64,000 nt of DNA from a virus. Location of the stretch: positions 32,001-96,000 of IMG/VR virus record IMGVR_UViG_3300005617_000004. The stretch is one strand, 5' to 3'. A program made the position numbers and the translations under genes. Under the pieces are notes generated by a model that did no database searches, was not told the DNA's origin, and worked only from the letters and a program-made list of their open reading frames with translations. This document shows positions 1-64,000 of the stretch, one piece after another. How positions within the stretch are numbered: position 1 is the stretch's first letter; every line of letters starts with the position of its first letter.

Positions 1-7630: not shown

Positions 7631-8050
7631 TTACTTCTTCAGCAGCCAGAAACCCAGGCCGACCGCCGCAGCGCTGAGCGCGATGGTCTTGACCGACACC
7701 GGCCCGACGATCGGCAGGTTCACCAGCGTGTCGAGCCCGTCGAACTGCATCTCATCCTCGTAGTCGGCGAGGTCGCCAGCCTTGTGGAAGAACCCCTTCT
7801 CGAGGTTGTGGGGCTGCGCGGCGTCGATGCGCTTCGGCTGACGATGGAACAGCGGGGTGCCGTTCGGGATCTTCAGCGACCGGCCGATGGCCGGCGTCAG
7901 GTTCCGCACGTCGCCGCCCGCCATCCGGGCCATCGGAGCGAGGCCCGGCGCGCGGGTGACCCGGGTGCGCATCTGCTGGACGGTGGTCAATTCGCCGGCG
8001 CCGCGGTTGGCGAACATTCCGTCGAGCTCGTAGGACATGTCACGTTGCAT
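7631..8050 (-). CDS. Tail-anchored membrane protein
   Basis: C-terminal TM + KK; FDGLD. Confidence 0.75.
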   Translation of the reverse strand: MQRDMSYELDGMFANRGAGELTTVQQMRTRVTRAPGLAPMARMAGGDVRNLTPAIGRSLKIPNGTPLFHRQPKRIDAAQPHNLEKGFFHKAGDLADYEDEMQFDGLDTLVNLPIVGPVSVKTIALSAAAVGLGFWLLKK

Positions 8051-8084
8051 GGAGAGATCCTTGGTGGAGGTGAGCCGGGTCGGC

Positions 8085-8753
8085 TTACTTGCGCTTCTTC
8101 TTGAGCACGATGTAGCCGACCGCGAGCGCTGCGACGGCCAGGGCGCCGTAGGTGATCAGGGGGTGCGCCCCCATGTTGGTCAGCATCGCCTGGGACCGCA
8201 TCTGGTCGGCGCGGGCCTGTTCGGCACGGGCCAGGGCAGCGGCGGCCTCAGCCTGGGCGGCGGACGTCTTGGCGCCGTAGATGCTGCCCGTGATGCCGCC
8301 AGCGGTGGTGCCAGCAGCCTGGATGGCCTGCAGCCACGTCGGGCTGCCGGCCGGAGCCGGGGTGGTGGCGACCGGATCGGCGCCCATGCCCGGCACGAAG
8401 CCCGGGTCCCGGGCCAGACGGCGCACGGCATGCTTCTGGCCACGCGGGGTGCTGAGGTCGCCCATGCCGGGCATGAAGCCCGGGTGCGCGGCGTCCTGGG
8501 TCACCTGGAAGGCGCGGACCTTGCCGCCCTGGTGGCGGGTACCGCGGGGGCGCTGGGTCAGCAGGCCACGCGAGCGGACGCGGGGGTCCGGACCGGCCAT
8601 GCCGCCGGAGGCCTGGGTGTAGACCTCCACGTCGCGATCGTCCTCGAACGGGTTGTCGCTCTCGGCTTCCACCGAGATGGTGTTGCCGTAGGGCTGCAGG
8701 TCGATCGGCTGCGAGCGGTACTTCTGGTGGACATGGACGCGGGGAGCGGGCAT
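8085..8753 (-). CDS. Tail-anchored membrane protein
   Basis: PGF(M/V)PGMG twice; C-terminal TM + KKKRK. Confidence 0.8.
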   Translation of the reverse strand: MPAPRVHVHQKYRSQPIDLQPYGNTISVEAESDNPFEDDRDVEVYTQASGGMAGPDPRVRSRGLLTQRPRGTRHQGGKVRAFQVTQDAAHPGFMPGMGDLSTPRGQKHAVRRLARDPGFVPGMGADPVATTPAPAGSPTWLQAIQAAGTTAGGITGSIYGAKTSAAQAEAAAALARAEQARADQMRSQAMLTNMGAHPLITYGALAVAALAVGYIVLKKKRK

Positions 8754-8756
8754 GGG

Positions 8757-11324
8757 TTATTTCCTGGTGAAGAGGTAGAGGCCGATGCCGGCCAGGGCAA
8801 GCGTGCCCAGGCTCATGCCGCCGAGGGTGAGGCCTTCGATCGGCGGCTCTTCGGCGGAGGATTCCTCCTCGCCTTCGCCACCGTCTTCGGTCATGTCGCC
8901 GTCATCGGCATCGTCGAACAGGTCGGTGTTGTCCATGTCGACGGCGTCGCGGCTGGACGACCGGCGTGCACGGCTGCGGAGCGGCTGCGGAGCTTCTTCG
9001 CTGAACGACTGGTCGCCCTCGCCTTCGTCGGCGTAGGTCGCGTCATCGTTGGTGCCCTCGGTCGCATCGTCGCCTGCGGGCTCAGCGCCACCTTCGTCCA
9101 TGAACGTGCCGCCAGCTTCTTCGCCGCTGGCGCTCGAGCTTTCACCCTCGTCGGCGAACGGGTCGATGCCGCTCTCGCTGACGTCCTGGGTGTCGGTGAA
9201 CGACTGGCCTTCACCGCCGCCGGCGGCCATCGCCTGCTCGTCGGCCATGGCGCTCTCCGACTCCATGGCGGGGCCCATGTCTTCGGGGCCGAAGTCTTCG
9301 CCGGGCATCGTGCCGGCGCTGGCGTTCGGGTCGAACTCGGACTCGCCGGGCTGCGGGATGATCGACTGGTCGGCCGGGGAGGTCGATGCCGGAGGCGTGG
9401 TGCTGGTCGGGGTCACGACCGAGGCACTGGCATGCGCAGGCGAGGAGCCGCCGCCCTTGGACCGGTTCATGTACTTCGACAGGGGCCGGTGGATGGTCTC
9501 CTTGGTCAGCAGCGACGCGCCGCCGGTGGCGACGCCCAGCATCAGGTTCCGGAACCGCTTGTTCTTGGCCACCTGCTTGACGGTGGCGCCGGCCTTCTTG
9601 ACCTGCTGCTTCACCTGGGTGTCGATCTTCTTGACCTGACTGTGGACCGACTGCACGGCCTTCTTGGGGGCGGAGGCGACGCGCCTCACGGCCTGGGACA
9701 CGTTGCTGAAGAACCCGGCCAGCCCGTCGTCCGAGCCGTCGTCACTGAAGATGACCTTGCCGCTCTGGTCGCGCACCACCGCACCGCCCGGCATCACGCC
9801 GGCGATCGGGTTCTTGGGCTGCCGCGCCGCTGGGGGCGCTGCCCGGAACTCCGACGCCTTCAGGAACGTCGGGTGCTTGCTGATGACGGTCAGGGTGTCG
9901 ACCTTCTCCTGCGCGTCGATGCGCGGGTGGTCGGCCGGCTCAGCTTCCGCCACCGCGTCGATGACGCCCAGGTAGCAGTCCATGTGGTCGAGCGCGCCGA
10001 AGGCGGTGCGCATGGCCTGCTGCCGGAACGGGCTGTTGCCGGCGCACTGCTCCGCGAGGCGCTGGGCCTTGGCGGCAACCTGATGCGCCAGGGCTTCGAC
10101 CTGCTTGGCGGCCGCGACCTTGTGGTCGATGGTCACGTCGCCCAGGCCGAACAGGAACCCGGCGTTCTGCTCCATGCGCACGACTCGGCCCGAGGCCTTC
10201 TTGGCGCGCTGCTTGGTGTACGCGGCGGCCGCGACCACCCGGTGCAGCGGGTCGGTCTTGCCGCCCACGAGGTGGTGCTGGCTGGCGCGCAGGGCGGGGC
10301 CGCTCAGGTCGGTGATGTAGTCGGACAGGCCCATCAGCTCGCCGACGGTCGGCGCCTTGTTGGCCTTGGCCGGGCGCTTGCGGTCGACGATGGTGACGAT
10401 GTTGGGGCCGCGCTGACGGCGGGGCTGGTCCATCGGGGCGCTGATGTTGCGCACCGGCTTCGCTTCGTGCAGGTAGCTGGTCAGCACCTTCTCGGCGCGG
10501 TTGGTGGTCGGGCCGCGGCTGTACAGGTCGTAGGCCGGCGCCGCCTGCATCGGGTTGATGGTGGCCGCCCGGTTGAACATGTCGTCGAGCTCGTCGCCCC
10601 ACTCGGTCAGCCGCTTGGTGTTGACGATGGTGCCGCGTGAGCCGGTGTCGACGTACCGCGACTTGAGCACGCGGCCGACCTGCGACGCCTCGATCTCATC
10701 AGCCGGGCTGAAGTACGAAGGGCCACGAGCGTATCCGTTGAGTGCCATGGTGCCTAGTCCTGCGAGGTGTGGATAGGTTCGCTTGGCTTTCACCCTATCA
10801 TCCGGGGCCGCTTTGCCTAGCGGCCACTCGCGCATGATCGGGTCCGCGGCGATGGTGGTGCCCGCATACCGGTGCTTGCCGGGCGGGATCTCGGCATGCA
10901 GGTACACGTGGGAGAAATGGTTGGGCACGAGGCCGATGACCACCGGGTAGCTGCGCAGGCCCAGGCTGCCCAGCAGGGCCATCTCGGCGATGGTCAGGTC
11001 GTCGCAGTCCCCCGCCTTCGAGTTCAGCAGCGTCTCTTCCGGGTAGGACAGGGTCTCCTGGCCGACCGGGTCCTTGACGTACCGGATCTGGTCGCGCACG
11101 TAGTTGTGGACCGCTTCGAGCATCCCGAAGTAGTCTTTATTGGCGACGCCGGCACTGTTGATGATGTTGATGGCCAGGGCGCGGATCTTGGGGGACCGGG
11201 CGCCCCACTGGCCCTTCGCCATCTCGCTCATCAGCTGCACGGTCGTGCCGACGCTGGCGTCCTGACCTTCGGGCAGGTTGCTGTACTGGACGTCGATGTT
11301 GCCGTCGGCGAGGTGCATGCGCAT
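8757..11324 (-). CDS. Transglutaminase-like (papain-fold) cysteine enzyme fused to a long multi-segment, acidic, tail-anchored region; candidate maturation protease
   Basis: IRYVKDP...GDCDD...HVY...AADP Cys-His-Asp triad; LAGLG right after the domain; C-terminal TM + RK. Confidence 0.8.
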   Translation of the reverse strand: MRMHLADGNIDVQYSNLPEGQDASVGTTVQLMSEMAKGQWGARSPKIRALAINIINSAGVANKDYFGMLEAVHNYVRDQIRYVKDPVGQETLSYPEETLLNSKAGDCDDLTIAEMALLGSLGLRSYPVVIGLVPNHFSHVYLHAEIPPGKHRYAGTTIAADPIMREWPLGKAAPDDRVKAKRTYPHLAGLGTMALNGYARGPSYFSPADEIEASQVGRVLKSRYVDTGSRGTIVNTKRLTEWGDELDDMFNRAATINPMQAAPAYDLYSRGPTTNRAEKVLTSYLHEAKPVRNISAPMDQPRRQRGPNIVTIVDRKRPAKANKAPTVGELMGLSDYITDLSGPALRASQHHLVGGKTDPLHRVVAAAAYTKQRAKKASGRVVRMEQNAGFLFGLGDVTIDHKVAAAKQVEALAHQVAAKAQRLAEQCAGNSPFRQQAMRTAFGALDHMDCYLGVIDAVAEAEPADHPRIDAQEKVDTLTVISKHPTFLKASEFRAAPPAARQPKNPIAGVMPGGAVVRDQSGKVIFSDDGSDDGLAGFFSNVSQAVRRVASAPKKAVQSVHSQVKKIDTQVKQQVKKAGATVKQVAKNKRFRNLMLGVATGGASLLTKETIHRPLSKYMNRSKGGGSSPAHASASVVTPTSTTPPASTSPADQSIIPQPGESEFDPNASAGTMPGEDFGPEDMGPAMESESAMADEQAMAAGGGEGQSFTDTQDVSESGIDPFADEGESSSASGEEAGGTFMDEGGAEPAGDDATEGTNDDATYADEGEGDQSFSEEAPQPLRSRARRSSSRDAVDMDNTDLFDDADDGDMTEDGGEGEEESSAEEPPIEGLTLGGMSLGTLALAGIGLYLFTRK

Positions 11325-11332
11325 GGATCCTA

Positions 11333-12526
11333 TCAGCGGGCGCGGCGTTTGCTACGGCGACGGCGGGGGTTGGTGCTGATCTCCTTGTAGTGCCGCGAGA
11401 CCCACCGGTATGGCGTGTTCCGGTCGTTGTCGCGGTAGGTCTTCATCTGCCGACGGACGTCCTCCTTGGTATCCTCTTCGAGGACGTCATCCCAGCCGGA
11501 GCCCGGGTAGTAGGCCTGCAGGACGTAAGCCTTCTTGTTCAGCTTGACGCCCTTCGGATTCCGCCGACGACGCGGGTTGGTCTGCGTCTTCCAGTCGTAC
11601 TGGGGGCCGCCGACGTACTCGGCGGCGATGCCGGCGATCTGGTTGATCAGCGTGCTGCTCTGCGTCTTGGGCCAGTCACGCGTCATCTGGTTGAAGACAC
11701 GCTCCAGCGCCTGCTGCGGCTTCGAGTAGCCGCCGCTGCTGGGGCCCTGGCTTTTGGCTTCCCAGGTTTTCACGCCGCCAGGGCCGCGCGCGGTGACCGC
11801 GACGAAGGCCGTAGCGTTGGCGTTGCGCCACGTGGCGATGGTGACATGCGCAGGGCCGCGGGTGAACTCGTGCTCGGTCAGGTCGCGGGGCTTGGGGTTG
11901 CGGCAGGTCTTGCGGCCGCGGCGCGGATTGCGGCTTTGGCGCGCCTCGAGCTTGCGTGCGATGGCGGACATCAGCCGGTTGTACGCATCGACATCGCCGC
12001 GCTTGCGCGCATTGGTCACGGCGTGCAACTCTTCGTTGGTGGCGACGCCCTGGCGCTCCGCAGCAAGGAGTACCTTGCGCGCGTCAGCAGACGCGGTGAT
12101 CTCGCGGGGATTCCGCCGACGGCTCTTCGCGCGCCGCGCCTTCCGCCGGCGCCGAGGGTTGCGGCTGTACGGCGCCGACAGTGTCTTGCCGAGAGGCCAG
12201 CTCTGGTTGCTGGTCCGTGCGAACTTGCGCGATCGGTTTCCCGGTTCGCCCGGAAAGACGGTGCTGTCGTACCACTCGCGGTCGGTGCGGTACGCCGGTG
12301 CAGGATATGCGCGTGAAGAGCCACCCTGCGCCTGAAAAGACTGCTTTGCCCAGTCAGGGACGTGTTCCATCGTGAACCGGTGGGGGAACGCACTCTTCGC
12401 GCGCTCGAAGGACCACTTGCGCTCGGGATTCCGCCGACGGCTCTTCGCGCGCCGCGCCTTCCGCCGGCGACGCGGGTTCGACATGCAGAGGGCGCCAACG
12501 CCGGCGAGGATGAGGGATCCGAGCAT
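11333..12526 (-). CDS. NP/Arg-linker polyprotein carrying four small domains
   Basis: N-terminal hydrophobic segment; 9 NP motifs flanking Arg-rich linkers. Confidence 0.85.
   Translation of the reverse strand: MLGSLILAGVGALCMSNPRRRRKARRAKSRRRNPERKWSFERAKSAFPHRFTMEHVPDWAKQSFQAQGGSSRAYPAPAYRTDREWYDSTVFPGEPGNRSRKFARTSNQSWPLGKTLSAPYSRNPRRRRKARRAKSRRRNPREITASADARKVLLAAERQGVATNEELHAVTNARKRGDVDAYNRLMSAIARKLEARQSRNPRRGRKTCRNPKPRDLTEHEFTRGPAHVTIATWRNANATAFVAVTARGPGGVKTWEAKSQGPSSGGYSKPQQALERVFNQMTRDWPKTQSSTLINQIAGIAAEYVGGPQYDWKTQTNPRRRRNPKGVKLNKKAYVLQAYYPGSGWDDVLEEDTKEDVRRQMKTYRDNDRNTPYRWVSRHYKEISTNPRRRRSKRRAR
12107..12469. repeat. Identical 45-bp direct repeat (12107-12151 and 12425-12469)
   Basis: GGGATTCCGCCGACGGCTCTTCGCGCGCCGCGCCTTCCGCCGGCG, encoding the RRRKARRAKSRRRNP linker. 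Confidence 0.9.
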
Positions 12527-12529
12527 GGG

Positions 12530-13279
12530 TTACTTCCTGCGACGCGGGTTGGACTTGAGCTTGGTCAGGCGCGCACGGTCGAGAGTGGTCACGCGCCCGC
12601 GGGCGTACTCGCCCACCGCCGGGACGTCGTCCCACTTCACCGGCACCCAGACGCGCGGGTCTTCGTTCACGTCGAGCCAGTCCTTGACCGGCTGCACCGT
12701 CCCGATGGCGCCGGCTGGCTTCTTCATCCGCACGCGCGTGCCGGCGGCGAACGCGGGCTTGTGATTGTCGCGGCCGAAGAAGTCGTTCGGGTTCCTGCGC
12801 GGCCGCAGCCTGCGCGCGACCCGCTTCTTGCCGCTCCGCGCTGCCGACCGGCGCGCAGTGTTGAAGGCGATGGCGGCCGCTCTCTTGGGCTTGTAGCCTT
12901 CCCGGACGAGCTTGCGGATGTTGGCGCTGATGGTGGAGCTGCTGTAGCCGCGCTTGAGGGGGTTGGTCTTTGGGGCCCGCGCGGCGCGACGGTCAGCTTC
13001 CTTGATAGCGCGTGCCAGACCGGCTTCGCCCGAGAAGTCGATGACCGCGACCCGCACTGCGTGCGTACCATTCTGCTTGTTGACTTCGTAGCCCTTACGC
13101 GACCCGTAGGTGGCGTGGGCAACCCAGAAGTCGCCGTTCTCGTAGAGGATGCGGGGGCCCGGGTTCTTGCGCCGCTTCACTCGCCGGCGTCGGTGTGGAC
13201 GACGCGCCTTCGGATTCTTGCGCGTCTTACCGCGCAGAACCAGATAGCCCGCAGTAGCGGCGACGAGGAGGGGGAGCAT
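12530..13279 (-). CDS. NP/Arg-linker polyprotein carrying three small domains
   Basis: N-terminal hydrophobic segment; 5 NP motifs. Confidence 0.85.
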   Translation of the reverse strand: MLPLLVAATAGYLVLRGKTRKNPKARRPHRRRRVKRRKNPGPRILYENGDFWVAHATYGSRKGYEVNKQNGTHAVRVAVIDFSGEAGLARAIKEADRRAARAPKTNPLKRGYSSSTISANIRKLVREGYKPKRAAAIAFNTARRSAARSGKKRVARRLRPRRNPNDFFGRDNHKPAFAAGTRVRMKKPAGAIGTVQPVKDWLDVNEDPRVWVPVKWDDVPAVGEYARGRVTTLDRARLTKLKSNPRRRK

Positions 13280-13293
13280 GTGCTCAGCCTTGA

Positions 13294-13327
13294 GCAGGGC
13301 CGATGCGAGAACGCAGCGCGGCCCTGC
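13294..13327. promoter_or_regulatory. Intergenic stem-loop inside operon
   Basis: GCAGGGCCG/CGGCCCTGC arms with inner TGCG-AGAA-CGCA. Confidence 0.55.
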
Positions 13328-13345
13328 AGAGGATCAGGTCAGCGA

Positions 13346-13990
13346 TCAGCGACGCGAGACGCGGTGACCCTTGCGGCCACGACGGCGGTTCGCCGCCCAG
13401 GCCTTGCGCAGGTTCGCCATGCGCTCGGCGCGGGTCCACATGCGGGCCAGCCGGCGGCCGGCGGCGCGACGCTTGGCCTTGGTCGAGGCCGAAGCCTTCT
13501 TCCGGCGGAACACGACCGTGTGGCGGCCGCCCTTACGGAAGGTCACGCGGATGCCGCGCTTGCTGGTGGAACGATGCGCCTTGCGGCGGGATTTGCGGCG
13601 CTTGGCCATGTGATGTCTCCGGTGAGGGTTGGACTTGGTGCCGGCGGCGTCTTTGACGTCGTCGAGGTAGTAGTCGGCAAGGGCCTTGGCGACTTCCTTG
13701 CGGTCGGCGGGCGAAAAGGAGCCGTACGACCCGTTGCCGGAGCCGCCATGCTCCTTGGTGTACTTCTGCGCGCCCCAGTTGGCGGCGTACAACCAACCCT
13801 TGACGGCGAGCGCAGGGTCGTACGTGCCCTTCTTCATCTTCTTGGCGAGATTCTTGATGATGGGCTGTATGCTCTGTCGGTACATGTCACCGTCGTTGAC
13901 GATGAATAGCTCGAGCTCGCGTGCCTCGTCGCTCGGGTTGCGACGCCGGCGCCGTGACTTCCTGCGCTTCGGGGCGGCGAAGAACCCCAT
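13346..13990 (-). CDS. NP/Arg protein: one globular domain plus protamine-like tail
   Basis: RRRNP-SDEARELELFIVNDGDMYRQ...-KSNP then R/K-rich tail. Confidence 0.85.
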   Translation of the reverse strand: MGFFAAPKRRKSRRRRRNPSDEARELELFIVNDGDMYRQSIQPIIKNLAKKMKKGTYDPALAVKGWLYAANWGAQKYTKEHGGSGNGSYGSFSPADRKEVAKALADYYLDDVKDAAGTKSNPHRRHHMAKRRKSRRKAHRSTSKRGIRVTFRKGGRHTVVFRRKKASASTKAKRRAAGRRLARMWTRAERMANLRKAWAANRRRGRKGHRVSRR

Positions 13991-13993
13991 GGC

Positions 13994-14494
13994 TTACTTC
14001 CGGGCCCGGCGCGCAGCGCGGGCGCTGATCTTGCGGACGACGCGGCGGCTCACCTTGCGACGGCCCTTGCGGACCTTGATGCGGCCGACGCGGAACCACT
14101 TGCCCTTGCGCTTGAACACGCTGCCGACGCGCTTGCCCTTCGGGGGCTTCGGCAGCTTGCGGCGACGGACGGTGTGACGGGCCTTGCGGACGCGACGACC
14201 TTTGCGGCGAGCCATGGAACGCTTCTTTCCACGGCGCTTGCCGTGCTTGCGAGGGTTGGACTTGAGCAGCCGACGCAGCGCGACGCGCTGGGCGGCGGTG
14301 AGATGGCCGGGGTTGTGGTGCCAGCGCCAGAACGCGAGCCGCGAGGCGGCGGCGCCCGCAGAAACCCGGCGGCCACGACGCGCGACGCGCTTGCCGCGAC
14401 GCTTCGGATTACGGCGGCGCACGATGCGCACCGTGGCGATCTCGTTCTCGTTCGGGCGGGCGTTGCGACGATAACGGCGGTAGTGGCGTCTCAT
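13994..14494 (-). CDS. Protamine-like DNA-condensing core protein
   Basis: Extremely R/K-rich, 3 NP motifs. Confidence 0.8.
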   Translation of the reverse strand: MRRHYRRYRRNARPNENEIATVRIVRRRNPKRRGKRVARRGRRVSAGAAASRLAFWRWHHNPGHLTAAQRVALRRLLKSNPRKHGKRRGKKRSMARRKGRRVRKARHTVRRRKLPKPPKGKRVGSVFKRKGKWFRVGRIKVRKGRRKVSRRVVRKISARAARRARK

Positions 14495-14543
14495 GGGTGT
14501 GTCACCTTAGCGAACGAGGGATTGTTTTCCAGCACATACTGCT

Positions 14544-15005
14544 TCACCGGTAACGTTCTTCGAGCGCGTTCTTGTTCTGGGCCTTCAGCAAGTAGACGGT
14601 GCCGACCGTCAACACGCCGATGGCGGTCATGGCCAGCAGGCGCTTGTTGTCGCGCAACGTTGCCGGCAGTGCCTGCATCGTGCCGGAGAACTTGTCGCGC
14701 ATCTTCGGGTTGGACGACATCACCAGCGCAGAACCGGCAACGCCCACCACCGCACCGATCAGGGCCAGCGACTTGCCGGTGGCGTCCTGCGTCGCCTGTG
14801 CGGCGGTCAGCTTCATGGTGCCGGGCTGCTCGTTGGTGAAGATGGCACGCGCGGCCGGGTTGGCGCGCAGCAGCATCAGGCCGCCCAAGATGCCGACGGT
14901 CGCGCCGCCCAGCGACAGGACTCGGCCCCAGGCTTCACGCTTGGCGTCGTCGGCGGTCAGCTTCAGGGTGACCGGCTTGGTGAACTCGGGAGCCAGCAGT
15001 CCCAC
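14544..15005 (-). CDS. Membrane protein, three hydrophobic segments
   Basis: First two TM segments each followed by NP. Confidence 0.75.
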   Translation of the reverse strand: MGLLAPEFTKPVTLKLTADDAKREAWGRVLSLGGATVGILGGLMLLRANPAARAIFTNEQPGTMKLTAAQATQDATGKSLALIGAVVGVAGSALVMSSNPKMRDKFSGTMQALPATLRDNKRLLAMTAIGVLTVGTVYLLKAQNKNALEERYR

Positions 15006-15008
15006 GGG

Positions 15009-15194
15009 TTACTTCCGCTTGGACCGGCGGCGCCACAGCCAGTAGCCGCCCCCAACCAGTGCCACCATCGTCAGGTAGCGCGTAACGCCGGGTACGCTGA
15101 TGCCGCGGTGAACCACCAGGGGCTTCAACGTGACCGGGTCGACTTCGGTCACCGTCTGGGTGATGCCGATCTGATCAAGGAAAGGCGTCGGCAC
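15009..15194 (-). CDS. Small tail-anchored membrane protein
   Basis: C-terminal TM + RRRSKRK. Confidence 0.75.
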   Translation of the reverse strand: MPTPFLDQIGITQTVTEVDPVTLKPLVVHRGISVPGVTRYLTMVALVGGGYWLWRRRSKRK

Positions 15195-15197
15195 GGG

Positions 15198-15545
15198 TTA
15201 CTTCTTGAAGATCAGGAAGCCGATGCCTGCAGCGACCGCGACGAGGCCGAGGTTCTTGCCGCTGAGCAGCGAACCGATGTCGAACGCGCCCATGCCGGGC
15301 ATGTAGCCGCCAGCCAGCGCGTCCTGGTACCCGACCTGCACTTCGGTCTGGTCCATGTCCTCGACGAGGCCCAGGCCGCTGAAGCCGGGCAGGAACTCAC
15401 CGCCGGCACGCGGCAGCTTGCGGGCCACCGGCGACCGCAGCCGACGATCGGCGCGGGGGTCCAGGTTCCGCGCCGCGGGCGCGCGCAGGTGCTTCACCTG
15501 CGGGGACGACAGACGGCGCGCAGGAGCGGCATTGATGGACTGCAT
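15198..15545 (-). CDS. Tail-anchored membrane protein
   Basis: FSGLG, MPGMG; C-terminal TM + KK. Confidence 0.75.
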   Translation of the reverse strand: MQSINAAPARRLSSPQVKHLRAPAARNLDPRADRRLRSPVARKLPRAGGEFLPGFSGLGLVEDMDQTEVQVGYQDALAGGYMPGMGAFDIGSLLSGKNLGLVAVAAGIGFLIFKK

Positions 15546-15572
15546 GGGGTTGATCCTGGACAGGGTTGCTGG

Positions 15573-15600
15573 AGGGTATGTCAGTTTGGCCGAAACTCAA
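15573..15600 (-). promoter_or_regulatory. Promoter
   Basis: TTGAGT-N16-TACCCT. Confidence 0.5.
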
Positions 15601-15609
15601 GCGTGCGCA

Positions 15610-16761
15610 TCAACGGAAGAACAGGAACGCGCCGATGGCGGCCGCGGTGCCGAGCAGGCCGGCAGCGCCGGTCGACTCGGCGGGCTTGCCCTGCGCCGTG
15701 TTGATGACGCCGGTAACCTGATCGCTGGAGGTGAACGCCGCGTCGACCATCTTGTCGCGGGCCTTGAGCTCCTGTGCGCGCTGGGCGAACTGCGGATCGC
15801 CGCGCAGCCCCTTGGCGATGTTGACCCGCACCGCCTCGTGGTACTCGGGGGTCGCGGTCATCGCCAGGGTTTTGTCGCGGAACTCATCCATGTCGCGCTT
15901 GGCGGCGGCGACCAGGGACCCGGTCTTGTTGCGGATCTCGTGCACCGCCTGCTGGCCGCTGAACGTCCGGCCGATGGCGTCGATGTCTTCGGCGAACATG
16001 TGGTACGGGTTCTGCAGCTTCTTCTCGAACATCAGGGCGACGCGCTTGCTGTTGCGGTCCCAGGCGTCGTTCCACTTCTTGGCCTTGGCTTCGCCCTTCT
16101 TGTCGCCGACCAGCCGCGCACCGGCAGCGCCGGTCTTCAGGACCGCGTCACCGACGACTTGCACCGACTTGGTCTGCGCCTTCGCGACGGTGCCGGTCAG
16201 GAACTTCTTGATACCCAGGGCGCCGAGCCCTTCGAGCAGCTGGCCGGACGCCGCCAGCTGCTCGGCAGCCGCGTACTCCTGCTCCCCCACCTGATTCTTG
16301 GCCGCTTGCACGGTGGCCTGCGTGCGGCGCCCGTAGCCTTGGATCTCGTCCTTGGCGGCCTCGATCATCTTGTGGATCTGCTTCTTGGCGATCGACCCAC
16401 CGACCAGGGTGCCGATGGCAATCAAGGCCGCCACGACCCAGCCGACGATGGGCACCACGCTGGCGGCGGTCGCTGCGGTCATGCCGGCCGCCATGGCGGC
16501 TCCGGTGGCGACCGCAACGCCCGCAGCGGTGTCGAACAGCACACCCGCCGCGACGCTGACCGCCATCTGGGCCACCGCCTGTTCGGTTGCGGCCTCGATC
16601 ATGCGCTTCTTGAGCAACGCCGCTTGGTCGTTCATGCTGGTCAGGGCCAGCTGCGGTTCCTGCGCGACCTCATCGGCACCCAAGAACTCCGGCTCGAGAT
16701 ACCGCCGGTAGCGCGGCAGCATCAGCGAACGGCCCGCGGGGTCGACGAGGTACTGCGGCAT
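15610..16761 (-). CDS. Helical membrane protein (possible DNA-entry/membrane-fusion protein)
   Basis: Long Ala-rich hydrophobic hairpin (VPIVGWVVAALIAIG), LEGLG, C-terminal TM. Confidence 0.75.
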   Translation of the reverse strand: MPQYLVDPAGRSLMLPRYRRYLEPEFLGADEVAQEPQLALTSMNDQAALLKKRMIEAATEQAVAQMAVSVAAGVLFDTAAGVAVATGAAMAAGMTAATAASVVPIVGWVVAALIAIGTLVGGSIAKKQIHKMIEAAKDEIQGYGRRTQATVQAAKNQVGEQEYAAAEQLAASGQLLEGLGALGIKKFLTGTVAKAQTKSVQVVGDAVLKTGAAGARLVGDKKGEAKAKKWNDAWDRNSKRVALMFEKKLQNPYHMFAEDIDAIGRTFSGQQAVHEIRNKTGSLVAAAKRDMDEFRDKTLAMTATPEYHEAVRVNIAKGLRGDPQFAQRAQELKARDKMVDAAFTSSDQVTGVINTAQGKPAESTGAAGLLGTAAAIGAFLFFR

Positions 16762-17201
16762 TACTTGCGCCGCAGGAACAGGTACAGGGCGCCGAGGGCG
16801 ACCGCGCCGCCGAGCACGAGCGCCGGGGTCGGGATGGTGGTGCCGCCGACCTGAAGGCCGCCACCAGCGTCCTGCGCGGTGATCTGAGCTTGTGCGGCGG
16901 CAGCGGCGGCCTTGACCGCGGCGGCTTCCGCACGCTTCGCGTCCTCTTCCTTGGTGCGGGCGCGCTTCTCGTCCATCTGCTGCTGACGCAGGGTGTAGGC
17001 GGTCGACCCGACGGTGGTCAGTGCTTGGATCAGGGGCCCGATCGACTCGACCCAGCCGAGGTCTTCACCGGGCAGGTTCGACGGGGCTTCAATGTTGCCG
17101 CGTCGGATGATCAGGCCCGTGTTGGTGGTCGGCCACACGCTGTCGCCGCCATGACGTGACAGGGACCGCGTCATGAACGCCGGGGTATTGCGATAGCCCA
17201 T
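16761..17201 (-). CDS. Tail-anchored membrane protein, first gene of structural operon
   Basis: C-terminal TM + RRK; promoter TTGCCT-N16-CACACT-N7-ATG at 17209-17236. Confidence 0.75.
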   Translation of the reverse strand: MGYRNTPAFMTRSLSRHGGDSVWPTTNTGLIIRRGNIEAPSNLPGEDLGWVESIGPLIQALTTVGSTAYTLRQQQMDEKRARTKEEDAKRAEAAAVKAAAAAAQAQITAQDAGGGLQVGGTTIPTPALVLGGAVALGALYLFLRRK

Positions 17202-17237
17202 GGTGCGCAGTGTGCGCAGTTATGGAGCAAAGGCAAG

Positions 17238-17597
17238 CTACCCCTCGGGGTATTCCTCGTTCTCCTCCTTCAGCACCTCGTCAATGTTCTCGTCCGCACC
17301 GGCTTCGGTGTCGACCGCGTCGCTCAGGTCCGAGTCGAAGGTCGGGTTGAGCTCCTGCTCGTTGGCGGCCGCGCCCTGGGGTGGCGGCCGCTCACCCTCG
17401 ACGTCCACCGCTTGGTAGCAGGCGGCGCACTCGATGATCGCGTCGCCGTTCTTGTCCTGGACGGTGATGGCGGTGCCACGAGGCACTTGGGTCGGCGGCA
17501 GGGCTGCCCGCAGGCCGCAGATGCAGACCCATTCGATACGGGTGTCGGGCGGCGGCATGCGCCGGACGGGCTTATCCAGCAGGTGGTAGATCGTCAT
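17238..17597 (-). CDS. Zinc-finger protein with acidic tail
   Basis: CICG...CAAC. Confidence 0.7.
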   Translation of the reverse strand: MTIYHLLDKPVRRMPPPDTRIEWVCICGLRAALPPTQVPRGTAITVQDKNGDAIIECAACYQAVDVEGERPPPQGAAANEQELNPTFDSDLSDAVDTEAGADENIDEVLKEENEEYPEG

Positions 17598-17728
17598 GGT
17601 CGTCCTTCAGGAACAGGTCGCGGATGAGCCGCAGGGTGGTGTACATGCAGGCGTACAGCATCGCCAGGGTGGCGCCGGCGCACAGGATGGTCGTCACCAG
17701 CTGCGGGCTGATGTTGGGCGGTACGCGG

Positions 17729-17995
17729 TCAATCACGGTGGTAATGCTCGCCGCGCGGCCGCAGCTTGGCCAGGGTGGTGACGTCCTTGGCGATCGACGG
17801 GTCGTCCAGATACGCGCACAGCGCACGCTTCGTGGCGTCGTCGCGCTTGCTTTTCTCGTACTCGCCGCGCAGCCAATCGAGGTATAGCAGGCCGGCGTCG
17901 GTGCGGGCGATGTCGTCCAGCGCGGCGCCTTTGTAGCGGCCGAAGGTCAGGACGAAGCGGGTGGCTTCGGCGTAGGTCGTGGCGGTGGCGGGCAC
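17729..17995 (-). CDS. DUF3820/ExoX C-terminal-like small protein
   Basis: LTFGRYKG..L.DI...YLDWL. Confidence 0.65.
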   Translation of the reverse strand: MPATATTYAEATRFVLTFGRYKGAALDDIARTDAGLLYLDWLRGEYEKSKRDDATKRALCAYLDDPSIAKDVTTLAKLRPRGEHYHRD

Positions 17996-18004
17996 GTAGT
18001 GTTC

Positions 18005-18769
18005 CTAGGGGATTTCGCGGTGGAGATAACCGTTGAGAACGCAGCGGACCCAATGGCCGCTGCAGTGCGCTTCGTCGGCCAGCTGCATTTTCACCATGAA
18101 GTTCTGCATCGAAGGCAAGAACAGCGGCGTACAGAGGGCCGCACGGTAGTTGTCGTCGCGGGCCTTGTACAACGACTCGAACGGAAGGTGGAGATGCCAC
18201 TTCTCGCCGATCTGCACGATGATCTCGGTCACCTTGCCGTGGTAGCGGTTAGTCAGCCCCAAGGTGTCTGCGCCGGAAGACAACTGGAACTCCAATTCCC
18301 ACACGGTGTGCTTCTTCGGCCAGTAGAGTTGGCCGATGGTCGTCGGATAGGAACGCCCGTCTTCTGGGCGCGAGCGTCGCGGTTGGCCCCACTCGGTCTC
18401 TCCCGGGTGCGTGATATCATCCGCGCGGCCGCCGCTGAAGAAGTAGAGCGTCTTGGTTCCTCGCTCTACTGGAACGGTATCCCACAACGGCTGCCATATA
18501 GTCTCCAGCTTGATATCTCCGCGCAGAGAATCCTTCCACTGGGTCAGGAGGCATCCGCAGTTGCCGGGGCCCCCTTTCGGAGGTGGAAACCGCTTCGGGT
18601 CCGGGAAGGCTCGCTGACGCTTCGGGTTGAGCGACGTCACGACGTCGGTTTCGGTCAGTGGCGCCGGGAGGCGGAACTTCGGTTCCTTGGCCAGCCGAGC
18701 GCGCTTCTCGGCTTTCTGTTGTGCTGGGGTGAGAGGAGGGCAGTCGTTTCGTTGGAGATAGCGGACCAT
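18005..18769 (-). CDS. Diverged QPLYD capsid-like paralog with Pro/basic N-terminal extension
   Basis: IKLETIWQPLWDT, GQLYWPK, VQIGEK, LPSMQNF, LNGYLHREI align with 3552-4121. Confidence 0.75.
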   Translation of the reverse strand: MVRYLQRNDCPPLTPAQQKAEKRARLAKEPKFRLPAPLTETDVVTSLNPKRQRAFPDPKRFPPPKGGPGNCGCLLTQWKDSLRGDIKLETIWQPLWDTVPVERGTKTLYFFSGGRADDITHPGETEWGQPRRSRPEDGRSYPTTIGQLYWPKKHTVWELEFQLSSGADTLGLTNRYHGKVTEIIVQIGEKWHLHLPFESLYKARDDNYRAALCTPLFLPSMQNFMVKMQLADEAHCSGHWVRCVLNGYLHREIP

Positions 18770-18771
18770 GA

Positions 18772-19410
18772 TCAACTCCGGTAGATGGGAAAGCCACCCA
18801 CAGGGCAGCCGTAGACGGCGGTATCGAAGGCGAAGGTGGGTTGGCCGGCGGACCACGCCTTGAGCTGCTTGGTGCTGATCTTCCAGCCCGGCATCGGCTC
18901 GTTCGGCTTGCCATTGCGCGACGCGCTGCGGTAGTTCATCACCTGCAGTCGCTCGGTCGCAACGTAGTCGCGCACCGCCTCGTACGGCACGACGATGACC
19001 CGGTCGACGCCGACGGCCATCGCACGGCGCAGGGCAAACAGGTCAGCGGAGTCCGACGCGCGGATGGTGTGGATCCAGAACACGTAGTGGAGTCGCACCC
19101 GGTTGCGGCGCACGAACCGCTCCGCGCGGTCCAGGATGTGCTCGTACAGGATGCCGTTCTTGCCCTTGCCGATCGACTTGCATTCCAGGTAATGCTTGCT
19201 GTCGACCTCGAGGTCGGGGCAGATGCCGGCACGGCCATCGGTGCACATGCGGCGGCCGCCGATCACCTTCGACACCGCCTCCTCGACGAAGTCACCGGTC
19301 GCGTTGCGACACTGGGCCCAGCTGTAGAACTCGACGTTGCCGACCCAGTCCCAGATGGGCAGCTGTGCACCGTCTTGCCGGCAGGCGGGGAGGCGGAGGG
19401 GCTCTACCAC
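18772..19410 (-). CDS. PD-(D/E)xK nuclease-fold protein
   Basis: GDFVEE...CPDL...LECKS; GTG start inferred. Confidence 0.6.
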   Translation of the reverse strand: MVEPLRLPACRQDGAQLPIWDWVGNVEFYSWAQCRNATGDFVEEAVSKVIGGRRMCTDGRAGICPDLEVDSKHYLECKSIGKGKNGILYEHILDRAERFVRRNRVRLHYVFWIHTIRASDSADLFALRRAMAVGVDRVIVVPYEAVRDYVATERLQVMNYRSASRNGKPNEPMPGWKISTKQLKAWSAGQPTFAFDTAVYGCPVGGFPIYRS

Positions 19411-19571
19411 ACGTCGCCCCACTCGAAGCTGCACGCCCACAGGTTGATCGCAAGGTGCCAGCCGTCGTAGTATTCGCGGTAGATGCCCGGTGTGACGCCG
19501 GGAAACCAGTAGAAGCGGAACGTACCGTGGCGCACGAACCGCCAGAAGGAGGGCGTCTCGTTGGGGCTCAC
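19404..19571 (-). CDS. Small Trp-rich hypothetical protein
   Basis: Manual translation, overlaps both neighbours. Confidence 0.45.
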   Translation of the reverse strand: MSPNETPSFWRFVRHGTFRFYWFPGVTPGIYREYYDGWHLAINLWACSFEWGDVW

Positions 19572-19876
19572 CGCTGCCACCATGGCTTCTTACCCATCCA
19601 TGGCGGGCGTCGGTCACCGCGGCGCTGCGTTGCATCTGGCGCTAGCGGGTACATCTCAAGTATGAGGGAGGGACGAGGCGTATCCCGCATGCGCTGCTCA
19701 AGCCGCCGCAATTCCTCTTCGAGTGGTGGAGGCACGTCATCCGCCGCGATCAACGCCGCTTCCTGCTCGGTGGCGCGGCGAAGGACGCCGGCCCGCATCA
19801 ACTCCTCCAGAGTCTTGTACTCTGGTTTCCAGGCGCCGGCGTTGGCGATCGCATAGACGACGCCGTCGGGGCCCAT
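19568..19876 (-). CDS. Hypothetical protein
   Basis: Coupled ORF. Confidence 0.55.
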   Translation of the reverse strand: MGPDGVVYAIANAGAWKPEYKTLEELMRAGVLRRATEQEAALIAADDVPPPLEEELRRLEQRMRDTPRPSLILEMYPLAPDATQRRGDRRPPWMGKKPWWQR

Positions 19877-20253
19877 TAGAACGGGGCGCTTTCAAGCGCC
19901 TGGACCTTCTCCACCCGGAGCTCGGCCTTGATGATCGGCATCAGCCACTTGCGGTAGATCGGAGATCCGAAGTTCTTGGCCCGCTGCTTGCGCCCCTCGC
20001 CGATCGCGCGGAGTGCGCGTATCGTCATGATCCGCTTTACCCGGGTATCGGGTTTCCGGTGCCGCCGAACGCGGGCCGTCAGGTGCGCCGCGCACAGCTT
20101 CTGGTACCACTCCGGGTTCTCGCTGATCACCGTCCGGACCGCAGCCCCGACGTTCACTTCACGCTCGGCTGGGGTGAGGATCACCTCCAGCCGGTTCCGC
20201 TCCAACTCATCCGCCATCGCCAGGGCCATCCGTTGGATTGGTGTCTGCCGCAT
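19876..20253 (-). CDS. Hypothetical basic protein
   Basis: Coupled ORF, coding-like codons. Confidence 0.7.
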   Translation of the reverse strand: MRQTPIQRMALAMADELERNRLEVILTPAEREVNVGAAVRTVISENPEWYQKLCAAHLTARVRRHRKPDTRVKRIMTIRALRAIGEGRKQRAKNFGSPIYRKWLMPIIKAELRVEKVQALESAPF

Positions 20254-20680
20254 GGGGATCCGGTTGTGGCGACTCCATAGTGGCTGTCAACTGCTTCTCG
20301 AAGAACGCCAGCAGGTCGGCGATCTTGCCGCCGTAGTAGTCGGCTTTGTTCTCGGGGTCCTGCGCCAGCATGTAGGTGCCCGGCTCCCAGCCGTCGAGAT
20401 GGAATCCCTCGGCCAACGCCTGCAATTTCTTCTTGCCGAGCAGCTCACCGGTCTTGAACACCCAGGTCTGTACGTCTGTGTGAGACAGGATGAACGTCGC
20501 GTGCACAGCGTCGCGGTCGTCCAGGTGCCGCAGGGTCAGGTTCGGCACCGGCGCGTGGTCGATCAGCTCCCAGGCGACGCCGGCCACGGTGATCAGGCCG
20601 ACCCGCTTGCCGGCGGGCGTGTCCTTGTAGGCAGGGATGGCGAGGGGATCGGCCTTGCGGCTGAGGAAGGGGATTTTCAT
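20207..20680 (-). CDS. Hypothetical protein
   Basis: ORF with coding-like codons. Confidence 0.7.
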   Translation of the reverse strand: MKIPFLSRKADPLAIPAYKDTPAGKRVGLITVAGVAWELIDHAPVPNLTLRHLDDRDAVHATFILSHTDVQTWVFKTGELLGKKKLQALAEGFHLDGWEPGTYMLAQDPENKADYYGGKIADLLAFFEKQLTATMESPQPDPHAADTNPTDGPGDGG

Positions 20681-20730
20681 GGGCGTACTAATTCCTGGGG
20701 TAATTCGGCCGTAATTCCGGGCCCTGAGAA

Positions 20731-20756
20731 GTTACGCAAGGGCTGCCTTGCGTAAC
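20731..20756. promoter_or_regulatory. 11-bp inverted repeat
   Basis: GTTACGCAAGG-gctg-CCTTGCGTAAC. Confidence 0.65.
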
Positions 20757-20864
20757 CGCGTGCAGAGCGTATTTCCGACGTAAGTCCTTGGTATCAGTGA
20801 AGATAAGCCAAGAAATCGGTAGGCCGTCCTCGGCATTTCCCGCGATTTTTCCAGGGGTTTGGGG

Positions 20865-21098
20865 TTATTTCGGGGATTTCCCTGGGGTTTTTCCCGGGAT
20901 TTTCCGCACCGGTGCCGCGGGCCCCGCCGATGCGAGCGCGGTGGTGGGGTCGGATACCACCTCCTCCGACGCGATCGGCACCAGTACCGCCACGGGCTTG
21001 CCGTACCGGATAATGGTGACCCGCTCGTTGCGGAACTCCACGCTGTTGAGGATGCTGTTGAGCGTCTTGCGCAACTGCGAGGTGTTGGCTGACATCAT
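20865..21098 (-). CDS. Phd/YefM-family antitoxin-like protein (orphan)
   Basis: SQLRKTLNSILNSVEFRNERVTIIRYGKPVAVLVP; AGATGTACATCT palindrome at 21101-21112. Confidence 0.8.
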   Translation of the reverse strand: MMSANTSQLRKTLNSILNSVEFRNERVTIIRYGKPVAVLVPIASEEVVSDPTTALASAGPAAPVRKIPGKTPGKSPK

Positions 21099-21224
21099 GG
21101 AGATGTACATCTACGGCAAGATGTACGAAAGCAAGCCATTGTTGCAACTCTGGCCCCGGATGCGTAGCATGCGCATCGTACACCTTTCCTCCGCGCTTAT
21201 GCGCAAACCCCAAGGACGCTCACC

Positions 21225-21725
21225 ATGAGCCTGCTCGACATCACCGCCCAGGAACTCAACTCGCTGGCCGCACCGGTCCAGGCACAGGTCAAGGCCCTGC
21301 TGAACATCCGCCAGGGGCTGTTCGACATCCTCGGCGCGTTCCCGCAGGACAACGTCCTGCCCTACTTCTACAGCTGCCAGAACACCACGGCGGACAACAC
21401 CGCGATCACCGCCAACGGCACGGTGCAGAACTCGATCCGCATCAGCGCGGACTCGGCGTTCATCGCCATCTCGGTGCGCGGCACCTCGGACGGCGACTTC
21501 ACCGCGTTCATGCGCCAGGACGCCAGCGACCGGCAGCTGATGAACATCGCGGTCAACTCGAACGCGATCATGGGCACCGCCGAGCGCCCGGGCTTCTTCC
21601 ACAAGCCGCTGCTGCTCGCCGCCTCGACCACGGTCAGCTTCGACTTCACCGACCTGTCGGGCTCCACGAACCAGCTGTGGTGGACCCTGGCCGGCTTCAA
21701 GGTGTACAACCGCAAGCTCGGCTAA
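21225..21725 (+). CDS. Putative single jelly-roll capsid protein (second family)
   Basis: 166 aa, beta-rich, PYFY...IRISADSAF...G...P...KP...LAGFK; AAGGA SD. Confidence 0.55.
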   Translation: MSLLDITAQELNSLAAPVQAQVKALLNIRQGLFDILGAFPQDNVLPYFYSCQNTTADNTAITANGTVQNSIRISADSAFIAISVRGTSDGDFTAFMRQDASDRQLMNIAVNSNAIMGTAERPGFFHKPLLLAASTTVSFDFTDLSGSTNQLWWTLAGFKVYNRKLG

Positions 21726-21771
21726 TCCCGAGGCTTGCGCTTGATGGCCCTCGAAGCACCCTGGAGGCGTC

Positions 21772-22458
21772 ATGCCCCTTGATGAAGATGACAGCATCGT
21801 GTCGCATTCGCGTTACGACCAGTTGTTCGGCTCGCCGCCCACCGTCTCGCCCCTGGAACAACCAGGGGCGAAGGGGCGCATGCACTCTCGAGAAATCTTC
21901 GAGGGTGAGCCGCCGGGCACCCTGCAGCCCGCGCCGCTGCTGACCCCCGTGCAGCGGGCGATCGTCGACGCAACCGTCGATCGTCTCGCCAAGATCGCGC
22001 GCAACACCAACTTCACCGCGTCGCTGCCCGCGCACTCGGTGCCGATGTACTGGTCCAACAACATCGACAAGTCGGCCACGGTCGTGGTGCCGGCCGCGGT
22101 GACCCCGTACCAGACGGTGGTCGAATACACCGCGCCGCCGAGCCGGTACGGCCGCATCAGCCAGTACGGGTTCGACGTCGCTGGGGGTGCCTATACCTAC
22201 GACGGCTCCTTGCTGTGGCGGTTCATGCTCAACGGCGTGCCGGTGCAGGACCTGTTCGACATCGCCGAGCACCGCGGCTCCCTGGTGCAGCCGGCCGAGA
22301 CCTTCATCATCGTGCCCATGGGCCAGAAGCTGCAGTTCCAGGTGGCACGTGCAGTCGCTGCCCTGGCAGACGACACGGTCGCCATGAAGTTCAAGGGCTG
22401 GGACTGGCTGCTGCGCCGCAACGCAGAGGGCACCAAGTCGTCGATCACGGCGTTCTAA
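21772..22458 (+). CDS. Putative jelly-roll-like virion protein
   Basis: Beta-rich C-terminal ~140 aa ending FKGWDW. Confidence 0.55.
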   Translation: MPLDEDDSIVSHSRYDQLFGSPPTVSPLEQPGAKGRMHSREIFEGEPPGTLQPAPLLTPVQRAIVDATVDRLAKIARNTNFTASLPAHSVPMYWSNNIDKSATVVVPAAVTPYQTVVEYTAPPSRYGRISQYGFDVAGGAYTYDGSLLWRFMLNGVPVQDLFDIAEHRGSLVQPAETFIIVPMGQKLQFQVARAVAALADDTVAMKFKGWDWLLRRNAEGTKSSITAF

Positions 22459-22470
22459 GAGGATCGCACC

Positions 22471-22995
22471 GTGGGCGAGCTGTCCATCCAAGATCAGGTG
22501 CTGGTCGCCGAGCTCCAGCGCGTGCTGCGCGACAGCAACGTGCCCTTCCGTCGGCCGTCGAACGAGCAGCCCACGTTCTGGTCGTACCCGGTCTGCGAGA
22601 CCAACATCATCCCGCTGGCCAACGGCGGCTGGACCGACATCTTGACTCTGCGCGGGCTGCCGCAGTTCACGCAGCGGGTCGACAAGTACGTGGCGACCAC
22701 GTTCGGCGACCAGTCGCTCAGCGGCGTCGAGTTCCGGTTCGTGTTCAACGGGACACTGGCCCCCAACATGACGCTGGCCAACGGCGTGGACCACAACAAG
22801 GTGACTCCCTCCACCTTCCCTGTGGTGTTCCAGACCACCTCCTTCCTGGTCGAGGAGAAGGACTACTTGATCCTGCAGGCCCGCAACACCAACGTCTTTC
22901 AGCAGCTGGTGTGCGCCGCCCTGACCGGCTGGCGCTACAACAACCCGAACAGCGTCGACAAGACTCAGCGCTCGGTGATCACCGATGATACCTAG
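22471..22995 (+). CDS. Putative jelly-roll-like virion protein
   Basis: PTFWSYP...FVFNG...LTGWRY, similar in pattern to neighbours. Confidence 0.55.
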   Translation: MGELSIQDQVLVAELQRVLRDSNVPFRRPSNEQPTFWSYPVCETNIIPLANGGWTDILTLRGLPQFTQRVDKYVATTFGDQSLSGVEFRFVFNGTLAPNMTLANGVDHNKVTPSTFPVVFQTTSFLVEEKDYLILQARNTNVFQQLVCAALTGWRYNNPNSVDKTQRSVITDDT

Positions 22996-24013
22996 CCCCC
23001 AGCAGCTGGCGTGGGCGCTCAGCAAGGTGCAGGGAGACCTGTCCCGGTGGCCGCAGGCCCGGTCGGCGAAGTTGATGTTCCACCAAGGCACGACGCCAGT
23101 GATTCTGGTCACCGGCGCAGCCCCGAAGCGCCCTGAGCAGCTGCCCAAGGCCGTCCGGGTGTTCGTCGACGCGCTGCCCTACAACGTCCGCATCCTGTGG
23201 AAGGGCCCCACCGACCCGCGCGCGTCGATGCCGATCCTGCCCTCGACACCGATGCAGGACAAGCAGCTCGACAACGACATGTGGGCAGGAGCCCCTGAAG
23301 TGGTCAATGCGCCGCTGAAGATGTGGGGCCCGACCGAGCACCAGCCCGACCTGCCGATCGCCCAGGGTCCGCCGCTCGCCACCCAGGCCGAGTACCAGTT
23401 CGCTGCTTCCGTACGACTGCCGCAGTTCGCCACCCCGAACTTCTGGGCCAAGCCGTTCTACAAGACCGGCAACATCTGCTGCCCGCACTACGCGACCTTG
23501 ACCCGCGTCTTCTCGTATCGGGTGCCGTCGGACTACCTGCTGATCATGACCGGGCTCAGCTACGAGTTCTCGGATCTCGTGACCTTCGACCAGTTCACCA
23601 TGCACGTCCAGCGCGACGGCAACGAGCTCGGCCGCTGGAACGACATGCGCGCGCTCAACACGCCCGACCCGGCGGAGCAGTACGTGTTCGCCGGCCATTA
23701 CCGGCCGTTCCCCTTCTACGGCCGGTTCGACCACGACCAGATGCTGTCCATCGCCGTGACCGTGCTGGGGCCGTATCCGTTCACCAAGACGCCGGCCGAC
23801 ACGCTCGGCGGCTGTGTCACCGTCCACCCGTCCGGCTGGCTCGGTAGCCTGTACGACAACCGCGATGGCGGCGCACGGCCAGTTGACATGGGCGAATTGA
23901 ACGACATTGCTTTGGGCGAACCCAGCGATGACGGCGGATTCTCCCGTCTCCATGGTGGTGGCCACGCTCGTCAGGGTCAGTGGCAGCCCGATGACACAGG
24001 GACCAACGGATGA
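22985..24013 (+). CDS. Putative virion protein with C-terminal jelly-roll-like domain
   Basis: PNFWAKP...YRVP...PSGW. Confidence 0.55.
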   Translation: MIPSPQQLAWALSKVQGDLSRWPQARSAKLMFHQGTTPVILVTGAAPKRPEQLPKAVRVFVDALPYNVRILWKGPTDPRASMPILPSTPMQDKQLDNDMWAGAPEVVNAPLKMWGPTEHQPDLPIAQGPPLATQAEYQFAASVRLPQFATPNFWAKPFYKTGNICCPHYATLTRVFSYRVPSDYLLIMTGLSYEFSDLVTFDQFTMHVQRDGNELGRWNDMRALNTPDPAEQYVFAGHYRPFPFYGRFDHDQMLSIAVTVLGPYPFTKTPADTLGGCVTVHPSGWLGSLYDNRDGGARPVDMGELNDIALGEPSDDGGFSRLHGGGHARQGQWQPDDTGTNG

Positions 24014-24768
24014 GCGCCTGCCCTGATTGCCCGTCGACCTCCACCGCTCCGCCATGCGTAGCGCCAACGCCCCCGGACGGCTCGAATTGCTGCCTCAAGC
24101 TGCGCTACACGTGCACGCTGGTCGACGATGTCGCGACCTGGGAGCTCGACGCGGTCAACACCGAGTGCGTCGACAACGCGAGCTGCAGCCCGTACCTCGA
24201 GACCTGCACCGGTGACGAGTACACGCTGGAGCAGCAGAACGGCTGCGTGTGCTTCGCGCTGCCGGATCCGCTGCCGGAGCCGTGCTGCGACCCGACCTGC
24301 GGCTCTACGACGACCACCAGCACCACGTCGACGACCAGCACCACGACCACGACGACCAGCACGACCACGACGACTACCACCACGACGACTACCACCAGCA
24401 CAACGACTACCACCACGACAACGACCACGACGACCACCGCCGGGGCGTGCCAGAGCTACTCGTTCTCCGACACCTTCACCATCGGAGGCGGCACCGAGCC
24501 GCACGACCGCACGTACACGCTGCCGTCGAACGCCTGCGCAGGCGCGGTCGAGTTCAGCATCAGCCCGAACGGGCAGCCGCCAGACGCGGGCGCCATCGTC
24601 TGCGTCACCTTTGATGGCGGATCACCCATCTGCTCGGCCTGCATCACCTCTGGCGGCGGTCTGGTAGTGATACCGGCGGGCACCACCACCGTATTCATTT
24701 CCACCTCGGGAGGATGCAACGACCCGCTGGGCCAAATTGAGAACGTGTTCATCACCATAACCGGCTAA
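24010..24768 (+). CDS. Cys-rich protein with mucin-like poly-Thr linker
   Basis: 45 consecutive Ser/Thr codons (24304-24438) between two Cys-rich domains. Confidence 0.8.
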   Translation: MSACPDCPSTSTAPPCVAPTPPDGSNCCLKLRYTCTLVDDVATWELDAVNTECVDNASCSPYLETCTGDEYTLEQQNGCVCFALPDPLPEPCCDPTCGSTTTTSTTSTTSTTTTTTSTTTTTTTTTTTTSTTTTTTTTTTTTTAGACQSYSFSDTFTIGGGTEPHDRTYTLPSNACAGAVEFSISPNGQPPDAGAIVCVTFDGGSPICSACITSGGGLVVIPAGTTTVFISTSGGCNDPLGQIENVFITITG

Positions 24769-24777
24769 GGGGCGTTC

Positions 24778-25527
24778 ATGAGACCCTTCATCAGCGTCCT
24801 TTGCCCCACCTACGGCCGCACCGCGCTGCTGTCGGAGCTCGTCGAGTCGTTCCAGCGCCAGACCTACGACGGTCGCGTCGAGCTGGTCATCCTGAACGAC
24901 CGCAGCGACCAGGAGCTGCAATACCAGGGCAGTAACCCGATCCGGATCATCAACGTGACCACCCGGTTCGAGACGCTGGGCCATAAGCGCAACGCGCTGG
25001 TCGACCTCGCCGACGGGTCTCATGTGTGCTTCTGGGACGACGACGACATCTACCTCGGCACCCACCTGGAGAAGCTCGCCGACCTGCTGGATGACATCGT
25101 TCCTCCGGTCAGCGGTGCCGCTGAAGCTCATCAATGGCAGATGCGCGCCGACGGTAGTGTGTTCATCCAGGGGTCGGGCCTGCTGCACTCGCTGCTGATC
25201 AAGAAGACCGCCATCGAAGCCGTGGGCGGGTTCCCCCTGACGGCCCAGCTGCAAGACGTCGGTCTGGTGCAGAAGCTCGTCAGGGCTCGGCTATTCCCGA
25301 ACATCTACGGCGGCCGCGCTGCGACCATGCCGAGCACCCTGTACCGGGCGGCCGGCATCGACACCGCGCACGTCGGCGACTTCTCGGCCACCGAGGCGCA
25401 TGACGGCTTTGTCGAGGCTGAATCGCAATTCTCTGAGCCGACCGGGCGTATCGTGCTCGTCCCTGAATGGCGAGAGAATTACGAGGCCAAGCTCCGCAAA
25501 GCCTGGGACGACTACATCCGGCAGTAA
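24778..25527 (+). CDS. Glycosyltransferase family 2
   Basis: ISVLCPTYGR, ELVILND, G.KRN, WDDDD. Confidence 0.9.
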   Translation: MRPFISVLCPTYGRTALLSELVESFQRQTYDGRVELVILNDRSDQELQYQGSNPIRIINVTTRFETLGHKRNALVDLADGSHVCFWDDDDIYLGTHLEKLADLLDDIVPPVSGAAEAHQWQMRADGSVFIQGSGLLHSLLIKKTAIEAVGGFPLTAQLQDVGLVQKLVRARLFPNIYGGRAATMPSTLYRAAGIDTAHVGDFSATEAHDGFVEAESQFSEPTGRIVLVPEWRENYEAKLRKAWDDYIRQ

Positions 25528-25568
25528 TCGCCTATTGCGTTGCTCCATAGGATGCCTATGCCTGGGGC

Positions 25569-27278
25569 ATGCTGACCTTCTTCGTTTATGCGCTGGCGTG
25601 CGTCGGCGTACACCGGATCTGGAACTTCGAGTCGATCTTCCAGGGTCCACGTACGTGGCTGCTGCGCTACTGGTGGGCCAAGCCGGTGACCTGCCAAGCA
25701 TGCAACGCCCTGTGGATTGCCGTGCTGCTCCTGCCGTTGGCGTACATCGCCTCCGCGCCGGGGGCGTGGCTGGCCCTGGAGGCGCTGGCCGCCTACCCGC
25801 TGGTGCGCGGTGTCCTGTGGGTCTACAAGATGGCGAGCCACTGGGAGGTTTCCGCTCGCCGGTCTGCGGGAGTGACGCGCGCCGTGGTTGAACCTCCGAC
25901 GGATGCCGTCCGAAAACCAGCGCCCGCCGAGCCGCAACCTCCCACAGACGGTGGCTGCCGCGACTGTGAACGGAAGCGATCGGCTATCGTCGCTGAACAG
26001 ACGCATGCCAAGGGCTTCGATCGTCGCATCGTGCTGCTCACCACCCTGTCGGACTTCTCCCCCAGCTACAGCCTGACCAGCGTCATCTGCGACCAAGCCC
26101 GGATGCTGGCCGACAACCCGCGCTGGCTGGTGCAAATCTGGGTCAACGAGAACGCCAACCTCAAGCAGGCGCCGACAGACTTGCCGGAGAACGTCGAGAT
26201 CCGCCGCATCGTGCCGCAGGTGCCGTGGGCCGACGACATCGTCAATACCGAGGGCGCGCAGCGCCTAGAGCGCGAACTCCGGTTGAAGCTGCTGCCCCTC
26301 GGCAACGCTACCATCATCGCGCACGACCTGATCTTCCAGAGCGCGTTTGTCACCTTCGCAGCTGCAATTCATCGTCTGGGGTCGATGCCTGGGTTCGCGT
26401 GGCTGCACGTGTGTCACAGCGCCGTCGGGGTGCGCCCTCCCGGGCTGGCGTTCCCGCGAGCCCTGCGCTACACGCTGCCCGAGGGCCACAAGCTGCTGTG
26501 CCTCAACGAAGCCGAACGTACTCGCTTGGCGGCCTACTACGCCGCCCCTTCCGTGGAGGTGCTGGTGTGCCCGAACGCACGCGACATCACGGCGTTCGGG
26601 GCGTTCAGCGCCCAGGCGGCCGAGGTCATCCGTGCCGGGCGGTTGCACTTGGCCGACGTGGTCCAGGTGTATCCCCTGTCCACTACCCGCATGAAGGACA
26701 AGGGGGTCCATCATGTCATCAGGATCCTCGCGAATCTAGGCCGGCTGGGCCGCACGACACGACTGGTGCTGGTGAACGCGCACGCGAACGGAGCGGCGGA
26801 GAAGGCTGCCTTGGCCGACCTGCGACAGTACGTGGTCGAGCAGGGGCTGCCGCCGACCGCTCTGGTGGTCACCAGCGAGGTGCTGCCCGCCACCGAGGCG
26901 CAAGGAGTGTCGCAGGCGGTGGTTCGCGACCTGTTCTCGGTCAGCAACGTGTTCATCTTCCCGTCGGTCAGCGAGGCGTCGCCCCTGGTGCTGGTCGAAG
27001 CCGCTCTCAGCGGGTGCCTGATCGTCACCAACGCGTCGTTGCCGGTGCTGAAGACGATCGTGCCCAACGGCTTGGCGATTACCGCGCATTTTGGCAGCAC
27101 GTTGAACCCAGAGGCCGACCATGGGGTCACCGAGACGGTCGCCGCGCAGATAGACGACGTCCTGACGCGGTCGAAGATCAACCTCGCCAAGCGCCACGTG
27201 CTCAAGCATTCCAGCTTCCTTGCAGTTGGATCGCAATTGCGATCCCTGGTCGAAGGAGTTCCGCTACGGGGTAAATAA
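25569..27278 (+). CDS. Membrane-anchored GT-B (GT4-like) glycosyltransferase
   Basis: N-terminal TMs with CxxC; KGV...VFIFPSVSEASPLVLVEA. Confidence 0.85.
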   Translation: MLTFFVYALACVGVHRIWNFESIFQGPRTWLLRYWWAKPVTCQACNALWIAVLLLPLAYIASAPGAWLALEALAAYPLVRGVLWVYKMASHWEVSARRSAGVTRAVVEPPTDAVRKPAPAEPQPPTDGGCRDCERKRSAIVAEQTHAKGFDRRIVLLTTLSDFSPSYSLTSVICDQARMLADNPRWLVQIWVNENANLKQAPTDLPENVEIRRIVPQVPWADDIVNTEGAQRLERELRLKLLPLGNATIIAHDLIFQSAFVTFAAAIHRLGSMPGFAWLHVCHSAVGVRPPGLAFPRALRYTLPEGHKLLCLNEAERTRLAAYYAAPSVEVLVCPNARDITAFGAFSAQAAEVIRAGRLHLADVVQVYPLSTTRMKDKGVHHVIRILANLGRLGRTTRLVLVNAHANGAAEKAALADLRQYVVEQGLPPTALVVTSEVLPATEAQGVSQAVVRDLFSVSNVFIFPSVSEASPLVLVEAALSGCLIVTNASLPVLKTIVPNGLAITAHFGSTLNPEADHGVTETVAAQIDDVLTRSKINLAKRHVLKHSSFLAVGSQLRSLVEGVPLRGK

Positions 27279-27305
27279 CGACCTACCGCCACTAACCCCT
27301 TCGGA

Positions 27306-27332
27306 TTGCATTATGGCAGCCATGCGTACCCT
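27306..27332 (+). promoter_or_regulatory. Promoter, leaderless
   Basis: TTGCAT-N15-TACCCT-GTGCGC-ATG. Confidence 0.6.
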
Positions 27333-27338
27333 GTGCGC

Positions 27339-29816
27339 ATGGCAAGTCTCATTTTTGCAGTAGACGCCAACACCCTTCTCGACACTCCAACGGCCTCCGG
27401 CCTCGAGACGCTGGCCAACGCGCAGTTCGCGGCGCTGTTGAGCGACATCGTCACCGGCGTGTCGTTCACGACCGACGATCAGTCGCGCACCAGCCGCGAC
27501 TTGCGGCTGACGGTCACCTACACCGATGGCGCGGCGGCCATCTCGACCCCCTTCCTGGTCAAAGCCTTCACCGGCCGCACGGTCGCCGACGTTGCGGCCG
27601 CAGCCAACGCCTTCACCGCGGCCCACACGACCTACTTCTTCTCGGGCCTGTTCACCCAGGTGCTGACCAACACCGCACGTCGCTCCACGATCGTGTACGG
27701 CCTGATCGTGTACAACACGTCGCTGACCGACGGCGCGTCGCACTATGCGGGCAGCGGTGCCGGCGGAGGTGGTGGAGGCACCGTTGGCGGCTCGGGCACC
27801 GCCGGCAAGCTCGCAGTGTGGACGTCGGGCACCGACATCGGCGACAGCGCGCTGACCGAAGCCACCAACACCATCACCTCGTCGAAAGAGCTCATCACCC
27901 TTGCCACCGCTGCTGCCCGCGCAGGCTTCAACCTGCCGCACGGCACGGCACCCAGCGCGCCCGTCAACGGCGACCTGTGGACCACGACCGCCGGGCTGTT
28001 CGCCCGCATCAACGGCGCAACGGTGACGTACGGATCCGGCACCATCGGTGGCACCGCCGTGCTCAACCGAGTCGCGTACGGCTCGGGCGCCAACACCCTG
28101 CAGTCGTCGGCCAACCTGACCTACAACGGCACGACCCTCTCAGTTGCAGCCGGCGGTCGCATGGGCGTCGGCTCGGCCGGCCTGACGTCGAACGGACTGA
28201 CCCTCAGCATGATCGGCACGCTGAGCACCGCGGATCAGTCCGGGTTGAACGTGTTCGTGACGGGCAGCGTTGCTGCCACGGCGACGGTTACCGGCGTCGT
28301 GAGCGGCGCCGGCACGGCGACGTCGGCCACCACCGCCGACGTCATGGCCTTCTGGGCGCTGCCCATCACGCCGGGCAGCGGCAGCACCATCACGCGCGGC
28401 ACCGGCATCCACATCAGCGACCCGACGGCCGGCACCAACCGCGCATGGCTCTCGCTGGGTACCAGCGTCAGCGTACCCTCCTACGTGGGCAACTTCGCGA
28501 TCTACAGCGACATCGCGCAGCCGAGCTCGTTCGCGGGCACCATCGCCATTCTGGACACCACGACCACGTCGTTCACGACCGCGGGCGGCGGCTCGTTTGC
28601 CAAGCTGCTGCAGACGGTTGCCTCGGCCAGCGGGTCCGCGGGCTTCAATCTGCCGCACGGCGCTGCTCCTTCCGCGCCAGTCAACGGCGACCTGTGGACC
28701 ACCACCACTGCGTTGTTCGTGCGCATCAACGGCGCGACGGTGCAGCTGGGTGGAGGCGGCCTCACCGGCTCCCTGACCGCCACGCGCGTCCCGTTCGCCA
28801 GCGGCGCCAGCACCCTGACCGACAGCGCGTTCATGACGTTCAGCACCGCAGCAGGGCTGGTGGTCAACCGGTCGGGTGCGGCCAACGTCACCATGCTCGG
28901 CTCGAACGCCGGCAACACGACCATGACGGCGGTCGACTGCGTACTGATCGGCGACAATGCCGGCAACGCGATCACCTCGGGCGCGCAGTGCACGTTCCTC
29001 GGCAAGGACGCAGGCCTCGCCAACACACAGGGCAGCGGCAACACCTTCATCGGGTTCTCGGCCGGCGTGCTCAACGGCACCAGTGGCGCGCGCTCAGGCA
29101 TCACCGCGGTCGGCTACAACGCCGGCAGCATGAGCACCGGCGGCAGCAACACCTTCCTCGGTGCCACCAGCGGCGCGAACTCGGTCACGGGTACCGCCAA
29201 CATCTTCATCGGCCGGTCGAGTGGCGACGGCACCGGCACCGCCGCCAGCAACCGGTTCGTAGCTGGCTCCGACTCGTACCCGGTCGCCGATGTCTGGTTC
29301 GGCCAGGGCGAGACGAACGCGGCTGCGGTCGCGTGGACCCTGCACGGCACCAACGGCGCGGGCGCCGACAAGGTCGGTGGCGCACTTCAGCTCGCTGGCG
29401 GCCAGGGCACCGGCACGGGCGTCGGCGGCAACATCGTGTTCCAGACGGCGATTGCCGGCGGGTCCAGCAGCACCCTCAACGCGCTGACCACTGGCCTGAC
29501 CATCAATCAGCGCAAGACGGCGGACTTCGCCTATGGCCTTGTGCTGCCCGTCCGCACGGTGACCGCGACCACCGACACGGCCACCTACACCGACTACACC
29601 ATTCAGTGCGACACGACATCCAACAACATCGCGCAGACCCTGCCGGCATCGCCCCCGACCGGTCTCGTCATCAACGTGAAGAAGACCGCCGCAGGCAACA
29701 CGCTGACCATCACCGCCAGCGCAGGCAACATCGATGGCGCCGCGAGCGTCGTGGTGACGACCCTGAACCAGTCGTACTCGTTCCAGTACAACGGCACACA
29801 GTGGATCATCCTGTGA
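27339..29816 (+). CDS. Spike/fibre protein 1
   Basis: G/T/A/S-rich; 35-aa repeat at 27921-28025 and 28638-28742; NTFIG..AG adhesin-type repeats; shared N-terminal domain. Confidence 0.8.
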   Translation: MASLIFAVDANTLLDTPTASGLETLANAQFAALLSDIVTGVSFTTDDQSRTSRDLRLTVTYTDGAAAISTPFLVKAFTGRTVADVAAAANAFTAAHTTYFFSGLFTQVLTNTARRSTIVYGLIVYNTSLTDGASHYAGSGAGGGGGGTVGGSGTAGKLAVWTSGTDIGDSALTEATNTITSSKELITLATAAARAGFNLPHGTAPSAPVNGDLWTTTAGLFARINGATVTYGSGTIGGTAVLNRVAYGSGANTLQSSANLTYNGTTLSVAAGGRMGVGSAGLTSNGLTLSMIGTLSTADQSGLNVFVTGSVAATATVTGVVSGAGTATSATTADVMAFWALPITPGSGSTITRGTGIHISDPTAGTNRAWLSLGTSVSVPSYVGNFAIYSDIAQPSSFAGTIAILDTTTTSFTTAGGGSFAKLLQTVASASGSAGFNLPHGAAPSAPVNGDLWTTTTALFVRINGATVQLGGGGLTGSLTATRVPFASGASTLTDSAFMTFSTAAGLVVNRSGAANVTMLGSNAGNTTMTAVDCVLIGDNAGNAITSGAQCTFLGKDAGLANTQGSGNTFIGFSAGVLNGTSGARSGITAVGYNAGSMSTGGSNTFLGATSGANSVTGTANIFIGRSSGDGTGTAASNRFVAGSDSYPVADVWFGQGETNAAAVAWTLHGTNGAGADKVGGALQLAGGQGTGTGVGGNIVFQTAIAGGSSSTLNALTTGLTINQRKTADFAYGLVLPVRTVTATTDTATYTDYTIQCDTTSNNIAQTLPASPPTGLVINVKKTAAGNTLTITASAGNIDGAASVVVTTLNQSYSFQYNGTQWIIL

Positions 29817-30199
29817 GCTTTGCGCCCTTGAACGTCATCGGGTCCCTCAAGTCTGCCAACTTCAACTCGACGGCCGATCAAGCCATCCCAATCCAGCTGC
29901 CGGCCGGCTTCACCAAGTACGTGGTGACCGGGCTGGTGGCGTACAATCCCAGCACGAGCCTGACTACTGCGGCTGGAGGCCTGTACAACGCCACCAGCAA
30001 ACCCGCGGGCGGCATCCTGGTAGCCGCAGCGCAGGTGTACACCGCGCTCACCGCGGCGGGGAAGTTCTTGCCCGTGACGTTGGCCGCACTCGCTGGCACT
30101 GACCTGCAGACCGCGGCCAACGTGTACTTGTCGCTCACTCTCGCGCAAGGTGGAGCCGCTACGGCCGACGTCGCGGTCCTCGGGTATTTCCTGCCATGA
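29813..30199 (+). CDS. Small beta-rich virion protein
   Basis: GTG overlapping previous TGA. Confidence 0.75.
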   Translation: MSFAPLNVIGSLKSANFNSTADQAIPIQLPAGFTKYVVTGLVAYNPSTSLTTAAGGLYNATSKPAGGILVAAAQVYTALTAAGKFLPVTLAALAGTDLQTAANVYLSLTLAQGGAATADVAVLGYFLP

Positions 30200-30480
30200 C
30201 CTACACTCCTGGTGGAAGCGTGGCGGTCCAAGTCAACTTCGGCACGACGTCTAATTTCTCGGTGCGGACGACCGTCACCGGCGTGCCATGGGTCACCGCC
30301 GGGTCCCATTTCACCGTCACACCCGCGGGCAGCACCGTCGATCACGGCGTTGAAGACGCGGTGATCGAGGGCCTCACCGGCGGTGTGGAAAACCCGATCG
30401 CTGGTACCGGCTTTGACCTCGTCGTATCCAGCCCCAACGGCTCCAAGGGCCTCTACGCCTTCAACGTGATAGGAAACTAA
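30196..30480 (+). CDS. Small beta-rich virion protein
   Basis: ATGA overlap. Confidence 0.75.
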   Translation: MTYTPGGSVAVQVNFGTTSNFSVRTTVTGVPWVTAGSHFTVTPAGSTVDHGVEDAVIEGLTGGVENPIAGTGFDLVVSSPNGSKGLYAFNVIGN

Positions 30481-30481
30481 C

Positions 30482-31960
30482 ATGTCCGTCAATATCCAGG
30501 GTGGCAGCAGCACTACCAACCAAGCGAACGTCACTGACAACAACCTGAACGTCACGTTGCCGTCGGTTTATGACGAGTCGGGCTACAACCGGCCGCTGGG
30601 TGAAGTCGACGCCGGACTCGTGCGTGGCACGCCGACGCTGTTGGCGCCTGAGGTGTCGGAAGACTTCCGCCAGCGCGCAGAGCTCGACACCCTGCTCGCC
30701 TACGACGATTTCAACTACGTGGCGCAGGACACCGGCAAGTACATCTTCCGCAACACCACCATGACCGGCTCGTGGGGCGGCGGCGCGTTCAGCACCAACG
30801 CGTCGGCCATCACCACGACCACCACCGGCTGTCAGCTGCTGACCCGTCAGTATTTCCCGGTGTTCGGCGGTGCCGAGACCTACGCCTACTTCAAGCTCGG
30901 CTTCACCGGCACCTGGGCGGTCACCAACAAGACCATCGACATCGGCCTGATGACCGCGAACACGACCACCCCGTTCGCCCCGACCGACGGCGTGTTCCTG
31001 CGCGCCAACTCCACGGGTCTGTTCGGCGTCGTCAGCGTCAACGGTGTCGAGCAGACTTCGTCGCCCTTCGTGGTCTCCTCCGGCGGCATAGATTGGGTTC
31101 CTACCATCGGCACGTTCTACGACTGCATCGTTACCTGCGGTGAAAACGTCGCCGTGTTCTGGATGGACCTGCGCGACGGCAACGGCTACGTGATGATGGC
31201 CCGCATCAGCACGGCTCCGGGTTCGGGCGCGCCTCTCTACGCCGGCGCTCTCCAGTTCGGCATCCGCGACGCCAACACTGGCACCACGTCAGCCGTCATG
31301 GGTGCCAAGATCAGCCGCTGGTCGGTGTCGCAGGGCGGCTACCACACGACCCGCCCGTGGGCCGAGCAGGTGATATGCGCAGGCATGAGCGGCGCGCAGG
31401 GTCAGCAAGGCGGTACGATGGGCTCGACGGCCCTGTACACCAACTCGCTGGCCCCGGGTGCCGGCGCGGTGATGACCAACACCACCGCGGCACTGGGCAC
31501 CGGCCTGGGCGGTCAGTTCGCCGCCCTGCCGACCCTGGCGGCCAACACGGACGGCATCGTTTGCTCCTACCTGAATCCGGTGCCGACCACCGGCATCACT
31601 GGACGCGTGCTGGTGGTCACCGGCATCAAGATTTCCAGCATTGTGACCACGGTGCTGGCGGGCAACGCGTCGCCGGTGGTGTACGCCTACTCGGCCGCCT
31701 GGGGACATGACGCACTGTCGCTGGCCACCGCCGAAGCGGCCACGACCAAGGCCCCGCGCAGAAAGGCTTTGGGCTTCCACCAGTTCGCAGCCGCGGCTGC
31801 GGTCTACACGTCAGGAGGCGCCGACATTTTCCTGCCGGTAGACGACATCGCGGTCAACCCGGGTGAATACTTCCAGATCGTCGCCAAGAACATCGGCGTG
31901 GTCACCACCACCGGCGTGATCATGTTCCACATCTCCATCCAGTCGCACTGGGAGGCCTGA
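30482..31960 (+). CDS. Beta-rich virion protein (possible lectin-like domain)
   Basis: 492 aa, T/G-rich, within spike cluster. Confidence 0.75.
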   Translation: MSVNIQGGSSTTNQANVTDNNLNVTLPSVYDESGYNRPLGEVDAGLVRGTPTLLAPEVSEDFRQRAELDTLLAYDDFNYVAQDTGKYIFRNTTMTGSWGGGAFSTNASAITTTTTGCQLLTRQYFPVFGGAETYAYFKLGFTGTWAVTNKTIDIGLMTANTTTPFAPTDGVFLRANSTGLFGVVSVNGVEQTSSPFVVSSGGIDWVPTIGTFYDCIVTCGENVAVFWMDLRDGNGYVMMARISTAPGSGAPLYAGALQFGIRDANTGTTSAVMGAKISRWSVSQGGYHTTRPWAEQVICAGMSGAQGQQGGTMGSTALYTNSLAPGAGAVMTNTTAALGTGLGGQFAALPTLAANTDGIVCSYLNPVPTTGITGRVLVVTGIKISSIVTTVLAGNASPVVYAYSAAWGHDALSLATAEAATTKAPRRKALGFHQFAAAAAVYTSGGADIFLPVDDIAVNPGEYFQIVAKNIGVVTTTGVIMFHISIQSHWEA

Positions 31961-32016
31961 GCGCATCCTTGACTCCCTAGAAGTCTCCGTAGGGTCGAGG
32001 GGCCTACGGAGACTCT

Positions 32017-32490
32017 ATGGCTGGCCCCACCCCGCGCTTCTTCGTCGAACTCACCAGCACGCAGGCCTTTTGCCTCGCAAGCCTGCTGACCCGCGCCACC
32101 AACACGCCGGGCAGCCAGCAGACGCACCGCAGCCGAGTGCTGAACAAGCTGCACACCCAGCTGAAGGAGTTCAACGACGCGCGGCTGGGTCTCGTCAAGG
32201 CTCATGCCGTCCTCGACGAGGCCGGCGAGCCGGTTGTCAACGGCGACACGTACGCGCTGAAGGACAAGAAAGCCTTCGACGCCGCCTTCGATACCCTGCA
32301 GACGGAACTCAAGATCATCCTGGATGGCCGTACGGACGAGATCATGAACCGCGCGCTCGGTGCCGTGTACGAGATCCTGACCACCGACCAGTGCCCTGCG
32401 CTCCTGCCGCCGCAGCCTGGGCAGGCGTTCGAGCAGTCCGAGGCGTTCGTGTTCATGCAACTGGTGGACTCGTTTATCAAGACGTCCTAG
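32017..32490 (+). CDS. Helical protein, possible fibre chaperone
   Basis: Own promoter TTGACT-N15-TAGGGT (31969-31995), GGAG SD. Confidence 0.7.
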   Translation: MAGPTPRFFVELTSTQAFCLASLLTRATNTPGSQQTHRSRVLNKLHTQLKEFNDARLGLVKAHAVLDEAGEPVVNGDTYALKDKKAFDAAFDTLQTELKIILDGRTDEIMNRALGAVYEILTTDQCPALLPPQPGQAFEQSEAFVFMQLVDSFIKTS

Positions 32491-32693
32491 CCCCTACGCC
32501 CCGGTGTTGCATAAAGCAGTGCTGCGCATACCCTTTGCGCATGCTCCGGTGCCTATTTACCCGTGGATGGTCATCCATCCGCACGCGTATCCTTGCACCC
32601 GAAACACACCTCGGTAGCCGCTGCCTGCGTGACTACCGAGGCGCATCGTTGACATCCAGCCACCCCCGTTCCTGATCTACGGAGTCCTCTCCT

Positions 32694-33326
32694 ATGCCTC
32701 CAGGCGACACCACGCGGAAAAGCGGCGAGCATCGGGCCAGCAACTACAGCTCTGGTGAGTTCGTCACCTTCGGCCATCTGGAAGGGGTAATGGGTCAGCT
32801 GACCAACGCCCTCAACGGGAAAGCGACCAGCGGCGAGGTACAGCTGCTGATTCAAGCGGTGAGTCAAGTGACCCGCAACCAGGAGATCCACAGCGAACGC
32901 ATGGAGAAGGGGCTGAGCGGCATCTACAGCCGCTGCCAGCAGATCGCTGAAGTCCAAAGCGAGGAGAAGGCCAAGCTGGCTACCGGCATCGAACGCTGCA
33001 ACGGGCACCATATCGGTGTCGCCGACCTGTACGAGAAGCACGCGGCGCTGGACCAGAAGGTCGACGCCATCGTCACCGCCAACGAGGTCCGCACCGCACA
33101 AGAGACGCAAGCCGAGAAGCTCGCGCAGCCCAGTAAGACCATCATCGAGACGGTGGTCAGCAACCTCATCACGGCCGCGGTGGTCGCCGTCATCGGCATC
33201 GTCGGCGCCCTGTGGATCAACTCCGAAGCGGCCGCGCGCGATAAAGAGCGCACCCGCGATGCGCATGAGACTCGCGATGCTGCTGCCGGGCACGCTCCTC
33301 AGCCCGCCCCCAGCACTGGACCCTGA
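32694..33326 (+). CDS. Coiled-coil protein with near-C-terminal TM
   Basis: GGAG SD; hydrophobic LITAAVVAVIGIVGALWI. Confidence 0.75.
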   Translation: MPPGDTTRKSGEHRASNYSSGEFVTFGHLEGVMGQLTNALNGKATSGEVQLLIQAVSQVTRNQEIHSERMEKGLSGIYSRCQQIAEVQSEEKAKLATGIERCNGHHIGVADLYEKHAALDQKVDAIVTANEVRTAQETQAEKLAQPSKTIIETVVSNLITAAVVAVIGIVGALWINSEAAARDKERTRDAHETRDAAAGHAPQPAPSTGP

Positions 33327-33328
33327 TC

Positions 33329-36148
33329 ATGCCTACCGCAGCTGTTATCGCCGCACAGAACGCCTCCATTACCGCCTCGGCCAGCGGCTCTGGTCTCGAG
33401 GATGAGGTCAATGCGCAGCTTGCGACGCTGCTGAGCCACATCGTGATGAGCCTGCAGATCAGCTCTGCTCAAGCGTCGTCGAAGCAGAACCATCTGCAGG
33501 CGGTCATCACCTATCAGGACGGCGCAGCAACGATCGCCACGCCATTCGTGCTGAAGCTGTTCACTGGCCGCTCACTCGCCGACGCCGGTGCCGCGGTAGA
33601 CGCGTTCATGGCGGCGAACACCACGTATTTCTTCTCGCCGGTGAGCTTCAACGTCTCCGACGAGCCTCGCGCCGCGAAGCCGGTCGTCCTGGGCCTGCTG
33701 TACAACACCGACTACGCCGATGGGCTGTCCCACTTCGGTGTCGGCGGATCCGGTGGCGGTGGTGGCGCTCCGAGCGGCCCCGCAGGTGGGGACCTCAGCG
33801 GCACCTACCCGGACCCGGACGTCAGCGAAGGCCACATCCTGCCGACCGGCGCCGTGTCCACGCGGCTGCTGACCGAGTACCTCGCCGAGCCCTACAACAC
33901 CTTGAACTTCGGCGGCTACGCCGACGGAGCGACGCACGCGCTCAGCGCCCCGGCCGCCGCCATCCTGAATGCGCAGTACGCGTCGATCGGGTTCCAGGGC
34001 ATCTACGCCGCTGCGGCTGGCGACAGCGCCGACTGGGCGGCATTGCAGATCGCGCTGTACAAGTCGGCCTACACCGGCGCCGTAGTGCAGATCCCGATCG
34101 GCACGTCGGTCGTCAACCGTAACCTGACCTTGTACTGGGAGACGCCCAACCCCAACACCGCGCAGCCGGACCGGCCGATCGTATGCATCGTGCAGGGGTC
34201 GGGCCGCGGTTCGATCATCAAGGCCTACAACATCGGTGCAGGCCGCGGTGTATTCGAGATGTTGGGATCCACCAACCAGGACGCCGCCAACGTCAGCTTC
34301 CGTGACTTCACGGTCCTGCAGGACGTCTCGTGCAACGTCGGCTCCTACGCCTTCCGAGTCGGTGACGCGTGGTGCGGTTGGGACATGCACCGCGTGATCA
34401 TGTACTGCGCCGGCGGCCTGCTGATGCGGGTAGCCAGCTCCTCGAGCTACGCGCAGCTGTGCACCACCATCCGCCAGTGTCAGATTTGGACCAACTACAA
34501 CCAGACCTGGGGCATCTGGAGCGCTGTCGAGGTGTACGCCATCCAGGTGGAGACCGGTGGCGCGTTCTGGGACCAAGTCCTGATCCTGTCGTGTGCCATC
34601 AACGGCTGCTGCAACATCCGCGCGCACGTCATCAAGTTCATGCAGTGCAACATGTGGACGCAGTCTCAGCGTCCGCTGGGCACGTTCGGCTCCAACTGGA
34701 ACATCGCGACCCACCTGGGACGCCTCGACGCCGACACCTGCTACTTCGAGGATCATGCTCGGGCAATCGTGTGCACGTCCGACGACGCACCAATCGAGAA
34801 CGTCACCATCCGCGGCTGCTGGTTCAGTGGTGTCCAGAACTCGGGCGGCCCGGCGGCCGACTACGCTATCGTCTGCGCGCCGAACCTGTGGGCCTTCGGT
34901 CCGATCACCATCGCCGACTGCGCTTTCCGCGACCAGCTGTACACCGGCGCCTCGGTGTTCGTGCCCAGCGTCTCGGCGTTCCTGTACAACAACTCCCGCA
35001 TCGGTGTCACCTATACTGGCCTGCCTATCTCCGTGCTGGGCGACAGCGCGTCGCGTATCGTCAGGCTCGACCGCGACACGGCTGCGGCCTTCGACACGTT
35101 CGAGTTCGGCGACAATGTCCGCGCGCTATTCACCGAAGGCATCGTTGGACCGCTGGCCATCATCGAAGACACGGTCACGCAGGCCAGCGTCACGCTCACT
35201 AATCCCGATACCGCAGTCAGCAACGCCGCTAGCGCGGCTTTGATCGCGGCCTGCGGCGTCGCCCAGAGCCGTCAGATAGTGTTCGGACCGGCTCACGCGT
35301 CCTTCCCCAACCAAGTCTGGCTGTTCTCGACGGTCACCGGTGCCGCGCTGGTGCTCGGTGTCGGCGGCGCGAGCCGCGTTCAAGTCGACGACAATCAGGT
35401 GGCCGTCGCGCGCAGCTACGACGGCAACTACGGGGTTACCGCATCGAACCCGCACGCCGGTTCCAACGCCTACGCGTTCCTGACCGCGTCCAACGGCACC
35501 AACAACATATCCATGGTCGCTTTCGGCACGGGCCATGCACTCGCAGGCCAGGGCTGGCTGTACACCGGGTCAGCGACGTTCCTGATCCTGGGCGTCGCCG
35601 GCGTCGAAGTGGCGCGTCTCGACTACAGCACGTTGCGCATGAAGATGCTCAACTACTCGGTGGTCGGCGGCGTCGGTTTCGAGGCGACCGCCTCGACTGC
35701 TGTTGGCAACACCGGGGCTGCGGTCTCCATCGTTCCGACCGGCGTCGGCGGCGTGGTGGTGCCGGCTGGCGTCTTCAAGGCCGGCAGCGGCCTGGAGATC
35801 GAGGCTTCCGGCTTCATCGAGACGGTCGGGGCCGAGAACATCACCTTCGCTATCATCATCCAGGGGCAGACGCTTGCCACCGTGGTGATCCCCGTGGCGG
35901 GCCTCGTCTCCTTCGTCGGGTACTTCCTGAAGATGTCGGTGGCGGTGCGCACGGCGGGCGCCGGCGGTACGCTCATCGGCCAGGGATATCTCATGTTCAA
36001 CAACACCGCGCTGAACATCGTCGCCGGCTCGACGCAGGCGCTCGACACGACCGCGACTGCCCTGGTCGACGTGACGGTCCAGCACTCGGTGGTTGACCCC
36101 GGCAACGTGGTGTACACCACCAACTACACCCAGAAGATCAAAAGCTGA
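33329..36148 (+). CDS. Spike protein 2 with probable right-handed beta-helix (depolymerase-like)
   Basis: GPAGGDLSGTYPDP linker; FG..ADG...D.AALQ.A...V.IP.G...G.G..SII pectin-lyase-type start; shared N-terminal domain. Confidence 0.8.
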   Translation: MPTAAVIAAQNASITASASGSGLEDEVNAQLATLLSHIVMSLQISSAQASSKQNHLQAVITYQDGAATIATPFVLKLFTGRSLADAGAAVDAFMAANTTYFFSPVSFNVSDEPRAAKPVVLGLLYNTDYADGLSHFGVGGSGGGGGAPSGPAGGDLSGTYPDPDVSEGHILPTGAVSTRLLTEYLAEPYNTLNFGGYADGATHALSAPAAAILNAQYASIGFQGIYAAAAGDSADWAALQIALYKSAYTGAVVQIPIGTSVVNRNLTLYWETPNPNTAQPDRPIVCIVQGSGRGSIIKAYNIGAGRGVFEMLGSTNQDAANVSFRDFTVLQDVSCNVGSYAFRVGDAWCGWDMHRVIMYCAGGLLMRVASSSSYAQLCTTIRQCQIWTNYNQTWGIWSAVEVYAIQVETGGAFWDQVLILSCAINGCCNIRAHVIKFMQCNMWTQSQRPLGTFGSNWNIATHLGRLDADTCYFEDHARAIVCTSDDAPIENVTIRGCWFSGVQNSGGPAADYAIVCAPNLWAFGPITIADCAFRDQLYTGASVFVPSVSAFLYNNSRIGVTYTGLPISVLGDSASRIVRLDRDTAAAFDTFEFGDNVRALFTEGIVGPLAIIEDTVTQASVTLTNPDTAVSNAASAALIAACGVAQSRQIVFGPAHASFPNQVWLFSTVTGAALVLGVGGASRVQVDDNQVAVARSYDGNYGVTASNPHAGSNAYAFLTASNGTNNISMVAFGTGHALAGQGWLYTGSATFLILGVAGVEVARLDYSTLRMKMLNYSVVGGVGFEATASTAVGNTGAAVSIVPTGVGGVVVPAGVFKAGSGLEIEASGFIETVGAENITFAIIIQGQTLATVVIPVAGLVSFVGYFLKMSVAVRTAGAGGTLIGQGYLMFNNTALNIVAGSTQALDTTATALVDVTVQHSVVDPGNVVYTTNYTQKIKS

Positions 36149-45336: not shown

Positions 45337-47130
45337 TTACGCAGCCCGTAGGAGGTTGAGGTAGTAGTCTTTTCCTTCCTTGTGGACGAACTGAGCCGTG
45401 GAGTCCTTCTGCAGGACGTTCTCGTAGACCGCCTTGTCAATTCCGTTCTCCGTAAGAAGATACGTATAAGAACACGGGTGGTTCTGGCCGATACGATGGA
45501 TACGGTCCTGGCTCTGTTTCCACTCGATATAGTTGTAACTTAGCCCGCAGTAGATGTTATCGTAACATGGCACACCCGACTCGTTGCCGATGAGCGTCTC
45601 ACCTTCGCTCATGCCCAGCTGACGTACGAAAACGGTGATGCTGGGGTCGTGGTTCCAGTTGTGCGCGTCGGCGTCACGCTGCCGCTGGGAGACGTCGCCG
45701 TCGACGTGCACGGCCTTGATGCCGCGCGCCCTCAGCCCCGCGATCACCTGCGCGATCTCGTACTTGAAGTAGCACCAGACGATCACCTTGCGGCCTGACA
45801 GCGTGTCGGTCAGCATCTCGAACAGGGTGTCGGTCTTGACGTTGTTGAAGGGCCGCCCCTGCCGGTCGTCCGCCAGCACAAAACCCTGGCATACCTGCAA
45901 CAGCTTCATCATGCGGGCGCTGGCCTGCTCGACCGTCACCTCGGCGTCCTGGATGTAGGCCACCGCTTCGTTCTTCAGGGTGTTGTAGTACCGCTCCTGG
46001 TCTGCCGTCATCTCCAGGTACAGCGGGGTGTGGGTCTTCTTCGGCAGGAACGGCAGCACCTCTTCCTTGGTGACGAAGTGGGTGGACTCCGCCATCGCTG
46101 CGGCAATGGCTTGAGCAGCGCCTTCGTTCGGGATATTCTTGACGAATTGCCCGCGGTGCTCGGCGCGGAAAAACTTTTCGAGGAATGCCGTCTTGCTGGC
46201 GCCGAGCGCTTTGCCGCCGTCCAGGATCAGCAGCGGGTAGAAGATGCTCTCCAGGCTGTTGGCGATCGGGGTGCCGGACAGGCCGAGCTTCTTCTTGGCG
46301 CGCGACGCCAAGGTCAGGGAGAACTGCGTACGGTTGGTGTTGTTCGACAGCTTGTGGCACTCGTCGAAAATGATCCCTCCATAGCGGTTGTGGGCCACGA
46401 ACTTGAGGCCGTCGTAATTGCAGACGTGGTAGTGGGTCGGTGTCGCGGCGAGGCGCTTCTTCTTGGTCGGCTCGCCGCGGATCAGGATCGACGACGCATT
46501 CTGCCAGTGCGACAACTCGAACTGCCACGTCTTCATCACCGACTTCGGGCACACGACCAGCACGCCGCCTTGGACGCCCCACTGCCCGTCGTGCACCGCC
46601 GGCGACATGGGCTCGATGAGCCCGTTGCGGTACCAGCCGCCTGACGCATCGGTAGCGCCGCGGCTTTTGCCGACACCGGGGTCTTCCGCCATCAGCAGTC
46701 CACTGACGCGCTGCGACCAGTGGTAGTCGACCTGCTGGTGGTACAGCGGCGGGCACGGCACCTCGACGCCTTCTTTGATCTGCGTCATGCGCGTGACGTA
46801 CGCGTCGAGCGGCGGCTTGTCACGGATGATCCGCTCCATCGCGAGCCGCACCTGATGCTCGGCGTCGGACTGCTTGAGATGCGCCTCGGCGAACTCCTTG
46901 AGGCCGTCCCGCCACTCGATGGTCTCGCCGGTTTCGCGGGCTACCTTAGCAAGAGCTACCAACGCCGCCGGCGTGGTCGGGAAGTCCCAGGCAGACTTCT
47001 CGCCTACCCACCGAGCGGGCGAACCGACGCGCTGCAGTTTGTACTTCATCGTCTCCGAATAGAGCGACTGCTCGACGCGGAAGTGCACCGCCTTGGAGCG
47101 GGTGATGTGCTGATACGCGATGAGGGTCAC
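45337..47130 (-). CDS. SNF2-family (SF2) helicase/ATPase
   Basis: EDPGVGKS, LVVCP, DECH, LSGTP, QSQDRIHRIGQ. Confidence 0.92.
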   Translation of the reverse strand: MTLIAYQHITRSKAVHFRVEQSLYSETMKYKLQRVGSPARWVGEKSAWDFPTTPAALVALAKVARETGETIEWRDGLKEFAEAHLKQSDAEHQVRLAMERIIRDKPPLDAYVTRMTQIKEGVEVPCPPLYHQQVDYHWSQRVSGLLMAEDPGVGKSRGATDASGGWYRNGLIEPMSPAVHDGQWGVQGGVLVVCPKSVMKTWQFELSHWQNASSILIRGEPTKKKRLAATPTHYHVCNYDGLKFVAHNRYGGIIFDECHKLSNNTNRTQFSLTLASRAKKKLGLSGTPIANSLESIFYPLLILDGGKALGASKTAFLEKFFRAEHRGQFVKNIPNEGAAQAIAAAMAESTHFVTKEEVLPFLPKKTHTPLYLEMTADQERYYNTLKNEAVAYIQDAEVTVEQASARMMKLLQVCQGFVLADDRQGRPFNNVKTDTLFEMLTDTLSGRKVIVWCYFKYEIAQVIAGLRARGIKAVHVDGDVSQRQRDADAHNWNHDPSITVFVRQLGMSEGETLIGNESGVPCYDNIYCGLSYNYIEWKQSQDRIHRIGQNHPCSYTYLLTENGIDKAVYENVLQKDSTAQFVHKEGKDYYLNLLRAA

Positions 47131-47363
47131 AGGAGTTTCGTCGCGATGTCGACGGCCGCGGCGTGAATGACAGCCGCTTCGCTGTCCCGCCGGCGCTTCT
47201 CCGCAGGCGAGATCACCCCGCACTCTGGGCAGAACCGCACCTCGTTGCCGTACTCGCCATTTCCGACGGTAAACTCGCCGGTTTTCTCGTCTTCCGTGCA
47301 TTCTTCGATCGCACGCTGGAAGCCGCGCGGCTGCGGGAGGGTCATCGAACAGTGATGGCTCAT
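47127..47363 (-). CDS. Small zinc-ribbon protein
   Basis: HCS...FCPECG. Confidence 0.6.
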   Translation of the reverse strand: MSHHCSMTLPQPRGFQRAIEECTEDEKTGEFTVGNGEYGNEVRFCPECGVISPAEKRRRDSEAAVIHAAAVDIATKLL

Positions 47364-47429
47364 CGTGTCACCTTGGCAGAGACTAGCGCGGCGCGTGCCG
47401 GAGAAAATTACCGAGGACGGTACCGAACT

Positions 47430-47957
47430 TCACAGGGAAGCAGGTCGTTTCGACTTGATCGCGTCGGCCCACGCGATGATCAGGTCGTCATGGAACTTCT
47501 TGGTGGCGACGACGGAGGGCGAATCCGCTGGCTGCTCTTGCGGGATCCAGAACCGGGAGGAAGAGTCGGGCAGCATCCGCTCTTCCGCGCCAATCAGCGA
47601 TGCCGTGTGTAGCCGCGCACAGGCGTACTTGGTGCCCCCACACAGTGTCAGGTTGAACGCAGGGACCAAGCAACTCTCGAACGCTTTTCCAGGGGCGATG
47701 CTCATCAGCCGATGACGGACCGTCCCGATGCTGGCGATTTCCGACACCCGTATCTTCGCCGATCCCTGTGGCGACTTGTCGTCCGCCAGCCACGTGTCGA
47801 CGATGTCGCCGACCGCTGCGGCCCGCGCCTTCAGCTCCTGGTCCTGAGCGCATGCGTAATGCGCGTACTCGACATTGTGGCCATTCCCGTGAAGGATGAC
47901 TCGAACCCCAGTGAGGTCGAATTGGAGACCGCAAAGGCAACAAATAGTGTCGTTCAT
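47430..47957 (-). CDS. Hypothetical protein with N-terminal CxxC...HxxC
   Basis: GAGG SD, ATGA overlap. Confidence 0.65.
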   Translation of the reverse strand: MNDTICCLCGLQFDLTGVRVILHGNGHNVEYAHYACAQDQELKARAAAVGDIVDTWLADDKSPQGSAKIRVSEIASIGTVRHRLMSIAPGKAFESCLVPAFNLTLCGGTKYACARLHTASLIGAEERMLPDSSSRFWIPQEQPADSPSVVATKKFHDDLIIAWADAIKSKRPASL

Positions 47958-48136
47958 TTCTTTTTCCTCTTCGCATCCACCTCGCGCCAGAAAAAGTAGC
48001 TGCCGTCCTCTTCGCCGAAGTCCTTCTCCTTCCGCGCGCACTTGTCGCAGTAGGGGTGCGTGCCGGCGAACTGCGTCACGCGCTCCCAGGCGACGGGCTC
48101 GAAACAGTAGTCCTCTGAACAGCTGTCGATGGTCAT
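47954..48136 (-). CDS. Small zinc-finger protein
   Basis: C....C...YCDKCA. Confidence 0.6.
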   Translation of the reverse strand: MTIDSCSEDYCFEPVAWERVTQFAGTHPYCDKCARKEKDFGEEDGSYFFWREVDAKRKKK

Positions 48137-48774
48137 GGTTTCTTCCCCGCGTCTCTCATCTTGGCCCCGTTCTCCGCTGCGCGCCGCAGCCGGTCCTTCT
48201 GCGCCTCCGACCACCCGGCGACGTTCACCCGGATGTCGGTCCATTCCTTGCCCTGCTTGAGGGCGCTGGTCCGGGTCCGATACCGCAGGTCGAGGTGCAC
48301 CACGAAGTAGTGCTGGTTGCTCAGCCGCATGTTGCCGCCGGTGTCGTCGACCTCCCACGCACGGTCGGGATAGCTCACGCCCATGTACTCGTCAACCAGC
48401 ACCTTCGACCCGTACGGTATCAGCTGCGGGTCGGCGGCGATGCCATAGGGGTGGGCGACCGCGGTATCCCGCTGCTTCCAGGCCGTCTGGCGCAGGGGCT
48501 TGCCGTCGGGCCCCACGGGCGCATCCGGATCGTGATCGGTGTAGGCGGTGAGCACCGCCGGCACCAGCATCCACTCCTCGACCGGGTGAAACACCGCGGG
48601 CCCGAGGGGTGGCGACTCCGGGGCTGAAATAGCCACCGGGTTCGTTTGGGCCAGTACCGGCACGCTGTGGCTCGACACCGGAATCCCGGTGTCGAGGGTC
48701 TCGGACGGCCACAACACCGCGGCGCCGGTGAGGCCCAACAGCAGGAAGAGCAGGATCGTTTCGCGGTAGGTCAT
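48133..48774 (-). CDS. 3D-domain (MltA-like) peptidoglycan-lytic protein with signal/anchor
   Basis: LTAY, IAADP..IPYGSKV, VDDTGG, HLDL. Confidence 0.85.
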   Translation of the reverse strand: MTYRETILLFLLLGLTGAAVLWPSETLDTGIPVSSHSVPVLAQTNPVAISAPESPPLGPAVFHPVEEWMLVPAVLTAYTDHDPDAPVGPDGKPLRQTAWKQRDTAVAHPYGIAADPQLIPYGSKVLVDEYMGVSYPDRAWEVDDTGGNMRLSNQHYFVVHLDLRYRTRTSALKQGKEWTDIRVNVAGWSEAQKDRLRRAAENGAKMRDAGKKP

Positions 48775-48907
48775 AGGGGTGTTACTGGGGCTGCGTAACC
48801 GGCAGCGGATTTGTGGGTTGGTTCCATACTACAAGCCCTCGGGGGTTCAAACGGGGTGTATGTCGGCAAGGCGGACGGCACGTTCTCCGGCTGGTCAGTG
48901 TAACTCC

Positions 48908-49609
48908 TTATCGGACAACGACTATGCTCTCCTGGTGTACGGTCACTCCGGGAATGACCTTCCCTGCCAGGGCGTCCTGGGTGATGCGCGCCATATCAGG
49001 AATCAGGTATTCGCGCGGCAGCAGCTGTGCGTTGACCACCTCGACGCGGGGGCGGCGTTGGAGGGGCGCCTCGATCGGGTCCGGCACGGTCATCGCCACC
49101 AAAGGCGCGGTGGGTCGGCTGGTGTCCAGTGCCGCGGCGATCTCGGCCGTCTGCCGTGCAAGCTCGTCGGCCCGCAGCTGCGCGTTGCGGGCGATCAGGT
49201 ACGTGCCCTGCTGGTGCTTACCCTCGTCCATGATGTCCTGCAGCCGCGCCAGCAGGGGCTTCGCCGCCGCGTCGATCTTGGTGCAGGCGTCCAGGTAGGG
49301 GGCCTTTACTCGCTGCCGGCAGGCTTCCAGGTCGTTCCAGACGGTCTTGGCCGCCTTGACCACCTTCTGCACCGCCGTCAGGGTGGTCTGGTCGACGATG
49401 GCCGGCGCGTCGATCAGCGCCTGCTCGCGCTCCCCTACCCGGGCGATCAGCTCCTGGTTCGCGACCACCGCGTACACCGGCATCGCCGGCGTGGCAACCA
49501 CGACGTGTGCCGGCTCAGTACACCCGGCGATCAGGTGCCGCTCGACGTCCGGCTCCTCGACCTCGATGTAGGTGTCGCTCTCCGGGTGGTACAGGGTCTT
49601 CTTGCTCAT
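48908..49609 (-). CDS. Coiled-coil phage protein (Gp157/Gam-like C-terminus)
   Basis: VVNAQLLPREYLIPD..RI...IPGV. Confidence 0.65.
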   Translation of the reverse strand: MSKKTLYHPESDTYIEVEEPDVERHLIAGCTEPAHVVVATPAMPVYAVVANQELIARVGEREQALIDAPAIVDQTTLTAVQKVVKAAKTVWNDLEACRQRVKAPYLDACTKIDAAAKPLLARLQDIMDEGKHQQGTYLIARNAQLRADELARQTAEIAAALDTSRPTAPLVAMTVPDPIEAPLQRRPRVEVVNAQLLPREYLIPDMARITQDALAGKVIPGVTVHQESIVVVR

Positions 49610-49612
49610 GGG

Positions 49613-49984
49613 CTACAGCGTACCCTCCCAGATGCTCTTGCCACCAATGTCCATGCTGAACCCATGCCCGTAGTAGCCGTTGTGGTGGTTGAACAGGGTC
49701 AGGTAGACGTGCTCGCCGGCCGGGTCGATCAGCCGGAACTGCACGTGCGCCGTTTCGGGGTCCACGTCCTGCAGGTCGCAATACCCGGTGTCGAACGAGA
49801 ACAGCGCCATCGCGAGGTTGACCCCGTCGAGCTGCGCCACCCCTTCATCGCCGATCACCGTACCGTCCGACCGCTTGAGCGACCAACCGAACGACTCACA
49901 GCAGCTCTGGCCCATGTCGAACCCGACCAGCACGTTGTGGTCGTCGACGAAGTTGACCTTGTTGTCCTTATTGAAAACCCGCAT
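49613..49984 (-). CDS. Conserved phage protein (QxCCE...NGYY)
   Basis: Motifs; promoter TTGACA-N15-TAGGCT (50034-50008), AAGGAGG SD. Confidence 0.75.
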   Translation of the reverse strand: MRVFNKDNKVNFVDDHNVLVGFDMGQSCCESFGWSLKRSDGTVIGDEGVAQLDGVNLAMALFSFDTGYCDLQDVDPETAHVQFRLIDPAGEHVYLTLFNHHNGYYGHGFSMDIGGKSIWEGTL

Positions 49985-50038
49985 GGCAGCCTCCTTGGGC
50001 TATGGAGAGCCTAGTGAGTCGATACGGGTGTCAATGGG

Positions 50039-50485
50039 CTATTTCTGCCCCAGCCAGCCGTGGATATGGGCCAGCAGCTTCGCTCGCGGCAGCCCGCAAG
50101 CTTCCAGCATCTTGATCGCCGCACAGCCTTCCAAGGCCATCGCCAGTAGAAAGTGCTCGGTGTCGACGAGATAATGGCCAAACCCCGCGCGGTCCCATGC
50201 TTCTATGTCGGCCGCGTAGAGCACCTTCTCAGCAATCGGCGCGAGGTCGAGCGGCGGCTTGTTGCGCGACAGGGGAATCTCCAACAGCAGAAGCTGGTGC
50301 AGCACCTGCGCACCGGTGATGCCAAGTTCCTCCAGGATGCTCTTCGCGTTGTTGTGGGTGTCGCCCATGATCGCCGCCAGCAGGTGCTCGGTGCCGACCA
50401 CCGGATGCTTGAGCCGCACGGCGTCGGACATGGCGAGCGCGCAGATACGCTTGCTGGCGTCGGTGAACTTGTCGGCGGAGATCAC
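50039..50485 (-). CDS. Stand-alone Clp ATPase N-terminal (double Clp-R) domain
   Basis: DKFT..S...ALA..DA.RLKH..VGTEHLL; second repeat VDTEHFLLA. Confidence 0.85.
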   Translation of the reverse strand: MISADKFTDASKRICALAMSDAVRLKHPVVGTEHLLAAIMGDTHNNAKSILEELGITGAQVLHQLLLLEIPLSRNKPPLDLAPIAEKVLYAADIEAWDRAGFGHYLVDTEHFLLAMALEGCAAIKMLEACGLPRAKLLAHIHGWLGQK

Positions 50486-50488
50486 TGG

Positions 50489-51169
50489 TCACCACGCAAA
50501 CGCAAGCCCGAACCGCACGTCGCGGTCGCAGGCGGTGACGGACGCCGTCGGGCATCCGATAGGGGTCATCTTGCCGACGAGCGCCAGGGTGATGCCGACC
50601 TTGCCCACCTCGTCGTGGTAATGGCGTGCCGCGCCGGCATAGTCATGGCCCCACCAGCTGCGAGCCCAGACCTCCACCGCGACGTCCGCCCACGAGCCGC
50701 CGCAGCCGACCCGGCCCCAGCCGGAGTCGCCGCGATACGCGCCGTCCGCAGTCAGGTAACCCCAGTGCAGGTGCGCGCCGACCGTTGGCCGCAGGGTCGG
50801 CTCCTTGTCGTACGCGTAGGCGCAGGAGTACACCGCGTCGCCGTTCATCCGGTGCCAGCCGGCCTGCAGTCGCTTGCCGCCCAGGTTGCCCTGGTAGAAG
50901 GCTCCGAGGGTGAAGTCGGCCCAGGACGACATCGGCGACACGATCTCGACCGCCGCCTCGTCGACGCGGGTCTCGGCCTGTCGGTCGGTGATCACGGTAT
51001 AGGTGCCCCACGCCATATAGGCGGGACGGCCCTCGGGCTTGCACTGGTGCCACACGAACGCGTCGAAGGTGTTGCGGTCGTCGGTCGCGTCGTCCTCGGT
51101 GGCGCCGAAGCCGGTGTCGACGGCTGGCAGCGAGCACGCCAGCAGGAGCAAGAGCCCGGACCGGATCAC
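50489..51169 (-). CDS. Putative outer-membrane beta-barrel protein
   Basis: Signal peptide; amphipathic strands; ends VRFGLAFAW. Confidence 0.6.
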   Translation of the reverse strand: MIRSGLLLLLACSLPAVDTGFGATEDDATDDRNTFDAFVWHQCKPEGRPAYMAWGTYTVITDRQAETRVDEAAVEIVSPMSSWADFTLGAFYQGNLGGKRLQAGWHRMNGDAVYSCAYAYDKEPTLRPTVGAHLHWGYLTADGAYRGDSGWGRVGCGGSWADVAVEVWARSWWGHDYAGAARHYHDEVGKVGITLALVGKMTPIGCPTASVTACDRDVRFGLAFAW

Positions 51170-51756
51170 AGCGACTCGATCATGCGGCGCAGCTGAGCCG
51201 CGACCGCCTCGCTCTCGGCGATCTTGGCCAGGATCTCGGTCTTGGTGAACAGGGGCTGCCGGACGGAGGGCTCGGCCGTGAAGGGAACCTTGCCGTGCAC
51301 CGAGGCCAGGGGAGCAATCAAGACTGCACCTCCGGGTCCCGCGTTGTCAGCCGCGTCTGCGCCGAACTCCGGCTGTGGCACATCATCGCCCACCACCTGC
51401 TTGATCGCGCCCGGCCCATAGGCGTGCACGCCGCCGATGTTGTCGGTCCAGCCCAGCGTAGCGGCGTCGACGCCGGCCGCCATCAGCGCCTCCGCGTACC
51501 CGACCTGCTTCGCTCCGCTGTGGGGCTGCAAGCTGAGCTCGGTCAGCGGGATCGTCGCGCGGTATGCCTCGGGCAGCTGGAGCTCGGCAGGCGGCTGTCC
51601 CTCGCGCTCCGGGTAGAAGCCGACGTCGGCAGTCTGGTCCGCGAAGTTGACCTCGTAGACCTTGGCCTTCATCTGAACCGTCGGATCCTCGTTGTCGCGG
51701 ATATAGACGTCGCTGCCGATCTTGGTGGGGACTTTGACGTTGAGGGGTTTGGTCAT
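51166..51756 (-). CDS. Hypothetical protein (SH3-like N-terminus)
   Basis: Coupled ORF. Confidence 0.7.
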   Translation of the reverse strand: MTKPLNVKVPTKIGSDVYIRDNEDPTVQMKAKVYEVNFADQTADVGFYPEREGQPPAELQLPEAYRATIPLTELSLQPHSGAKQVGYAEALMAAGVDAATLGWTDNIGGVHAYGPGAIKQVVGDDVPQPEFGADAADNAGPGGAVLIAPLASVHGKVPFTAEPSVRQPLFTKTEILAKIAESEAVAAQLRRMIESL

Positions 51757-51760
51757 GGGG

Positions 51761-51967
51761 TCACTTCTCTGCGAGGCAGTCGCCGCTGGTGTTGTAGGGG
51801 TCCATGCTGAGCGGGCAGGTGCGGCGCGCGTCACAGGTCTCGCAGGTGTAGACGTGGCCGTCTTTGTCGGCGTAGTCTGCGTGATCGGGAAACTCGGTCA
51901 GCAGCTCGGCCTTCATGCGCGCGAGGTCTTCGTCGGTATGGGGAAGGGTCACGGCTTCCATCTCCAT
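51761..51967 (-). CDS. Small Cys protein
   Basis: C..C.....C...DPYNT.GDCLAEK phage motif. Confidence 0.7.
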   Translation of the reverse strand: MEMEAVTLPHTDEDLARMKAELLTEFPDHADYADKDGHVYTCETCDARRTCPLSMDPYNTSGDCLAEK

Positions 51968-52146
51968 TGCCGCTGATTGTCGGCGTCCAGGTAGTATTCG
52001 GCCTTGCCGGCTTTGACAGCGTCAGTACGCCAGCGCTCCGACACCCACGTGCCTGTAAGCAGGAACACCGCCATGCTAGTGACGGCGACGAGGACGACGG
52101 CATTCGTTATACTAACGCCAGGAGGATTGTTCGCGTCGTCGCTCAC
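51949..52146 (-). CDS. Small membrane protein
   Basis: TM + AVKAGKAEY...WRW. Confidence 0.65.
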   Translation of the reverse strand: MSDDANNPPGVSITNAVVLVAVTSMAVFLLTGTWVSERWRTDAVKAGKAEYYLDADNQRQWRWKP

Positions 52147-52826
52147 TCCACCCTCCCGCCAGCCTTCTGATACGCGTCGAGCCACGCCTCGAACAGGTCG
52201 GTGCCCTCCGGGTACGGGCAGGTGACCTCCAGGTCCTTCGGACCCTTGGCCGCAGCCCGGCCGTACGCCTTGGCTTCGGCGATAGCCTCCGGCGGCGACG
52301 CGGCCGGCATATTGCCGCCACCGGCGCCGAACCCTTCCATCCACTTGGTGTACGGCAGGGTCCCCGGCCGCATCGGGCAGGCGCTGGCCAGCCGGCCGAG
52401 CTTGGCGGCATCGACACCCATGCCGAACGCGACGTCGCCCGAGATCGCGCGGCCAACGCCGACCCCGGTGCTGCCGATCATCGCCGCGAAGTCGCCGCCC
52501 GAGCCGAGGTAGCTGCCGTTATCGGGCCGGGTGGTCACCAGAGCGTGCCCGGGTCCCTCGTCATCATCGTAGACGATCGCCGCGCGCTTGGGCTTCTCCG
52601 GCTCGGTGACGGCCACCGCCCGCGACGCCGATTCGGTCGACAGCTCGATCTGCTCGACGGTGACCAGCTTGCCCGTCTTCGGGTGCGGCACCTTCGCCTC
52701 CTTGCGGGCGATGATGGCGAAACCCTCCTTCTCCATCAGCTTGTCGAGCTGCTTGGGGGACAGGACGTCGAGGGCTTTACCTTCGCCGTAGTGCTGCGGG
52801 CTGACGTAGACGAGTTTGGTGGGCAT
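52143..52826 (-). CDS. Protein with two RMF-like (G..A..G...CPY...W..G/AY) repeats
   Basis: ACPMRPG...KWMEGF and TCPYPEG...AWLDAY. Confidence 0.6.
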   Translation of the reverse strand: MPTKLVYVSPQHYGEGKALDVLSPKQLDKLMEKEGFAIIARKEAKVPHPKTGKLVTVEQIELSTESASRAVAVTEPEKPKRAAIVYDDDEGPGHALVTTRPDNGSYLGSGGDFAAMIGSTGVGVGRAISGDVAFGMGVDAAKLGRLASACPMRPGTLPYTKWMEGFGAGGGNMPAASPPEAIAEAKAYGRAAAKGPKDLEVTCPYPEGTDLFEAWLDAYQKAGGRVE

Positions 52827-52828
52827 GG

Positions 52829-53023
52829 TCAGGGGGCCTTGATCGTGGGCGGGATGAGGGCGAGCTTGCTGGAACAGAACGACCACAGCAGCTCCTTGGA
52901 GCCATACCGGTCGAACTTGATCAGAACCGTCGTGCCGCCAGGAACCTTCCGTAGGCTCTTCACGGTGCCCTCGTCGAAGATCGTGTGCGTCACGCGGTCA
53001 CCGGGCTTGGGAAGGGCGTCCAT
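52829..53023 (-). CDS. Tudor/SH3-like protein resembling the PcrA/UvrD C-terminal domain
   Basis: PGDRVTH..F.EGTV...IKFD..G.KEL; promoter TTGACG-N16-TATAGG (53068-53041). Confidence 0.65.
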   Translation of the reverse strand: MDALPKPGDRVTHTIFDEGTVKSLRKVPGGTTVLIKFDRYGSKELLWSFCSSKLALIPPTIKAP

Positions 53024-53064
53024 CGGTGTCTCTCCATAGTCCTATAACGGTTGACCGGCGAGCG

Positions 53065-53574
53065 TCAAGCCTTCGTCGCGGCCTTAGCTGCGATCTCGGC
53101 AATCAGCCGGGTTTCGAGCGCATTGAAGGCGTCGTTGATCTTGTCGAGGTCGAATTGATCGCCCTCGAACTCGGTCTCTGCTGTGTCGGCGCCACGAAAC
53201 AAAACGGCCCACTGCAGACAGCTCATGCAGCGTTTCACTGGAGGAGTCGCTCGCGGTTCGGCCTTCTTGATCTCGGCGGAGAGACGGCGGCCAAACTCGC
53301 TCTCATCGTCAGAAACCGTCACGTCCGGTTGCAGCGCGCGGCCTAGGCTGTGCTGCACGCAGAGATACACAGACAGCAACGGGGTGCCCTTATAGACCAA
53401 CAGAACGTCCCGCTCGGCGCGCAGGTCGCTTGGCTTCTCCCCCTCGTTCTCGGGCCGCAGGTCGTACCAGTCGAGCTTTGCTTCTTTGCAGAGCTGCCTG
53501 ATGAAACCGACGAGCTGCGCGTAGAAGCTCTTGCTGTAATCGTGCGATGCGTTGCTGTAGCTGAAATCGCCCAT
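53065..53574 (-). CDS. Hypothetical protein
   Basis: AAGGAG SD. Confidence 0.7.
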   Translation of the reverse strand: MGDFSYSNASHDYSKSFYAQLVGFIRQLCKEAKLDWYDLRPENEGEKPSDLRAERDVLLVYKGTPLLSVYLCVQHSLGRALQPDVTVSDDESEFGRRLSAEIKKAEPRATPPVKRCMSCLQWAVLFRGADTAETEFEGDQFDLDKINDAFNALETRLIAEIAAKAATKA

Positions 53575-53607
53575 GTCAGGACTCCTTGGTTGGTTGAGCT
53601 GCGAGCG

Positions 53608-53949
53608 TCAAGAGTCGCGAGACCGGGCGGCTTTCGCGTCAGTAATGGTCTGCTGCACCATTCGTTCGACCGCTTTCTCTCCCTTAGCGCGAAGAGCGAC
53701 CAGCCCGAAATCCTCCACCCCGGCCCGGGCCCAGGCTTCCGCCTGCCGCAGCTCGTCGACCCACATGTACGCGCGGACCTTGAAGGGATCCGCCGAGGTG
53801 GCTGACGGCAGCTTCAGCCACATATCCTCGCCCATGATGAACAAGGCCTGCAGGGCTTCTCGCGCCGGCAGCGCGTTGACAGCCGACGCCTTCGCCACCA
53901 GAGGCGCGCGGGTTGGCGTCGTGTACAGGGTGTAGACGAAGAACTTCAT
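53608..53949 (-). CDS. Hypothetical protein (MKFFVYTL start)
   Basis: ATGA coupling. Confidence 0.7.
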   Translation of the reverse strand: MKFFVYTLYTTPTRAPLVAKASAVNALPAREALQALFIMGEDMWLKLPSATSADPFKVRAYMWVDELRQAEAWARAGVEDFGLVALRAKGEKAVERMVQQTITDAKAARSRDS

Positions 53950-54191
53950 GCTTTGACTCCAGGTTGATTGACGATCTTGCCACACCAGACGCAGACGTCG
54001 CCCTGGTACTGGCGCGTAGCGCCCCCGGCTGTCAGGATGACCTCGGCCTTATGCGCGGAATCAGCGAAGAACGCCAGGGATTCAAGCGTAGCAGCGTCTA
54101 CTAGAGGCGCGCTACCGCGCCCCGTTGAGTACCGCGCCTCGAACCGATGCTGCTGGCCGCCATTGTAGCAGCGAGAAGGAAAGAGCTTCAT
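53946..54191 (-). CDS. Small zinc-binding protein
   Basis: C...H.F.ARY...Y..DVC..CG. Confidence 0.65.
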   Translation of the reverse strand: MKLFPSRCYNGGQQHRFEARYSTGRGSAPLVDAATLESLAFFADSAHKAEVILTAGGATRQYQGDVCVWCGKIVNQPGVKA

Positions 54192-54559
54192 CCGCCGAGG
54201 CTCCCGAAGAGGTTCGCCAGCGATTCATCTCGGTCTCGCACCATCTTCACGTGCTTCGTCACCTCCGCTACCGACTCCGGCGTCATGACGTCCGGCACCT
54301 GCTCGTTGAAGTCCTGCGCCGTCTTGGCGGTCAGCATCTGCGCATAAGGCAGAAGTTCGGTGACCAGATAGCGCTCGACCACGAAAGTCGTACTGGGCGT
54401 AGACGCCGGCAAGCACAGGCAGAGCTTGCCCTGCTTCAACACCATCATCGACAGGATCTCGCGCAGCGGCTGGGCGCTGACATACTCCGACGAGGCGTGG
54501 TAGGCGTGGGCCTCGCCGCCAGATGGCAGTTTGGCCAGCGTATAGACGAAGAACTTCAT
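54188..54559 (-). CDS. Hypothetical protein (MKFFVYTL start)
   Basis: ATGA coupling. Confidence 0.7.
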   Translation of the reverse strand: MKFFVYTLAKLPSGGEAHAYHASSEYVSAQPLREILSMMVLKQGKLCLCLPASTPSTTFVVERYLVTELLPYAQMLTAKTAQDFNEQVPDVMTPESVAEVTKHVKMVRDRDESLANLFGSLGG

Positions 54560-54720
54560 GCCTCGTTTTTCCTTATAACGCGAAATCCGGAGTGAGAGAT
54601 GATAAGCACCGCAAGCAGAAACCACCACGGTGACCATGCGCGCTGATCGACCAGATAGGCGGTGCCGGCGAGTACCCCGCCGTCGAACACCAGCATGAGC
54701 GCGTACGCACCCAGCGTCAT
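54556..54720 (-). CDS. Small two-TM protein
   Basis: WSPWWFLLA. Confidence 0.6.
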   Translation of the reverse strand: MTLGAYALMLVFDGGVLAGTAYLVDQRAWSPWWFLLAVLIISHSGFRVIRKNEA

Positions 54721-55103
54721 GCCAGCCACAGCAGCCACCAGCGCTTCTTCGTCGACACGGGGGTGATCGGGAAATCGGTCGCGAGAAGTGGCGGCGGCAT
54801 GACAGCCGGGGTGGGGTCAGCGATGGGGGCGTTCGGGTCGAACCGGATGAACGCGGTCAGCATCCGGGCCTGTGCCGCCGCCGTGTCGAACGGGTAGAGA
54901 CCCTCGCTCAGAGTTGCGGCGCGGACCTCAGGTCCCGGACTGTACACAGCCCAGAACTTCGCCCAGAGATCGGGGTTTTCCCGGTCGTGCTCGTTGGCGC
55001 TCGCCAGCAATGACACGAACCAGTAGCCCGCATCCTGCTCTACCGCGTCCATGGCCCCATCGAAGCCGGCCTCGCGCGCACTGTCGTTGAGATACTGTCC
55101 CAT
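54717..55103 (-). CDS. Hypothetical protein
   Basis: GGAGGAG SD. Confidence 0.65.
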   Translation of the reverse strand: MGQYLNDSAREAGFDGAMDAVEQDAGYWFVSLLASANEHDRENPDLWAKFWAVYSPGPEVRAATLSEGLYPFDTAAAQARMLTAFIRFDPNAPIADPTPAVMPPPLLATDFPITPVSTKKRWWLLWLA

Positions 55104-55345
55104 CAGCTCCTCCGCCAGAATTGCCACCACCGCTTCAACGGCGGGGCCGGTGCGATGACCAGGAACCGGTCGGGCCGGACGGCTTCGACCGGGTTGCCGT
55201 CGTGCATGACGACCGACCACAGGCCGTCCGGCTCCAGCCGCGCCAGCACCGCACGCTCACTGACGTACCGGCGCCAGAACGTAGAGTCCTGGTTGTCGGC
55301 GGAGACCTTGACCAGCAGGGTACAGCCGGGGGTGGGAGGGATCAT
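55103..55345 (-). CDS. Hypothetical protein ending KRWWQFWR
   Basis: Coupled ORF. Confidence 0.6.
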   Translation of the reverse strand: MIPPTPGCTLLVKVSADNQDSTFWRRYVSERAVLARLEPDGLWSVVMHDGNPVEAVRPDRFLVIAPAPPLKRWWQFWRRS

Positions 55346-55770
55346 TCGCGGACCGCCTTCCGAACGGCGGCGAGGATGGCGGCGTCCTCCTTGAGGTGGC
55401 GGATTGCGCTCCCGACGAGAAGGGAAAGATTCCAGTCTCGGAGCCCCGCTCCGGTGAGACCGACCGCGGCGCGCAGGTCGATGATCTGCTGCACGTCTGG
55501 CATCGCTGCGCGGAGCGCGTCGCGTTCTGCCGTCACCGCTTCCAGCGCGGCAGTCAGCGAGGCTTTCCAGTCGGATCCCTCCACCGACTGATTGACGCCC
55601 TTCAGGGTCAAGGTCACACCCGCCTCCCAGGCGAAAAAGTGCTGCCACCGCTCCTGGATATGCTGGATCGCGGCCAAGGGGGTGTCGGCGTCGATCTCTT
55701 CCGTCCGGTCATACGGGCCGGTCGGCAGGATCTTGCGGTCGATGGAGAAGGTGACGGCGTAGCGGGGCAT
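55342..55770 (-). CDS. Hypothetical protein
   Basis: AAGGA SD. Confidence 0.65.
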   Translation of the reverse strand: MPRYAVTFSIDRKILPTGPYDRTEEIDADTPLAAIQHIQERWQHFFAWEAGVTLTLKGVNQSVEGSDWKASLTAALEAVTAERDALRAAMPDVQQIIDLRAAVGLTGAGLRDWNLSLLVGSAIRHLKEDAAILAAVRKAVRE

Positions 55771-55781
55771 GGTGGTATCCT

Positions 55782-56243
55782 TCAGCGCTTGGACTGATTC
55801 AGCAAGGCGCGCAAGTTTTCGGTCGAATGGTGAACCAGCTCTGCGGCCTTGATGCGGAGTTCCTGCTGGACCTTGTCGTTGATGCGGTTGCATTCGGCGT
55901 ACCAGACACCGAAATCACTCGAAGATGACTCTGGCGGCGTGGGGTTCTGCTGCTCCAGCTCACGCTGATACTGTGCCACCAGGGCGTCGACCAGCTGCGA
56001 GCGATCACACTGGTTGCTGTCGAACCCGGCGTCCTGCTGCCCTGCGTGCATTCCGGCAGGCTGTTCGGGCAGAAAAGGTGCATGGGGACTGTCGGGGCCT
56101 TCCGGGTTCGGCTCGGTACGGCCGAGAAAGTCGAGGTTCTCGAACTCATTCTTGCCGAGCCGGGGGCGACGCCGGCGCAGCAGGAACACCACGGCCAGCA
56201 GCAGAGGGAGGGCGAGCGCGGCCAAGACGTAGATGGCGAACAT
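55782..56243 (-). CDS. Membrane-anchored hypothetical protein
   Basis: N-terminal TM + RRRR. Confidence 0.65.
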   Translation of the reverse strand: MFAIYVLAALALPLLLAVVFLLRRRRPRLGKNEFENLDFLGRTEPNPEGPDSPHAPFLPEQPAGMHAGQQDAGFDSNQCDRSQLVDALVAQYQRELEQQNPTPPESSSSDFGVWYAECNRINDKVQQELRIKAAELVHHSTENLRALLNQSKR

Positions 56244-56254
56244 GGTGGGATCCT

Positions 56255-56695
56255 TCAGTGCGCCGGCGTCTGCTGCGGGGCCTTCACGCGCCGCTCGCGC
56301 GTGCCGGCTTCCATCAGCGGGATACCCGCCTCGGTCGGGACGTAGATCACGTCGTTGCGGCCTTCGTGCAGGTTGTTGATCCACAGGTAGTGCAGGTACA
56401 GCTCGTTGTTCTCGAGCGACTTGCCGATGATCTCGTTGGCCTGCGCCACGCCGCGAGCGCGGGCCACCTCGGCTTCGGCCAGCATCTTGGCGGAGTCGAG
56501 CTTCGCCTGTGCCTCCAGCACCGCCACGCGGCGCGTGCTCTCGGCCTTCATCAGGTCGCCCTGGCCTTCCTTGTCCTTCAGATACACGCTGTAGGAGGGG
56601 CAGCCGGTCAGGCACCCGATGATCAGGCCCAGCACCAGGACGATGGTCAGGGTAATGGTGATCTCGCCTTCGGCGCGACGGGGGAGGTTCGGCAT
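56255..56695 (-). CDS. Membrane protein, band-7/SPFH-related coiled coil
   Basis: RARGVAQAN.IIG.SL..N..YL.YLWI...IYVPTE. Confidence 0.75.
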   Translation of the reverse strand: MPNLPRRAEGEITITLTIVLVLGLIIGCLTGCPSYSVYLKDKEGQGDLMKAESTRRVAVLEAQAKLDSAKMLAEAEVARARGVAQANEIIGKSLENNELYLHYLWINNLHEGRNDVIYVPTEAGIPLMEAGTRERRVKAPQQTPAH

Positions 56696-56704
56696 GGTGT
56701 GGTC

Positions 56705-56911
56705 CTAGGAGCTCTTGGTGTTGTCGAACATGCAGTTGGTGAAGGAGGTGCCGTTGGTCGCGCACAGGCTGCTGAGGGCTTCCAGGGCGGCGGTCTTCGC
56801 CGCGTCGCACGCCGGAGACGCCAGGATATCGTTGATCGCCGCCCGGGCCTCCTGGATCGTGTCCTTGTGGGCTCCGACGTGGACGAAGGGTTGTACGGCG
56901 CGCTTGGCCAT
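56705..56911 (-). CDS. Hypothetical protein
   Basis: Promoter TTGACC-N16-TAGGAC (56968-56941), GGAG SD. Confidence 0.65.
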   Translation of the reverse strand: MAKRAVQPFVHVGAHKDTIQEARAAINDILASPACDAAKTAALEALSSLCATNGTSFTNCMFDNTKSS

Positions 56912-56964
56912 GGGAGACTCCGTAGGAGGTATGGACAGCAGTCCTATTGAGCGGCTAGGGAGGG

Positions 56965-57393
56965 TCAAGAGGGAAGTTTCTCGCTCACTATGGGAGTCAA
57001 GGACTGCCCATCCCAGGTGCCAATGGAACCGTCCCGGCGCAAGGCAGCGAGAACAGGACACAGATGGACGAGGCCCCCATGCTGGTCGGTGTGAAGGTTC
57101 AGTGTCTCCAGAGACATGATCACGTACCCTTCCGGAAGCCCATACGCCGGGCCGCGCAGGATGTAGACGACGCGGCGCCAGAGTTCCTTGCCGGTGTAGT
57201 GCGGTTCGAGATAGACGTCGACGACCGCCATTCCTGGCGGCGCGGGTGGATTGCCGCCCGGGAACCACTCCCGCAGCCGCAGCACGTCGCCCACCGCGAA
57301 CCCGCGGTCATCCTTGCGGAGGTCCCAGGGCTTGATGCCTTGACCGATGGCGGCGAAGACGTCGGGGTGGGTTTTCAGGTCGTGGAGTTTCAT
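56965..57393 (-). CDS. ASCH/PUA-like (DUF3850) protein
   Basis: HDLK..P..F.AI..G.K..DLRKDDRGF.VGD.L.LREW...GYVIMSL. Confidence 0.85.
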   Translation of the reverse strand: MKLHDLKTHPDVFAAIGQGIKPWDLRKDDRGFAVGDVLRLREWFPGGNPPAPPGMAVVDVYLEPHYTGKELWRRVVYILRGPAYGLPEGYVIMSLETLNLHTDQHGGLVHLCPVLAALRRDGSIGTWDGQSLTPIVSEKLPS

Positions 57394-57394
57394 G

Positions 57395-58009
57395 TCAGCA
57401 CGAGCACGTGAAGCTGAAGTTCTCGTCGTCGAAGTCGACCGTGCACCCAAGCACGATCTCGGCATGGTATTTCAGCTCCACCTCGTCGACCAAGTCACCG
57501 CGACTGTGCATGTCCCTACCGGAATAGTGAATCTCCTTGTTCCTGAGGCCGTCCAGCAGGCGTGCGTACGCCACGTCAGCGTCGTCATACGGACTGGTGC
57601 GAGCGGCGTACTGCCGCAGCCAGGACTTCGACACTTCCTTGTCGTCTCGGCTCTGCTGATCCACCTTGTCCACCGCCGGGAACGCCGGGTGGGTCCACTC
57701 GTGGCGCAGGGTGGTGACTTGGCCCTGGTAGAGGCAGAGCCAGAAGGTCTGGCCGATCTCGACGGTCTTGGGCAAGAACGGGTCGACGATGCCGACTGCC
57801 GTGGTAGAGCCGGCGACATCGCCATAAGCCTCCGCGTTCGTGCCGTCGTGCAGGATGGATACGTGCATTCCGGGGCGCAGCCGCTCGCGCGCCTTCACCG
57901 GCACCACCGCGATGTGGATCGCGTCGCGCTGGTTCTGCTCGCCGAGCTTGGTGATCAGTTCACCGAGCCGAGCCTCCTTAGTCTTATTGCGGTTGAAGGG
58001 GTCGTTCAT
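57395..58009 (-). CDS. Conserved phage hypothetical protein
   Basis: RDAIHIAV, GIVDPFL, LRHEWTHP, FTCSC. Confidence 0.75.
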   Translation of the reverse strand: MNDPFNRNKTKEARLGELITKLGEQNQRDAIHIAVVPVKARERLRPGMHVSILHDGTNAEAYGDVAGSTTAVGIVDPFLPKTVEIGQTFWLCLYQGQVTTLRHEWTHPAFPAVDKVDQQSRDDKEVSKSWLRQYAARTSPYDDADVAYARLLDGLRNKEIHYSGRDMHSRGDLVDEVELKYHAEIVLGCTVDFDDENFSFTCSC

Positions 58010-58011
58010 GG

Positions 58012-58380
58012 TTACTTCTTTCCGAGCACTTGCCGCTCGTAGATGCTGTCGACTGTGTCTGGCTCGATCGTCGTGCTGAGCAAGGGGCCCAGCTGGATAC
58101 ACGACATGGCGTGGCCCATCGACCCATACGACTTCTCGACGACACTGATGCTCGGATGGCTCTCGAGATAATTGTCAGCGTAGTCGGCCAGATGCTGCGC
58201 CATCTCCGGCTTCAGGTCGCCACGCTGGATAGCGCGGGCAATCCCGTTCGGGTCAACCTTGTAGCCGACCTGCAGTCCGTCCGGGCCGTAGACCGCGCAG
58301 CCGAGATTGGTGCACTCACCGACGCGCCGGTGGTTGACGGCGCGGAGGATGAGGTATTTGCCCCAGATGCGGTCGGTCAT
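58012..58380 (-). CDS. Hypothetical protein
   Basis: Coupled ORF. Confidence 0.65.
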   Translation of the reverse strand: MTDRIWGKYLILRAVNHRRVGECTNLGCAVYGPDGLQVGYKVDPNGIARAIQRGDLKPEMAQHLADYADNYLESHPSISVVEKSYGSMGHAMSCIQLGPLLSTTIEPDTVDSIYERQVLGKK

Positions 58381-58847
58381 CGTACCCTCTTGAGCGTGTT
58401 GCGCCATATCCAGAAGTGGAACACGACCTTCTGGCCGATCGCCAGCGAGTCAACGATCTCCATAGCCTTGCGGGCGTGCACCAGAGACACCCCGCGATGG
58501 TGTTTGTGCTCCAGCGCTCGGTTCCTCTGCACGAACCGGTCCAGGCTCTGCAGGCGCGACCACCTACCTTCCTCGGAGTCGAACACCTTGAAGGCGCGGT
58601 GCTTACCGGTCTGGCGCTTGAACCGGCCGTGCGGGACGGCGGTGAAGAAGCCGAACAGGCCGTTGTCGTAGTGGCCGACAGTCTTCAGCAGGCGCATGCC
58701 GGGCAGGAAGGGCTTGCGGTACGAGGCGCGGCGCTTGTGGACCATCTCGGTGAGGAGCACGTCGAACTCGGTCTCCGATATGGCCGGCAGCGGGTTCGGC
58801 TGCTCGGCGGCGATGGAACCATCGGGGTTGATAACGACGTCGGTCAT
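58377..58847 (-). CDS. Hypothetical basic protein
   Basis: Coupled ORF. Confidence 0.65.
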   Translation of the reverse strand: MTDVVINPDGSIAAEQPNPLPAISETEFDVLLTEMVHKRRASYRKPFLPGMRLLKTVGHYDNGLFGFFTAVPHGRFKRQTGKHRAFKVFDSEEGRWSRLQSLDRFVQRNRALEHKHHRGVSLVHARKAMEIVDSLAIGQKVVFHFWIWRNTLKRVR

Positions 58848-59092
58848 TCGAGATCCTTCGCCGCCTTCTCCAGCCGCTTCGCGCGATTGATGGTCGCCTT
58901 CGAGCACGGCTCGATCCACGACTGCGCGTGCGCGTGGCTCGCGTTCATGGCGCGCAGCTGCTTGGCGGTGTTCTTGAGGAGACAGATCAGCTTGGCGTGG
59001 GGGTTGACGTGCTTGTAGACCGGCGGCCCGGGGTACAGCAGACTCGCGAAGTTCGTTGGTGCGTATCTGCGGTGTGACATGGCGAGCTCCAT
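58844..59092 (-). CDS. Hypothetical protein
   Basis: Coupled ORF. Confidence 0.55.
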   Translation of the reverse strand: MELAMSHRRYAPTNFASLLYPGPPVYKHVNPHAKLICLLKNTAKQLRAMNASHAHAQSWIEPCSKATINRAKRLEKAAKDLE

Positions 59093-59403
59093 CAGGGGTT
59101 ATAGGCTTCGATGCGGCGATGCTTCTCGTCCGTGGTGTGACCGTCCCACGTGTACAGCTTCGTCGGCAGGTGGACGAGTTGCGGCAGCATGTCCTTCGGG
59201 AGATGCCACGACGCCTGCCCGGTCGGCAATTCGATGATCACGACGGGCCAGTCGGGCTCCTGTGGATCGACTTCGACGGAGGCGGGGAAGAGCTTCGACA
59301 GCAGGACGACAAGGCGGTTGCGCTCGTCGTAACCTTGGTCGATCTTGCGAACGAGGTCGTTGACGGCGGCCTGGATGTCGCGTACGCGGGGGTCGTCGGT
59401 CAT
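59092..59403 (-). CDS. WDGH-motif phage protein
   Basis: Y.ERN.LV..L...I.LPTGQ.SWH...WDGHTT. Confidence 0.8.
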   Translation of the reverse strand: MTDDPRVRDIQAAVNDLVRKIDQGYDERNRLVVLLSKLFPASVEVDPQEPDWPVVIIELPTGQASWHLPKDMLPQLVHLPTKLYTWDGHTTDEKHRRIEAYNP

Positions 59404-59660
59404 GCTGGTGTCCTCGGTGGTGCCGGCAGCTTCGCCCAGCCGAGCACCTCGCGCGCCTCGTCGATGTAGGCGGCGCACTGGGCGCAGTGGTGGTCGCCGC
59501 CGTTGTGGGCGTGCATCGCGGGGGAGCCGGAGGCGACGTGTTCGAGGGCGACGCGGAGGGCTACCGGCACGGTACCCGTTCCCTGGCACGCTACGCAGGT
59601 CATCTGAAGACCTTGGATCTTCCGTACGCCGTGGCCGAAGCAGATGAGGCACTTCTTCAT
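59400..59660 (-). CDS. Small CxxCxGxG zinc-finger protein
   Basis: CLICFGHG...CVACQGTG. Confidence 0.65.
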   Translation of the reverse strand: MKKCLICFGHGVRKIQGLQMTCVACQGTGTVPVALRVALEHVASGSPAMHAHNGGDHHCAQCAAYIDEAREVLGWAKLPAPPRTPA

Positions 59661-59884
59661 ACCGGCCTCACCCAATTCGTCCACACGCCCTTGAGCCAGG
59701 ACAGGGTGTACAGGATGCTCAGCGCGAAGATGCCCCACTGCTCGGCCTGCCACGTGGTGTAGAACCAGAACGGCTGGGAGGCGAGGCCGAACAGGCAGGC
59801 GAAACGGCGGACGCTGGCGCGGCTGTCCTGCGTCAGGTAGATGGCGATCACGCCGAGGACGCCGAGGGCGAGCTGGGCGATCAT
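59657..59884 (-). CDS. Small membrane protein
   Basis: GLASQPFW...QWGIF. Confidence 0.75.
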   Translation of the reverse strand: MIAQLALGVLGVIAIYLTQDSRASVRRFACLFGLASQPFWFYTTWQAEQWGIFALSILYTLSWLKGVWTNWVRPV

Positions 59885-60147
59885 ATCGTCTTCGTCGCCG
59901 GATTGTTCGTCGCCGGAATGCGGCGACGCGCCAGCATCATGGCGTCGGCGACGGCGTACGCATTTGCGGCGATCTTCTCGTGGTGGTTGTCCTGCGACGC
60001 CCCCGGCATCATGAGGGTCGCCGCTATCTTCGCGGCGAAGTAGTCCCGAAGGTCCATACCGGCGTAGTGCACGGGCTCCATGTGGGCGGTGAGACCGGTG
60101 CGCTCCATGCGCGTGGTCGGGAACGCTGGTTGGCGGGGCAGGCTCAT
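59881..60147 (-). CDS. Phage Gp38-like small protein
   Basis: PAFP...GMDLRDYFAA...AY..ADAM. Confidence 0.8.
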   Translation of the reverse strand: MSLPRQPAFPTTRMERTGLTAHMEPVHYAGMDLRDYFAAKIAATLMMPGASQDNHHEKIAANAYAVADAMMLARRRIPATNNPATKTI

Positions 60148-60731
60148 GACGGCTTCACTCCATTGGTGTACACCTGTGAGGGCTTCTTCCACTCCGCGTT
60201 CAGCTGGACGCGGCGCGCGACGAACCAGTACAGCACCGATTTGCCGCCGTTGCGCTTCGGCGCATCGCAATCATTCCCGGCTTGCGTGGTACACCACGCG
60301 TCCTCGATACGAAAACCGTTGCCGATGAAAAACGCCTGGATCATCTTGTAGTCCGTGACGTGGATCCCATGCCCCTCCCACCCCGCCACCGGCGACTGCC
60401 CGATGAAGTGGCCGCCGAGGCGCACCATGGACGCGGCGTTGACGTACGCCTGATGCGCGTCCCAGACGTGCTCCAGGGTGCCGAGATTGAAGACGGTCTC
60501 GAAGTGCTCCTCCAGGATGCGGAACGGGCTTGCGAGAGTGACGCCGTCTCGCTTGCGCCACAGGGGCTCCCCCAGATTGCACTCGTAGTCCCCACCGTCC
60601 AGGTCGAGCGTCTTGTACTCGCACGGGAACCGGAAGCTGCTTGTGTTGGTCTGGCGACCGAGCATCAGCATGTCGGGGTGGCAGTATTTCCGGAGACGGG
60701 TGAAGGACTGCAGGTGGTCGTTGGTGATCAT
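60144..60731 (-). CDS. Class I SAM-dependent methyltransferase-like protein
   Basis: LDLDG, FETVFNLGTLEHV, V..GG. Confidence 0.75.
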   Translation of the reverse strand: MITNDHLQSFTRLRKYCHPDMLMLGRQTNTSSFRFPCEYKTLDLDGGDYECNLGEPLWRKRDGVTLASPFRILEEHFETVFNLGTLEHVWDAHQAYVNAASMVRLGGHFIGQSPVAGWEGHGIHVTDYKMIQAFFIGNGFRIEDAWCTTQAGNDCDAPKRNGGKSVLYWFVARRVQLNAEWKKPSQVYTNGVKPS

Positions 60732-60840
60732 GTGTCGGAGTTCCTGAAGAACCGGTCCATGGTGTAGCTGAAGACGAGCCAGACTGCCACGAATACCGCG
60801 ATAGCGGTGCCGAGGCGGTACGAGACGTAGAGGAAGGCGC

Positions 60841-61161
60841 TCATCCGAGAAACTCCAGCGCCTGATTGTGGTCGGAAATCTCCGCCGCGTACTCCGGGTA
60901 CAGGGCCGGCGCCTTGTCGGGGCAACGCTTCAGCGCGTGCAGCAGGCCGCAGGTGCAAAGTAGGTGGTGCTTGTGGTAGAACTCGCAGTCGACGTCGTGG
61001 ATCAGGAAGCTGCTTGCCGCGGTAGTGCGGCGCCAGTGCGAGAAGTGGTCATCGGCGGCGTACTGCGCGAGAACCTGCGCGAAACTCTCACGGGTGAACG
61101 TCGGCTGCCGGAACAGTGACGTGATCTGGGTGATGGCGCGGTTGAGGGCTTCTTGGTTCAC
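60841..61161 (-). CDS. Hypothetical protein with H..DC...CTCGL
   Basis: Coupled ORF. Confidence 0.65.
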   Translation of the reverse strand: MNQEALNRAITQITSLFRQPTFTRESFAQVLAQYAADDHFSHWRRTTAASSFLIHDVDCEFYHKHHLLCTCGLLHALKRCPDKAPALYPEYAAEISDHNQALEFLG

Positions 61162-61508
61162 GTGATGTCCTTCGGCGGCTTCGGCTCAGGCCGCCAGTGC
61201 GTCGGGCGAATCGGCCCGTGGTACTCACCGCGCGCAACGCCGTCGTCGGCGTCCCAGAACGCCGAGCACACCGCGGCCGCGTAACGGCAGCCGTCGAACT
61301 CGCCGGCCGGGTGGTAGAACACGTAGCAACCCGACGGCGGCTTCTGGTCGGACAGCTTGGTCCAACCGTCGTTTACTGCAGCCACGTACTCGTCGTGGCT
61401 GACCCACGCGCCCGTCGGCGACTCTTCCATGCTGGTAAGGATCGGGATCCGACCGTGGCCGTTGATGGTCAGGTACAGCTCGGCGAGGTTGTAGCGTTTG
61501 ACGGTCAT
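61158..61508 (-). CDS. DUF551-like phage protein
   Basis: W...S...P...PTHW.P.P.PP. Confidence 0.7.
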   Translation of the reverse strand: MTVKRYNLAELYLTINGHGRIPILTSMEESPTGAWVSHDEYVAAVNDGWTKLSDQKPPSGCYVFYHPAGEFDGCRYAAAVCSAFWDADDGVARGEYHGPIRPTHWRPEPKPPKDIT

Positions 61509-61717
61509 ATGATGCCCAGGTACCAGTTACGCTTCCGCTGTGCGCTAACCGCCAGCGCGATAGCCGAGCCGCCGACATAGCCCGGGTCGGAGCTGCAAGC
61601 ATTGTCGAGAGCGCGGAACGCTGCCATCGCTCGCTTCCGGAAGAACCGCAGCCGGGCTTCCTGGCGGGCGACGATGGCGCACTGGTGGAGGGCTTCGCGG
61701 TCGGCGGGGGTGATCAT
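61505..61717 (-). CDS. Hypothetical protein
   Basis: Coupled ORF. Confidence 0.55.
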   Translation of the reverse strand: MITPADREALHQCAIVARQEARLRFFRKRAMAAFRALDNACSSDPGYVGGSAIALAVSAQRKRNWYLGII

Positions 61718-61896
61718 GACTTCTTCACCTTTCTCGGCTCCATGAGGTCGATGACCCAGTCCAGGGACTCCAGGTAGCAGCCATAGTCGCGACGCTTGCG
61801 CGCAGACTTCTGCGCAAAGCCTTCCTCGGCGACTTCGCTGCGCTTGCGCCGGACCGCAGCGACGAGTGCGCGGCATTTGCGCTGGTAGGGGCTCAC
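61714..61896 (-). CDS. Hypothetical protein
   Basis: Coupled ORF. Confidence 0.55.
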   Translation of the reverse strand: MSPYQRKCRALVAAVRRKRSEVAEEGFAQKSARKRRDYGCYLESLDWVIDLMEPRKVKKS

Positions 61897-62153
61897 GACT
61901 TGTCCTCCACGACCTTGAGGTTCTTCTCCAGGTCGTCGATCTGGGCGCCGATCATCCCGTCGTGCGCGCCCTTCTTGGACTCGGCGAAGGCCTTGATCAG
62001 CTTCTTCTCGTCGGAGAAGCCCACCTTCATGCCGACGTTGGTGCCATTCTTCAGCCGGAAGACGATGTGCAGGTTGAAGCCCTCGTCGGACGACTCGGTG
62101 TAGAGCAGCACCTGCCGGTCGCGGAGGGTGTGGATGTGGGCGAAGTCGTTCAT
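61893..62153 (-). CDS. Hypothetical protein
   Basis: Coupled ORF. Confidence 0.6.
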   Translation of the reverse strand: MNDFAHIHTLRDRQVLLYTESSDEGFNLHIVFRLKNGTNVGMKVGFSDEKKLIKAFAESKKGAHDGMIGAQIDDLEKNLKVVEDKS

Positions 62154-62383
62154 GGCGCCACCACGAACCGCGTCACGCCCGGCCGCGCTTCGTCGGACCA
62201 CATCGCCAGCGGCCGCACCCAGGTGTTGCCCTGCGGGTCGCGGTAGGCCACGACAAGTTCGCCGGTCTCGGAGTGGTGGCCGACGCCGTCCACGGTGTAG
62301 AACTCACCAGGATGCTTCCAGTGGGTCCAACGGGAGCCGCGCTGGGGAGCGTTGGCGGGGATAGGAGCAGGGCTGGTGAGCAT
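62150..62383 (-). CDS. DUF1653-family protein
   Basis: H.K...Y.V.GVG.HSET.E.VV.Y...WVRPL.MW...RF. Confidence 0.85.
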   Translation of the reverse strand: MLTSPAPIPANAPQRGSRWTHWKHPGEFYTVDGVGHHSETGELVVAYRDPQGNTWVRPLAMWSDEARPGVTRFVVAP

Positions 62384-62550
62384 CTCAGTTCTCGGGGTTG
62401 TAGGTGGGCGCGTTCAGGTACTGGGACTCGGGGGAGGTCGGATCGGCCAGCTGCTTGGCGACGGTGTCGAGCGCGGCCGCGAGTGCCTCGGTGAAGCGGC
62501 CAGCGATACAGACCGAGCGCTGTAGCTCGGGGGAGGGGTGATCGTTCATG

Positions 62551-63198
62551 TCAGTTCTCCGTCAGTCTGACGAGGTAGAAGCGCCGGCCCTCGATCTCGA
62601 CGTACGGGTACATGCGCGCCGCCACGCCGTCGAGGGTGCCGGGTTGGCTGGCGCGGTGCATGGCGTGGAAGACCGACTGCCCCAGGGTGAAGCCGGACGT
62701 CGGCAACCGGTCCTCGGGCTCGTACTGCACGCGCAGTGTCGGCCGCTGGCCCGAGCCGCCGCACTCCCGGCACTTGTCGCCGTCCGGGTTGCCGCCGTCG
62801 GCGTCGATGGTGGATTGGTCGGTGCCGGAGCCGATGCACGCAGGGCAAGCGGTCTCCACGGCCTTGGCGCGCATAATGTGGTCGGAGGTGGCCATCATCG
62901 CATTCGCGAACCACCCCGTCATCGTGTCGACGTCCGCGGCGATGTGGGGCAGGATGCTGATATGCTCGACGAAGGACTTGGCCCAGGCGTGGGCGTCGGT
63001 GCTGCCAAGCGGAGGCTTGGCAGGTTCGGGCCTGATGCGGTAGTTCTCAGGCGCGTCGTCGAACTCCAGGCCGCCGCCATACGCGATCCAAGTGAACGCG
63101 CCCGCAGCGTCCAATGGACCACTACGATGTTCGATCGTCTTACCCGCGGCGAACGCCAGGAAGATCGGCAGCAGGGCTCTGGCTTGGTCGGGGGTCAT
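62551..63198 (-). CDS. Multi-domain phage hypothetical protein with zinc finger
   Basis: AFAAGKTIE...YRIRP; DA..WA..F...WFANAM; CPACIGSG...CRECGGSG. Confidence 0.7.
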   Translation of the reverse strand: MTPDQARALLPIFLAFAAGKTIEHRSGPLDAAGAFTWIAYGGGLEFDDAPENYRIRPEPAKPPLGSTDAHAWAKSFVEHISILPHIAADVDTMTGWFANAMMATSDHIMRAKAVETACPACIGSGTDQSTIDADGGNPDGDKCRECGGSGQRPTLRVQYEPEDRLPTSGFTLGQSVFHAMHRASQPGTLDGVAARMYPYVEIEGRRFYLVRLTEN

Positions 63199-63199
63199 G

Positions 63200-63475
63200 T
63201 CAGGAATCCTTGTTGAGCTTGACGCCCCGAATGTCCGCGATGTCCTGCGCCAGTTGCTGCACTACCGCGCGTTTGACCCGCAGCCGCTTCTGGTGTGCCT
63301 TCCGGAACCGCTCCGCGGCGCGCTTGGCGGCTGCCAGGGCGAGGTCCATACTCGCGTAGCCGGAGCGGCGCCAGCGCCTGAGAACCGCGGCCGACCAGCA
63401 CTCACAGACCACGGCGGAGTAGGTGGAGCCGCGATTGAGGTAGGCGCGGGGCCGGAAGGAAATGGGGCGGGTCAT
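63200..63475 (-). CDS. Hypothetical basic protein
   Basis: Coupled ORF. Confidence 0.6.
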   Translation of the reverse strand: MTRPISFRPRAYLNRGSTYSAVVCECWSAAVLRRWRRSGYASMDLALAAAKRAAERFRKAHQKRLRVKRAVVQQLAQDIADIRGVKLNKDS

Positions 63476-63846
63476 GGCTTCTCCGCCGCACTCGGCCTGA
63501 TCACCGGCGACGGTGGCGTCACCTGCACCGGCCGGCTCAAGTCATTGATCTTTGCTAGGTTCCAGGTGTAGACACTGGACACCGCGTAACAGCACCAGGG
63601 GACCGTGAGCCATGAGCAGAGGAGCGAGACGGTGAGCGCCGCGGCGACTTTCCTGCGCCACGTGTTCTTCGGCCGCCACTTGGCATACGCGGCGTCGTAT
63701 GCGGCGCTCTCCTCCTTGTAGCTGCTGTAGCCGTACATGGACGGCTTCACGGGGGCGCCGCAGTGGAGAACGGCGACTACCCCCACTGCCTGCGCCGTCG
63801 CAGCGAAGAAGATCGCGAGATTGAGAGTGGTGTTGTCGATTTCCAT
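63472..63846 (-). CDS. Two-TM membrane protein
   Basis: AAGGAG SD, hydrophobic segments. Confidence 0.65.
   Translation of the reverse strand: MEIDNTTLNLAIFFAATAQAVGVVAVLHCGAPVKPSMYGYSSYKEESAAYDAAYAKWRPKNTWRRKVAAALTVSLLCSWLTVPWCCYAVSSVYTWNLAKINDLSRPVQVTPPSPVIRPSAAEKP

Positions 63847-64000: not shown

What the first reader, a model, noticed from the sequence alone, without database searches (positions are those of the whole stretch)
11333..14494. NP/Arg-linker cargo polyproteins: a candidate system for loading effector domains into the virion and releasing them by cleavage
Seen: four adjacent genes contain 19 (S/R/K/T/H)-N-P motifs (about 27 across the operon), placed at the borders between Arg-rich linkers and about eight unrelated 40-110 aa globular domains. 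Two of the genes start with a hydrophobic anchor. From memory (unverified), several of these domains occur as free-standing small genes in other phages (HRFTMEHVPDWA..., YVLQ..Y..GWDD..., ELELFIVNDGDMY...). One reads TN-PLKRGYSSSTISANI...AAAIA, and its free-standing relatives begin MPLKKG, so cutting N|P would recreate their natural N-terminus. Established: Asn-Pro bonds can self-cleave (FlhB/YscU NPTH). Inference: the linkers condense DNA and act as packaging tags, the anchor ties the chain to the viral membrane, and cleavage frees protamine-like peptides plus effectors (for example anti-defence proteins) delivered with the genome.
Basis: partly seen in the sequence, partly recalled or inferred. 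Interest (0 to 1): 0.92.

Follow-up and report, generated by a model that had tools for sequence, protein, structure and literature searches.

The report
Asn-Pro-seamed arginine-linked modular viral proteins
Four neighbouring genes of an uncultured 110-kb soil virus string small, swappable protein modules together with arginine-rich linkers that always begin and end with Asn-Pro; the format is real and shared by a whole virus lineage, but nothing yet shows that the seams are cut.

Summary
Genes A-D (11333-14494, minus strand) carry 19 Asn-Pro (NP) pairs against 2.7 expected, and the pairs sit exactly where Arg-rich linkers meet about eight small modules. A and B start with a hydrophobic anchor.

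The same format occurs in every relative I found. These are viral contigs, many of about 95-110 kb, that share a transglutaminase-fold membrane protein. Across 69 homologues there are 289 NP pairs. Anchors, linkers and a few basic core modules are conserved; the other modules differ from virus to virus. Contigs from other metagenomes that are 97-99% identical in the flanks lack B3, carry a replaced B1 and skip A2, each time with breakpoints in the Arg/NP linkers.

Modules A1, A3, B2 (phrog_2423) and C1 have free-standing relatives whose ends match the NP borders.

Cleavage is not shown. AlphaFold starts the three resolved helices at linker seams of protein A exactly on the Pro, so NP may be a helix cap. 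The neighbouring enzyme resembles both cysteine proteases and cell-wall isopeptidases.

Best reading (about 0.5): uncut, DNA-binding, membrane-tethered carrier chains for exchangeable modules. Cutting at N|P is about 0.3.

The scan has reported this phenomenon before on other genomes (e1-5328175, e1-5360282, e1-5993893, e1-5344159).

The parts
11333..12526 (-). Gene A, 397 aa: anchor, linker, A1, linker, A2, linker, A3, linker, A4, NP-Arg tail; net charge +57
   Evidence: AF2 pLDDT is 97 for A1, about 92 for A2 and about 80 for A3.
12479..12526 (-). A hydrophobic N-terminal anchor (MLGSLILAGVGALCMS)
   Evidence: KD15 of 2.12. Conserved in dozens of homologues. Its DNA is 87% identical to L007, against 72.5% for the neighbouring enzyme gene.
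12425..12478 (-). A linker 1 (NP-RRRRKARRAKSRRR-NP)
   Evidence: AF2 helix 18-31 starts at P18.
12161..12424 (-). Module A1 (HRFTMEHVPDW family)
   Evidence: More than 100 clusters of free-standing 80-120-aa homologues cover residues 36-122. Phage genes in BDU-MI-1 and Suzuki.
12107..12160 (-). A linker 2: same 18 aa as linker 1, 52/54 nt identical
   Evidence: 92% DNA identity to L007 linker DNA.
11930..12106 (-). Module A2 (three-helix unit)
   Evidence: AF2. Residues 138-200 are skipped from NP to NP in a contig of run X2.
11579..11893 (-). Module A3 (WRNANATAF...SQGPSSGGYSKP)
   Evidence: Recurs at different positions in more than 20 other polyproteins and free-standing as P0134. Weak PUR-alpha/Whirly-like fold hits only.
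11372..11554 (-). Module A4 (YVLQAYYPGSGWDD)
   Evidence: Found in other polyproteins: P0040, P0042, P0071, P0078, P0098.
11336..11371 (-). A C-terminal NP-Arg tail (NPRRRRSKRRAR)
   Evidence: A contig of run X2 has 145 nt in place of 16 nt inside it.
12530..13279 (-). Gene B, 249 aa: anchor, linker, B1, B2, B3, NP-Arg tail; net charge +46
   Evidence: Orthologues keep the anchor and B2 and vary the modules between.
12965..13159 (-). Module B1
   Evidence: Weak phrog_20712 match, E 1e-4. Residues 37-103 are replaced by 207 unrelated nt in run X3.
12794..12964 (-). Module B2 with its NP seam and Arg tail (NP-LKRGYSSSTISANIRKL...)
   Evidence: phrog_2423, E 1.3e-13, profile positions 2-47 of 52. 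Relatives lie in head-morphogenesis modules of tailed phages.
12551..12787 (-). Module B3
   Evidence: Residues 161-247 (RRNP...SNPRR) are absent in a contig of run X3 that is about 99% identical in the adjacent aligned blocks. Shared with P0200.
13346..13990 (-). Gene C, 214 aa: Arg head ending in NP, C1 (ELELFIVNDGDMY), NP, very basic C2; net charge +48
   Evidence: C1 lies behind anchors in other viruses and is free-standing as P0183. C2 is a separate 76-aa gene in L008.
13994..14494 (-). Gene D, 166 aa, 43% Arg+Lys, three NP; conserved core pieces (RNARPNENEI..RRRNP, AARLxxWRWHHNP, mini-module, GSVFKRKGKWFR tail); net charge +69
8757..11324 (-). Adjacent 855-aa transglutaminase-fold protein with a C-terminal membrane helix; hallmark of the lineage and candidate (unproven) seam protease
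   Evidence: PF01841, 26.3 bits against a cut-off of 23. H139 and D161 are invariant and C107 nearly so (at least 90%) in 42 sequences. Foldseek hits: 3isr, LapG, TgpA, PNGase, PeiW/PeiP.
4317..5150 (-). 277-aa multi-helix membrane protein with an NP/Arg head (…SRANPRRRKHRTSRRNP…)
14544..15005 (-). 153-aa multi-pass membrane protein; an NP follows each of two hydrophobic helices and is conserved in relatives

Best explanation
Genes A-D encode a lineage-specific 'beads on a string' format for strongly basic proteins. They lie in the late, membrane-protein-rich gene block of an uncultured 109.5-kb virus.

Each protein alternates short Arg/Lys-rich segments with small, independently folding modules. 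The basic segments most likely form DNA-binding helices. Each basic segment is bracketed by Asn-Pro, which acts as a combined helix stop and helix start (N-cap Asn with N1 Pro; C-cap Asn with C' Pro). This keeps linker and module folding independent.

Two chains (A, B) are fixed by an N-terminal hydrophobic helix. C and D are soluble, protamine-like core proteins.

A small set of pieces is conserved across the lineage: the anchors, the linkers, B2/phrog_2423, C1, C2 and the D pieces. All other modules are cassettes taken from the pool of small phage accessory genes. They are gained, lost or replaced by recombination inside the repetitive linker DNA, even between near-identical strains.

Inferred function: the chains neutralise and tether the genome at the viral membrane. 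They also carry a strain-specific set of ready-made small proteins into the particle, and so into the next host cell.

Shown here: the format, its conservation, module exchange at the seams, and free-standing relatives of modules.

Inferred: DNA binding, location in the virion, delivery into the host, and that the chains can work uncut.
For: Motif statistics:
- 19 NP against 2.75 +/- 1.56 expected.
- 91 NP in 5,277 aa of 23 proteins from six viruses, and 289 NP in 69 homologues. 38-40% of Asn are followed by Pro. SP, TP, DP and GP are not enriched.

Linkers as capped helices:
- AF2 with a 96-row alignment starts helices exactly at P18, P124 and P140, and ends them just before the next Asn.
- Asx at N-cap, Pro at N1 (15% of caps) and Pro at C' (14% of helix ends) are standard helix-end motifs (PMC4515027).

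NP in places where cutting is unlikely:
- After hydrophobic helices of a multi-pass membrane protein, conserved in relatives.
- In the Arg head of a multi-helix membrane protein.

Module exchange:
- Only 11 module families are shared among six viruses; about 40 segments are unique.
- Against L007, the only DNA similarity is in anchor and linker (87-92%), core modules, and the enzyme gene (72.5%).
- Contigs 97-99% identical in the flanks lack B3, replace B1 and skip A2, with breakpoints in the linkers.
- The two 18-aa linkers in A are 52/54 nt identical.
- The rare AAT codon is used at 6 of 11 linker-end Asn, against 10% genome-wide.

Linker and NP are one unit:
- C1 has RRNP or xRNP upstream in all 32 polyprotein contexts, and no NP upstream in the other 13 homologues, which lack the RRNP seam.

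Virion link:
- phrog_2423 relatives sit between the MuF-like gene and the capsid gene, or are fused to the N-terminus of a prohead protease, in tailed phages.
- No strong minus-strand terminator-like site lies between 17239 and 4298 (the only one, at 7410-7393, has 5 stem pairs), and the neighbouring genes encode tail-anchored membrane proteins.

Charge:
- Net +57, +46, +48 and +69 for A, B, C and D.
Against: - No experiment or proteomic data bear on location, DNA binding or processing.
- The strict use of Asn, never Ser, Thr, Asp or Gly, is more than helix capping alone requires. It suggests that something reads or reacts with Asn.
- Linker helices have only moderate pLDDT (67-80), and AF2 tends to make Arg/Lys/Ala runs helical.
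- Topology is unsettled. If the membrane forms as in PRD1, a polyprotein on the cytoplasmic face would lie between membrane and capsid, not with the DNA.
- No capsid, portal, terminase or packaging ATPase was recognised in the genome, so 'virion operon' itself rests on gene content.
Confidence: 0.5

Rival explanations
1. True polyproteins. The chains are cut at every N|P, either by a dedicated enzyme (candidate: the adjacent transglutaminase-fold Cys-His-Asp protein) or by Asn cyclisation promoted in the assembled core. Cutting releases P-(Arg)n-N protamine-like peptides and free modules that enter the host with the DNA.
For: - Asn is invariant at seams although Ser, Thr, Asp or Gly would cap helices as well.
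- NP borders coincide with the ends of free-standing homologues.
- Cutting N|P before B2 would give the PLKRG start seen in free-standing phrog_2423 proteins.
- When C2 is a separate gene it starts MP-RRR..RRNP, which mimics a cut linker.
- Asn-Pro cleavage has precedents in FlhB/YscU. Five of the ten asparagine-lyase families are viral coat proteins, some of which release peptides that stay in the capsid (PMC3207474). RsgI is another example (PMC10328401).
- The neighbouring enzyme keeps its C107/H139/D161 triad (H139 and D161 invariant, C107 at least 90% conserved), is conserved in all relatives, and in some relatives hosts an intein exactly at the catalytic Cys. LapG-type proteases are among its best fold matches.
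- In adenovirus, pX/mu joins an Arg-rich peptide to a hydrophobic peptide between protease sites (from my own knowledge).
Against: - No cleavage data exist.
- Known Asn lyases need a folded active site with a second catalytic residue. Here the seams lie in linkers predicted as helix ends, and NPTH is absent.
- X-Pro bonds are poor substrates for most endopeptidases (established knowledge).
- The enzyme's fold matches cell-wall endoisopeptidases (PeiW/PeiP) as well as proteases.
- NAP and NVP variants of the seam occur before the mini-module.
- NP also follows membrane helices of a multi-pass protein, where cutting would fragment it.
- Modules at an N-terminus can lack any leader (P0012, P0058).
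Confidence: 0.3
2. Not virion components. The chains act inside the infected cell as membrane-anchored nucleic-acid-binding scaffolds, for example to hold replicating or condensing viral DNA at the membrane or to compact the host nucleoid. The modules act there.
For: - No recognised capsid or packaging gene ties the block to particles.
- A1-type modules sit among small early or accessory genes in tailed phages.
- With basic residues following the anchor, the chain would stay on the cytoplasmic side (inference from the positive-inside rule).
Against: - Co-oriented, tightly packed operon with about ten small tail-anchored membrane proteins and a conserved membrane-anchored enzyme.
- B2 relatives lie in head-assembly modules.
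- The 196-aa neighbour at 3552-4142 has only weak leads (score 0.78) to PM2 coat-protein domains.
Confidence: 0.12
3. The linkers matter mainly as DNA. Repetitive Arg-codon/NP-codon tracts are recombination joints that let the virus shuffle small genes into expressed reading frames, and the peptide they encode is only tolerated.
For: - Breakpoints of all observed indels and replacements lie in linker DNA.
- Linker DNA is more conserved than neighbouring genes.
- Near-identical linker copies within A.
- Rare AAT codon shared by linker ends.
Against: - NP codons vary (AAC/AAT; CCG/CCC/CCT) while the dipeptide is invariant.
- Linker length (5-19 aa) and sequence vary, but NP and the Arg content do not.
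- Distant relatives at 39-41% identity keep the grammar without DNA similarity.
Confidence: 0.08

Closest known systems
Polyvalent proteins of phages and conjugative elements (Iyer, Burroughs, Anand, de Souza, Aravind 2017; PMC5512222)
   Same: Many unrelated domains in one polypeptide of a mobile element, extensive domain mosaicism, predicted transfer with the DNA, and possible proteolytic release.
   Different: Those are large proteins built from catalytic or anti-restriction domains and tied to MuF, portal and terminase systems. Here the modules are 40-110 aa with no recognised catalytic fold. They are joined by a strict NP/Arg linker grammar that the paper's text does not mention ('linker' occurs 0 times). 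The genome has no recognisable portal or terminase.
Adenovirus core precursors (pVII, pX/mu) processed by adenain
   Same: Arg-rich DNA-condensing peptides made as precursors; pX joins an Arg-rich peptide to a hydrophobic one; a cysteine protease is encoded by the virus (from my own knowledge).
   Different: The adenain site is (M/I/L)XGX-G, not NP. Adenain belongs to clan CE, whereas this enzyme has a transglutaminase fold. Adenovirus precursors carry no exchangeable modules.
T4 capsid-targeting sequence and internal proteins (IPI-III, Alt)
   Same: Short peptide tags load non-structural proteins into the head for injection with the DNA (Alt is described in PMC5512222; the rest is from my own knowledge).
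   Different: The T4 tag is a single N-terminal peptide cut at L/I-x-E by gp21 in an HK97-type head. Here basic tags flank every module on both sides and end in NP.
Asparagine peptide lyases (FlhB/YscU N|PTH, reovirus mu1, nodavirus, picobirnavirus; PMC3207474)
   Same: Cleavage chemistry at Asn, twice at an Asn-Pro bond, mostly in virion proteins.
   Different: Each is a single site inside a conserved fold with a partner residue. Here there are many sites in variable linkers, with R/G/K/L after NP instead of TH.
S/T-P-basic DNA-binding turns (SPKK of sperm histones, SPRRR of the hepatitis B core tail) and Asx/Pro helix caps
   Same: A small polar residue plus Pro heads an Arg/Lys run that binds nucleic acid. 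Asx at N-cap with Pro at N1 is a standard helix start (PMC4515027; SPKK and SPRRR are from my own knowledge).
   Different: Here the polar residue is always Asn, and the dipeptide also closes the basic run.

Membership tests
Polyvalent proteins (Iyer et al. 2017) | 2-15 unrelated domains in one polypeptide of a phage or plasmid, with mosaic architectures | tested here: met
   A has 4 modules and B has 3. Architectures are permuted across homologues.
Polyvalent proteins (Iyer et al. 2017) | Domains are recognised effector or enzymatic families (ArdC, MTase, ART, peptidase, ParB and others) | tested here: not met
   No Pfam family reaches its cut-off on any module. No PDB fold match with E <= 1e-3.
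Polyvalent proteins (Iyer et al. 2017) | Context of a portal/terminase/MuF packaging system or a conjugation system | tested here: not met
   None among the families listed for 113 proteins: PHROGs top 25 of 60, Pfam 23.
Asparagine peptide lyases, YscU/FlhB type (MEROPS N6) | NPTH motif in a four-strand sheet / four-helix domain | tested here: not met
   Residues after NP are R, G, K, L or S. Seams lie at helix ends of linkers.
Asparagine peptide lyases (any family) | Self-cleavage at the Asn | not testable with these tools
   Needs protein chemistry.
phrog_2423 (module B2) | Match to the family profile over its length | tested here: met
   E 1.3e-13, profile positions 2-47 of 52.
Transglutaminase-like cysteine protease superfamily (PF01841), 855-aa neighbour | Profile match above cut-off, Cys-His-Asp triad, papain-like core fold | tested here: met
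   26.3 bits against 23. H139 and D161 are invariant and C107 nearly so (at least 90%) in 42 sequences. Foldseek E 4e-5 to 3isr and 2e-4 to LapG.
Transglutaminase-like cysteine protease superfamily, as the seam protease | Cuts A-D at NP | not testable with these tools
   The fold equally matches PeiW/PeiP cell-wall endoisopeptidases and PNGase.
Adenovirus-type core maturation | (M/I/L)XGX-G sites flanking Arg-rich peptides and a clan CE protease | tested here: not met
   The seams are NP. No adenain-like family appears in the Pfam or PHROGs lists.

The most novel reading that the evidence does not exclude
NP is a new 'cut here' code. Once the chains are bound to DNA in the assembling core, every Asn-Pro seam is broken, either by an Asn-directed activity of the transglutaminase-fold enzyme or by DNA- or assembly-promoted Asn cyclisation. 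This yields protamine-like P-(Arg)n-N peptides that condense the 110-kb genome, plus a strain-specific mix of ready-made small proteins injected with it. The seam-flanked cassette format would make that mix rapidly exchangeable.
Probability: 0.3. Interest if true: 0.85.

Novelty: new variant of a known kind. Interest (0 to 1): 0.62.

Why it matters
This would be a compact, general way for a virus to load arbitrary small proteins into its particle: flank each module with an Arg-rich, NP-bounded linker. It would also let the virus swap modules by recombination in the linker DNA.

The carriers belong to a widespread lineage of uncultured viruses, many of about 100 kb, from soil, rhizosphere and groundwater. 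No capsid or packaging genes are recognisable in them, so these proteins are one of the few handles on how the particles are organised.

If the seams are cut, this would be a new processing code and possibly a new Asn-directed protease activity. If they are not cut, it is a clear natural example of a designed-looking linker grammar for modular proteins. The variable modules are candidates for first-minute host-takeover or counter-defence functions.

Tried and rejected
- Pfam on whole proteins and on nine separate segments: nothing above cut-off.
- PHROGs: only phrog_2423 is solid. phrog_20712, phrog_1411 and phrog_9469 are weak.
- tblastn of C against 50,697 phage records: no match.
- Foldseek (PDB, BFVD) and VIA-align wide on the AF2 model of A. 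No PDB match with E <= 1e-3. The best BFVD row is a 69-aa look-alike of 41% identity, probably an A1 homologue. A2 and A3 give only generic helical-bundle and alpha/beta hits with Z < 8. A1 and A4 were barely sampled by the wide search.
- PDB sequence search with the enzyme profile: none.
- Host: only a contig binned as a Planctomycetota MAG and one homologue on a 4.7-Mb contig. Neither was followed up.
- No RNA holder listed among sequencing runs.
- phrog_11227 'protease' lies in the early region (window 56291-56656) and is probably the Clp_N-type protein in the Pfam list (not mapped to it here), so I did not treat it as a maturation protease.
- A eukaryote-type 2A NPGP skip was considered and dropped: NPGP occurs only once, and 2A skipping is known only on eukaryotic ribosomes.
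- A lipobox reading of the anchor was dropped: the Cys is not conserved and position -1 is wrong.
- Complex prediction (enzyme plus linker) was not run. The tool's own guidance says enzyme-substrate pairs are rarely informative, and a pass would have moved my odds little.
- Literature searches for an NP/Arg linker grammar in phages found nothing.

Full report
**What the element is.** The window lies in a complete viral record of 109,520 bp: one contig, with direct terminal repeats, rated 100% complete. A scan of 113 predicted proteins against PHROGs and Pfam found replication and modification genes. These include SNF2 and UvrD helicases, a family A polymerase, methylases and HNH nucleases. None of the listed families (PHROGs top 25 of 60, Pfam 23) is a terminase, portal, HK97 capsid or tail protein. 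The only canonical Walker A motif belongs to the UvrD-like helicase.

The finding sits in a minus-strand run of genes from about 17200 to 7100. No strong terminator-like site interrupts this run; the only one inside it, at 7410-7393, has just 5 stem pairs. Most neighbouring genes encode small proteins that end in a membrane helix followed by basic residues.

**The observation.** A, B, C and D are the ORFs with the right codon bias (GC3 0.84-0.87). They contain 19 NP pairs. Shuffling gives 2.75 +/- 1.56, and never more than 10 in 20,000 trials. The rest of the proteome has 0.24 NP per 100 aa against 1.85 here.

The seams fall into two mirror classes:
- module-(S/T)-N-P-R-R-R-R at the start of a basic run;
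- R-R-N-P-module at its end.

Defining basic runs without reference to NP, NP is by far the commonest dipeptide immediately before (19 of 88) and after (21 of 77) a run in 23 proteins from six viruses. The NP codons vary, so selection acts on the peptide. A and B begin with 15-residue hydrophobic segments.

**Relatives.** The adjacent 855-aa protein found five related IMG/VR contigs. A profile of it then found two more distant contigs and one contig binned as a Planctomycetota MAG.

All of them carry, directly upstream of this gene, basic proteins with the same grammar. Splitting all of these proteins at N|P and clustering the pieces gave 11 shared families:
- the D head;
- the AARLxxWRWHHN piece;
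- a P(L/M)SxAEAxAL mini-module;
- the D tail;
- C1 and C2;
- B2;
- a few others.

About 40 pieces are unique to one virus. That includes all of A1-A4, B1 and B3.

A HMMER search of 1.84 billion representative proteins with A gave 229 hits. A1 matches more than 100 clusters of free-standing 80-120-aa proteins over residues 36-122. A3 and A4 recur at different positions in dozens of other anchor-plus-linker proteins. Searches with C and B showed two further things:
- C1 sits behind anchors in other viruses.
- B-type proteins keep the anchor and a C-terminal B2 plus Arg tail, with one to five variable modules between.

In 69 such homologues there are 289 NP. 38% of Asn are followed by Pro, linkers are 5-19 aa, and the median module is 72 aa. 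Many homologues lie on contigs of about 95-110 kb, so this is a lineage of similar-sized viruses.

**Module exchange at the seams.** Against the closest contig, L007, DNA similarity in the operon is confined to four kinds of sequence:
- the D head;
- the WRWHHNP piece, C1 plus C2, and B2;
- anchor and linker DNA of A, at 87-92% identity;
- the enzyme gene, at 72.5% identity.

The cargo modules show no similarity.

I then laid contigs from four other metagenomes (rhizosphere and groundwater) on 7000-17300. They are 97-99% identical over the flanking genes but differ in structure inside A and B:
- One contig lacks B residues 161-247, which is exactly NP-B3-NP.
- The same contig has 207 unrelated bases in place of B residues 37-103 (B1).
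- Another contig skips A residues 138-200, from NP to NP (A2).
- Another has 145 bases in place of 16 inside the A tail.

The two 18-aa linkers of A are 52/54 nt identical. The rare AAT codon marks 6 of 11 linker-end Asn, against 10% genome-wide. Modules are therefore cassettes exchanged by recombination in linker DNA.

**What the modules are.**
- B2 is phrog_2423 (E 1e-13), with its Pro at profile position 2.
- In tailed phages this family lies in the head-assembly module. In cyanophage KBS-S-2A it is a 50-aa gene between the MuF-like gene and the capsid gene. In Plectonema phage Lbo240-yong2 it forms the N-terminus of the annotated prohead protease. This is the best, though indirect, link between these chains and the particle interior.
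- A1 homologues in Bradyrhizobium phage BDU-MI-1 and Stenotrophomonas phage Suzuki sit among small genes of unknown function. They have no NP or Arg flanks, and their ends match the NP borders of A1.
- C1 has a free-standing 125-aa relative and whole-length structural look-alikes in phage protein clusters, with TM 0.80-0.84. I treat these as a lead only.
- AF2 folds A1 (pLDDT 97), A2 (about 92) and A3 (about 80) as separate domains.
- No fold search gave a convincing functional match. A3 has only weak PUR-alpha/Whirly-like rows.

'Effector' therefore remains a guess, supported only by the rapid turnover.

**Is NP a cut site?** I could not test cutting directly, so I weighed the indirect evidence.

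For cutting:
- Asn is never replaced by Ser, Thr, Asp or Gly.
- The borders equal natural protein ends.
- An N|P cut reproduces the natural start of B2.
- When C2 is a separate gene it begins MP-Arg...NP.
- Asn-Pro cleavage has precedents, several of them in virions.

Against cutting:
- In the AF2 model the three resolved helices at linker seams (linkers 1 and 2 and the start of A2) begin on the Pro, at P18, P124 and P140. Each linker helix stops just before the next Asn.
- Asx at N-cap, Pro at N1 and Pro at C' are standard helix-end motifs. NP can therefore serve as a combined stop and start.
- NP also follows membrane helices of a conserved multi-pass protein, and lies in the Arg head of another membrane protein.
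- NAP and NVP variants of the seam occur.
- Known Asn lyases need a folded active site.

The NP and the Arg run behave as one unit. C1 has RRNP-type seams in all 32 polyprotein contexts, and no NP upstream in the other 13 homologues, which lack the RRNP seam.

**The candidate enzyme.** Residues 20-185 of the 855-aa protein fold with pLDDT above 90. H139 and D161 are invariant and C107 nearly so (at least 90%) in a 42-sequence alignment. In L018 an intein-like insert sits exactly at the catalytic Cys, and several homologues carry intein families. The active site clearly matters.

Its best structural matches are a Cytophaga putative cysteine protease, LapG, TgpA, PNGase, and the PeiW/PeiP pseudomurein endoisopeptidases, which are virus-derived cell-wall enzymes. 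A role in cell-wall penetration is therefore as likely as core maturation.

**Verdict.** The format is real, strongly non-random, lineage-wide and cassette-like.

I put about 0.5 on uncut, DNA-binding, membrane-tethered carrier chains in which NP caps Arg helices. I put about 0.3 on true processing at N|P. The remainder goes to non-virion or purely DNA-level explanations.

The closest described concept is the polyvalent protein, but two of its three defining features are not met here. I found no paper describing this linker grammar.

The scan has reported the same phenomenon on other genomes.
- strain-level cassette indels with breakpoints at the seams;
- the helix-cap prediction for NP;
- the head-module context of phrog_2423;
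- the ambiguous fold affinities of the enzyme.

Noticed in passing
L018:8741-12883: The homologue of the 855-aa transglutaminase-fold protein carries an intein-like insert exactly at the catalytic motif (GDC|LAEGTRV...VVHN|CDD). Other homologues (P0217, P0232, P0248, P0321) have precomputed intein or LAGLIDADG families.
   Followed up: partly
L007:418-2091; L008:6249-8042; L011:6446-8278: Relatives have a 557-610-aa Cys-rich protein of unknown family inside the same operon. tblastn finds no counterpart anywhere in this 109.5-kb genome.
   Followed up: partly
window 8085-8753 and 15198-15545: Recurrent G-F/Y-M/V-P-G-M/F-G motifs (GFMPGMG, GFVPGMG, GYMPGMGAFD) in tail-anchored membrane proteins. 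They are conserved in relatives (DGFMPGFGAFD). This is the subject of another note on this genome (e1-6024467).
   Followed up: no
window 14544-15005: A 153-aa multi-pass membrane protein has NP right after two hydrophobic helices (LLRANPAAR, VMSSNPKMR). The positions are conserved in L008, L011 and L017.
   Followed up: partly
L024:3498-4877 (Plectonema phage Lbo240-yong2): A phrog_2423-like peptide (PLETGSSQGAIKANIQQLIGEGYKP...) forms the N-terminus of the annotated head maturation protease. In cyanophage KBS-S-2A it is a separate 50-aa gene after the MuF-like gene.
   Followed up: yes
whole genome G000: None of the families listed for 113 proteins (PHROGs top 25 of 60, Pfam 23) is a terminase, portal, HK97 capsid or tail family, and the only canonical Walker A motif is in the UvrD-like helicase. 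The 196-aa protein at 3552-4142 belongs to large viral clusters, with only a weak lead (0.78) to PM2 coat-protein P2 domains.
   Followed up: partly
window 11579-11893 (module A3): The four-strand-plus-helices model gives weak Foldseek rows to PUR-alpha, Whirly and PC4-type single-strand nucleic-acid binders (E 0.05-0.3).
   Followed up: no
genome 13623-14189 (outside the window, early region): A 188-aa protein starts MGKKRRNPTEEP. This is the same basic-NP head on a gene far from the late block.
   Followed up: no
window 13631-13933 (C1): Contigs of runs X2, X3 and X4 replace 75-134-nt stretches inside C1 with unrelated sequence of similar length. C1 therefore has hypervariable sub-regions as well as whole-module exchange.
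   Followed up: no
P0277: One homologue of the transglutaminase-fold protein lies on a 4.74-Mb NCBI contig. It is a possible integrated or co-assembled relative that could name a host.
   Followed up: no
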